Of a stretch of DNA of 64,000 bases, positions 1-64,000 are shown piece after piece. The notes beneath the pieces are model-generated. The model ran no database searches, was not told where the DNA came from, and saw only the letters and a list, made by a program, of their open reading frames with translations. This stretch comes from Rhopilema esculentum (lineage: Eukaryota), in NCBI RefSeq assembly GCF_013076305.1, contig NW_027019299.1, forward strand, positions 9,744,265 to 9,808,264, in the 5' to 3' direction. Every line of letters starts with the position of its first letter. Positions within the stretch are counted from its first letter, which is position 1. A program made the translations under genes and the position numbers.

Positions 1-1968
1 ACATAACAAAACTGTGCAACTCTTTGAACGATTGCAAGAAGGTGACTCCAAAAAAATTCTGAAATGAATTTTTAGATAATCGAAGGGGCATGATCGCCAA
101 AATTTTTCTGCTCGCTTCGCTCGCAAAGGGCTCCTCTTTCAATTCTGCGGCAAGGCCACTGAAACATCTCGGCGACACTACCCATAGCTAAGCCAGAAAA
201 TTATATCTATATCATTGTAGCCAGGCTTTATGTAACAGCCTTTTTAACAATAGTATAATGATATGACTTTTTCTGCTCTCAAGATATTTGTCAAACAGTT
301 TGAGCCAAATATGAAGTTTAGTTCAAACGAATAAGTATTCCCCAACTTTACAAAAATTAAAGAACAAATTCAGGAATTTCATTGTTCAATACTTGTGATC
401 TTTACAAGATATACATATGCAACATCAGGCATATTTGATTAAATTATATTTAGAGTTGGTAATTTGAATTAGTTGGCTTTATTTAGCTTGAATATAGCAG
501 CAGATTGTACCAACATTGAGAAAAAAGCAATAAGTTTAGAGAAGTTATATCTAAAAGTTATATCAAGCCATGCAGTTGGTCATCAGAATAAAATTGTGTT
601 TTAATGTAAAGCTAGATTGGGTCCAGCCTCTCTTGATGGTTGATGTTGGGGTGAAAGAAATTTTAGAATGACGTTTGACTGTAGTGTTGATTCAAAGTAT
701 TTTCTTATGAGTGGTGCCTTTTATGAGTTTTTATGAGTGTTCATTTGTAACGTTTAGGGTTCGATAGCGAGGATAAGAAAAACGACAAACGTTCCCTTAG
801 AAGCTCAGCGATCAACTAAATCAAATATACTATTCGTGACAATTATGCGTTAGATTCATATGTAGGCGGGACATATAATATGTCTAGTACAGCTTAAAGC
901 AATATAAAAAGTCTGCACGTAACACATTTCCGAGTGTCTTTAGGGCGTAGCAACGCAAAGTTTGTCTAGGGCCTACGCCCCCAGAGCACCCGACCCGGTC
1001 TCCCTTAACAGGGCCTTCACCTACAACCAGGCTTCGCCACTGGCTAAACTACGGTTCACGATCTGTTTTATCAGCAAACTTTGACACCTCAAGGTGCCCT
1101 TTCTGCCAGTCCTGCCCCCGCTGCATCACGAAGCTTCTGGCGCCTCTGGCTTAACGTATCCCAGACTTTCCTTCTGTTTTCATGTAAAGCACTGACTTAG
1201 ATACTTCCTTTTTACAGCTTATTAATACCGCTTCACCAGTAATCTGGCGATCTGCCTGCCCCGCCTGCCCACATCTCGGTAGACTTGGTCTGAAAAGGTT
1301 GGGCTTCTATCCTGTGTACTTGGGCTCCTCTTGCATGGGTCCCTATCTTGGGTGCTGTGGTTCCTCTCCAGGATCTCTCCAAGCTCTTGCGCATCCGCAC
1401 TGTGTTGTTGACCTATGCTTCTTTTAAAGATTCTTTCATGCCATGAAAAAACTGTGATGTTATATATCGCTGTGAAAATAATAATTATTAAGAAATAATC
1501 CCTGCAAGATTTAAATGAGCCATATACCTTGGTTGAGATGAACTAAAAACTTTTGGTACCCCATCAGGATTTGGTGAACAAAATTTGATTACCCCAATTA
1601 AAACAAGGCTAAAAATTTCATTTCCCTCCAAATATCCTTCCACCCTGGTACATAAAATTAAAAATGACAACTCCCTTAATTTTTATACTTTATAGAAGCT
1701 TATTCTTCGCCCAAAAATGGTTTTGAAAAATTTACAATACAAAAAGAAACACCTCGTGAGGGAACTAAGCCTTGACAATAAGCAGAGTACCAAAATCCAT
1801 TCCTCAAACTCAAAGTGTTTGCATTGAGTTTTTGTGACATTCACGACCTGAAATTTAGAATGAAATTTTAAGCTTCTGAGAAGCCAATCCACTGGCAACA
1901 ATGTAATTTATCCTGTCTGATCCATCTCGTTTCCAGAAAGTTTTGGGTATGCTTCCATATCTCTTCGT

Positions 1969-2046
1969 TGATTGGCCCATTCATTTGATTACTGGAATGT
2001 GATTGGCCAAATCATAAAGTCATACAGAAACACCCTTCCGCCAATA
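1969..2046 (+). promoter_or_regulatory. cluster of three CCAAT/ATTGG (NF-Y-type) boxes 75-150 bp upstream of the alpha-catenin ATG; putative core promoter
   Basis: ttgATTGGccca (1971-1975), gtgATTGGccaaat (2002-2006), ccgCCAATatat (2041-2045). ATG at 2120. Confidence 0.4.
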
Positions 2047-2119
2047 TATGATGAGGCGTTTGAACACCTAGCAGTTGTGTTTAGGTTTTTTGTTTGTAAA
2101 CTGCAAACTGTGATGTGAA

Positions 2120-5100
2120 ATGGCTACCACTACTGCGGTGACAGATTTCAAGGTTGAGGCAACCAAAGTAAAATGGGATCCAAAGTCAGTGGAGATCCGA
2201 ACAAGGAGTGTCGAAAAGACGCTAGAGCCTTTAGTTCATCAGGTAAGTGGCCTAGGCCATTTTCTTCGAGAACAAACTAGCGATGTGAAACCAGTTTCTT
2301 ACAATTCCTCAGTTAAAAATTAGGACGTAAATAAAGATTTCCACAATCTTTCTGCAATTGATTTATAACGTTATGGTAAGTCTTTCTCTTGCCAATCCCT
2401 TCTGATTTGTTGTCAAGTATGACTCATGCGCGTGTCCTTGAAAGATAATATTGTTGTTCTGATTCTTTGAAGGATCACTTTTACACTGAGACCCTTCCCA
2501 AAGCTTAAAGTTTGCTCTGTCGATTTTTGCGATTGGAAATTCATATTTTAATTACATCTTCATTATTTTTTCAAAGTAAAGGTATTTTATAGTTCATTAT
2601 TTGGAAGCCGATCGTAACGTTTTATTTCATTGCCCTGAGATTAAATTATCAACATTATTTTTAGACAAATATCACAAATGTTTATTTTTTCGCAATTTGT
2701 TCAGCATATTGAAAGTTTATCGAAAAAGAGCAATGCGCTTAAAACTTCATGTTTTCTCAATCAGAATGACTCATAGTAAAAGATATGTCACCACATCTTC
2801 AGAACTTTACTTGTTTTTGTTGGAAGATTTTATTTTCAGAACATTTAGCCGGAAAAATAAGAATTTTCTTATTTGCTGAGCGTGACCGTGACCGTGAATT
2901 TCGAAAAGCAATGAGTCCCTTTTCTAATAAGGCACTTCATATTTGCATCCAAAAACCAAAATCCTATTGCAAGCATTCCAAACTTTTCTCAGATATTTCT
3001 TTTGTAATTTCTGTCAATATAGTGGTTAATCAAAGGATTTTGTTATTAAATTATTCCATTGACAATTGTTTCTATGCCATATTTGTGTTCCAGTTGCAAG
3101 AGTAATAATGCTCAACCCAGAATCCATTTTTGCTAAATAAGAGGATGATATTCCATAGAAAGATATACAGGAACAAAGCAATATGACGACGAGAATCCAA
3201 TGTCACGAGATAAATTTTTCAAAATAAATTAAATTTAAAGAATATACTAATATTTCCCCCCGGCATACAGGGCTTCATCACTTCATAACAACACACATTG
3301 CAAGATTCACAGAATCCGGCGGACAGCCTATCCTGCAGTTCTTCCTTCTCACACATGATATTTCATAGGATGTCACTAAATTACAAGTTATGATACTTCT
3401 GCTCTTTGAAATATGCCAGTAATTCGCAGACCCAGTAACATCATTCAATGAGATTTTTTCTTCAATGTGTAATTCACTACCAATGAGAAATCAGTCTATC
3501 TTGAAAGAGGCCTATTATAGATTTGCACCTTCATGACCTTGACCCTATTTACCTATACTGCCTACAAATTTGGCAATTGGTTTTTTGCCAATTGCATCTT
3601 CAGTAAAGATGCAGCTTGCATCTTTCAGTTTTTATTGGTAATGGTTTATGGCTTTTAGGATGTAGTTGCATTTCTACAAAAATATGAAATCAGTAAGATG
3701 TTGACTAAAGGTTCAGTGGTTTTGACCAACTGAGATGAGATGAGCTTGTTCTGTGAAAGTGAGATGAGAACCATTGAATTTTTCCAGAGTTACTTCTATC
3801 AATGTTTCTCTTTCCTTATAAGTTTAATTGGTTTTTATAGTGCACATAATTTTGGCACCTTTGATTAATTTAATTCTAGAAACAAGATTTGCTGCTCTAT
3901 GAGGTCCCCTACACTTTGAGGTCCTTAGGCAATTTTCCGCTTTGCCCCATTTTAAAAACCCTGGTTTTGACTCAGTGTGGGTTCTGGGAACATCAGAGAA
4001 TAATATGGATCAATAAGCTTCAAAACCTTTACCTTGGCTCATTCTTACTCGTAGTGAATAAAAGAAGTTAGACTTGTACCTCGCCATCTACTATCTTGTG
4101 TCTTTTTTGTAGCATGAGTTTGAAAGCCATTCTGAGCATTTATTTACAAGGTGCTGGTCTGTGGTGTTTTATTGATGCATGAAATCCTAGCAAAACTAGT
4201 AACTAAGCTTTATGTTATCCTGCAACTGATAGGTTACATCACTGGTAAACCACCAAAGAAAGTCAAAAACAGGAAAATCAAAGAAAGCCACCCAGTTGGC
4301 CAAAGAGATTGATGAAGCCACTGAAAGGCTTGTTATCGTGGGTGAGAGCATTGCAAAAGACTTCCCTGAAATTAAAGAGCCAATGCTAGAAGCATGCAAA
4401 GAAGCAAGATCTGCTGGTAACTTTCATGATTTTTACTTTGCTTTGATTCTGATTTGCTTTGTTTCATGATTTTTACTTTGCTTTGCTATAATCATTGTTC
4501 TTGTCAATGTTTTTGTTTAAAATGATATTTTCAGTATATTTCCTATTAGAAAATACAATAACCTATATCTTTTACCCTCACATAATTTCCATCTTTCTAC
4601 AATTTATTTCTCAAAATCCAACAAAAGTTAATCCTGTCCATATATATACATCAAATTACATATGAGCGATCCTTTATATGATATCTATGTCTTTTATATT
4701 TATTCTTAACTTTATTCTTCATTGTATGTATATATAAACATTTTCCACAACAGATTGAAAGCAGGACTGTAGGAAATTACTTAAAAATTGATGTTGGCTC
4801 CCACTTCAGACTCTGCTTGATGTTTGTTTTAATTTTGTCATTGATTTTGTTACTGTTTATTTATTTGCAATCTAAAGGAGATACAATGAGGGCAGCCTCA
4901 AATGATTTTGCTGCTGATCCATGTTCATCTGGAAAAAGAAGTGTAATGATAAGAGCTGCCAGAGCACTTCTTGCAGCAGTCACAAGGTTGCTATGTGTTG
5001 CAGACATGGCTGATATTTACAGGCTTCTTGCCACTTTGAAAATGGTGAGATCATCTTTCAGGCATTTGTATAACTTTTCAAGTAACAACATAAATGTAAG

Positions 5101-8100
5101 AGCTTGATTGTGAACTTATGACCTGCCATTTTAAGATGTTTTTACAGTAAGTCACACTTTCAAAAGATGTTTGCATGTCCTTCTTTTGCAGTTTTTTACC
5201 TTTGGTTTGTTATTTGCCTTTTTTATAAGATATATATCGTTAAACTGAATCAGTTATTTAGCAAAATTAAGCCTTCTAGTTTAAGTAGACCTTCTAGTTC
5301 AGATAAAATTTTTCAAAATATTTCTGCTGAACCTTATAGTGAAGTATAATTTGAGGCATTTACATGGCCAGGTTGAAAAAAGATTGAAAGAGCTTGATGG
5401 TGCAGAAAATACAGATGAGTTGTTGAAAAGCTTCAAGAATTATGGAGATGATTTGATGAAACTTGCAAAATTGTCTGGAATTAGACAAGCTGTATGTATA
5501 TCATCTTAGCTAGTTTTCAGATCTATTTTCCTTTTGTTCGGTTTTTTGGGTTCTTTTTATATTGAAGTTTTTCATCCCCATAAAAAAGCAGAAGCTGAGT
5601 GTTGTACTGACTTAATGTGAAATACTTGATTAATTCTGAAAATCTATGGAAATTGTCAGAAGTCTCAATTATCAATTTTATGTTATTTGCTGTATAGAAC
5701 AGGATGTTTCTATGTTGCTACTTTGAGTATCACACCTAATGTTGCATCAAGTGTGAAACTAGGAGTAGCAACTTGAAACCGCCCTGTTCTATACACCAAA
5801 ATGCTTGTACAGCTCTGCCGACAGCTTTGAACACTTTTTGACAGATCAGTAAACAGTAATTTTTATTATTATTTATTTTATACCAGGGATGATCCTTTTG
5901 CTACTTAGTTCAAATTTATAATCATTTATAAATGCTCTATATGTATAAATAGTATATTAGCAATTATTATATACAGGATTTGAAAGATCCAAGAAAGAAA
6001 GATGAAATGGCTGCTGCCAGAGCAACTTTGAAGAAGTCAAGCCGAATGTTACTCACCACATCAAAGGTTTTGACATTATGAATTTTATGCTGTGTCTTAA
6101 ACTAAGAAAAATGAAAATTTTATTTTATCCTGCCAAGTTCACCTATTCCGATGAAGAAGGGCCTTTTTTCCTTTGAGAATCAGACAGTTAATTTCTAAGT
6201 TTTATCTAGAAAAGCTCTTTTTGGCCAAATGATGTGCAACTGAATTCAGAAATATTTTTCAGCCCTATCTTGGTAACATTTCAAGTGACAATTGCACATC
6301 TCAAGGAATTACTTAAAAACATAAGCAACACCCACAGCCAACCTGATTTGTCTTGCCTCAGCACTTACCTTAGTCTCACACATCTTTGCACCTTTCTTTG
6401 CAATACATCGCTATCAAGAAATCTACCACCATATTATTTATATGTACATTCCAACAGGCATTTGTTCGACATCCAGAGGTGGCATCGGCAAAACACAACC
6501 GTGATTTTGTCATGAAGCAGATCAGTGATGCTGTAAAGGCAATATCAGGAGTTGCTCAAGCTGTAGGTGAAAGTACACCATCACCTTTTGAACAAGCTGG
6601 TGCCTTGGCTAAAGCCCTTACAGACTTGCTGGTAAGTCTAGTCGAAAGAGTCCCTTGACTTAATTCATCGTATTGTACTTTTTTTATATGTAGGTAAATT
6701 TAAGCCTGAATCGCTGGAAAATTCGAATGAGAACTACTACTGGCTAATATTTGAGTATTTGTTGCTGTTGCGCTGAAAAGTTGATGAAAGTAACAAAAAA
6801 GGAACATATAGAGAATATGGGAAGACTTTTTCTTCAGTTGTGACATTGGCACCTAAGTTGGAAAATAATTCTGAAGATTGAGCATGTTTTCTTTTAGGTT
6901 TTTTGTAATGGTACATATGGAGTACTTAGATGTATTTATTTTCAGCTTTGGGTAATTAATTGGGGTTTATCACAAAGAAGCGTATGTTGGATTTTTGGGG
7001 TTTCATAAAATATTTACTAAAATAGATTTAAAGAGACCACTGAGCAATATAAAAATTGTTTTTGTATTACTGTGACATGGAAATTTACCGTTTGAAGCAT
7101 TGCGTCAGAAGAAAAAAATTGGCTACCTTTTCCGTCATAAAAGAAATTCACAAGTACAGAATCATCTTGTTAGAAATCGATTTGTGGGCCTTTGACCTAC
7201 TGATGGCAACATCGAGTACTGGCATATCAAATTTAGTTATGAGATTCCGATTGAAATCACTTTCAACGAAATAAATTAAACAATAACAATGTCTTTGCTA
7301 TAACCCAATCAGAGAGTTCTATTGTGAAGGGGGTGTCCATCAGGGCGTGTAAGCATTCCCAACCGTGCTTTTGTCTCTCTAGCCGCTGTCTTTAATTACT
7401 AGAAATACAGTTAAGCCACGACAAACCTGTTGCAGTGAACGTTTCTTGACGTTTCATAGCTACTATCTTAACAAGAGCTAAAACAAAAGGACGTTTTGAT
7501 GTGCAGGCGCTGCTATAAATGTCATTAAAAATATTTAAGTACTGTTTTGTAGCCTCCAATTTTCTTCCATTAGGCAATGATTAACAGAAAGCCGGCTGAT
7601 TTCAAAGAAAAGACAACACGCGTGGAGCTAGAGAAACAATTGGATGAACTTCTGGCTGCCGCAGCCCGATTGGCAGACTCTTCTTGCACACGTGACAATA
7701 CACGTGACAGGTTGATTGCTGAGTGCAACAATGTCAAACAAGCTCTACAGAATCTCATGGACGAGTATATGAAACATGTCAGTTCTTATCAAATTTTTCA
7801 TATTACTAATCTGTTGCCAATAGGATAAAAAGTTTTCAAGTAAAATTATAGGCAAACTTTTAAAATTCTAGAGAGGATTTTTTTATATTCATTGTATTAT
7901 CATTTTGGAAAAGGACATCTTATTCACAGGAACAACTAAGTATGCATAATGCAAGGCTTTCTTTTGCCTTACACGAATATTGTAAGTTCGAGGTAGGAAA
8001 AAAGAGAACAAAACAAGTACAAGAAGAAATAATGCAAGACTAGTCATAAATTCAATGAAATTTGTATTTTATGTAATGTAATGAAACTTGTTTTGATCGA

Positions 8101-11100
8101 AAATATTTCGATTCAAATTTTTTGTTGTTCTTAAACAGGCCAAAGGAAAGCCCAATGACGTACCAGGTGCAAAAAATCAGTTGGAAAAGAAGGCAAGGGT
8201 TCTTGGAAAACAGGTTAGAGGAAGATTTCCATTTTTGATCTCGTGTGAATCTTTTAGCGAAAACACCTTTCTTTATTTTAACATGAGTGCAGCGAATCAG
8301 TTATTTCAAAGTTTACTACAATGTAAATTTTAAGCTCTGCTAAATATTGTTTGCTTGCGCGAAGAAAACCTCTGTCAATTTACATTTATTTGTGTATTTG
8401 TTGATAATATCTGGACTCGTTCATTCAAGGACCATGTAGCATATTAGGAACTTAGGGGCTGAATCTTGATTTTGGGGGGCTAATCTTGCTAAAACCAAGG
8501 CAAAAGCGATTTTCAAAATTATTTGGGGGGGGGCTACTCAGCCCCTAATTTCCGTGATTCCTGTGCCTAACACCATATTGTCAACATCATGATTGTAATA
8601 TGGGACGTAAGCTGAATAGATTATGACATAACTAGCAAAAATGCTTTGTGAGGGTCTGCTATTTCTTCGTCTTTCCATGCCATTTGCAAGAGACAGCCTG
8701 TTGAAAAAATTGCCACTCGTACTGCTTATCTGCTGTTTGATATGTAGTGTGTATACATAAGGAAATATGTAGCAAGTCTCTGGTTTATTTAGATCATATA
8801 AGTTTTTGCGAAAAAAAGGAACCTTGCAAGTTACTTGTAGAATGTACAACTTCACCATATTTTCTTTAAAAAAGAATTGAATATGTTCTTAACATCTCTT
8901 TAACTAGTTTTCAATATTTCTTAGCTGCGGAAAGCGATTATAGATCATGTGTCAGACTCGTTCTTGGAAACCAATGTTCCATTGATGCTTTTGATCGAGG
9001 CTGCCGAAGCTGGAAATGAAAAAGAGGTTAATGAATGTGCTGTTGTCTTCACTGAACATGCTGCCAAGCTTGAGGAGGTAAATATTACATGTTTTTCTTG
9101 TTTAGTATCGCGTGTTTAGCAATCTGATTCTATTTCCAAAAGATGTAATGTATTTCTCGATGGTACAGCAGCTGATGATTGAATTTTTCTGATATTCTAT
9201 AACTTTTTCGCATTGTACAGGTGGCCAATCTTGCTTGCTCAATGTCGGATAATGTTGAAGGTGTAAAGATGGTGCGCATTGCTGCCAATCAGCTTCACTC
9301 ATTGTGTCCACAGGTAAGCCACGGATCTTAAGTTTTGGGTGCCAGGGACAAAGCCCCTCTCTTGCTTATGGCTATCAGTTGCTTAATTACTAGATAATAC
9401 TGTTTGTAAAGTAAGAGCGCAAGATGCTTTAGTAAGTAAGATCTACAAGGATTCCATAAATATACTAAAATGCGTGCGGTACAATATGATGAATTTAAAT
9501 AACGATCAATGTAAGTAAATTGTACCAGGAAAATTTTTTTTGAAATAATTAACGACATTTCGAGCAAACCCGTTATCAAGTGAGTTAGAAAAGCGACTAT
9601 AGAACTAAAAAATGTTACGGGCTATGCTCGAAACGTCGTTAATTATTTTAAAAAAATTTTTCCTGGTACAATTTACTTACATTGATCGTTTTTTAAGATC
9701 TACAAGGTTCTCTATGACAGTGTTTGGCACTTTTTAAGGGTTAAGAATGAATTTTCTTAAGCAATAAATAGATTTCCCTTTCACGTAATCCATTATGTTA
9801 TGTACCAAAGGTTTCGATCCTCCTCACAGTTTCTGCCTTTAATGATATTGATACACGGAATAAAAATGACGTCATGATTGTTTACAATTCACCAGGTAAT
9901 AAACGCCGCCCGCACGCTAGCAGCTAGGCCTAGAAGTAAAGTTGCTAAGGAAAACATGGATGTGTTCAGAGATGCTTGGATCAATCAAGTGAAAGTGCTT
10001 ACTGAAGCTGTTGATGACATTACAACAATAGACGATTTCCTCGCCGTCTCAGGTAATCTGAAGTTGCTTGGATTTTTCTTTAAAGCTTTTTGGACAGGCC
10101 GACGCACGGTCGTAGTGTCTCAGCCAAAAAAATCATTTAATAAGGAAATGTACGATTGAATCACGTTAAGTCGTACCCCGGATAAGTCGAAATTTAAATA
10201 AATCGGACAGACTTTCAGTTCCCATTAGATTTTCCTACCCTATTCTTGTCAAAAGTCGTACCCCGGATTAGTCAGACCTTTGCTAGGTCAGACCATTTCC
10301 TTAACCCCTTGAAAGTCTGACTTAACAAGATTCGACTGTATTTGTGACGTGAACAAACTGTGAGACAATAACAATTCTTACAATTTTCCTGTTCACAAAT
10401 TTTCAGCATGTTGTCTACACGCAGCTGTCGTCCTAATACCCAGTTTTTGTTATTTCTTCCATGAACTATCATTTTTTCAGAGGCTCACATCCTTGAGGAC
10501 GTGAATAAATGCATTGAGGCTTTGCAGCAAGGAGATCCAGAGACCCTCGACAGAACGGCAGGCGCCGTACGGGGACGCGTTGCTCGTGTTGACAACGTCG
10601 TTTCTGCGGAAATGGAGAACTATGAAGCTGGGCCGTACACGGAAACCGTCCAAAGAGCTGTTCACATAATGAGGGAAAGCAGTAAGTATTGCTAGAGAAC
10701 ATGGTACTTGCACGAAGTTTCTTACGTTCGAACAATTACATATGCTACAAAGTTTCCTGGAAGCCAGACTCATTGGTCATTCGCATCTTTTTTGTTGGAT
10801 TCCGTCACTCATGGTCGATCATAGACATTCGTTCGACATCGATAGTAGGTCTTTAATTTAAAGCGCGAATATACCATCTCAATATCACCATATCTTAAAT
10901 TTTGTTCACAAAGTTTGTTCCATAGCGTACGCAAAATAACAACAAATTAATCCTTTTAGTTATGCCGCAGTTTGCTGAATATGTTGACACTGCAGTTGAT
11001 GCACTTAACCAAGACCCAAATGCTGAATTTGATGAAAATGCTTTCATTGACGCATCAAGACTGGTAAAAGACTTTCTTGATATATATTTAATTCAGCACT

Positions 11101-14100
11101 TGTTTTGTGTGTGTTCCTTATTCATTAAATGAGGAAGTTTCAGTTTCCAAAAAGACTTGTAATTGACCCACAGTTTTCTTAAAGTCATTAGTCGAATATA
11201 TTAAACTGAACCGCTATACTAATGATGGAGCTTTTCCTTGTGGTATATATTTTCTAAGAATGATAGTATACAATAACATTCTATCTATATTATATGCAAG
11301 AGAAATATTTCCTTATATTGTTTGTAGCCTTCACAGTTGCTCTTTCAACACCCATTATCTTTAACCGCCCCCTCCCTCCTTACGACTCCCTTTTGGAGTG
11401 ATAAAACTCCATTAACGTCATCAGCTTTAAATAGAAAATTTAGCATATTCTCTTTTGGTTGCTGTAGTTAAACAGTATCTTTATTATGATTACGGTAACA
11501 TAATATCTTTCTCTATTCATTTCCATCCCAGGGCCCAAGCCGCGAACTTGAAAGTGGGGGGGGGGGCAAGGCTTATGAAAGTGGAGGCCAAGACTAGCAA
11601 AAGTGAAGACCAAGGCTTCTTTCACCTTTGTTTATAGCTTTGAAATTACCTGCTTTTTAAAAAGGCGGGGGGCCATGGCCACCCCGGCCTTCCTGTGGGT
11701 GGGCCCTACATCCATAGGAAGTTAAATCTCCAGCTATAATATTGAGTTTTGTGTCCAGTTGTCAAGTATTTGTTCTCTTTACTCTCTTTTCCCTCTAGAT
11801 ATACGAAGGCATTAGAGACATACGACGTGCTGTTATGATGAAAAAGGTAGCAGTTATGTTTCTTATCCACATAATCGCAATCATATACTGATGCTGTCAA
11901 ACGTTCTTCGATTGGTATCCTTCTAAGTCTTTGTTCAACACTTCTTAATTGGTGTGGTATTTAAACGGATACTGTCACCTTTGTCTATAGTTTACGGAGT
12001 CATGCATTATCAGGTTTGAAGTTTGATGAGGGAAACAGATAAATGCACGAGTCATTTGCTAGTCTTATTATCCGGATCTTGCAATTTTGAAATATCCAAT
12101 AGCAATTTTCTTTGCTTTACATTCATCTGTTTATAAGTTTGACTCTATAATTAATTTTGACACTATAGTTCCTCAGTTAGTGATTTTCCAAAGACCAGGC
12201 CCTCATGATTTCATCACAAACAGCATACATTAACTCTCTGTATGTTTCACTTCCTTTAGCTTTATCATGTAGCTTTTTTAAGCTCTTTTTTGCATTTCTT
12301 TCAACAAACAGAAACCAGGGGACGAAGACTTTGATGAAGAAGAAGAAATGGAGGAACAAGGAACACTTCTGACGTCACTTGCTGATGCTCAAACCAGACA
12401 GAGGGAAAAGGCTGCCTATGAGCAATTGAAAGCTGGAGGTAAGAGCCACTGGTGGCATTTTATGACGGGCGATGATAGTTTTTTTACAGTGGGATGACAC
12501 TTGTGCAGCGTACGCTAGAAAGAATTACTAAAATGGATAGCAACTATAACACAACTCAACATTAATCTAGGTCCAGTATGTTATGTCAAGTAATCTTTGT
12601 TGCGGTTTGGTCCAAAATTGATATTTTCAATAATTAGGATTTGGCTCAATCTATTAAAGTTGCCTAGGCCTTTAGGCTCTTAGATTTGCGGATTTACCAG
12701 CAACATGAATTTTGGAGCGAGACTGTGTGGAAACAAGAAGGAATTATAAATGTGTATCAACAATCTAGGCTTTAAGGAAAGCTTGAATAATCTTCACATT
12801 TTCGAATTCTTTTTCATATTTACGTATTTTTGCCATAGGTAAAGTGCAGTTTGAGATTCACAGCGAGGGTGGTGATGACCCTGGCGTAAAAGGAGAGGCC
12901 TCCATTATCGTCAACGGAATAGAATGTTGTCCAAAGCGCAAAGGCCACAACATTGTTGTCCTTGATGAAATTGGAAATGTTGTTGCAACAAGGTCTTTCA
13001 ATACAGTTGAGGCTGCGGAGGGAATGTCCATGGCTAAGTTCTTGGAAGACATTCCTGAGGAGCACATTGCTCTCATTGCAGTTCAGGATACTACAGGTTT
13101 GGGCTTGAGATAAACGCTACTGATTATTCAAGATTCATTTTAAGAGTCACTTTGAGAGACTCTTATTGAACATAAATTTGATACTGTATGTTTTGTGATG
13201 TAAATCGTACTTGATTTGTTATGCGTGCATTTATGTTGACTCGGCATCTGTCATTCGACCTTTGCTAATGCTTTATCTCATTGAAGTGAACAAACTGCAT
13301 AGTTCTTAAGTTGAGTTTATTAATTCATCTCTAGGGAAAGGAGTGGAAAAGGCGGAAGCAGCCTTGAAGAAACTTGGTGCTGTTGAACCAATGGATCCAG
13401 GTTTCAAAGGATCATGGGCCTTTGCTGGATTCAAAGGAGCTCACCATACTAAAAACTGGGTAACACAGGTTACCAGACCTCGTTACCACGGACCAGCAAT
13501 GGTTGCTGATATGATAAACACACCTGCGGCTGATCAAGGTACAAAGGATAACCATATGAATGATTTTTGAAACTGCAATTGAACTCGCTCTTTGTGTATT
13601 TTCAGTTCATCTGAATGTAGCAAATTAGGTGATTAATTGTCTCGTTGTTGGTGTGTTAGGCCGACGGAATTTTTTAGACGAGGTTTATTGTGATAACGAG
13701 ACTACGTTGGGATGTTGACTTCTTGTTAAAAGTCCCTAGATGACATGGCAAAATTGACACACACGCATAGGTCTGCAACAGAATAGTGCAAAATGTTTGA
13801 CAACCATGACTGTGTATGGATTGCTTAATAAAAGCTCGTACCTAGGATTAAAGAGATCATTTTTCTATCGAAAAGGACCCAGTGCGTGAATTTGTTTTTG
13901 TAACGATGATTAACTGATGTGTCTGAAATATGCTGAAATATACCTGCCTGTTAAATTTCCCTTTCGTATTGAATTTGTTTTGCTTCGTGATTTCACACGC
14001 TGAATGCAATATACCACTTTTTCGTTGTATTTAACACCCTTTCTCCAAAATATAGGCAAAATAAAAGTGGAGATTTCGTCAGAGGGCCTAGACGACCCCG

Positions 14101-17100
14101 GCTATGCCAGAATAGCGTCTATCAAAATAAACGGAATCGAACGAAGTCCCATGGTGCGTGGTATGAATGTGGTCATTCTAGACGCGGCTGGAAATTACCT
14201 CATGTCGAAGAACTTTGATACAGCCGATCCAACTCGCGGCAGATCAGAAGGACAAAAAATGGCGCAGTTCTTGGACGATTTGCCTAGTGAAAGAATGGTC
14301 TGTGTTTCATCGTTAGAAGCCACCGGTAAGTAGGCCAGTTATTAAATTTAGCATAAAACACTTAAGTAGCTGGTAGACTTACTCAATGAGCCACTGTTCC
14401 GCTACTGCCTTATTTCATTGAAGCTACAACAGATGACATTCTGTTATAGCGTTCGTGAATTGAGGCTGTAGCGAAACAGAGGCTCATGGAGTATGCTGGA
14501 ATATTTGACTAAAGAAATTCTAACAAAGACCTTGATTTCGATTTCATTCACAAACATTCACGATTTATGACGATGATAAGATTAATTTCAATTTTTCAAT
14601 GTTTTACTAGATTACGCTAGATATTTCATAAATGAAGCTGGCAGTGTCTATGTATTCTGCTTTAGCTTAATCAACTGCCTTTGTCTGAGTCTATTGATGA
14701 AACGTCCTGTTGCTTAACTCTTCGCAGGTGAGGGCATGGGTGAAGTCAGAGAGGCGCTCATACGAGTAGGTGCCGACGAAGACAGCGAATCTGGAACTAA
14801 AGGATCTTTCGCCCTTCTTGGTTACACCGGCCCTGAGAAGGTCGTTTGGTTAAAGCAAGTCCAAAAGCCTCGTGGGCAAGGCCCTGCCAAAATCATGACG
14901 TTCGTTATCACTCCAGAAGGTGCCGAGAGACTGAGTAAGTATCTTTTTATTGTGTCGGGAAGTTTATTTAAAAAAACAATTCAATGTCCTTACGAATTTT
15001 AGTAGAAAGTTGGATTGCCAGGTTGTTGTTATATTCTATGTTCAGATGACCATTTATTTCCACTTTTCCTACCAGCCTTCAAATTCCCTTATCCTTTTTC
15101 AGAATTAGGAGAAGAAGATGTTTTCCAAGATTACGAACCAGGTACATTCTCAGAGTATGATGATTTCCAAAAGCAAGGTGAAAAAGAATTCGACCAAAAT
15201 TATGGTACGATGAACAACAAAAGCGCACGCGTGAGTTTCCTTTTGAGGGTTTTTCTTCTCCTTAGGACTGACTATTTTGCCACGATGAAAACCTTGTCCC
15301 GTTTTCTCATTCCCATTTGAAGGATTTAGTCTACTGTGAAATCCGTACTGTGAAATTCCTTACAAACTGAACAGAAATCATTTGGTCGATAAAGGTTTTA
15401 ATCAAGAATTTTGAGATTTAGAAATGCACATGCATGAAAGGGCAATAGGCCTAAAAAGGTGCACTTTTCCAAATGTTCTAAAGATGAATTCTCTCAAAAC
15501 GTGGATGTACATATGCCATTGGTGACCCTGGCTTCGAATCTCCCCGACTTTAATGTTGTTTTAAATCATCTTTGGGTAGTCTTTTTTCGTTAATACTGAT
15601 GACGCTTGTATGCTCAAGCAAAATAATGTTCCGTGTCATCTTTTTTAAGTCCATTATGAGAGCACTACCAGCAGAAGAGAAGGCGAAAATCGCCAAGCTG
15701 AATGAAGGCCTTCGAATGGAGAAGAACAGGCTGGTAACTGAAGTGAGCAAATGGGATGACCAGAGTAATGAAATCATTGTTTTGGCAAAGAAAATGTGTA
15801 TGATAATGATGGACATGTCTGATTTCACAAGGTACGTTCATCAAAGGTAGCATCGATAATGACTTTATTTTGTTATAGAGTTTCTTAATTAGGACGTAAT
15901 TTATTCTCAGAGTGGTTTGATCGGTCATGTGTTTGTGTTTCGATTCCCACGCAACTTTTTATCCTTCGATAGACTTCGTTAACTTCCTTCATGCGTTTTA
16001 TTAATGTCACATTTGCAAATATAATTGAGAACTTTATTTATTTTATGCTATCATATATTCATTCATTTTTTTGTTAACCAGGGGAACAGGACCGCTGAAA
16101 ACAACCATGGATGTTATTAAGGGAGCAGAGGTACGTTTGAGTAAAGAATCTGATAATTATTTTTCTTAAAACATGCAGATTCTGATCCGGGAAAAAGTAT
16201 TACCTGATGTAAATAGACATTTCTGCATGCGATCATAGAAATAAATCGCTAGCTTTTTTGTTACAGAGAATCGCAAAGATGGGACAAGCATTAAACAAGC
16301 TGGCTGGAGACATTGCCGAAATGGTGAGATTTGCCGAATTGTTTTTTGAAGATTGTGAACACCAGATTTTTTAATCATTATTTCTATTTGCGTTTCTGTT
16401 TGGCTGTCTGTCATTTCTCTTTTTAAACCATTTTTTGTCCTCTTATTTGATTCAAATTCATAAATAGCACTTGCTGGCTAAATGCAAAATTTCCAGCACG
16501 AGCTTGCCCATCCATAGAGAGGTTGACGTATTTTGGTTAAGACGTAGCATTAGACCAGTTTGTAATAATAGGCAGATATCTTGTTGCCAGGCAAATGTCA
16601 AGAATCGATATTGTTTATGATTTAAAGATAAAAACTTACTTTAGTTTTGGTTGTATAATATTTTGTTTTATCTCCAATTTTAGTGCCCACACAGCTCCAC
16701 GAAAAACGATTTGTTGGCCTATCTTCAAAGGATCGCCCTTTACTCTCACCAGCTTACGATTACGTCACGAGTCAAGGCTGATGTACAGATGATAAGTGGA
16801 GAGCTTGTTGTCTCTGGGGTATGCCTGTTGTTTTTGGTCTTGAAATGAATGCATAAATCCATGTAAACTGAAGCACAGATCATACCAAGATTATCCTTTT
16901 TGCATCACAAATGCAATTTGTATGTTTTAAGATGCATTTTGTTGTTTTACACTTTTTTCAATGGACGTGTGTGTTTCTTGCTTATTGCACGAAACGGTTT
17001 TAGTTGCTGTATTGTCTTACTTCGATACTGAATTGAATTGATAAAATGCGTTTACATGTATCTGTTAACGCATCTCTTTGTGGGCCTGGTCTCTTTGTGA

Positions 17101-18337
17101 TAAACACAAGCTCGAGGTTTTTATAAACTGCATTGCTCATTATTTTCCCTAGATGAATGGTTGATTGTTTACTCGCTAATTTTGTTTCGGTTTCATTCTA
17201 CGTTCGGTTTTATGAATGCAGTTAATGTTGCTGATTTATAACTTAACATCACTATGCAATCGCACAAAATACAACTCGAGAATAATAGATATATGATCTA
17301 GTAAAATGCCTAGTTTTAAGTGTCACTTTTGACTTTTAAATCTCCTTTAGCTGGACAGTGCAACGTCTCTTATTCAAGCAGCAAAAAATCTTATGAATTC
17401 GGTCATTCTCACTGTCAAAACATCATATGTTGCCTCAACTAAATTCAGGAAGGCTGACGTACGTATCCTTTATATTCCTCTCTGTCCAAATTCTTTTCAT
17501 TAAATTTCAAATGGCTCGACCTTTCAGCGTGCCTTTTTCTTTGGAAGTATTTGCTGTAGCCCACTCCGCGACCTATAACCATAAATCATTTAACACGAAC
17601 GTTTTTTAATGCAAAAGAAAACATGATTGTCATGCTTTGATGCTTGAATTTTTTATTATTTCAGGGTGTGGTTTTCGTTAATTACCTTCTCCTAAGCTAA
17701 CTGAGCACCTGTTGCTGAGAATACTGTTCATAAATTAATGCCAGTCAATTTTCAAAACATTTTTGCTAGTTTTCGGCTCTGGTCAACTTCATTTATTGTT
17801 TTGATAACATTGTCTCTTTGTGTTTTTGCCTTTTTAAGCAATCAAAAATTAAAATTGAATTATTTAATTAAAATTACTTGAAAAATAAATTGAATTCCCG
17901 GAAATCGTCAAGATGCGCAGTATAGACTAGTTTAAAGAATTTGTAAGAATTAAAAGGCAATTGTAAAACAAATTTATTTGCAGCACGGTCAAATAATTCT
18001 TAAGTATGAAGCTTTTTAAGACTTATCAATTAATATAAGTTTGAGTGGACTTCGGATCATATGTAGTAGTTTTTCTTCACTTTCTGGAGGTGATTTCTAG
18101 GTTCCTTTAAAAATATGTTTAGCTAGATAACGAATTTTACTTCACTTTGGTTAAACAAATAAATTCGCTGAACGAGTCCCTGCTTTATTGTAGAAACCAA
18201 TTGTCAGCTGGAAGATGAAAGCACCAGAGAAGAAGCCGTTGATCAAAGTCGATATGTCTGACACTCGGATGACCGTCCGCGGTACGGATACCCAACAAGG
18301 CCCGTCACCAATCCAACAGCTGAGCGAGATCCAGTGA
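2120..18337 (+). CDS. CTNNA: alpha-catenin (CTNNA/vinculin-superfamily) gene, 26 coding exons, 1253 aa including an inserted tandem ILEI cassette
   Basis: Hand-spliced exons (GT-AG, phases consistent; total CDS 3762 nt = 1254 codons with stop). E1 2120-2242; E2 4233-4416; E3 4878-5044; E4 5372-5491; E5 5977-6066; E6 6458-6631; E7 7574-7777; E8 8139-8213; E9 8925-9077; E10 9221-9313; E11 9896-10052; E12 10481-10681; E13 10960-11063; E14 11799-11846; E15 12312-12438; E16 12839-13096; E17 13335-13538; E18 14056-14325; E19 14728-14934; E20 15103-15230; E21 15650-15831; E22 16082-16130; E23 16267-16323; E24 16684-16818; E25 17351-17458; E26 18194-18337 (stop TGA 18335-18337). Translation matches alpha-catenin throughout. 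Examples: MATTTAVTDFKVEATKVKWDPKSVEIRTRSVEKTLEPLVHQ (human MTAVHAGNINFKWDPKSLEIRTLAVERLLEPLVTQ); AASNDFAADPCSSGKRSVMIRAARALLAAVTRLLCVADMADIYRLL; LADSSCTRDNTRDRLIAECNNVKQALQNLMDEYM; IDHVSDSFLETNVPLMLLIEAAEAGNEKEV; SKWDDQSNEIIVLAKKMCMIMMDMSDFTR; DLLAYLQRIALYSHQL; C-terminal SWKMKAPEKKPL. Confidence 0.9.
8447..8548. repeat. small MITE-like element with ttaggggctga / tcagcccctaa terminal inverted repeats and internal G-runs
   Basis: ttaggggctgaatcttgattttggggggctaatcttgc ... tttgggggggggctactcagcccctaa. 11-bp perfect TIR. Lies in alpha-catenin intron 8. Confidence 0.4.
9501..9690. repeat. perfect long inverted repeat (hairpin/foldback MITE): 66-bp arms around a loop of about 58 bp, inside alpha-catenin intron 10
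   Basis: Left arm aacgatcaatgtaagtaaattgtaccaggaaaatttttttttgaaataattaacgacatttcgagca. Right arm tgctcgaaacgtcgttaattattttaaaaaaatttttcctggtacaatttacttacattgatcgtt is its near-exact reverse complement. Confidence 0.7.
12839..13096 (+). CDS. alpha-catenin exon 16: first half of ILEI/FAM3-like (GG) domain copy 1; symmetric phase 1-1 exon (258 nt)
   Basis: Translation (G)KVQFEIHSEGGDDPGVKGEASIIVNGIECCPKRKGHNIVVLDEIGNVVATRSFNTVEAAEGMSMAKFLEDIPEEHIALIAVQDTT(G). Compare FAM3C [28 protein letters not shown]...[54 protein letters not shown]. Acceptor AG at 12837-12838, donor GT at 13097-13098. In frame with upstream alpha-catenin exon 15. Confidence 0.8.
13335..13538 (+). CDS. alpha-catenin exon 17: second half of ILEI-like domain copy 1; symmetric phase 1-1 exon (204 nt)
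   Basis: Translation (G)KGVEKAEAALKKLGAVEPMDPGFKGSWAFAGFKGAHHTKNWVTQVTRPRYHGPAMVADMINTPAADQ(G). The motif GFKGSWAFAGFKG parallels FAM3 GFRDNWVFCGGKG and GWRDTWAFVGRKG. Acceptor AG 13333-13334, donor GT 13539-13540. Confidence 0.8.
14056..14325 (+). CDS. alpha-catenin exon 18: first half of ILEI-like domain copy 2; symmetric phase 1-1 exon (270 nt)
   Basis: Translation (G)KIKVEISSEGLDDPGYARIASIKINGIERSPMVRGMNVVILDAAGNYLMSKNFDTADPTRGRSEGQKMAQFLDDLPSERMVCVSSLEAT(G). RGMNVVILDAAGNYL..KNFDT..FLDDLP aligns to FAM3C [30 protein letters not shown]. Acceptor AG 14054-14055, donor GT 14326-14327. Confidence 0.8.
14728..14934 (+). CDS. alpha-catenin exon 19: second half of ILEI-like domain copy 2; symmetric phase 1-1 exon (207 nt)
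   Basis: Translation (G)EGMGEVREALIRVGADEDSESGTKGSFALLGYTGPEKVVWLKQVQKPRGQGPAKIMTFVITPEGAERL. Paralogous to exon 17 (K/TKGSFALLGYTG versus FKGSWAFAGFKG). Acceptor AG 14726-14727, donor GT 14935-14936. Confidence 0.8.
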
Positions 18338-20487
18338 GGCTACTCAAGCCTCGTTAGTTAACCAAGAACCGTTAACTGCCATATAGAAACTGCTGTTTGT
18401 AAGCTGATAGCATAAGGATAATGGATTTTAAACAGAACGCGAAAATACAGTAGTTGTAGACCATTTACTGTCTTTGATATTTTAAAGGTCTGTTTGTATT
18501 CTATTTCAGGCAGACCATCCTCCGCAGGTACCGTTTCAGTCGGTCATATAGCATTTTTGATCAGCGTAATTTATTAGACCTCTATGATTGACGATCTTTG
18601 GTTTTCTATATGAGTATTTATTTTTGAACTTTCAATAATTTTGAAATGGTATACGGTTACTTTTTTTGATGATGACCTTTCTTGCCACAGTGATAACGAA
18701 GAGTAGCCTTGCAGGGTCAGGAAAAGTACTCACCCTACCTAACGAGTCAAATTTTTAAAACTTTCTTAAAAACAAGGAAATAGGGGCGTGGTTCAAGCCG
18801 GTTTACTCTAATTATTTCGTTTTGAAAGATATTGATTTTGCCTTGTGAACACCAGGTTTTTAGATTCTTTTATCCTTGTTTTTAAGAATTAAACCTCTAA
18901 TGCCAAAGTTTGTGTTCTGTGAAGGTTTTGGTTCTGCCAAGTGAACTATCAAATGCAAATTTTGCTGTAAATACTGCTGTGAAATCTGCGCAATAGCAGG
19001 AGATGCAAAGCAGTTAGGACACAGAAAAGATTTTCTGCTGAAAAAGCCAGCATTTGGTACACAAATTGTGTTTTTATGAAAAGTATAAGGTGGTAGAAGC
19101 CACAAAATGGAGCTCACTGTGCAGTAAACTCGTCTTAATTAGGGCGGAAACTTAATTTCCTACATTTTGAAAGTACGTATTGCTGAAACAATTTTCGCTC
19201 GAAACGCCAGTTATTTGCAAAAACTTGGAAACATAGGCCAGTATGGAAAGTTGGTTTTCTATGCACCAGATGCCACATATTTCCATTGCAGTTGTGCACC
19301 AAGTACCCTTATCAGGTGTGCACCAATTTATGCATGCATGCAGTGTAATTAGCTGAACAATACAACAACACAATAAAAAGACAAAACAGATAGATACAAT
19401 ACGAGTTATGTTAGAAAACCTCCCGGCTTGCGTCTAATTAAAAGCAAAGTTACAAGCTAAAATACTTTCATTAGACAAATCAATGAAAATGCATTAGAAA
19501 AAGGAACCACACAGATTTTTGTTGCCGTGGGGCAAAATTGACAGAAGTGGGTCCCTGCGAACGAAGCGACCAAAAAATTTTTTTGCCCACGTCCTTTAGA
19601 CTAGCTTGGAATGCATGTCAATATATTACTTGCAGCCATTTTTTAAAATTGTTTCCAAAATTTTATCATTTTTAAGAATACTTTTGTTATGTTTGATATT
19701 TCCCACCCTTCAAATGGATCTCAGAGGAGGCCCTTTTTCAGAGGCTCTTGTTGAATAGGAAGAAGAATCGTATGCTTTATTATTGTGTTTTATGTTTCTG
19801 CTTTTTCGTGCTTTTGGAATAAAAAATGTAAAACAATGTTTAATCTAATGATTTTTCTTGATGCTAATAAAGCAGCTGTCATGATTCGTGTGCTGTTTTA
19901 TTCTTCCTTGCGAGGCCTTTAGTTCATTCTCAGATAAGACTCACATAGAACTTAGATGAAACGAAGTAAACAGCAACAAACGTAAAGTCGAGCCATTTTC
20001 TTGGCATTTTGAAACTGGATTCAACGGGCACTATTGTAAGGCAGAGTGTGTCGTATTTTCATTTGATCTAAAATCCTTGGCTGTGTTGAGATCTTCCACT
20101 ATCTTAATCCTCTTTGATGTTCAAATATCTGTTCTCAAAATAAAAGACGCTCCAATACGAGCTTTTTAAATGACAATGACAATTAAAAATTGAGGGGGTC
20201 GGCAAGAAAGGGGTAGACGTTAGACACACATGTAGGAAATCAGCCGTGTGTTTAAGCATTTCGTTCAATACCAGTGTACAATGAATTTATTTTTGGCACA
20301 TTCCTGTTCCAAGTCCCCCTCCACCCACTCCGACGGCTTTGCTTTATACAGGGCTCACGCTGCAGGGAAATTTAATTCACATGGCTGCGCAAGTCTGCTA
20401 AGGCCCTTGAGATTCTTCTTCTTAGAGCAAAATTTTAAAAAATTGAAACAAAATGGCGATTGATCAGCAAAGGAAGTAATCCACAGT

Positions 20488-21765
20488 AAAGCCGCATTTA
20501 CACGATCAAGTTTCCCTTGACAATTTTTCTTTGAGAAGTTTATTTTGCTCGTGTAGATTGGGGTTGATTGAGGAAAAATTACAATTTTTTACTTGACAAG
20601 TGTACTTGTTCAAAAGCTGGCGTGCCAGTTTTTCAGCAAGTGCACTTGACAAGTAAAAAATTGTCATATGCAAAACTTCCCCGTGTAGATGACTTGACAA
20701 GTAAACTTGACAAATTTGACTCAACTCCAGACCCTTCTTTCCGGGTGAGTAATTGCTTTTTCTTAGCTGTCATGGCCGCCACGAGGTTAATCTGGACTGA
20801 TTAAGGAACCTCAATGCCCTTGGAAGCTCTGCAAAGCCGCAAAAGCCTTTGGAATACACAACAAGTTTCAAAAATAGGTAGACCAATGAAATATGATTGC
20901 CTGCTAAGATTTCCAATGAAAATTTCAAAGACTTCAAACGCAAAATTTTAACCATTGGACTTACTGTGAGTCTGAGTTCCCCAATCAAGTTTCCTGCTAA
21001 TCCTTTGATCTGTCTGCGACGATGGCTCGCCCAAGGCCGAACCCACCACTTTTCGCTGCCTTTTTTTCTTAGATTCACAGTACATTAGTAGGGCTGCGGC
21101 TGTCCCACACACGAACAAAGTTACTTCTTCGTTAAAGAGGCCATTTTGGCAAGAAAAATTTGCACAAGTACACTTTATTTTATAAGAACCAGTAAATTTA
21201 AGTTCAAGCTGACTGTTCTTAATTTTTTCGAAAATCTGAGGCTGGATGGTTCTTAATTTGTTCTTAAATTAAGAGGGTGTAAGCAGTGCTATTGCTAGCT
21301 TTTTCGCTCTAAGAAAGTGTTCAGGCCTCATTTGCCAACAGAGTGAGTGAGACAGCCTTAATTTGCTGACAAATTTGAATATTCACCGAAAAAGCACCCA
21401 TCGCTAAAAATCCTCGATTTTGAGAAAAAACGTTGTTCAAAGTTGCATTTTGCAAAAGCTCAGCCTCAGCTTGTTCTTAATTTGTACTTAACTTTTGACC
21501 AGTTTTGAGGCTCGTGTTCTTATAAAAAAAATAGTGTAATGAGCCGCGTCAGAAAACCGAAGCTAACCTATAAACTCCGCTTGCCATAACACAAATAGAT
21601 ATTGTCAAAGAGATTTTTTATCTTTCTACGCGAAATGTGTAGAAATTGTCAAAAAAAACTTGTTTATAATCTACACGGGCAAGGAAACTTGTCATGGAAA
21701 ATTGCTAAGGAAAAATTGCTCGTGTAAACGCGGCCATTTACACGAGCAATAATCTACACGGATTC
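20488..21765. mobile_element. non-autonomous DNA transposon / large MITE (about 1.28 kb) with about 35-bp imperfect TIRs and subterminal CGTGTAGAT repeats
   Basis: Left end gccgcatttacacgatcaagtttcccttgacaattt. Reverse complement of right end ggccgcgtttacacgagcaatttttccttagcaattt. Subterminal motifs ttgctcgtgtagattgggg / ccccgtgtagatgacttgacaagt on the left mirror atctacacgggcaaggaaacttgtcatgg on the right. The right end also forms a local palindrome ttgctcgtgtaaacgcggccatttacacgagcaa. The internal 102-aa ORF (20770-21078, minus strand) has no recognisable transposase motifs. Confidence 0.6.
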
Positions 21766-21896
21766 AAGAACCATTTATTTCCGGTTCCATCTAAGCGAAC
21801 GTGAAATCGAGGCATCGCTGTTTGATACATCTGAGAATTGAGCTTGTTCGGCAGGGAAGGTGGTGTTTGTCTGTAGTTCAGTGCTTTGTTGTAGAA

Positions 21897-24800
21897 ATGA
21901 CGAGCAAGAATCAAATTCTCCGGCTACTGCCGTTGCAGTATTCTCATATCCTCGACATGGTAAGAAAGTCTTTGTGCATTTCGTAATTGTAACTAACGTA
22001 TATCTAGGACGCGATCGCATGACTGCCTACTCAGCATTTTCGACTGCTGGCATCCATTAAAATAATATCTGGGCATAAGTAGCAGAGAAAATCGCTCCAC
22101 TTGGACTCCTGTCTTATTTTTTATCAAATCGTAGCTGCTGGTATCAATGTACACTTGGCCTTTACTCAACGCACTGAAAACATCGAGTTATTGCACCATC
22201 GCTCTGTCGGATTCCTCCTTACGTCATGGCGGAAGTGTCAAAGGCTGGGCCTAGGCGGGCGACCCATACCTAGTTTAGTCCAGTTTAGCTTTGAATATAA
22301 CCATATCAACTTAGTTTTTAACATTGCACTGCAAATCGCAATAGGTTTTATGATAAGGCAACAGGCAATATTTAAGTTTTTTGTAAAGGAGATTTTTGAC
22401 ACCAGAAGCAATTTCTAATAAAAACAAAAACAGTTTAATACCCACCTGAAAATGTAGCAGAGCCAGACTGTAAAATTTGGGTATGCGCTGGGAACACATT
22501 CCCTGTGCAATGATTTTCCCTGGAATCCTGTCCGCACATATTTGCAATTTAGATTAATCTGCCAAGTTGCAGAACAGACTTTCATTCAAATTTCATGCAC
22601 TGCCTCACTACAAGGCTTGATGCTATTTAAAAATAAAATAAGCTTTTTCTAGTGCCCATCAGGTATGGTCTGCAGTATTAGACATGCAAATGAATTTTTG
22701 CCTTTGGAATGACTATGCAAATACCTGTCATAAAATGTATTATGTGACAGTTGTTGTTGGGCATTCTTTTTTATTTACAATGGCCTTTGCCATTAAAACA
22801 GTACTGTATTGTTGTCCTGCAAGTTTCCTGTAAGTTTTTGTCAAGCCTTGTTAAGAAACTAGGCCAATAACAGGTCTGTCTTGCAAACATCAAAGGTTCC
22901 AGTCTGGCAAGATTGCATTTAAAGTGTACTCTGCAGTGAAGGTAGGTCATTGCAGTCATGAATGTATGTAAAAATTTATTTATCTGTGCCAAAGCAGTAG
23001 AGAGTTTATGCTATTAGACCAAAACTAATCAATGCAACATCAGCCTAATTTTTACATACATAGAGAAAGGAAGGCTAATTTTAATGTTCTAACTCCAATC
23101 TGTTTGAAAGTTATAGCTCTTCAGAAATTGGATCAAATTCCCAAAAATATTCTCGTAGCAGCTTTCTTGGATTTCACAGCTATAAAAATAGACATTATAT
23201 ATCTTTTTGATTTCACTGTCCTCCATCCTGAAAATTGGTAAAATTCTATTATTTTAGGAGCTAAATCCAAAAATGAAATGAAAACAGACAATTTTTCATG
23301 TTCAAATGGCAATTAACAATTTTACTTAAGTTGAAATGGGAAAATGGCTTCTTCCAGATCACTGAGACATCAGACAGATTTGTTGAAAGCTTAAAAGTAG
23401 CTTCAGTGTTGTCAAATAATATCAAACAAACCTATTTTTCAAGAATTTTTAAATAATACAAAATCATCACATATTTTTCAAAAACTATAAATTTCATCTG
23501 ATACATCATGCCAAATTTATGATTTTTTCTGATTACAAATTTTCGTAAAACAAAGTAGAGGTTTGGGTTGGCTAGAGGATGATAAACCGTTGATAAGATC
23601 CACCAAGAGAATGCAAGGCCAAAGATATCAATTTTGAAAATTTAGTATCCTTATAGCACAAACAGGTTAAGTTTTTGGTTTTGGAGAAAGTAAGATGTGA
23701 TTTTCCACACTTGTTCCACAGTTCCTCAAGCCTTAAAAAAACTTAGATTCACTGGCATCATTGGCCTAATATTCACAAGATTGAGCCTTATATTGGCCTT
23801 CATGGATTTGGCTCAACAAACTCCACTATTCTCAGATGAAATTGAATTTTAGATAATGCATATGATTAGCTTTTTATTCTAAGTCAGCTGTGGAAGCTTT
23901 GAATTGCACTTGATATCTTCTGAATTTCAGCAATATGCATTTGAAATCTATGGACAAAGAAGTGTTTGAATTTTTAAGACTGTTTTCTAACATAGTGCTT
24001 TGTTTCCAGAGTATTTACTACCCTTAAATGACAGTAATAAATCCTAAAGATTAAAACTATCTATCCCTTGTTTAGAATACAAATATAACCTCTTTGAGAC
24101 TGGGGCCTGGCACATTTATTTTACAAGACAATGAACAAGTGGTGTTGGATCCAGTTCAGATGGTCAAAGTGCCTCCTGGACATTATTGTATCATTCAGAA
24201 TCCTGCAAAGTAAGTGTAAAATGAGTTTAAACAATTAAACGTGACAAACCATTCATATGATTGCCATTTTTAAACATATGTTATTGTATAAAGCTAGATG
24301 TGGGAATACAGTAGTAAGTATTGCTATTTATTTTGTGGCATATTGACATTGATTTGAATTCCTAAAGTTGGTTTTAATATTTAGGATGTATAAAAATGTG
24401 TTTCCTTTATTAAAAGTATTGTTTTGTTTTATAAAAGTAACAATGGTTTTACCATTTTAATGAGTAAGTGGTATCCTTAAATGATGTACTTCCTCCCAGC
24501 AGATGTATTCTGCCAACAACTTGCTCAAATTTTGTTGTTCATTTGACAATGATGTGTCTATCTTTTTGCTTTCAAATTGCACTAGTTGATAACTTTTCCC
24601 CTTTTTTTACATTTGTGAAGAATAAGGTATCTTGTCAACTTGTTTTGAAGGCATAGTGATAAATTTATTGACATGTTAAGCTGTTATGTTTGATCTAAGT
24701 TTTGTTTTGGAATTTCTTTAGACTTCCCGTGCCGTCTGGAAGACAATGTGAGTTGAAATTTGGACAAACTGAAGTGCGATTCCATCAAGTAAGTCAATTT

Positions 24801-27800
24801 ATTTTTTTTAGAGAAGTGATCTGCTTTTACTTGCAAATATTTATTCCACTCAAATGGAAAAATTTGATAGCAGGCAGTAGTTTCATTATCAGGATGATTG
24901 CTCTTACCACCTATGGCACCCCAGAAACTGGACTCTTCAGTCCTGGTAATTTTAAATTTGTCTGTGTGCTGGTAATTGCACTTCTTGAAAAGTTAAGGTG
25001 TACCTTGGCATGTGATCCATAAAGCTGAGACCTTATGATTTTATCTGGTAGCCTTTTAATGTAATATATGTATTTGAAGAGGTGTATCACTGTTTGAAAA
25101 AGCATAAGAAGTTTTTAGAATCCAAATAATTTTTAAGGAATTTTAAAATAAATTTCTTGGAAACAAAATGAGTAAACAAAAGGCATACCAGTTTTTTAGG
25201 CCCTGTAGCTAATACTCAATTTTTTATGAGAACGAATTTGAATGACTTCCCAATATTATGCACAAGAACATATTTGGAGCTAAACTGGAGTCACCTTAAA
25301 GCGCCTTTCAAACTGGAGTCCTTTGGAAAGGAAATAATTTGTAAACACATTGTTTGATTTGGAAAAAAGCTGATGCAAAGGATACAAGAACAGTTGGTAA
25401 TGGAGTAACAATTTTTTTTTGCTTTGACTAAAATGGAGTTGCCTGATTAGTGGGAACAGTCCATGAAAATGCAAAATGGGGTGATCTGAAAACAGAGGCA
25501 TACAAAAACAGAGTAATGGAAACAGGGCCTTAATAGTAGTTATTTCCTACTCTATCCAAAAATGCCTTACCTGGAAATTCTATCAAGGTAACTCGCACAA
25601 AAGAATTTGAAAAACTACTTTAGAGAAAATTTACAAGAAATGAAAACAAACAAAAGAGAAAAGAGGAATAGACAGGCAAAATGTGGCCCTGTGATAAAAA
25701 GCATGTCTTGGGAGTTCTTGGTGTGTGTGGAGGCGTGCATGTGGGATTGTGTGCCAAGTATTAGCAGGACTAACACTTTTAGTTTGATTTTTGTATTATT
25801 TCAAGAGTAACCTTAGCATGCACCGCCAATTAAATTACAACCTTTGCAGGCAGTACAACCTTGGCAGGCAGTACAACCTTGCTGAATTGCCAATTCTTTT
25901 TCTTAGTCTTTCTGTTCCCTTCTAGGAGCCATTTCCATTATATCCTGGAGAGGTTCTTGCTGGTGGAAGCTACAGCTGTAAGTGCTAAATTGTTTTAGTT
26001 TGTTAGGTGTAACAGGGAATCGCTTGCATCAAATTTTCCATTAGACTGAAAAGAAGACCAAGCATTTGGTCATATAAAACCAGATAGCCAATCCTGACCA
26101 AATAAAGTTATTTCTTGCATTCTATATTGCTAGAGTTATGGTTTGTATATTTAAGGTTCTTTGAGAATTTAATAAAAAATTTTCTGCCAATTTTTCTTTT
26201 TGAAAATTAGCAATTAACTCAGTACCATTCAAAAGGTGAAGATAATTTGATGAAGTTACTGTTACCTGGTCATTGGAAACTGCTATTTCCCACAGTGGAA
26301 GGGCCTGATGTTCCCATCAAGCATGAAAGGCACAGTATCTGTATTAATGGCTAGCTCTACACCAATGCATGTTTTGTAAATGTATCATGTCTTGACTTTC
26401 AAATGAACATGTTTGGATGTAATTGAATATATGCAGAGAGTTTTAACCATATCTGTGTTTCACATATAGCTCATAAAAATGCAATCAAAAAGCTACCTGT
26501 AATTCAACCAAAGCATGGACTAAGGCTTCAAGCACTTGTTGACTTTGAAAGTGGATCAGAGAAAAGAGCAGCTGGAGATGAATGGCAGCTAGAGGGACCT
26601 TTGACATATTACCCAAAGCCAGAAGAGGTATTTTAATGGACCCACTTTGATTGATTAAGTACCTAGGATGTGATTTTGCTACCATGCTACCTGTAAGATT
26701 TAGGATGCAATTTTGTCAGTTTTGTACTTCAGAAATAGTTGATCACTGCTTCCTTCAGGTCATTTTTCATAATTAGCTATTCTAAATTTCTATAGGTCAT
26801 TTATCGTCTAGTCAGAATTTTAAATAATCTTTGAACAATTATGGTCTTAGTGCATGCTTAATTTTAAATCAAATTTTTTCCCTATTTTTGATGAGGTAAT
26901 TGCCCTTTGGATAGTGGTAAAGACAGTAGTTAAAAAGTTGAATTGTATCAAAATTTATTTAAAGGCATCCTAACCACATTAACTTCAAACCACACTTGTC
27001 ATCACAATTAAAGCCACTCAAATCAAACTGGTTATATATTATAATTCTGAGTGTCATAAAAATCATCAGTAATAATCAAACCGTCTCTAAAAATGATTTT
27101 TCTTAAAGATATTTTGAAGAGAGATATTTTGAAAATTAAGAAAGGCACATTTCAACTCAAACATGCTGTTGAGGTTTTCCAAAAAGTAAGAGTGTACATA
27201 CAACTGGTGTTCTCTGGTTCACACATCCCTGCAACTTAATTTCATATTTAAAACTGTTTCAGTTACTTGCAAACTCTGAATGCAGTTATCATCACCTAAT
27301 TAAGAAACAGTAGTACTAATTAAACAGTTAACTAGACTTAGGAATCATGTGTCATTTCTCCAGCGTATAATGGATGTGGTAAAGCCTCACGTAATTCAGC
27401 AAGGTGAAGCTCTCAGGTTAAAAGCAAAACAGGACCTTGAAGACCACAAAGGAGTGTAAGTAGTGGTATAACCACATATTCTACTCTTATCAGGTAACAT
27501 TTTTTATAGAATATTTGGTCACTCACATATGTATCATCAATATTTACTTGGATTCTGTTACTTGCAAATCTATTAAAGGAGGGAAAGCTTTTTGAAGTCA
27601 ACTGATAAAAACATCAATTTTATATATTGAGCTGTCATGCTTATAATCCAGAGCAATCTAGCTTTTCTTAAAGGTTTTCTTCTTTATCACCATAGCATTC
27701 TAGTTCAATAAGTTATCACCTTATTTTAGGCTTTGATTAAACTATCCAATTCAATTTTCAAGTTTGCTTTCTAGAGTTTCTTTTTTATCATTGTTTTGTA

Positions 27801-30800
27801 AGAAAATACTTTTTTAGCTTAAGAGTCACTGGAGAAGAATGGCTTGTGAAAGACTTGGGTGCCTATCTTCCTGGTATATATGAAGAGGTATGAACATACA
27901 GCTGTAACGTTTTGTTTGAATAGTAACTTTTTAGGATTTTTTTATTCATTTATACCCTCTTGAATATAAAAAATGTATTTTGTCAACAAGTCAGTTTTAT
28001 AAATTCTAAATAGTCAGCATTTTCCATTCAGTTCAATTGAGAAGTGCAACAAGATCTCTTCTTCCATTTACATTACAGTTGCTGTCATTTTGTTTTCTTT
28101 GAAGATTGCATTTAGCATTTAGTTCTTTATGTAATTATAGGTGATAGGAGTAGAGCAAGGATATGTTCTTACAGAAGACAGGGCCATCCGTATGACTGCT
28201 ACAATAAATTGTACTGATGCACTTGGGAAGAAAAGGTACTCTCAACATTTCACTGCTTTTGCCCGACTTTTGATTCACCCAATTTATAATGAAATACATT
28301 GGTAAACTCCTATTTGCCCAAATTAGATGTGATTTCACTTTAGGTCAATATTTTCTTAAGAATCCAGAGGACACCAAAACTTAAAATGACAAAACTTTAA
28401 AATCATCTGGCAAGCTAGGTTTTCTCTTTATTTAGGTGTTTTGAAATCTGTCTACATCAAACCAAAAAGTCTGATTTGTGAAGATAGAAATAGTTTGTTT
28501 TTCTCTTGGAGTTCTCAACTTTTTGTAAATGAGAGGAGATCAGCTGTCAATTGGTCAAAAACAAGGCATAAATCAAAATTGTCTTTCTTCCTCTCACGTT
28601 ACAATAAATCCACATCTGGAAATATAATATACTGCTTTCCTTATGGTTGTAATCCGACGTTTATACTCTAAGGAGTGTTGGAAAAAGATTATACTTTAGT
28701 ATGTTATGTTTCGGTATTTCTGTGCTTCTTTGAATATTGCTGCACCAACAGCTCATTTATCCTGTACTTGTTGTATATTTTCACATCTTGTAATCATAGC
28801 AGCTTATAACATGCAGCTAAATTCAAAATTAAGGCCCAATGTCCAGGTAGTAAGAGTGCTTGACTACCATGCTGAAGGCTGCATTGTTTAAGTCCAGTTT
28901 TAAAGCATTGTATCTACAATCTTGGCAAAAAATGCTGAGACACTTGCAAAAAAGAAGCTACTTACAAATCACCAACCCCCTTTCCCCCCGAATCAATGTT
29001 GTGATTGGACTGGTAACTAATGTTGTAATCCCCACTTATTCTGTGACCATCGTAATCAACATTGACCACGGGGGGAAGGGGGTTTAGGTCACCAGCGCAT
29101 ATTATATGAAGATATAGCACGCGAATTCCCTTTTCGATCACATGTCTCAGCTATTTTTTGCCAAGATTGTAGGTGCTTTCCACTAAGCAGTGATAAGATA
29201 CCTGGCGATAAAAAAATTGTTTCCTTTGAAGTCAATCTAGGACCTTTGTAGCTTGATCGACAGCTTGAAACATAAAATACAAAACCCTTATCTTTTTTGC
29301 ACAACAAATGCTTGAAACTGGCCATTAAGCATAAAAGCAAGTTGTATTCGAATTTAGACCAAGATATGTCATCAAGTTGTTTTCCGTAGAATTGCTGGGG
29401 AAGAATGGCTGGTTACTGTTAGTGACAAAGAGACATATATCCCGGAGGTTGGAGAGGTAAGCAGTTGCTAGCTTTTGAGCATATAGTAAAATATTTTACC
29501 CAGGACAAGCATTGTGAAATGTAGCAGAATTGGGCTGGAATTAACCTCTTTTGTTAATATACTAAGCTCTTCTATTGCATTATTATGTAGTACCTCAGCT
29601 TTTATGTGGAAGCTTGGGCCTATAAAGAGTAAAACATGTCAAGGCTATGCTACGAGAAAAAAATTTAGGGTAAGAGTTTAAAGCCACGAAATATCCACGT
29701 CGTTGTAATGTGGAGGTTTTGAAGAAATCGAAGTTTTTCAATAGAAATCTATGAACTTCTTTTAATAAGATGAGGTCTGTGGACTACCTTAAGTTTGTTC
29801 GAAGTTGATCTTGAAATAGCTTGTTGTCTTTTGTCTTGAAAAGGCACCAATCTAAAAGCAGCCTATCCGAATACCTTGTTTCGTGGATGCAATTCTAGCC
29901 CTAAGCACAACGCTGTCTGCATTTTGCATTTTAAATTCGTTAGCTTCCCATATCAAATAGCAAATAAAGAAATCAAGTTAATCTAAGTTTATGATTGTTT
30001 TCATTTTGACTTTTCTTTTTATATGTTTTAGAAATTGGTTATGATTGTTCGGAGAACAGTTCTGGGAAAGCACGAGTTCTGCATTATCAAGGATCCAATT
30101 GACAAAGATGGCAAACCACAGCTCGGTAAAAAAGTAATGAAAAGAGGAATAACCACCTTCTTTCTTCACCCTGGTACGTTGCCTAGTAATCATTTAATCT
30201 GATTGGTTAAGACGTAAACAGCGTATAGTCGAAAGCTTGCTACTCCTATCTGTATCTACATGTAATGGAATCTAAGAAATCTACTTCTACCATAGCTTTA
30301 GAATCTGTCCCTTCCTAATCTGGACTCGCACCTTATCTTAAGAATCTACCTCTACTTTGTCTCACAAATTTACCTAATCCTACCAAATCCTGAGAATCTA
30401 CGCCTGGCTAATCTGCCTAATTCAGGACCTACTCCTGATAACCGATTTGAAAAAGATTTTTGATTTGAAAGTTTGAATTATTTCAAAACCTTGAAGGATT
30501 TTTCAATTTAATTTTTGAATTTTGGATATTGCATAAAGTTGATTGTCTCTGTGTTCTGGATATAAAAAAAGCTGTGTGTGTCTATTGAAGGAGAAATAAT
30601 TGAAGCTGGAGTGCAGAAGACTTTCTTATTGAACGAAGATGAAGCTTTGATAATTTGCGCCATGGAAGGTTTCACTGATGATACTTTTGGAAAAGGTTTG
30701 TTGTATATTCAAATCCTTTAAACCAGTGTAAAATTTGCGAATTTATAGAAATATATACCTGCATGCATAGTAAAATGTTTGTATCACAAAAGCAGTAGTG

Positions 30801-33800
30801 CTATGTAAAAAAATTGTAGAAAAGTAATGACAAAAAATTTAATTACTTTCTTTTTAGATATCCAAGTACATCTATATGCTTATCATTTGCTGTATGAAAG
30901 TTTTCAAAACTTGAGCTATTGTAACATCTCCTCCTTTAATTAATTCACTTCTTAGATTTAATTTTGCCCCTGTGTTTATTTACACATTGTTTTGATTTTC
31001 TGTTCTCTTGATAGTCTTGTAGTTTAGTTATTTGTTGTTTGTTAAGTTGGAATTTGAATTGAATGATATTGAATCTAAAACACGAAGCTGGAACTGAACA
31101 ATCAGTGACTCATCATCGAAGGTTATTTAAGCATTCATCGCCAAGCAAATGTGTTATTCATTTGAAATTTTCGATGAATTAGTTAGTGGCAAACATGAGT
31201 AGGCCACAAATTACTGAAAGATCACAAAGTTAGGTGTTATGAAAAACCAAAGAAGTAAAACGTTTTCTTTTCTCTTGGGTAAACCTTGGCTGAAATATTT
31301 GTTTGATATTTCGTCAAGGTTTCTCACAAGAGAAATGGCTTCGGTCTTAGAAAGTATGGAATCTCTTTTGAAAAAGCGGGTTATAGTTTTAATCGTTTTG
31401 TAACCAACTGTAGATGTGTACAGCCTAGGTTCTTGATCTAATTTCCGAATGGTTTTACATCATAATTTAAAGATATATTGGCAGTTATAATGTACCAATG
31501 TTTTCAAGATGGTTCTGTTTTATCTATATAATTTGGTGTATGCGTTGTGGACAGGTTTTCGATATCGCCACCAATTTCATAGGTTCATATCAATACGAGA
31601 CTTCACCCCCGACAATTCTCCTCTTGCTACGGCCCTGAGTATCAATTACACACTACTTTATAGAAGTTGTAAAATTCAATCCTTTGGATTACAGATCCAA
31701 TTGAAAGAAAACCCGGTGACGAGTGGTTGATCAGAGGACCAATTGAGTACGTTCCTCGTGTTGAAACTACAGTCAAGGAAAAACGGTAAGCGGCCACATT
31801 GCAAAATTTTATCTTTGCAGTAATCTGTTTTCCTACGAATTTATCATTGGTCTTATAGACGTCATCTAAATCATTAATTTTTCATTTTTCCAGGAGAGCA
31901 ATTCCACTGGACAAAAACGAGGGGATATATGTCCAAGATGCAAAATCTGGCCAGGTAACTATTATCATTTGTTTATCATTTGTGGTTGCATTTATTTATT
32001 TTTTTGATGCATTGAAAAGAATGACACTTTCGGTGAGATCTCGGGTGCACCAGCAACTCCTCGGCACTAGTAGGGTGCGAAAAATTGGTCTGATTTATAA
32101 TGCGCTAGCTTTGAAATCGAATGGGCGTAGTTTAGCAGTCCAGCTTTGTGACGAATACGCCGATTTGCTAAGTAAAATGAAGTATGATATACATAGCAAT
32201 AACAGTGAGACCCAACTTATCATATTCAAGTACCCCAAGGTTGCTAGCGAAAGAAGTGACAATAGCCCAGGTAAAGTAGGGGCACCTCTGATCCACTTTC
32301 CAGTCACAAAGTCACAAACAATACCAATAATCGTACTAAAAGTGCAACTTTTTTCGTCTCTTCACTTTACTAACCTACTATCCAAGCAGTTTCGTAAAAA
32401 TTTGCAAGTGCATTCACGAAGGCTTTTTCTTATTTCAGATAAGGACAGAAATGGGCCCTCAATCCTATTTACTCACAGAAGATGAACGTTTGTGGAAGAA
32501 AGAGCTACCGAACATTGTCGAGATTATGTTGAAGTGAGTCGAAATTCCTTACTTTTAATATCTTACGCAAATTGATTCTTCTTGCGAAAATTCTTATTAC
32601 TTCTTCTTGGTTAAACTTACTTGCTTTGCTTAATTCTTGAAAAAGCTCCTCGTGATCTACGTCACAGTATCAGTGTCACCATGTATATTGTGCAAAATAT
32701 ATTCTTCAGTTTAAAATATGGCTAAACTGGAAACTAGCTTTGACAGAAAACTAGTTTACTATCAGAGAATCTCTTGTAATATTCCTATTCTATGTTTGCA
32801 GAAATGGAGGTTGCCATGGAGAAGGAGACATAAGGAAATTGGCCTATTTCGAATCTTCGATCGATCCAGAAGCATTGGCAGGCAGGGTGAGTCTAAAATG
32901 CAGCTTTTTGTTGACACAATGATAAATTAAAAGCCGTTTGCCCTGCTCTGCAAGTAATATATTGTCGTATTTTGTTTTTTGTCACGAGTTCCCCAACATC
33001 ATTTGTTACTTTTCCGAAAGCTTTTTATCTTCTCGTTTCAATTTACCTGCAGAGAAACCAGACCAGAGTCGTTAAGTACAGGTGTCCACCTAATTCTGCT
33101 GTTCAGGTAAGAGCATACAGATTTTTTAATCTTATTTTGCAGCCTTCGATTACAGAATGCTTTAACTTTGCAGCATTAAACTTGTTTCAATATTTGATTC
33201 AAGAAAAAAGTGTCAAACAAGCTCACGAACGCTTTTTTGATTAAATGTAACTGCTGACTTGTCGGAACAAGGGGTCATTCAAAAATGCGTTTCTCTTTTT
33301 TCATCTTTTCGATTCATGCCTCTCAACGTTTAGTCATTAGCCTAAATTTTATCTCTAAAGATTTCGGACAAAGTAACATTTTCAAAGTGGTCCTTTCTTT
33401 CCAAATTTGGGATTTAGTTTGATATGAGGCGATAGCACCCGCGAAGAATCACAAATAGTTGAAAACTGTATCAAGCTAATCGTTTTAGTCGTGAAGGGTC
33501 GCAAAAGATCTCAACGAATCGCAAAAATGAATCTTTTGTATCTCAGAATCAATTAACTAGAATCAGTTGCATGAAAAACTGGAATCTGTTTCAAATGAGA
33601 ACCAGGCTTTCCTCGGGAATTATGTATTTTAGAACCTGTAAATGCTTCCTTGTAGGTTTACAACCACCAAAAGCAAACAGCACGTGTTATATTCGGCCCA
33701 GACCTGGTATGTATTTTAAATCCATTTGAAAAATTTGTTGATGGAAAATTGTTGGAACTGTTTTAAAGAGCCATTTAATCGATTCTTTTTCACGCACACC

Positions 33801-36800
33801 TTTCGCCATGCCACTTCTATTTCTGCATGATTTGTTTCGATACTTTAAGTTGCTATATCTTTAGTATCCCTGTTTATATCAGAAAGCATCAAGCAAAATG
33901 CGACCCGCGGGCACCAAGCACAAAGTGTACCGTACGGCCCGCGGTTCACACCCGCCCCTTTAAATGTTCCTGTCCGGCCCCTGTAAGAGTGTGGTCAATT
34001 AGAATATGAACTCTTTTAGGAGTCTTTTCCCACTTGACCCACTCCACAATTTCATTTATCTATAAATATTTTGCGTTATATCTATAACTTCAATTTCACC
34101 AGTACCAGCTAAAATATAGTATAATTTATTGGTTTTACACTAAGAAAGAGTTAATATTGTGCAGTATAAATTTATCGCTGGCTCACCCCTCCAACACCCT
34201 TCAGGTTTCTCATGTGTCCCCTTGGAAAAATTAATCCCCCCTTCCTGGTGTATACTAATTATTTCTTGCTTATTTTAAAGGTTTCGCTAGGCCCAGACGA
34301 GAACTTCAATGTCTTGAGTCTGAGTGGTAAGTTTGAAAGATACATTAACTGTTTCTTGAGTATTTGCGTATATTGGTAAATTATAACCAAATCGCGAAAG
34401 ATTTTGAACCGCGAAGGTGAAGATGCTCTGATGATGCAGGTTTTCGTCCGCCAGACAATTTTTTGTCTTTACTGGTCCTAAATATTTCATCGAATGGCTT
34501 TTGTTTCGTGTATTTTGCAAAGTATTTAATGAATAACCTTCTTTTCCTTCGACATGTTTTAGTAAAAGCGCAAATGTTTTTCGGTCATTTAATAATAAAG
34601 TAATAATTATAAGAATGATAATGTTAATTGATGTGCCAATTGATGACATTGTTGTTTTTTAGAAGTTTGTTAAATCCGTGTTACCAGTATGGTTACATTT
34701 TTTATTACAGCTGGTAAACCCAAGAAGAACAATGCTCTCAAAACATTGGCTGTTATGCTAGGCCCAGATTTCATAACAGATATTATTGAGGTAATGCAAT
34801 CTTTTTCCAAGGATATGTTTGGTAGAAATATTTAATGTCAATCTTCTTTCTTTCGTGGAGAATCACGAAGAATTAGTTTATTTTTTTTCTTTGGAAACTT
34901 GGCTATTGTTTTATATTCCTTTCTCGTAGCATTTTGAAGAAAGTAAGATCTGGTTGTAAACAATCAATAAACAAAGTCGTATACAAGCACAAATCATTGT
35001 CGTTGAAGATTTATAGCAGGCTAAATATGTTAGTTGTGCATTGTGGTTTTTTCAATTAGGCAGCTAAAAAACTTGATATGCTGCAGCGATACCTGCCCAA
35101 GGCTTGGCAAAAACAGTTCTAGACTACCGAAACTATCTTTTCGTGTTATTCGACATACAACTCGCAACATTCAATCTAAAATTCACTCCAGTGGTTTATA
35201 GTTTTGAAAATGTCTGGGTTATAATCCAGTTTGAGCTTATAGCATTGAAATTAAGTTCCTGTCTCCTATATTCAGTTGTGTGAATTCGGGTGTGAGGTCA
35301 GCAGCTTTGCTGAAGTTCTTCATTACCTTAATTTTCTTGTTTCAGGTTGAAACACTTGATCATGCTAGGCTTCGCATTCAGTATGCTGTCAACAACAAGT
35401 TTGAGGTATGATGTATGCTTAATTATTTTCTTCTGAAGTCTGTCATTTGCCTACCCCCTTCGCTTGCACGACTTTTAGCAACAGATTTCACAACAGGGTT
35501 AAGAGGAAATTGTGATTTTGCAACCAAAAGTGTCGATTGGAATGTTGAAAATAGAATCTCTTTTACCATGACTAAATAGCGCCGATACTGTGCCTTGGAT
35601 TTTTTTAGGAAATTTTCAAAGTTTTGCTTTAAAAGCTGGACGAAGTGTTGAAATTTGTAAAGTTTCATAATTGTCTGAACTGTTCCAAAATTGCACATCT
35701 ATTTTTGCTCATGAACTGCTATTTTCTTATCCTCTTCTTGATAACATACCGTCCCTTGACATAACCCTGAGCAAAAATCATAGTATTAAGGAGCGCTTAC
35801 CCCCCCCCCCCCCCCAAACTTCGAGCCGTATATTCGACTCTGGATTAATGTTTCAAGAAAATTTTCAGGAGAGCGAAATTTCACTTTGGCTTTTTCCTTA
35901 CTCTAGCAGCATGGCGGTAGATTTAGTTTTAAAAGCCAAGTAAACTAGCCTTTTGATTTGTCAGGCCTTGTTGATATTTCATTTGATTTTCTCTTCCAGA
36001 ATCACGCTCCTTTATCATTCTTTCATAGAGCTTGTCATATTCGATAACGCTTCTAGATTATTAAATTCCTTCCTTTTATATTGAAACACCTTATTTCAGT
36101 ATAAAAAAGGCGATAAAGAATCCGAAGCAAGAATTTTCACCGTTCCAGATTACATAGGATTTGTATGCAACAGCAACGGTAAGTTGTTTGCGAATAACAG
36201 ACCTTTTAGATCAAAAAAGAAAAATGGGGCTAACGTTACTGCATAGAAAAAGGTTGGAATGAATTACCTTACAATAGAGAGACTCCCTCTTCTCTCTGAA
36301 ATAAAAGGTAAAGATCCCAAATCCGTCAATAGCTTGATCCTTTAATTAACCTACGCCCCCTTCCTTCTTTGTTTTTCATTTTCAAGCAATGTTGGAATTT
36401 TTTGTTGGTATTAGCTTTTATAATCTTAACAATTGTTATGGATCATGTTTTATATGTAATTTTATGTAAATTGCTGTTGTTTATTTTTGTTTAATATGGT
36501 TGTCTTAAAAAATGATCTAGGCATCTAATGCTCTCTGTTTGTCTCTTTAGCAAGCCGGATCAGAGGAAGAGTTGCCCGTACCCCTTTTGACGAATTTCAC
36601 CGATATTCTGCTAGAATCGTGAAAGAGGCCATCTTTGGTGTCGATGAAGATGGTAATATTCGTCCATCCTTGCTGTTCAAAGAAAACAACATGGTTTGCT
36701 AATTGTTTAAAATTCATTTTGATTCTGATTTTATTAGTCCTGTTCAATAAAAATGCCATATTCAGTTTTCTGAAAGTTTACGTGGATATATTTGTTTCCG

Positions 36801-39800
36801 TTGGTTTGGAAGGGAACCACCTTGATATATCAAGATAATGTTGAACGAATGTCTGATATGTTTGGAAGAGGATATGTTTGTTGTGAATTTTAATGAGATT
36901 GGTAAAATATTTTTTCGATTTCTTGTAGGCTAAATATATTAACCACAAAGATTTTCCTCGTGAAAAAGTTTCGGACAAATATTTTCACGAAATTTTTTTC
37001 GAATAAAATTTAAATGAGACGAAAATTGGTCACGACGAAATTTGTTTGCTCTTTAGAAACTTTGAGAATTCGCATTAAAAACTGTTACATGTGATCAAAA
37101 ATCAAATTTATGTATCCTTTTAATCAAAAATGCAAATTACGTCATTAACCTCATTTACATCATCATCATCATCATCCGTGTCATTGACTGTCCTTTAACT
37201 GCATTCATTCTCACCATCGTTCGATAAAAATGGCTCTACTTTTCTTCTGTCGCTGATTTCAAAAGACTCAATGTCTGTCATTTTATAGTTCAACTGTACT
37301 ATTTCTTTCATTCGATCAAGGTATTTGAGCTCGTCAGCACAAATGTTAAACTCTAAAGACCGAAAATGCTCAGACCTTTTCGTATTAGAGACGGTCTTAT
37401 ACTTTGTCATTCTTCTACTTATATTCATACTTGTACTTTCAACTATGCTTGTTTATGAACTCTTATACTATATGAACTCTCAGTGAATGGAGACTCTTTG
37501 AGTGCTAGAAACATGTCTTTTGATTTACTTACATATAAACAGAGAAAATGTACCGCTTTTATTATGAATTTCCTAAAAAGCTGTTCTATGTGAAAAAGCT
37601 GTAAGGAGGTTTAAGCCAAATTGGAAGTGGGTGCTCAAGTCCCCAAGTCTCCACGGAGCTGGTCGTTTTAACTCTAAGAATATTGATAGTATTTTGTTAA
37701 AGTCACGACGAAATTCTGAAAAGTTGTCCGCCGAAAATTTATCTGACGAAATTTTTTATTTTTAGTGTAACTAAGTAATTGCATTTTTACACTTACCAAT
37801 TATTTGCATTTAACTTCCAAATTTTTCCATCTGTGTTAGATTATAACCAACGTTGACATACAAAGCATTGAGCCTGTGGATAGGCAAATGAGGGACAGTT
37901 TGCTGAAATCGGTGCAACTTGCAATTGAGATCTCTACAAAGTACGTCTGTCTATACAGGCATTTGTTTGAAATAAACTCTTTTGACATGAGTAGATTTAA
38001 CAAAAATTGCTTCTTCCAACTGAGGTAGATATCCAACACAAATATGTCAGCTTTAGAAGTCTGTGAATTTTTAACCAATAAATGGCAGTACATTTAAAAC
38101 AAGAAATGGAAGTATTTAAACAAAAAGTATTTAAAGAAAAAAGAGCCAAAAGTGCAATAATATCAAACGAAAGATATGGTATTGAATTTAGAAACTATTT
38201 TGAGACGTTAATAGGTACATATTTTTATTTTTGAAACATTTGTTTATCTTAAAGCTTTCACCTTGTAAGTAGATGCAAATCTGATTGGTCTCTGCGCTTT
38301 GTTTAATCTTAGAGGGGATTAGTTTGATTTTTTAATATTGCTTCTTCCAGCTCCATTGAGAGGTCTGCTGCACACGAGGCTGCAAGAACAGACCAAGCTG
38401 CACGAGGCTCTTTGGAAAGGTGTAACTTGCAAAACGAGCAGGTTTGATTCAAGTTATTAACGTTGAGAAATTGTCTTTATTTTTCAACTATGAAATAACC
38501 GTTGATTAAATCCTTTCTGTTTAAGGAATTGTTTTGGTTGGGTTCGATAAGGCAGAATCAACTTAGCCAGGCTTAAAAGCAATTTTATTTATGATATCAT
38601 ATGTTTAAGCTAAGTTTTACATGATTTCAATATTAAAGCAAGCTTATGTGTTTTGGCTGTATTACGCTTATCTAAATATCGATGAAACTCAGGATCAACT
38701 TTTTACGTATGTAACCGTTTGGTATAAAAGACAGTTTGCAGCCAAACAGCATACAGCGCAAACATCAGTTCGCAATTATTTCTCTCTGGTATTCAGACTT
38801 GTGAAACTTGTCTTCGTATCTTCGGTGTCATAATAAGCTCGAAAGCATCCTTTTTGGAGATTTCCAACCCTGTGAAACACCATGATAACTCTTTAAAAAG
38901 CTTGGTTCCTTTATTTACTACTTAAGTCATATATTTGGGTAGACACTGGGTATGCTCTTTAGTGAAGTATGTACGCATGTTTTCGCAATAGGCCGCTGAG
39001 AAAGCCCGCAAGCATTTGTACGAGCTACGTGCAATTACGGCTGCCGTTGAGTCTTCCGGACAAGCAAAGGCCGAAGCAAAGGTAAGATGCATAGTCTCAA
39101 TTCTGAATTTGAGTCATAATTAACCGCTAGATGGAAGATGCCCCAAAGTGTCATTAATCACAATTCTTTAGGCCTTTAATACAGAGCGTACTGGAAATTT
39201 TGTTTGTAAATTTCTCACTCAAGCTGTATGTGTTTGCCTTAGATCCATAATGTTTCATCGAAGTTTGAAAATTGAATACAAATAAACCAAAACAAATTGT
39301 TTTCATCTGTGAAGCTTTGTGTGATCGTGTTTCCATTTTTTCAAAAATAATATCTTTTATGTGTTTTTATGACGATGTGAAACTGGATATGTAGGAAGCA
39401 CTAGCCAGCGATTAGTCGATATAACAAAACAGCATGTTTCCAGACGTATCAGGGAAAAGGCGGTTCCTAAAATATCAAAATGCCGGAATAAAATGCGTTT
39501 GAGTCGGAAACCAGAATTTACTCAGAATCCAGAGTACTCCAAAAAACTAATGTGCGGGCAATTTGTAAATCATTGGGCAAGCAAGGTCGTCTTTGCAAGC
39601 AAGATCTCTACTTGTGTAGACAGAAGGAGACTCATTTTCTCTCTTTAATTCATCTGGCTTTTTCTCTCATTTTTCATCGGGCTTTATTCTCGTTCCGCAG
39701 CTGGATATAAATTTCCGCTTGTTTTCATCATTTTGTAACTTTTAATGTTCTGAGGAATCTCAAACGAAAGTTACTTTAGTATACTATGTTTCCTTTGTTC

Positions 39801-41979
39801 CATGCTATTTCGATTAAGGTGGCCTCATTGGTTAAGGTTGTCTTACATTTTAGGCCAGGTCTGAGCGTCTTCTTATCGAGGGTCAAAGTGAGATTGAAGG
39901 TGTGTATCAAGTAAATCTCGTTTTTGTCTTCTCGGTTCCTGCCACTGTAATTATGTTTGTGTGATTAATTCCAAGCAAGTGTAGAAGATGTTAAGAGGCG
40001 AAGATGACAAATGCTTAGAGCGCTTGTCTGCAGTGCTATAGGTTGGGGTTGGAACCCAAGCTCCACCCATGGCGTAAAAAGACCCTCGCCTCGTGTCCAT
40101 TCTGCAGCAAGTGGGTAACTTGGGGCAACACTGAAGACATTAAATAAATTTTCCATGCCCCCCCCCCCTATCATGCTATTGGCTGAGGAAAGTCCATGCC
40201 ACACGTATAGATCGCTATACTACACTCTCCTTTATCTTTATCTGATGTCATTTGGGAGTCAGAGAGTTTTTGCAGCGATAAAATTAACATATGTCTGTAG
40301 TTCCATCTACTTTAAAAATTGGTTATTTTTTATTGCTAATAGGCTCGAAACTCAAAGCCGAAGCACAAGAAATTGAAGAAGAAGCCAGTCTTGAGTCACT
40401 CACTTTGGTATGAAATCTGTGCCATAATCACTTAGATGAGATCTGTTTCTGTGACTTTGAAGTGTTGTTTTGTTTATTTCTTAATATTTTTGGAAAAAGA
40501 GGCTTTGATCAGTCTATATTATCAATTCAGTGACCTTGTAAATATTTATTTATTTCTAGCCTCTTCGATTGATTGATGATTACAATGCTGTTTTGCAATG
40601 CTGAGTTTCTTTAGTATCATCACTCGCTTAGGCTATTCTTTTAATGTTAACCCATAAAAAGCTAGAAGGAAGTTACAATCATCATAACTATCCATAATAC
40701 GCCAAAACGTACAAATTTTTGTTCTCTTATAGGCAAGGAATGCGGAACTCGCCTATCAAAAGCAAATGAATGCTCTTGAAATAGAGAAGGCAAAAGCGAT
40801 TTCAGCAATTGAGGTGAGTCTTCAATTTCATCTCTGATTGCCAACTAAATGGACTTGACTTGTGTCAATTCCGGTCCGGCTTGTATCTCCAGTCCTCTTA
40901 AAAGTTATTCTTAGCCGACCTGACCTCTTTTTGAAGCGTCAAGATCCAACCAAATCTATCAACTGCTAACCTGGCCTAGCCTACTTTGACTGACCTTCCT
41001 TGGTCAAAAACTAATATTAACCTAACCGATCTTGCGTTACTTGATAACTTGCTACTCGACTGAATTCGATCTGACTGACTCCAAGACCTGACCTGACCTG
41101 ACCTGACCTGACCTGACCTGACCTGACCTGACCTGACCTGACCTGACCTGACCTGACCTGACCTGACCTGACCCGTTTTACTGCTATGTTTTTCAAAGCA
41201 CGTGTTTTGAAAATTTTTATTGAACTATACGTCTTTCGTAGATGAAGAGATTAAAAGCAATGATAAGTTCCATTGGAGCTGACACTGTTAGTACTATAGC
41301 ACTGGCAGGACCGAAATCAAAGGTATTGTCCATACATACGATGCAGGCCATAAAGTTTTAAAATAAAAGCGAATTCCAAGATTTTCAGCACCTGAAATTT
41401 TTTTTCGCTGCTTAAGCCACACTTGTGTAGAAAGGAAAGTCCACATATATCTGCATTTCTGTGTCTTTCTCTAAGCTAATTTTTGATACGATTTTTGTGG
41501 ATAACTGAGCTGAAATCTGGCTCCAACATTTTTATTTTTCCTTTACTATTAAAACTATTTTTTGAGATCAGTTATTTATTTTGACATTGAAAATATTAAG
41601 CCAAAAAGCTTCCAGACTTAAGTTCTTTTTCATACTCATTTTCATTTTATAGCCGCAAAAGAAATAAGTGTCTGATTTTTACCACCGAAAGTAAAATAAG
41701 ATGTTTTCTACAATAATTGAATTATAAGAAAGTAAACAATTTTTCTGTGTTTTGGCGGTAGCTTTCCTAAAATCTCTTGGAATAATACCAAAGTTTTCTA
41801 CTGTCTTGTCCGCGATAATGAATACAGATGTTAAAACCATGGTTATCTATCATTGAATTCATGTTCGCTTTCAGATTGAGATGCTGAAATCTCTCGGGAT
41901 TCAAAGCACGCTGATTTCGGATGGGTCGACGCCGATCAATTTGTATCAAGGTGGCAATGGACCCTTTATGAGAACATGA
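21897..41979 (+). CDS. MVP: major vault protein (MVP) gene, 30 coding exons, 849 aa
   Basis: Hand-spliced; CDS 2550 nt, frame closes. E1 21897-21959 ([21 protein letters not shown]; human [21 protein letters not shown]); E2 24076-24209 ([44 protein letters not shown]); E3 24722-24788; E4 25926-25977; E5 26470-26627 ([33 protein letters not shown]); E6 27364-27455; E7 27818-27887; E8 28141-28235; E9 29390-29456; E10 30032-30173; E11 30591-30695; E12 31695-31785 ([14 protein letters not shown]); E13 31894-31954 ([19 protein letters not shown]); E14 32439-32533; E15 32802-32886; E16 33053-33106; E17 33656-33706; E18 34281-34326; E19 34711-34790 ([11 protein letters not shown]); E20 35346-35405 ([20 protein letters not shown]); E21 36100-36178; E22 36551-36693; E23 37840-37940; E24 38351-38441; E25 38992-39081; E26 39845-39890; E27 40343-40407; E28 40733-40813; E29 41242-41322; E30 41875-41979 ([25 protein letters not shown]..., stop TGA). 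MVP repeat domains, shoulder and cap-helix are all recognisable. Confidence 0.9.
22190..22270 (+). promoter_or_regulatory. GC-rich patch with a CRE-like site (TTACGTCA) and an ETS/GABP core (CGGAAGTG) in MVP intron 1; candidate enhancer or alternative promoter
   Basis: ctccttacgtcatggcggaagtgtcaaaggctgggcctaggcgggcgaccc. Locally much more GC-rich than the flanks. Confidence 0.3.
28965..29092. repeat. MITE-like element with about 35-bp imperfect TIRs, in MVP intron 8
   Basis: Left caccaacccccctttccccccgaatcaatgttgtgattgg. Right ccatcgtaatcaacattgaccacggggggaagggggtttaggtcacc, whose reverse complement is ggtgacctaaacccccttccccccgtggtcaatgttgattacgatgg. Confidence 0.45.
41085..41173. repeat. 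pentanucleotide microsatellite (GACCT/ACCTG)n, about 17 units, in MVP intron 28
   Basis: gacctgacctgacctg... runs uninterrupted from 41085 to about 41173. Confidence 0.95.
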
Positions 41980-44900
41980 TTTGCAGCCCCAGAGACATTA
42001 ATGATTTTTTACACTTATTTTGACAATTCTGCGCAAATATTTTTATTCACTGCACCATTAACTGCAAACGATTCTTGCAGTATCAAAAGATCATTGAAGC
42101 GACACATTTGTATCAAGGTTTGAAGGGGACAGACACATTGCCATAACTCGTGTATGATCATATTGCGTTTATCATTTTCAATCTGTACTCTTTGCCTATC
42201 AATGCAAATTCAACATACAAAAAACTATTTTTCTGTGCAAGTCCTTTATTTATGTAAATAAATGAAAGGCCACGGCAGAAGGCTTTACTTGACGGACTTC
42301 AAATGCTTGCGGCGAAAAATCGATAGAAATGTAGAAAATATGGCTACGCGCCGAGAACAGACAGCAATCAATACAAGCAAATAAATAGTAGCTAATATTT
42401 CGTCCTGTCATACGAGGCTTTGTCAGAGTAAAAGTCGTTTTTTTTCTTAACATTTTGTCAGACCATTCCGAAATAGCCTAACCATAATGTTACAAACAAT
42501 ACGTTTACGTGAACCTTCTGGCCATTCACCTAGCTCCTAAATTTCTTTATCGAAAATTTTCTTTTTCGATACTTTTTACCATTTAAGATCCATAACAATA
42601 TTTCAACATTTCATACAATTACCTTAGCTTAATAAAGCAAAATAGAATTTGAACAAGTTGCTTACCCCTAAAAATCAATCCTACAAAAATCTTAAATCTA
42701 AAAGGTAGACTGATCATCGCTATCCTAAACACAGCAGAGTACCCAGCCCCTGGGAAGATAGTGTTTGGCGCACAACTTTATCACAATTCCACTACAACAC
42801 AATTTATTCACGAAAGGCTCCCCAGCTTTCAGTACAAAGGTGTAGGGTCAGTGATGCCGCGGAAAGGGGCTCAGTCCGCCTTGTTAAAATTCAGGTAGAT
42901 TTTTTTGGGGCTCAGCCCTCTTAACAGCCCCCTTTGATATTTGGTTGGACGATTTGTGTTGGCCATCCTATATTTTGCTACATGAATGAGCAATTTTGTA
43001 TCATCAAATAGTTTGAATGACCTCTACATCCAACGGAGAGTCTTGAGCACAAATGCAAGTACGTATATTCGGTATGGTCAAGTGGTTACGGGTGTGGTCA
43101 CGGGTGTGGCCTCTTGGAATTGCCTATAGCACAGCCACCCTTTCTAACTTTGTAGGAAGGCACCCCTGTATAGAGTGGAATAAAATTGTACCGCACAATG
43201 AAACGTTGGGTAGGAACAGGTGGATGCCAATTTGCGATTAGCTGGCTGGTACACAAGTCATGAGTACACCCTTTTCAGCTGAAATGCAGAGTCCAGTAGA
43301 GTTGTCAATCTTCCTCCGGCCAAGCATATCTTGCTACAAAACCTTCCTCATTTTTGATGTGTTTTAAATGGGCGTGGTCTGGAAGTTGGAGGTACTCAAC
43401 ATGTTTTTAACCCTTTTCTTGCAATTCTACTTTTCCAAAACATTTTAAGAATTGTAGCTTGTTTTCAATAATAGGTATTTTGGGGTCAGATAAAAAGTAA
43501 CATCTCTATGTCAATTAATAACAAATGCGTGTCACATTTTGAATATATGAAATTATGAAAAGTTTGCGCCTAAATTCTACAGTGCAAAGCACTTCTGTAA
43601 GAAATCTAATATTAAAAAACAGGAGGTTTATAGATCTTATTTGATCTTTTTTATTTTTGTCTGAGTGCATTTTAAAGCCAAAAGGCAATATTTGGTCACC
43701 CTTTTCAATTTCCTTTTGTTTCTACAACCTTCCTCCGGCCAGTGGCCATGGAGCCGTAATGTTTTCTGACTCTGCTGGTGTGGACAACGGGGAAATTTAC
43801 CTCAACTCTTCCTCAACTTGTTTGTGGTATGAATATTGGGTTTTTTCATCCAGAAACATTTTGATTACAGATGATCAATGGTTTTGTAATTGCGTGATAA
43901 TTCACCAAATCATGTTTAGTACATGCAGGTTTTCATGGTGATAGAACCGCTCTTGCCTTGGCTTGCATCTTCAACCTTTTATCACATACTAAAGGAAAAA
44001 GTCCAGACCAAATAGACATGTCTGCTCGAGCCAAAATCACGACGCAGGATACGGCGGATTTTGTCTGCAAGGCGCGGTCAGCTGTTGATTTAGACGGAAA
44101 CTTGAAAGATGGCAATCTGGCATGTCCACTTTCGAAGTGGTTTGTTTCAACCATTGAACATTGAATCTTGACAAGCGCTTCTATTGAGATTGTCTCATTT
44201 TGGTGTCTCGGATGAAGTATTCAAGACTATATTTTAATTAGTGTTTACGTCACTTTCCAGTGATCCTGAATATCAGCGGAAAATAAAGCAAATTTAAGAA
44301 ATGATTTTAAAACATGACAAGGAAGCATTTGTATCACTTCATTCAATGTAATCAACTGGGCTAATCATACCAACTGTCCTGATCACATTAAAACAACACC
44401 AGCTTTAAACGAGCATTATCAAACTTGATATACCCTTTGTTGATCGTACATTGTTGATCACCCTTGTTGTTTATCATGTCACAATCTTTATTTGATCATC
44501 GTCATTATATTATCAGCTATGAGCTATACATCACTAATCGCCATTCGCCAACTTGATTGAATGAATGAACTTGAAAAATTCAAATTAATTTTAATTGGCA
44601 AAAGTTTAATAGATCATTTCATCAAAAACCCTAATTTAGACTCGTGACTCATAATATGATGACTGTTTTGAAAGATAGCTAAGCAATTTTTCAATTATCT
44701 TTTAGGTGATATATTGAAACTTGTGGTCAAAGGCAAGTTTTCATCGATCGATAGAATGACGCCGTTAAGCAATTGACGTTGCCAGTTGCTCTCCTCGTCT
44801 ACACCAGGTACCTCATGTTACGTCTTACCTTCTTCGGATTTTCCCTGAAACTTGTTGGATCTTTACCTATTTACTGCATACATTAAAGGCGACTAAATTT

Positions 44901-46059
44901 TTTTTTAAATACTAAGGCCCAAAGCTGCTACAAAGTTTACTAGAAAGAGTGTGCACCCATTTTAACTTTGCAATTTTGAAGGGGCGTTGAAAATTTTTCA
45001 AATATCTTGTCGTATTTCTGCAGTCTGATCCTTGATGAGTCTCCAAATTTCATATCATCATAAAATCTACAGAAATGCACAAACACGATGAAACATTGTG
45101 CCCGGACTCGAAATATGCTGGCACATCGTGATTCGAGCTCAAAAACGTGATACTATCTATAGAAAGAGGCCATACTTTAAGTTTGGGGTCTGTACTCACT
45201 CTATACATTGATTCGATGTCCTTCTTAACCATTTTGATAACTAGGAAAAAAATTCATAACTTGATTGATAAAGAATTCACCAAGGCAACTTTTTGTCTTT
45301 TGTTTTTCAAGGAAATCATCCAACGGGCGTTTCACAAGGTATGGCCAATCAAGGGAAGTTAGTTCGTTAAAATTGCATAGCTTTGTAGGAGTCAGTTTTC
45401 TGGACTGCTAACTGTACTTCTTTTTATTCATTTCTCCAACTACCACCAGCCACCCATTTTCTGCCTGCAACCATTTTCGTTCTGAAGGTGAACTGAAATC
45501 GCCGACTTACTTTCACACGCTTATTTACATTTGACGGGCCTTGTGGAGGAGTGATTTGTTAATAGCTGTATGGGTGGTTTTGGCAGCCGTAGGATAAAAA
45601 TAGGTTTAGTTGGCCCGTCCAACGGAAGGTATTTTCACACGAAATTTATCGAAAGTGTTTTTGATGATTAAATGACTAATGAACGGTGCTTCTGATATCA
45701 AAATCAGATTTATCTAATGTAATTAAGCCCAATTGGGAACAATTGTGACCAAAAAAGTATGGTGAGAAACCAATCAACGATTGCTCGCCTTAATGATAGG
45801 CAGATGATAAATGTCATAAACAGATCACTTACATGGCCATGTCACATCTAATGTCTATAATTTGGGTTGTTCCGGACTATAATTTATGGTAATCGGAGGT
45901 GGATGTGCGAAGAGCAAGGTCGTTTTAGCAGCCGAGGACGAGTCTTAAACAACACAGGAGTAGGACAAGTATTTTAGATTTATATCTTTTTTTAATTACG
46001 TGAATGCTTGTGTTTTTATGGCTGCAAATTTAAATGCAAAAGTCTAGAGCCTGACAAAA

Positions 46060-49000
46060 ATGCAGGTAGAAAAAAGGCAGGCGTTTGACATAAAGTCTTT
46101 AATTGGAAGTCCAGACGAAAGCCCGAAAGAGGACAAGTGCAAACGCAGCAAGGAAGATTTCTCTCGAAGGGAGTCAGGCTTCTTGAGTGAGCAAAGATTG
46201 AAACCGTATCAAAGAGATGGTTGCGACTCAAAGAACGAAAGCTATCGTTCTAGGATTCTCCCAAAGGCAATTCGCGGAGATTATTTGCGAGGCTCTGGAC
46301 AAATAAAGCCTGCATGCTTTAGAGAACATCCAGATATTGCAGCGTACTGTTCGTCAAAGACATTTCCTGTTCCCCATAACTCATGTTGCTTTAGAAATAA
46401 TGAAGAACTTAGCCGCAAGTACATTGCGTTACCAAGTTATAGCAGAACTGACCCAATTCTAGCTAAACACACAATCCAGCCTTGTCAGCAGCTATTTCCA
46501 AGCCACCCTGGACCACAGGACATAAGATCATACTATTTTCTGCAGCCTGGTAAGAAAGTTTTCAATAATCTGTATCTACCTCTGTTTTTTAAGTATTACA
46601 ATTGTTTTAATTCATTAGCTTAATCACTCTTCATAGCTATCCTCTTATATACTTCTTATATCTTCGTAGCTATCATACTTTCTAATACGCCATTTTATGG
46701 GTACGTTATCAAACAGTCCTCTTATATTTTTGTTGACTTATAACCATCACATTTTTTTCCAATTTATATCTTCATACCGCAAAATTAGACTATTGGTTTG
46801 TTCTGTGAAACCGTAATTATGTTCCTAATAGAAAACATGTCCATTTTTGCCGAGATTTTTGCCTTAGAAGGTTTTTTATTGTTTTTAAGTTTGCTTTTAT
46901 TGCTTTGTGAATATCTAAGGGGTCTTAATTTCTATAAAGGGAAAAGTTCTCTTAATTGAAATGTTTCTTGTTGTAGAAAGAATTAACAGGAAGAGTGAGA
47001 GATTTAGATTTTTGACAAAAAACCCATAAACGTTATTTTTTTCGTAAATTTAAACATAACATAACTGCACTAGAACAGAAAAAACAGAAGATGAAATTCA
47101 ATAATTTATTCAATGCTAAGTGTCAACTTATGCTACTTTAAGATTATCTGGTCTTCTCCTCTAAAAAAGGCATTTTAAGCCTGATACCTAATTGCAAAAG
47201 ATTTTAAGTCTGCTTCTGAACAATGGAAGAATTCGTTTTATAAAGCTTTCGAATCTTTCCCTCAAAATGTAAAAATCATATACATAAATAGAAAACTAAG
47301 TTATATTTCCAACAAGATCAAAGGTTTTTAGACATTTAGTAGGCTAGCTTTATACGGGTTATTCGCCCCTCTGACCCCCTCTATCTACATCATAGCCAGT
47401 GGTTTGTTGTTGTCAGATATATGGTGATTGCCTAATTTTTACTAATTTACTAATTTTGTACCCATTGAAGGATAGATGTTGCATTAGATTGTGATAAAAT
47501 TGAAAATGATAATTTGAGTGATAATCAACTTTATGTGGTCTGAGTGAATCCAATAAACCTTAATGATATTGAGTAATGAGTGCTAACTATGGTGATTTTC
47601 ACGATTGGTTGGAAATTTGATTAATGTAATTGTCCAATTATAAATTGTTACGACCCTTTGAGGTTAGGATATTTATACTTCTAGCCATTGTGAATGCCTT
47701 CAATTTGACGTCATTGCAAGGAAAATACCAGGAACTTTTCAGTATTAACATGTTGTGCCAAATTTTTTGGTGAATCATTGACCCAAGTGTATTCTGTACC
47801 AAACCTGTTTTTGTAAAAATTGCAAAAGGTGCAAGATTTACGTAGCAGTAACTTGTAATCATCTTTGCTGATAGCTGATACCATACCATTCAATCCATGT
47901 TGGAACATATGACGAAGCTGTTTTTGTAGCACTTTAGGAACAATATCATATGCAGAGGTCAAGAATTTATTTGTTTGATAATTGAGCGACACATGTGAAA
48001 GTGCTTCACCTAGGGAAGCAACTACTGGCAAGGAAAAAACTGCATTGTTGTCCCCAATCGTCCAAAATCTGAAAATCCATGCCCTGACCTGACCTAACTT
48101 TGAAATCCGCATCAGGTCATTCTTTCTCGAGGATGCTTTTTGGAGAAAAAGTTGTTAAAAGTAACAATTGAAATGTCCAATACATCGCGCTGTAAAACAG
48201 TGAACAAGACAGTACAGAAATACTTTTAATTTATTTTAAAATTAACAAAGAATATACCGTGTAGCTATAAAACATTGCTTACTTGATTGCTTACTTCGCA
48301 TTGCCCCAGAATAAAAGTAAACTTTATTTCCAATTTTAAAGAGACTTTCCTTTTGTTTTAGATCTGATCAACAATTACAGTATACCATATCCACGCCCCG
48401 ACCTAATGGCAGCACAGAATACAGGTAGAAGAATTCGGACTACGTTCACCCCATCACAATTAAATGTATTAGAGAAAAGATTCAAAGCTAGTCATTACAT
48501 AGTTGGGGATGAAAGAAGGGAACTTGCGCAGGAGCTTCGCCTAAACGAGTCTCAGGTAAGAACCACCTTGTCACTAGGCCCACCATGGTCCCACAATGGA
48601 GCTCTACTGTCACCTATGTTCCCATGGAATAAGCTCCTACAATTTTTGCTCGCATTGCCACTGAATTAACCTTGTGATGAGAAAGACATCGGATTACCAA
48701 ACAGATACGAGACAAACCAAACTGGGCTATGAATGGCATTCTTTCTGTTTAAGATCATTCTCAAGACAATCCACCAATCGATACAGCTGGAAAGAGCGGA
48801 ATGGTTATAATTAAAGTTTCTCAAGGAAAATTTAGAAATGAATATACTTGATCTTGAATGGAAAGTAAATAGTCGTTTGTTTCTCCCAAAATTAAAACAT
48901 AATTTCAAGGAAGCCATCGCTAGAATATTTTCGCTGAATTTTTTCGAAATAAAAATGATTTATTTGTAATATGCTAATTTACTAACACTGCCTAAGTATT

Positions 49001-49389
49001 GTAGCTAATTTAGACTGATACTTTTTCAAAAACAAATTTGACCAAGAACATCCATAAGTGAAATACAACCAAACTCTTCAGGGCCTTTGCCCTGCCCCCC
49101 CCCCCACTTTTTACAAAAAATAGAGTTTTTCAAATTTTCTATTGCCCCCTCCATTTTCTAACCTATGTCGGAACCCATGCTCTTTGTTCATTGCTCAACT
49201 AAGTTATGGTTCTTTCTTTTTCAGGTAAAAATATGGTTTCAAAACAGACGAACAAAATATAAGCAAGAAAAATCTTTCGAAGAAGTGGGAACTGGTAAGG
49301 TAGGAAAACGAAAAGGAGAGCACCATGTTAAGAAATGGCAGTTGGATACAAGCTTCGTCGAAACCACAACTAAAAATGGTTTATTATAA
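46060..49389 (+). CDS. EMX: Emx-family (empty spiracles) homeobox gene, 3 exons, 282 aa
   Basis: E1 46060-46549 (MQVEKRQAFDIKSLIGSPDE...; Emx N-terminal FTIESLV-like motif; ends phase 1). E2 48362-48555 encodes homeodomain residues 1-44 (GRRIRTTFTPSQLNVLEKRFKASHYIVGDERRELAQELRLNESQ). E3 49225-49389 encodes [43 protein letters not shown]...stop TAA. Compare Emx2 [58 protein letters not shown] and its C-terminal KKKGTHHINRWRIATKQ. Confidence 0.85.
48362..48555 (+). CDS. EMX: Emx exon 2: N-terminal 44 residues of the homeodomain
   Basis: Acceptor AG 48360-48361 is phase-compatible with exon 1 (1 + 2 nt gives Asp). Donor cag|GTAAGA at 48556. The intron splits the homeodomain between positions 44 and 45. 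Confidence 0.8.
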
Positions 49390-49846
49390 ACTTGGGGAAT
49401 CGCAGATATTTCTTGTGACAATTAGGGAAAACCTAATTCATATTCATCGTTGGGCCTCGCAGCTTAAATATTGGTTTTCAGGGTTTTCATTGCTGCTAGA
49501 GAATCAAGCAGAGAGTCAAGCCATCACCAGTTGAAATTGTTTTCCTTTGTAGCTGGCATCCTTTTTGCAAAGAGTTAAGCAGTCGAATTAAAAGATGTTA
49601 TAAGCAAATGTTAGTTTGATACTGTTAATTGACGTCGAATTATAAATGTCGAGATTTTACAAGATTTTTGCTCAAAATGAAATTTTTCATAAAGATCTAT
49701 AGACATAAGAAATACATTTCCGTTGTACTCATCTCTGTTGAATTGTTTGTTGTACTATAGCTTTTTGGTGACAACAGTTAAGAAGCATTTCAAGGAACGT
49801 TTAAATTTCATAGAAAATAACGATAAGGCTGTTTGTCTCCTCCTCA

Positions 49847-49869
49847 GCGATTGGCTGATTTGACCAATG
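49847..49869 (+). promoter_or_regulatory. inverted pair of CCAAT boxes (ATTGG ... CCAAT, 10-bp spacer) between Emx and DDX41; possible DDX41 promoter element
   Basis: cagcgATTGGctgatttgaCCAATgggtttgag. About 460 bp downstream of the Emx stop and about 1.9-2.7 kb upstream of the first confident DDX41 exon. Confidence 0.25.
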
Positions 49870-51571
49870 GGTTTGAGCAGAGGGGACAAGCATGTTTACA
49901 AGCTTAATCGATTAATTAATTTCAGTTGATCAGTTCCTGAAGAACCTTTTGATACATTCAATTCTGAAAATTAGCCAGAGATGGCGGCATGTTAACCAAC
50001 GAAAAACTATCATATGATTCAAATTATCTAGTTAATGGGAAAACATGAAAAATTAAATCGTATTTTTGACCTTAAATTGAAAATGAGTTTTCATTTACAT
50101 CAATTGTCGCCATTCCAGGATTTCAAAACCAAAGTAATTGCAAATGATGACCAATGTACCTGTGTCTCACATGGCAATCCTTAACATGGTCTTTTAAGAC
50201 GTATTGCTAAGCTTGGATATCGGTACAAAGCAAGTGAAGGGGTAAAACTGAACATGGAGTCATCATTTTTCCAAACATTAAATACCTTCAATTGGCAGAA
50301 AGCAGGTGCTTGGAAGCAAAGATATTTATGACGTTTACAATGGTTTCTAGTAAACTATATTGCACGAAAAGCAAACTATTGCACACCATTATTTGATTTA
50401 AAGCAAAAGAAGAAACTTGTACTCGTTTCGAGAATAAAATTGGCACCAGTCTTAGAAACACTACAGCTATCTAGACTTGCATAGAAAGAGAATGGATACT
50501 CATAAAAACTGAAAACTCCATTAGCTTCAATAGCTTTATACAGATGTACTGTTTATGTTTAAAAACTAAGATTGATATAAAAGATTTGTATGATTAAGAG
50601 ATATAAATATAATGTAGAGTTTTTCATTATGTCTAAATCGTAGTTGCGTTGCGTGTTTAATTTATTGTATTTTCACAACATGCACAATATTTCATATATT
50701 CAGATAACTTATTTCGTATGATGTCTTCTAAGCTGAAAATAAATTTAGATATGTATATGTTTAAAGCCAAATTGTATTTGTAACTACTTGTAACAGAAAT
50801 ATTGAAATAATTAACAATCGATGAGCAACTCTTTGCATACATTCTTTAACGCGTGCTTCTTGATTTAAAAATACGTGCAATTCATGATTGTGAGGCCTAT
50901 TCTTTGCGTCAGGAACTTTAGCATAGGACCAGCAAATAATAAAAGGTGCTTTCTTGTTGTTCAAAGGATTTGTTGGGTAGTGTGATGTTTTCATCTCTAT
51001 GGATGTTTTATATCCAATGACTTTTTGTTGAAGGTGTTGTAAGAGCTTCCTAGCGGACGCTTCAGCTTCAATAAATGAAGTTGATTCGCAGGTTCTTGAT
51101 TACTTTATAATATATTTGTACGACGTGTCAAAAACGCACCCGAGTTGATAAACAGGACAATATTCATCATTTAATGCCCGAGAATCTCCCAAATATGTGT
51201 CTTCGTAGATCCCTCTATACATCTATGTTCTTGTAGTGGTGTCCTTTGTGAGAAAATCAGTGGCTTTACTAGTGACGCCGGAGCACTTGACTACGGGATT
51301 GCTAATGATCATCCGTAACAAGTAAGGCTAACATCTCATTACATATAAAAATGCAGAAATATAAAAAAGAAATGACCTATCATATCACCTGACATAAGAT
51401 TAAAGGATAGTGGGAAATATGCATCTGCCTGAAAGTGCACCCTATTTATGTTTGTCTTCTAAGGGCGATTCACTCTGGAAAAGATGTACGAGATTTTCAC
51501 CAGATAAAAGGATTTATATGGATTTACTAATGAAAACAGAGGGATTTTCACCAAAGGTGTAAGAGATTTCT

Positions 51572-51621
51572 ACAGAGTGATTTACCCCCTGTTTCTACAG
51601 AGTGATTTACCCCCTGTTTGA
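51572..51621. repeat. direct tandem duplication, 2 x about 24 bp (tctacagagtgatttaccccctgtt)
   Basis: tttctacagagtgatttaccccctgtttctacagagtgatttaccccctgtttgatg. Confidence 0.85.
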
Positions 51622-51751
51622 TGAAGAAAATTATTTAGCAACAACAACAATATGAAAAATCATCCAATTCAATCATAACAAGAGCATGTTTTCGAACAGG
51701 CTAACTCCTGAAAGAAGTAAATTGACAAGCCTGCTAAGCGAAATATAAGCA

Positions 51752-51778
51752 ATGGATGGAAGGAAGGAGCATAAAACG
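51752..51778 (+). CDS. DDX41: candidate DDX41 first coding exon (MDGRKEHKT), speculative
   Basis: ATG in a decent Kozak context (agcaATGg) followed 27 nt later by a GTAATT donor. Phase 0 matches the exon 2 acceptor at 52579-52580. No homology support possible (human N-terminus MEESEPERKRART is low-complexity). One chance in three of phase agreement by accident. Confidence 0.25.
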
Positions 51779-52580
51779 GTAATTTGCAGTCATTTTTACG
51801 CTTACTCATACAATTTCGGATAAAAATTGATTGTCTATGCCAATGAAGGGTAGGCCGTGTAGGACTATTAGTGGAGGAGAAGATCAACAAAATGGCAGTA
51901 TGCCAATCTACTCCAAGACTCCATCCAATAGTGCTCTAAGGGCATTCAATTCTGCATCTTCCATTCTGTGTTTAGTTTAGCAGTTCTATCTTTTACTAGC
52001 ATCGTCATAATTGCATACTTGTATACCTTATAAGTATATTATATACCTAAGTTTTCGCCTGTCTTCTTTTACTTGTACTCTGAATCAATCAACTCAGAAA
52101 AACACTGTTCAGTACGGCTCACGATCTGTTCTTTTTTGTGTGCTGAATTCTGGAATAGTATTCCTACTGCTATCAAAGAATCTGTATCATTGGTTTGCTT
52201 TCGTTATAAATTGAAGTCATATCTGCTTGCAAAACATTGACAACTAACCCTTGAAACTTCACACACTGCTTTACAATCCTCACTAACAGAAATCGGAGTT
52301 TGATTTTCGGTATCGTTTATTTTGATATTTGTGAAGTGCTGAAATATCTTTGTGTATAGGGGGCCTCTCTCCTTGATTAGTTTGCTATTGGGAGAATTCC
52401 TCCTTTAAATGATTCCCCCCCCCCACCATACATATATCCCACATATAATTTGTGTTCCACACAATTATTATAATGTTTGTTTGTTATTTTAAATTGTTTT
52501 ATTTTTATTTAGTATTTCGTGGAAGTGTATGTTGTGGAATTTAAAATATGATGAACCTGAATCTGAACTTATTATTTTAG

Positions 52581-63520
<10,940 letters not shown>

Positions 63521-63654
63521 GTATGTTTGTGAAAATAAGGAAGATTGTGCATGATGGGCTTTTTTCGACAGCAATTCTAGGGTTTTGCAGTTATCTACTT
63601 CATAACTGATCGTGTTGCGTGATTATAAAAAAGGTACTCTTGATAAGATACTAA

Positions 63655-63835
63655 CGAAAGTAAAACCACAAAATAAAGGAGTTAATGAAGATTCCCCTTT
63701 GGGCTTATGAAGATTCTTGTTGGAATGACTGAAGATTCCCGTTTGAATGAATGAAGATTCCCGTTGAAATGAATGAAGATTCCCGTTGAAATGAATGATG
63801 ATTCCCTTTGGAGTTAATGAAGGTTCTCTTGTGCC
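63655..63835. repeat. tandem minisatellite, unit of about 22-26 bp (gaatgaagattcccgttgaaat) x about 6, in DDX41 intron 19
   Basis: ttaatgaagattcccctttgggc / ttatgaagattcttgttggaatgact / gaagattcccgtttgaatgaat / gaagattcccgttgaaatgaat / gaagattcccgttgaaatgaat / gatgattccctttggagttaat / gaaggttctcttgtg. Confidence 0.85.
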
Positions 63836-64000
63836 TTCTTTCTGTTCTGTGGTAAAAGCACGTGAATGACAACCATGTCGCTTGTCACTAATGAAGCAAA
63901 GAAACAAATAAACCACCAGTAACAGCTGACTTCCGATAATAGCATTAAAGTGTTTAGTGAAAATGAGATGTGTGAAAATAAGACTAGGAAATGTCGTTTT

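Follow-up and report, generated by a model that had tools for sequence, protein, structure and literature searches.

In bilaterian alpha-catenins, actin binding is controlled by force and allostery and is not constitutive. The closest described counterpart of the gene studied here is the alpha-catenin found in Nematostella vectensis, a sea anemone; the hinge of this protein carries an insert with two ILEI (PF15711)-like regions (Clarke et al. 2016, Mol Biol Evol 33; PMC4948710). In that report, the insert spans residues 638-1021 (its size is given as 362 aa) of a protein of ~139 kDa, and it constitutes a 37-kDa protease-resistant domain with a stable fold. Binding to both beta-catenin and F-actin was demonstrated for this orthologue. 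Deletion of the insert weakened F-actin binding more than 10-fold: the full-length protein bound with a Kd of 0.8 uM, and the protein lacking the insert with one of at least 12 uM. The insert was called unique to N. vectensis (PMC4948710). We found nothing in the literature on ILEI, FAM3 or PANDER domains in a catenin beyond Clarke et al. 2016.

We examined an alpha-catenin gene in the window (the whole 64,000-nucleotide stretch of DNA analyzed here) by building a spliced model with P0003, an unannotated transcript protein, as the guide. The coding region lies on the forward strand (2120..18337, these being the positions of start and stop) and comprises 26 exons totaling 3762 nt, all of whose introns are GT-AG; it encodes 1253 aa. 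The rebuilt model thus agrees with the original prediction in start, stop and protein length. The window protein and P0003 are 89% identical (1122 of 1258 aligned columns). A tRNA scan of the window found none.

The part of the gene that encodes the hinge is interrupted by a cassette of four exons. Upstream of it, exon 15 (12312..12438) encodes the end of the M region and an acidic upstream hinge (KPGDEDFDEEEEMEEQ...EQLKAG) and ends in phase 1; over residues 630-672, amino-acid identity with P0003 is 88%. Exon 16 (12839..13096) encodes the N-terminal half of ILEI domain 1, and exon 17 (13335..13538) its C-terminal half together with an invariant inter-domain linker (I-TPA). The N- and C-terminal halves of ILEI domain 2 are encoded by exons 18 (14056..14325) and 19 (14728..14934), respectively, with copy 2 split by its intron at the same alignment column as copy 1. 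All four of these forward-strand exons are phase 1-1, have AG/GT borders throughout, sum to 939 nt and share the frame of exons 15 and 20, bearing out the canonical junctions and the continuous reading frame that had been claimed for exons 15-20. The resulting cassette is 313 aa long (residues 673-985 of the window protein). Downstream, exon 20 (15103..15230) encodes a second acidic hinge, which is poorly conserved: residues 986-1028 have just 51% identity with P0003 and a nonsynonymous difference (pN) of 0.246. The actin-binding domain, which begins in exon 21 (15650..15831; SKWDDQSNEIIVLAKKMCMIMMDMSDFTR), is 96% identical to that of P0003.

Searches against Pfam identified two families in the full protein. 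Vinculin (PF01044; E 3.4e-284, 945.9 bits) matched in two stretches on either side of the insert, and ILEI matched with an E of 5.5e-30; insert residues 673-985 follow the stretch that covers Vinculin model positions 1-636 and precede the C-terminal Vinculin stretch. The 313-aa cassette by itself matched ILEI PF15711 in two stretches (E 1.5e-31). When each copy was searched alone, copy 1 scored 64.9 bits and copy 2 scored 47.6 bits, against a curated gathering cutoff of 27. These two ILEI-domain matches are far beyond chance. Sequence matches of the cassette in the PDB were FAM3B (5.6e-08), the POMGnT1 stem, FAM3C and FAM3A.

The best 120 matches of the full-length protein were all alpha-catenins, and an NJ tree, built without vinculin and catulin outgroups, put it within the cnidarian alpha-catenin clade with a bootstrap of 100/100. 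Judged from sequence, the window protein is best read as a medusozoan alpha-catenin, from a cnidarian that falls outside the hydrozoans sampled and probably belongs to a jellyfish lineage.

AlphaFold2, supplied with the 313-aa insert and a 12-sequence alignment, returned a model with a pLDDT of 87 and a pTM of 0.77. Foldseek matched this model to the POMGnT1 stem, FAM3B, FAM3C and FAM3A; the entries retrieved included 5ggj, 2yoq, 2yop, 8c6i, 5lc2 and 7ecq, all with a probability of 1.00. Target TM-scores were 0.66-0.77 for the single-domain entries and 0.10 for the 1270-residue TMEM2 ectodomain (8c6i). The nearest solved fold was that of the carbohydrate-binding POMGnT1 stem. The insert is thus predicted to have a FAM3/PANDER-type fold. 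Taken together, the Pfam scores of the separate copies, the PDB matches and the Foldseek results uphold the original prediction of two paralogous, in-frame ILEI domains resembling FAM3B and FAM3C in the linker that leads from the M domain to the actin-binding domain.

How widely does this architecture occur? The order Vinculin-ILEI-ILEI-Vinculin was found in Hydractinia, Clytia, Actinia, Actinostola, Stylophora, Pocillopora, Acropora, Porites, Montipora, Oculina and Dendronephthya. It is present in Hydrozoa, Octocorallia, sea anemones and many stony corals, as well as in the window's medusozoan lineage; among the matches listed, no bilaterian alpha-catenin had it. Because the insert occurs in both major cnidarian branches, the statement that it is unique to Nematostella does not hold. 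Nor can the pair of domains be regarded as undescribed, as had been supposed when this gene was first noted: PMC4948710 had already described the insert, the pair of ILEI-like regions within it and the way it affects F-actin binding, and the architecture is also found in public NCBI/UniRef records of many cnidarians. The window contributes a further orthologue of an insert that was published in 2016 and can be recognized in public annotation.

The insert is well conserved within this group. Its length is steady (310-314 aa), and ~80 of its positions are invariant among the cnidarian orthologues; the inserts of the sea anemones Actinia and Actinostola are colinear with that of the window at 48-50% identity. 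In the comparison with P0003, in which synonymous sites were saturated, pN was 0.042 for ILEI-1, 0.071 for ILEI-2, 0.068 for the N and M domains and 0.035 for the actin-binding domain. The insert shows nonsynonymous divergence as low as that of the remainder of the protein and is under purifying selection. From its position, size and ILEI content, and from the two sea-anemone orthologues, we infer that the window and Nematostella inserts are homologous.

The explanation that best accommodates these observations, and in which we have strong confidence, is that the window encodes a medusozoan alpha-catenin with the cnidarian hinge insert, that the ILEI pair would act as a spacer, and that its four exons belong to the mRNA. 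A folded ILEI pair (residues 673-985), held by two acidic linkers, would connect the M domain to the actin-binding domain, most likely as a rigid, structured spacer. Such a spacer would prevent the N and M domains from packing onto the actin-binding domain; with this packing prevented, F-actin binding would be constitutive and free of autoinhibition. By analogy, the Nematostella mechanism may operate likewise in the window's species, the analogy being drawn from one in-vitro study of one anthozoan.

It may be asked whether a spacer is all that the ILEI pair provides. Neither ~80 invariant residues nor selection as strong as that on the M domain is an obvious requirement of a passive spacer, and a specific binding role may therefore exist in addition. 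A rival reading is that the pair is a ligand-binding module, either lectin-like, as in the POMGnT1 stem, or protein-binding, that recruits a partner to the adherens junction, with the effect on actin being secondary. The closest solved fold, with its carbohydrate-binding function, argues for it, as does a cnidarian conservation (pN as low as that of the M domain) that exceeds the apparent need of a spacer. The sugar-binding triad of human POMGnT1 is reported (Kuwabara et al. 2016) to consist of R129, D179 and R207, the numbering being taken from the alignment of the cassette with the PDB sequence. However, this triad is conserved in neither ILEI copy: its positions correspond to K35/D84/K111 in copy 1 and to R189/E/K in copy 2, and R189 alone does not vary across the cnidarian orthologues. 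No partner is known, either. We consider it unlikely that ligand binding is the primary role, and the spacer remains the preferred reading.

P0003 (1257 aa), the product of a close relative, is a continuous ORF on intron-free contigs of 4.1-5.8 kb from at least 23 samples (JGI metatranscriptome and SRA RNA-seq), and its precomputed Pfam order is Vinculin, ILEI, Vinculin. A second transcript product, P0002 (MERC, ERR1712141_612), runs unbroken from ILEI-2 into the actin-binding domain; the junction from exon 19 to the downstream alpha-catenin sequence is present in both P0002 and the P0003 cDNA contigs. In a second genome (ENA ERZ25067901, L011/L012), the four exons have the same borders and lie between exon 15 and the exons of the actin-binding domain; the borders of exon 16 are identical in L012. 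Exons 16-19 are part of the alpha-catenin mRNA, the transcripts being those of a close relative, and the joining that had been predicted is borne out by contigs that span the whole protein.

Could these exons nevertheless form an alternatively spliced cassette, with a canonical ~940-aa alpha-catenin produced in some tissues and the ILEI version being one of several isoforms? All four exons are phase 1-1, meaning that the skipping of any or all of them would preserve the frame. However, there was no cassette-less form among the members of the P0003 cluster, nor, obvious fragments aside, among the 15 listed members of each of three coral clusters; the full-length members were 1229-1317 aa long. 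The full-length search likewise returned no ~940-aa product highly identical to the window protein. Because the sequence collection keeps only the longest product per gene, the absence of a cassette-less isoform is a weak test; on balance, alternative splicing of the cassette seems quite improbable to us. The notion that the ILEI exons are a separate gene nested in an intron of alpha-catenin and encoding a secreted ILEI protein, or that the arrangement is a chimera of assembly or annotation, has next to no probability and is rejected on the transcript and comparative evidence: cnidarians and sponges do have secreted two-ILEI proteins, but the cassette lacks its own start codon, signal peptide and stop, its frame runs on with exons 15 and 20, the relative's intron-free cDNA contigs cover the entire protein, and the layout recurs in the second genome and in more than 10 annotated cnidarian species.

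The secreted two-ILEI proteins do bear on the cassette's origin. An exhaustive search of representative sequences with the insert yielded 443 ILEI relatives. Fused alpha-catenins surfaced in it solely as single-exon fragments, other sequences presumably being the representatives of their 50% clusters; the long matches were multi-ILEI proteins without Vinculin, such as a five-ILEI protein of the cyanobacterium Microcoleus. The nearest non-catenin relatives, from Oscarella (P0010) and Clytia (P0073), were secreted proteins that have signal peptides and two ILEI domains. The Oscarella protein had 38% identity with the insert, the top of the range for the pair. Four phase 1-1 exons and nearest relatives of this kind are compatible with an origin by exon shuffling. 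The cassette probably arose once, before the split between Anthozoa and Medusozoa, either through exon shuffling, with a secreted two-ILEI gene as the donor, or through the shuffling of a two-exon unit that was then duplicated. More specifically, the insert may be a shared derived cnidarian trait, gained a single time before that split when phase 1-1 exons of a secreted two-ILEI gene were shuffled into a cytoplasmic junction protein; we advance this version tentatively, at somewhat less than even confidence. If it is true, alpha-catenin would as a rule be coupled to actin constitutively, and possibly independently of force, throughout the phylum, and the ILEI fold would serve a conserved function inside the cell, perhaps together with a specific partner. 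The occurrence of the insert in both cnidarian branches alters the argument made in PMC4948710 on whether allosteric control of actin binding is ancestral or derived.

How, then, does the window protein compare with known systems? In both the window and Nematostella, the insert lies between the M domain and the actin-binding domain and has two PF15711-like regions. The two are similar in size: the Nematostella insert is 362 aa in a protein of ~139 kDa; that of the window is a 313-aa ILEI pair plus linkers in a protein of 1253 aa. The folded nature of the former was established by protease resistance, whereas that of the latter is predicted (pLDDT 87). The window's lineage is medusozoan, whereas Nematostella is a sea anemone; the window orthologue is known from sequence and a model, the biochemistry being that of Nematostella. 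Cnidarian NCBI/UniRef records annotated as "catenin alpha-2-like" or "ILEI/PANDER domain-containing protein" (e.g., Hydractinia symbiolongicarpus P0158, Actinia tenebrosa P0162, and those of Porites, Acropora and Pocillopora) have the architecture of the window protein, with inserts of 310-314 aa and full-length identities of 53-59%; none exceeds 65% except P0003. Bilaterian alpha-catenins (alphaE/N/T-catenin and Drosophila alpha-Cat) have orthologous N, M and actin-binding domains and are 55-61% identical across the aligned part of the query, which is roughly half of it. However, they are ~890-930 aa long and have only a short flexible hinge without PF15711.

FAM3A-D and the secreted two-ILEI proteins have their domain family and fold in common with the alpha-catenin insert, and Oscarella P0010 and Clytia P0073 also have a tandem two-domain layout like that of the insert. 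These two proteins have a Cys pair in an SEGCDDxGxxGCG motif, where the alpha-catenin copies have G or L plus a deletion. We considered the loss of the pair as a mark of cytoplasmic adaptation and set this idea aside; the loss is not diagnostic, because two secreted Nematostella ILEI proteins also lack the pair. The secreted FAM3/ILEI proteins have signal peptides, whereas the copies in alpha-catenin lie inside a cytoplasmic protein: the window protein has no N-terminal signal sequence, and its ILEI domains do not stand alone. It carries the ILEI domain but falls outside the FAM3 family. With its exon structure, an intron position common to both copies and secreted relatives, it offers a concrete and testable case of the recruitment of an extracellular-type domain into a cytoplasmic mechanotransducer.

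Within positions 12000-15600 of the window lie five open segments on the plus strand, each bounded by AG and GT: alpha-catenin exon 15 (12312-12438) and the cassette exons 16 (12839-13096), 17 (13335-13538), 18 (14056-14325) and 19 (14728-14934). Spliced in silico, they form a single open frame (...KPGDEDFDEEEEMEEQGTLL...EQLKAG/GKVQFEIHSEGG...TPEGAERL); the other two frames of the join are rich in stops. The four cassette exons total 939 nt, or 313 codons. The whole gene model was rebuilt with a full-length relative protein (P0003) as a guide. It has 26 exons, introns that are all GT-AG, and a coding sequence of 3762 nt that begins with the ATG at 2120, ends with the stop at 18337 and encodes 1253 amino acids. 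The original prediction had given exactly this start, stop and length, and its canonical splicing and continuous frame hold throughout. Downstream of alpha-catenin is a homeobox gene (46060-46623, 48340-48560 and approximately 49200-49300, plus strand), presumably of the Emx/Vax/Not type; its first exon begins with an eh1-like motif (AFDIKSLIGS), and the homeodomain is encoded in later exons (RRIRTTFTPSQLNVLEKRFKASHYIVGDERRELAQELRLNESQ/VKIWFQNRRTKYKQ). An open segment at 63301-63606 (plus strand) resembles the C-terminal helicase domain of a DEAD-box RNA helicase and is probably one exon of a gene running off the window.

Is the cassette part of the alpha-catenin mRNA? Direct transcript evidence that it is comes from a close relative rather than from R. 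esculentum. The first homologue search returned a 374-aa MERC protein (P0002, accession ERR1712141_612) that reads continuously from the second ILEI domain, across the downstream hinge, into the actin-binding domain. A member of its 90% cluster, the 1257-aa P0003, is 89% identical to the window's protein over the full length; its precomputed Pfam annotation lists Vinculin, ILEI and again Vinculin, in that order. P0003, indexed in 48 blocks, is encoded by one unbroken ORF on contigs measuring only 4.1-5.8 kb, which come from at least 23 samples (JGI metatranscriptome and SRA). These contigs are cDNA-derived, because 25 introns would not fit alongside a 3.8-kb ORF within 4-6 kb. Alternative skipping of the cassette in R. 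esculentum would keep the reading frame and is a less likely possibility; none of the relevant clusters contained a product lacking the cassette. The unbroken frame, the relative's cDNA contigs and the comparative data together rule out both an assembly chimera and a nested independent gene, the latter raised by the original prediction against itself.

Another genome assembly (ENA ERZ25067901) has all four ILEI exons as well, with identical splice borders, on contig ctg35614 (loci L011 and L012); they lie between exon 15 of alpha-catenin and the exons of the actin-binding domain. The region occurs there on two contigs, ctg35614 (3.1 Mb) and ctg34632 (145 kb), seen in L012 and L013, with nearly identical gene layouts, probably as uncollapsed haplotypes or a recent duplication. 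In this assembly the intron between alpha-catenin exons 13 and 14 holds a retroelement fragment, an ORF of 139 aa that weakly matches a reverse transcriptase (RVT_1; L011 16975-17394, L012 1427-1846).

The presence of two in-frame ILEI domains in the alpha-catenin hinge was confirmed. In Pfam, the 313-aa cassette matched ILEI (PF15711) in two stretches (E 1.5e-31); taken separately, its halves reached 64.9 and 47.6 bits (curated cutoff, 27), and the two copies (ILEI-1 and ILEI-2) are 41% identical. The full protein matched the Vinculin family (E 3.4e-284) in two stretches on either side of the pair. PDB sequence matches of the cassette were FAM3B (5.6e-08), the POMGnT1 stem domain, FAM3C, FAM3A and, weakly, TMEM2. 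An AlphaFold2 model of the cassette, made from an alignment of 12 cnidarian sequences, had a mean pLDDT of 87 and a pTM of 0.77. Its only significant Foldseek matches in the PDB were the POMGnT1 stem, FAM3B, TMEM2, FAM3C and FAM3A (probability 1.00; target TM-scores of 0.66-0.77 for single-domain entries). The domain call of the original prediction, for which an HMM search and structure prediction had been proposed as checks, and its structural interpretation are correct.

The best matches of the full-protein search combine PF15711 with PF01044; they come from Hydrozoa (Hydractinia symbiolongicarpus, Clytia hemisphaerica), sea anemones (Actinia tenebrosa, Actinostola), the stony coral Stylophora pistillata and the octocoral Dendronephthya gigantea, and include unnamed transcript-derived proteins. 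Lower-ranked alpha-catenins (molluscs, insects, amphioxus, hemichordates, brachiopods and others) had PF01044, and none among the matches listed had PF15711. Members of the unnamed clusters include NCBI/UniRef entries for Porites, Montipora, Orbicella, Oculina, Pocillopora, Stylophora, Desmophyllum and Acropora; some such cnidarian records are titled "ILEI/PANDER domain-containing protein". Across the 11 orthologues examined, the insert always measures 310-314 aa, with 48-63% identity to that of the window and approximately 80 invariant positions, including I-TPA of the inter-domain linker. These orthologous inserts are closer than the copies within one protein (41%), which argues that the ILEI duplication is older than the Anthozoa/Medusozoa split. 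In a neighbour-joining tree (873 well-aligned columns), the window's protein and P0003 joined Hydractinia, Clytia and P0157 with full bootstrap support (100 of 100) and branched outside that trio; the window gene is therefore that of a medusozoan outside the sampled hydrozoans, a placement compatible with Scyphozoa, Cubozoa or Staurozoa.

How might such a module have entered the hinge? All four insert exons start and end in phase 1, and an intron splits each ILEI domain at the same alignment column. The closest non-catenin relatives from an exhaustive search include secreted two-ILEI proteins of the sponge Oscarella pearsei (P0010; 38% identity, signal peptide) and Clytia (P0073), secreted ILEI proteins of Nematostella (P0050, P0066) and of corals (Stylophora P0338/P0339, with PAN/Apple-domain Pfam matches) that bear other extracellular-type modules, and multi-ILEI proteins without a Vinculin domain, such as P0012 of the cyanobacterium Microcoleus. 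The exon phases and secreted relatives would fit a hinge that acquired an extracellular module by classical exon shuffling. Five tandem ILEI domains occur in P0012, P0013 (with a weak PI-PLC-X match), P0017-P0020 (P0019 with a ChW repeat), P0023 and P0025, which score against the cnidarian insert as high as animal ILEI proteins do; the fold is abundant among proteins with multiple repeats, of which at least P0012 is bacterial.

Selection was assessed from nonsynonymous differences (pN) between the window gene and the P0003 cDNA; synonymous sites are saturated (pS 0.76-0.88). The pN values were 0.042 for ILEI-1, 0.071 for ILEI-2, 0.068 for the N and M domains and 0.035 for the actin-binding domain; they place the ILEI pair under purifying selection as strong as that on the canonical domains. 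The pair is flanked by an upstream hinge of 88% amino-acid identity and a fast-evolving 43-aa downstream hinge (51%; pN 0.246).

This degree of conservation would also accommodate a further, specific role in binding. Of the matched folds, that of the sugar-binding POMGnT1 stem is closest to the insert. We take its sugar-binding triad to be R129, D179 and R207, a numbering consistent with the cassette-PDB sequence alignment; the triad is conserved in neither ILEI copy, except for one arginine in copy 2. Judged by these residues, a POMGnT1-like lectin function is not supported.

The original prediction held the insert to be undescribed. This was wrong, since it appears in public annotation and in the work of Clarke, Miller, Lowe, Weis and Nelson (Mol Biol Evol 2016; PMC4948710), who cloned Nematostella vectensis alpha-catenin and described a "large (362 aa) insert" in its hinge, with two PF15711-like regions, recovered as a protease-resistant fragment of ~37 kDa. 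Their full-length protein bound F-actin with a Kd of 0.8 uM; deletion of residues 638-1021 weakened binding more than 10-fold (Kd lower bound, 12 uM), and they concluded that the insert relieves an autoinhibited conformation, rendering actin binding constitutive. Their domain-organization results also present the insert as a feature of N. vectensis alone, which the alpha-catenins of other cnidarians lack. That claim, for which no later correction was found in the searchable literature library, is contradicted by RefSeq/UniRef records from more than 10 cnidarian genera and by ERZ25067901; it probably reflects the incomplete gene models of the time. The window contributes an orthologue from a medusozoan; together with the database evidence, it shows an insert spread across Cnidaria rather than confined to Nematostella. 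The pair pTM of 0.77 and the invariant linker suggest a fixed relative orientation of ILEI-1 and ILEI-2. A compact two-domain unit, joined to the M domain on one side and the actin-binding domain on the other by an acidic linker each, would be bulky enough to block the N/M bundles from packing on the actin-binding domain, and actin binding would then be constitutive; by analogy, the best-supported mechanism for R. esculentum is the one shown for Nematostella.

What the first reader, a model, noticed from the sequence alone, without database searches (positions are those of the whole stretch)
12312..15230. The ILEI cassette consists solely of symmetric phase-1 exons; skipping all four preserves the alpha-catenin frame, suggesting exon shuffling and possible cassette splicing
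Exon 15 ends in phase 1 (leftover G). Exons 16 (258 nt), 17 (204 nt), 18 (270 nt) and 19 (207 nt) are all multiples of 3 and all phase 1-1. Exon 20 starts in phase 1. Any subset can therefore be removed without frameshift, and joining E15 to E20 creates a GAA (Glu) codon. Each ILEI domain is split by an intron at the same relative position in both copies (after ...TTG / ...ATG and before KG / EG), so a two-exon ILEI unit was duplicated in tandem. Phase 1-1 symmetric exons are the classic signature of domain acquisition by exon shuffling. The layout also permits isoforms with 0, 1 or 2 ILEI domains, analogous to the alternatively spliced linker insert of vertebrate alphaN-catenin.
Basis: seen in the sequence. 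Interest (0 to 1): 0.6.

Follow-up and report, generated by a model that had tools for sequence, protein, structure and literature searches.

The report
ILEI exon cassette in jellyfish alpha-catenin
Four same-phase exons encoding two FAM3/ILEI-type domains sit in an old intron of the hinge of the jellyfish alpha-catenin gene; this is a clean example of domain gain by exon shuffling that all cnidarians share, but nothing found here shows the exons are ever skipped.

Summary
The arithmetic is right. Exons 16-19 are 258, 204, 270 and 207 nt. All are GT-AG and all are phase 1-1. E15 ends and E20 starts in phase 1, and an E15-E20 join gives GAA.

My 26-exon model translates exactly to RefSeq XP_065071194.1, "catenin alpha-2-like", of Rhopilema esculentum.

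The cassette encodes two ILEI/FAM3-fold domains. An insert with two ILEI-like regions was already described in Nematostella alpha-catenin (Clarke 2016) and called unique to that species. It is not: Hydractinia, Clytia, Actinia, Stylophora and Dendronephthya proteins have it too.

The exon-shuffling reading is supported on the recipient side. Alpha-catenins without ILEI in Lottia and Ptychodera carry a phase-1 intron in the hinge, between a 0->1 exon and an exon that starts in phase 1. Both ILEI copies have their intron in the same invariant Gly codon, so a two-exon unit was duplicated. The one non-catenin ILEI gene I could inspect does not share that intron.

Cassette splicing is not supported:
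- Predicted skipped products are absent from the protein collection.
- Nonsynonymous divergence matches the core domains.
- An octocoral and a hydrozoan-like relative have E19 fused to E20, so whole-cassette skipping would frameshift there.

The parts
2120..18337 (+). Alpha-catenin gene, 26 coding exons, 1253 aa, identical to XP_065071194.1 of Rhopilema esculentum
   Evidence: Splice model. Exact match.
11799..11846 (+). E14 (48 nt, 0-0). Encodes IYEGIRDIRRAVMMKK, the end of the M region.
   Evidence: The equivalent exon end is phase 0 in Lottia and Ptychodera.
12312..12438 (+). E15 (127 nt, 0->1). An acidic hinge stretch followed by a conserved helix, ...AQTRQREKAAYEQLKAG.
   Evidence: The helix is conserved in 8 cnidarians and is predicted as helix 19-41.
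12439..12838 (+). Intron 15, phase 1, 400 nt. The upstream part of the ancestral hinge intron.
   Evidence: No conserved intronic blocks against the relative's locus L011.
12839..13096 (+). E16 (258 nt, 1-1). First half of ILEI-1.
   Evidence: The same boundaries appear as ORF fragments from many taxa.
13097..13334 (+). Intron 16, phase 1, 238 nt. Lies inside ILEI-1 at invariant Gly129 of the hinge alignment A1.
13335..13538 (+). E17 (204 nt, 1-1). Second half of ILEI-1.
13539..14055 (+). Intron 17, phase 1, 517 nt. Junction between the two tandem units, at invariant Gly197.
14056..14325 (+). E18 (270 nt, 1-1). First half of ILEI-2.
14326..14727 (+). Intron 18, phase 1, 402 nt. Lies inside ILEI-2 at invariant Gly287. 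Copy of intron 16.
14728..14934 (+). E19 (207 nt, 1-1). Second half of ILEI-2.
14935..15102 (+). Intron 19, phase 1, 168 nt. The downstream part of the ancestral hinge intron. Absent in octocoral-like and hydrozoan-like relatives.
   Evidence: Present at the same position in the hexacoral-like L015. Absent in L016, L013 and L014.
15103..15230 (+). E20 (128 nt, 1->0). Fast-evolving acidic linker ending in ...KSAR.
   Evidence: Only 50% amino-acid identity to the close relative, with pN 0.26.
15650..15831 (+). E21 (182 nt, 0->2). Start of the actin-binding region, SIMRALPAEEKAK...

Best explanation
The window is Rhopilema esculentum genomic DNA carrying its alpha-catenin gene. Exons 16-19 encode two ILEI/FAM3-fold globular domains, placed in the hinge between the M region and the actin-binding domain.

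**Origin (inferred)**
- In the cnidarian stem lineage, an ILEI-coding module landed in a phase-1 intron that already split the alpha-catenin hinge.
- A two-exon unit, with an internal phase-1 intron, was then duplicated in tandem.
- This produced four 1-1 exons between E15 (0->1) and E20 (1->0).

**Present state (inferred from conservation and from the absence of skipped products)**
- The four exons are included constitutively and form part of the normal protein.

**Function (by homology to the Nematostella protein tested by Clarke et al. 2016; not tested here)**
- The roughly 35-kDa structured insert keeps the N/M region from inhibiting the actin-binding domain, so F-actin binding is constitutive.
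For: **Structure and identity**
- Exon lengths, phases and splice sites.
- The spliced product is identical to XP_065071194.1.

**ILEI identity**
- Pfam PF15711, E = 3e-31, two stretches.
- PDB sequence hits to FAM3B, POMGnT1, FAM3C and FAM3A.
- AlphaFold model with pLDDT 80 and pTM 0.71; fold matches with target-normalised TM 0.66-0.79 to FAM3B, FAM3C and the POMGnT1 stem.

**Tandem duplication**
- The two copies are about 40% identical and have the intron in the same column and phase.

**Antiquity**
- PF15711+PF01044 alpha-catenins of 1112-1280 aa occur in Hydractinia, Clytia, Actinia, Stylophora and Dendronephthya. Every bilaterian hit is about 900 aa with no ILEI domain.
- The same four exon boundaries, all phase 1, occur in a hexacoral-like locus (L015) and an octocoral-like locus (L016), and appear as ORF fragments from many taxa.
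- The junction glycines are invariant in 8 cnidarians.

**Recipient intron**
- Lottia L019 and Ptychodera L020 have a hinge exon 0->1 (...T|gtaagt), then an exon starting ag|CA AGT in phase 1.

**Constitutive use**
- pN is 0.057 in the cassette, against 0.067 in the N+M region and 0.033 in the ABD.
- Full-length mRNA contigs of a relative are listed in 48 blocks of the collection, and 23 contigs were read.
- Skip products are absent.

**Function**
- Clarke et al. 2016 (PMC4948710).
Against: - The donor side is open. The one non-catenin ILEI gene seen in genomic DNA (L018, organism unknown) has its intron before KRPGHN and none at the QDxxG position. P0065 has a similar ORF, but its DNA was not read.
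- The internal intron could therefore have been gained after the insertion.
- The cnidarian-specific conserved sequence starts upstream of intron 15, in the helix AEAQARQREKAAYEQLKAG within E15. The novelty is therefore not bounded exactly by the introns.
- The hinge is too divergent to prove residue-level homology of the cnidarian and bilaterian intron positions.
- No read-level RNA data for Rhopilema were examined, so rare skipping cannot be excluded.
- Function rests on one in-vitro study of another species.
Confidence: 0.7

Rival explanations
1. The four exons form a regulated cassette. Isoforms with 0, 1 or 2 ILEI domains are made, switching alpha-catenin between constitutive and autoinhibited actin binding.
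For: - Every subset of E16-E19 is frame-preserving.
- Deleting the insert in Nematostella lowers F-actin affinity, so a skipped form would behave differently.
- The Hydractinia protein is labelled isoform X2 and is not the longest product of its gene.
- Two unnamed ILEI-less alpha-catenins with a bilaterian-type hinge differ by 5 aa at what looks like the site of the same hinge intron (P0221 against P0225).
Against: - The predicted skip products are not in the 15-billion-sequence collection. All three were tested for the close relative, and the full skip was tested for Rhopilema. The full-length forms are present.
- No cnidarian-type short form appears among the top 120 representatives.
- The RefSeq name carries no isoform label.
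- Nonsynonymous divergence in the cassette equals that of the core domains.
- E19 and E20 are one exon (323 nt, 1->0) in the octocoral-like L016, and they are also fused in L013 and L014. Full skipping would frameshift there.
- No conserved intronic blocks flank E15/E16.
- Sixteen of the 24 internal exons are symmetric anyway.
Confidence: 0.1
2. The ILEI sequence entered the hinge as continuous coding DNA, for example by retroposition or illegitimate recombination into an exon. The phase-1 introns were gained later at AG|G sites in Gly codons.
For: - All four ILEI-associated junctions sit in invariant Gly codons.
- The non-catenin ILEI gene L018 lacks the internal intron.
- Intron 19 is absent in several lineages.
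- Conserved novel sequence extends into E15.
Against: - A phase-1 intron with matching flanking exon phases exists in ILEI-less Lottia and Ptychodera genes.
- Intron 19 is at the same residue and phase in a scyphozoan and in a hexacoral-like locus, which favours loss over parallel gain.
- Identical intron position in both copies requires the intron to predate the duplication.
Confidence: 0.15
3. The ILEI exons belong to a separate nested gene, or are an assembly or annotation artefact, and are not part of alpha-catenin mRNA.
For: None found.
Against: - Uninterrupted mRNA contigs of a relative with 88% identity encode N/M, then ILEI x2, then ABD in one 1257-aa ORF.
- The same architecture is found in six named cnidarian species.
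- The Nematostella cDNA was cloned and the protein purified.
Confidence: 0.01

Closest known systems
Nematostella vectensis alpha-catenin hinge insert (Clarke, Miller, Lowe, Weis, Nelson 2016, Mol Biol Evol 33:2016; PMC4948710)
   Same: - A roughly 360-380-aa structured insert lies between the M region and the actin-binding domain.
- It has two regions similar to Pfam ILEI (PF15711).
- Residue numbering is almost the same: deletion 638-1021 there, against E15-E20 = residues 632-1029 here.
   Different: - That paper treats the insert as unique to N. vectensis and says other cnidarian orthologues lack it. One search shows it in hydrozoans, an octocoral, hexacorals and scyphozoans.
- A search of its main text for 'splice' and 'isoform' found nothing. 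Exon structure, intron phase and origin are therefore new here.
- Function was tested there, not here.
FAM3 / ILEI / PANDER family and the POMGnT1 stem domain (Pfam PF15711; PDB 2YOP, 5LC2, 7ECQ, 5GGJ)
   Same: Same fold and same sequence family.
   Different: - As far as I know (my own knowledge), those proteins are secreted or luminal.
- Here the domain is internal to a cytoplasmic junction protein, without a signal peptide, and is present as a tandem pair.
Classical exon shuffling of phase 1-1 modules (Patthy's intron-phase rules; established knowledge)
   Same: - A symmetric 1-1 exon set.
- Domain boundaries lie at introns.
- A same-phase recipient intron exists in homologues without the module.
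- Tandem duplication of the unit.
   Different: - The recipient is an intracellular cytoskeletal protein rather than an extracellular mosaic protein.
- The event dates to the cnidarian stem.
- The donor gene has not been identified.
Vertebrate alphaN-catenin 48-aa alternative insert
   Same: An in-frame optional segment in an alpha-catenin.
   Different: - As I recall it, that insert lies near the C-terminal actin-binding region, not in the M-ABD hinge.
- It is short and unstructured.
- It has documented isoforms, whereas none were found here.

Membership tests
Alpha-catenin (vinculin family, PF01044) | N-terminal, M and C-terminal actin-binding helical regions homologous to alpha-catenins | tested here: met
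   - The 1253-aa product is XP_065071194.1, 'catenin alpha-2-like'.
- It is 54-61% identical to bilaterian alpha-catenins over about half its length.
- The 88%-identical orthologue carries Vinculin-ILEI-Vinculin Pfam hits.
ILEI domain (PF15711) | A significant match to the Pfam model | tested here: met
   E = 3.3e-31, 108 bits against a cut-off of 27, in two stretches.
ILEI domain (PF15711) | The FAM3/POMGnT1-stem fold | tested here: met
   - AlphaFold model with pLDDT 80.
- Foldseek E = 1e-8, with target-normalised TM 0.66-0.79 to 5GGJ, 2YOQ and 5LC2.
FAM3 cytokine-like proteins | A small secreted protein with an N-terminal signal peptide | tested here: not met
   The domains are internal (residues 674-987) in a 1253-aa protein that starts MATTTAVTDFKVEATK..., with no hydrophobic leader. 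It has the domain but is not a FAM3 family protein.
FAM3 cytokine-like proteins | Conserved disulfide cysteines | not tested
   Only one Cys column (C73) is invariant in the 8-species alignment. It was not mapped onto the FAM3 disulfides.
Exon-shuffled module | All exons of the module are symmetric and share the phase of the flanking introns | tested here: met
   258, 204, 270 and 207 nt, all 1-1, with phase-1 flanks.
Exon-shuffled module | Module boundaries coincide with introns | tested here: met
   - ILEI-1 starts at the E15|E16 junction (Gly43 of A1).
- ILEI-2 starts at E17|E18 (Gly197).
- ILEI-2 ends about 9 residues before intron 19.
Exon-shuffled module | Homologues without the module have an intron of the same phase at the insertion site | tested here: met
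   - Lottia L019: exon 9439-9499 is 0->1, and the next exon starts in phase 1.
- Ptychodera L020: hinge exon 1 is 0->1 and hinge exon 2 is 1->0.
- Residue-level equivalence cannot be shown in so divergent a hinge.
Exon-shuffled module | A donor gene carries the module with the same intron layout | tested here: not met
   - L018, a non-catenin ILEI gene from an unknown organism, has its intron before KRPGHN and none at QDxxG.
- The closest non-catenin protein, the Oscarella 2xILEI protein P0012, is known only from a transcriptome.
- This is a single example, so the result is weak.
Alternatively spliced cassette exons | Skipping preserves the reading frame | tested here: met
   The same holds for 16 of the 24 internal exons.
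Alternatively spliced cassette exons | Transcripts or proteins of the skipped form exist | tested here: not met
   - The four predicted skip products are not in the collection, whereas the full-length forms are.
- None appear among the top 120 homologue clusters.
- Read-level RNA-seq could not be examined.
Alternatively spliced cassette exons | Skippability and flanking intron sequence are conserved across species | tested here: not met
   - E19 and E20 are fused in L016, L013 and L014.
- There is no conserved intronic block in introns 14-15 against L011.

The most novel reading that the evidence does not exclude
The phase-1 cassette is used as a splicing switch in some tissues or life stages (polyp, strobila, medusa). 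Dropping one or both ILEI domains would convert a constitutively actin-binding alpha-catenin into an autoinhibited, bilaterian-like form. Cnidarians would then tune junction mechanics by exon choice at the same hinge intron where two unnamed bilaterian-type sequences (P0221, P0225) appear to differ by a small insert.
Probability: 0.08. Interest if true: 0.6.

Novelty: new member of a known kind. Interest (0 to 1): 0.38.

Why it matters
- **It corrects the literature.** The ILEI insert is not a Nematostella oddity. It looks like a cnidarian-wide feature of alpha-catenin, probably over 500 million years old (the age is my own estimate). If so, the constitutive actin binding seen in Nematostella may be general for cnidarian junctions.
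- **It is an unusually complete exon-shuffling case.** The recipient intron is still visible in bilaterians, the module is symmetric, and the tandem duplication left matching introns. The domain type is otherwise extracellular or luminal, yet it sits in a cytoplasmic protein.
- **It does not establish a new mechanism.** The splicing idea remains untested at read level.

Tried and rejected
- **First homologue search with the 398-aa hinge and cassette.** It gave one hit only. Cluster representatives are often short exon ORFs, so it said little. Cluster look-ups and a full-length query worked better.
- **The look-up of encoding contigs.** It had no record for P0001 or for Hydractinia isoform X2. 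So I obtained no hydrozoan RefSeq locus and could not see what distinguishes the Hydractinia isoforms.
- **L011 and L012.** These loci reach only E16 and E15 respectively, so the close relative's cassette introns could not be compared.
- **dN/dS.** Synonymous sites are saturated (pS 0.76-0.88), so only pN is reported.
- **Literature searches.** Searches for FAM3 intron positions and for the alphaN-catenin insert position returned nothing usable. The supplement of Clarke 2016 is not held, so no residue-level comparison with the Nematostella sequence was possible.
- **My first guess that the window was an edwardsiid anemone.** One search showed it is Rhopilema.
- **Long multi-ILEI hits.** These are 5xILEI proteins without a vinculin domain, one with a ChW domain, so probably bacterial. 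I rejected them as relevant donors.
- **Second ILEI copy in the window.** None exists outside the gene.

Full report
**Observation**

I re-derived every boundary from the sequence and then from a splice model of the whole gene, guided by a full-length orthologue.

| Exon | Coordinates | Length | Phase |
|---|---|---|---|
| E15 | 12312-12438 | 127 nt | 0->1 |
| E16 | 12839-13096 | 258 nt | 1-1 |
| E17 | 13335-13538 | 204 nt | 1-1 |
| E18 | 14056-14325 | 270 nt | 1-1 |
| E19 | 14728-14934 | 207 nt | 1-1 |
| E20 | 15103-15230 | 128 nt | 1->0 |

All sites are AG/GT. Joining E15 to E20 gives G|AA = Glu and keeps the frame.

**Identity**

The gene runs from ATG 2120 to the stop at 18337, with 26 coding exons. 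Its 1253-aa product is identical to RefSeq XP_065071194.1, 'catenin alpha-2-like [Rhopilema esculentum]'. So the window is scyphozoan jellyfish DNA, and an independent annotation confirms the model.

A 1257-aa orthologue, P0002 (88% identical, species not named), is encoded on uninterrupted mRNA contigs from JGI metatranscriptomes and Logan assemblies. It aligns across every exon junction without gaps.

**What the cassette encodes**

- Pfam finds ILEI (PF15711) twice, E = 3e-31.
- The PDB sequence search finds FAM3B, POMGnT1, FAM3C and FAM3A.
- An AlphaFold model built from an 8-species alignment (pLDDT 80, pTM 0.71) shows a helix from the 3' half of E15, two compact alpha/beta domains (residues 44-190 and 198-347 of the 398-aa segment) and disordered tails.
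- Foldseek matches each domain to the POMGnT1 stem, FAM3B and FAM3C, with target-normalised TM 0.66-0.79.
- The two copies are about 40% identical, and their internal introns lie in the same column and phase.

**How special is the phase pattern?**

The other 20 introns of the gene are 16 phase 0, 3 phase 1 and 1 phase 2. Five consecutive phase-1 introns therefore stand out.

Most of the pattern, however, follows from history. An in-frame insert in a phase-1 intron must be 1-1 overall. A tandem duplication copies the internal intron and creates the middle one. That leaves the phase of the internal intron as the only free coincidence.

Frame-preserving skippability is also unremarkable here. Sixteen of the 24 internal exons are symmetric.

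**Distribution**

Clarke et al. 2016 (PMC4948710) described a 362-aa insert with two ILEI-like regions in the hinge of Nematostella alpha-catenin. They showed it is a protease-resistant domain and that deleting residues 638-1021 lowers F-actin affinity. They also stated that other cnidarian orthologues lack it.

A full-length search shows otherwise:
- PF15711+PF01044 proteins of 1112-1280 aa occur in Hydractinia, Clytia, Actinia, Stylophora and Dendronephthya. The Actinostola model has the same domains but is 1566 aa and looks fused to a neighbouring gene.
- Every bilaterian hit is about 900 aa and has no ILEI domain.

The insert therefore predates the split between anthozoans and medusozoans.

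**Intron conservation**

An exhaustive HMMER search with the cassette returned many short ORF fragments. Their matches stop at query positions 1-88, 86-157, 155-246 and 248-313, which are the four exons. Identities range from 50% to 96%.

Two genomic loci of distant relatives show the same four exons with phase-1 boundaries in the same Gly codons:
- L015 is hexacoral-like.
- L016 is octocoral-like and matches the Dendronephthya protein.

Those glycines are invariant in eight cnidarians.

There is one exception. Intron 19 is present at the same residue and phase in Rhopilema and L015. It is missing in L016, where E19+E20 is a single 323-nt exon with phases 1->0. It is also missing in two short contigs, L013 and L014.

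**Recipient intron**

I fetched two alpha-catenin genes that lack ILEI.

- *Lottia gigantea* (L019): the exon ending ...AVLMNR is phase 0. A 61-nt hinge exon follows (9439-9499), ending ...GGA TAT T|gtaagt in phase 1. The next exon starts ag|CA AGT.
- *Ptychodera flava* (L020): hinge exon 1 ends ...AGT AAA T|gtaagt (0->1). Hinge exon 2 starts ag|CA AGT TAC and ends ...SDR|gtaagt (1->0). The next exon starts FLMRQLP.

The Ptychodera layout is exactly the E15/E20/E21 layout of Rhopilema with the cassette removed. A phase-1 hinge intron is thus shared by a protostome, a deuterostome and cnidarians. This is what insertion into a pre-existing intron predicts.

**Donor side**

The closest non-catenin relative is a secreted 2xILEI protein from the sponge Oscarella (P0012, 38% identical), known only from a transcriptome.

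The one non-catenin ILEI gene I could read in genomic DNA (L018, organism unknown) has an intron before KRPGHN and none at QDxxG. P0065 has a similar ORF, but I did not read its DNA. The donor layout remains unknown, and the internal intron may have arisen after the insertion but before the duplication.

**Cassette splicing**

I built the predicted products and looked them up by exact sequence among about 15 billion proteins. These were delta-all, delta-ILEI-1 and delta-ILEI-2 for P0002, and delta-all for Rhopilema. None is present, while both full-length proteins are. P0002 is listed in 48 blocks of the collection, and 23 contigs were read that carry it.

Further points against regulated skipping:
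- No short cnidarian form is among the top 120 clusters. All hits of about 900 aa have bilaterian-type hinges.
- Nonsynonymous divergence between Rhopilema and P0002 is 0.057 in the cassette, 0.067 in N+M and 0.033 in the ABD, against 0.26 in the E20 linker.
- Only exons align between introns 14-15 and the relative's locus.
- Where E19 and E20 are fused, skipping the whole cassette would shift the frame.

These results argue for constitutive inclusion. They cannot exclude rare or stage-specific skipping, because no read-level data were available.

**Mechanism**

- Shown here: the anatomy, the fold, the conservation and the recipient intron.
- Inferred: insertion followed by tandem duplication in the cnidarian stem lineage.
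- Borrowed from Clarke 2016: the structured insert relieves autoinhibition, so F-actin binding is constitutive.

**Verdict**

The exon-shuffling and duplication reading is supported and strengthened. The splicing suggestion is unsupported. The insert itself was already known from Nematostella. The new points are the exon-phase anatomy, the conserved recipient intron and the cnidarian-wide distribution.

Noticed in passing
Proteins P0174, P0178, P0179, P0180, P0182, P0183; window 12839-14934: Clarke et al. 2016 state that the ILEI-like insert is unique to Nematostella alpha-catenin. It is present in hydrozoan, octocoral, hexacoral and scyphozoan alpha-catenins, and absent from all bilaterian hits.
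   Followed up: yes
L016:11162-11484; L013:349-858; L014:93-437: The intron equivalent to window intron 19 (14935-15102) is missing in an octocoral-like locus and in two other relatives, so E19 and E20 form a single 1->0 exon. It is present at the same residue and phase in the hexacoral-like L015, which suggests independent losses.
   Followed up: partly
window 12360-12438 (3' half of E15): The stretch ...AEAQARQREKAAYEQLKAG just upstream of ILEI-1 is highly conserved in all 8 cnidarians aligned and is predicted helical. Bilaterian hinges have no counterpart. The cnidarian-specific conserved sequence therefore begins before intron 15.
   Followed up: partly
L015:10043-10330: In hexacoral-type genes the first ILEI exon is 9 nt longer. 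It encodes ...G(R/K)EQ-G before the donor gtgagt and is still phase 1. The extra residues appear in the Stylophora and Actinia proteins.
   Followed up: partly
P0221 against P0225; L019:9439-9650; P0286: ILEI-less alpha-catenins vary around the hinge intron. Two unnamed transcript-derived proteins differ by 5 aa (TRSKSS[RSKAS]YMTG). Separately, the Lottia JGI model P0286 omits the 61-nt hinge exon by using an internal acceptor. This hints at small alternative inserts at the same site.
   Followed up: no
P0012 (Oscarella pearsei); P0014-P0025, P0059, P0086: The closest non-catenin relative of the cassette is a secreted tandem 2xILEI protein from a homoscleromorph sponge. Several proteins of 760-1226 aa carry five tandem ILEI domains; one has a ChW domain, so is probably bacterial.
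   Followed up: partly
L018:8786-8887 and 10068-10426: A non-catenin ILEI gene of an unidentified eukaryote lies next to exons encoding an F5/8 type C (discoidin) domain. It splits the ILEI domain at a different place (before KRPGHN) from the catenin cassette.
   Followed up: partly
P0183 (Actinostola sp., 1566 aa): This alpha-catenin model carries about 300 extra N-terminal residues with CBS-domain hits. It is probably a fusion of two neighbouring gene models.
   Followed up: no
window 18400-64000: Only five ORFs of 110 aa or more lie downstream of the alpha-catenin gene. The rest of the window was not analysed for genes.
   Followed up: no
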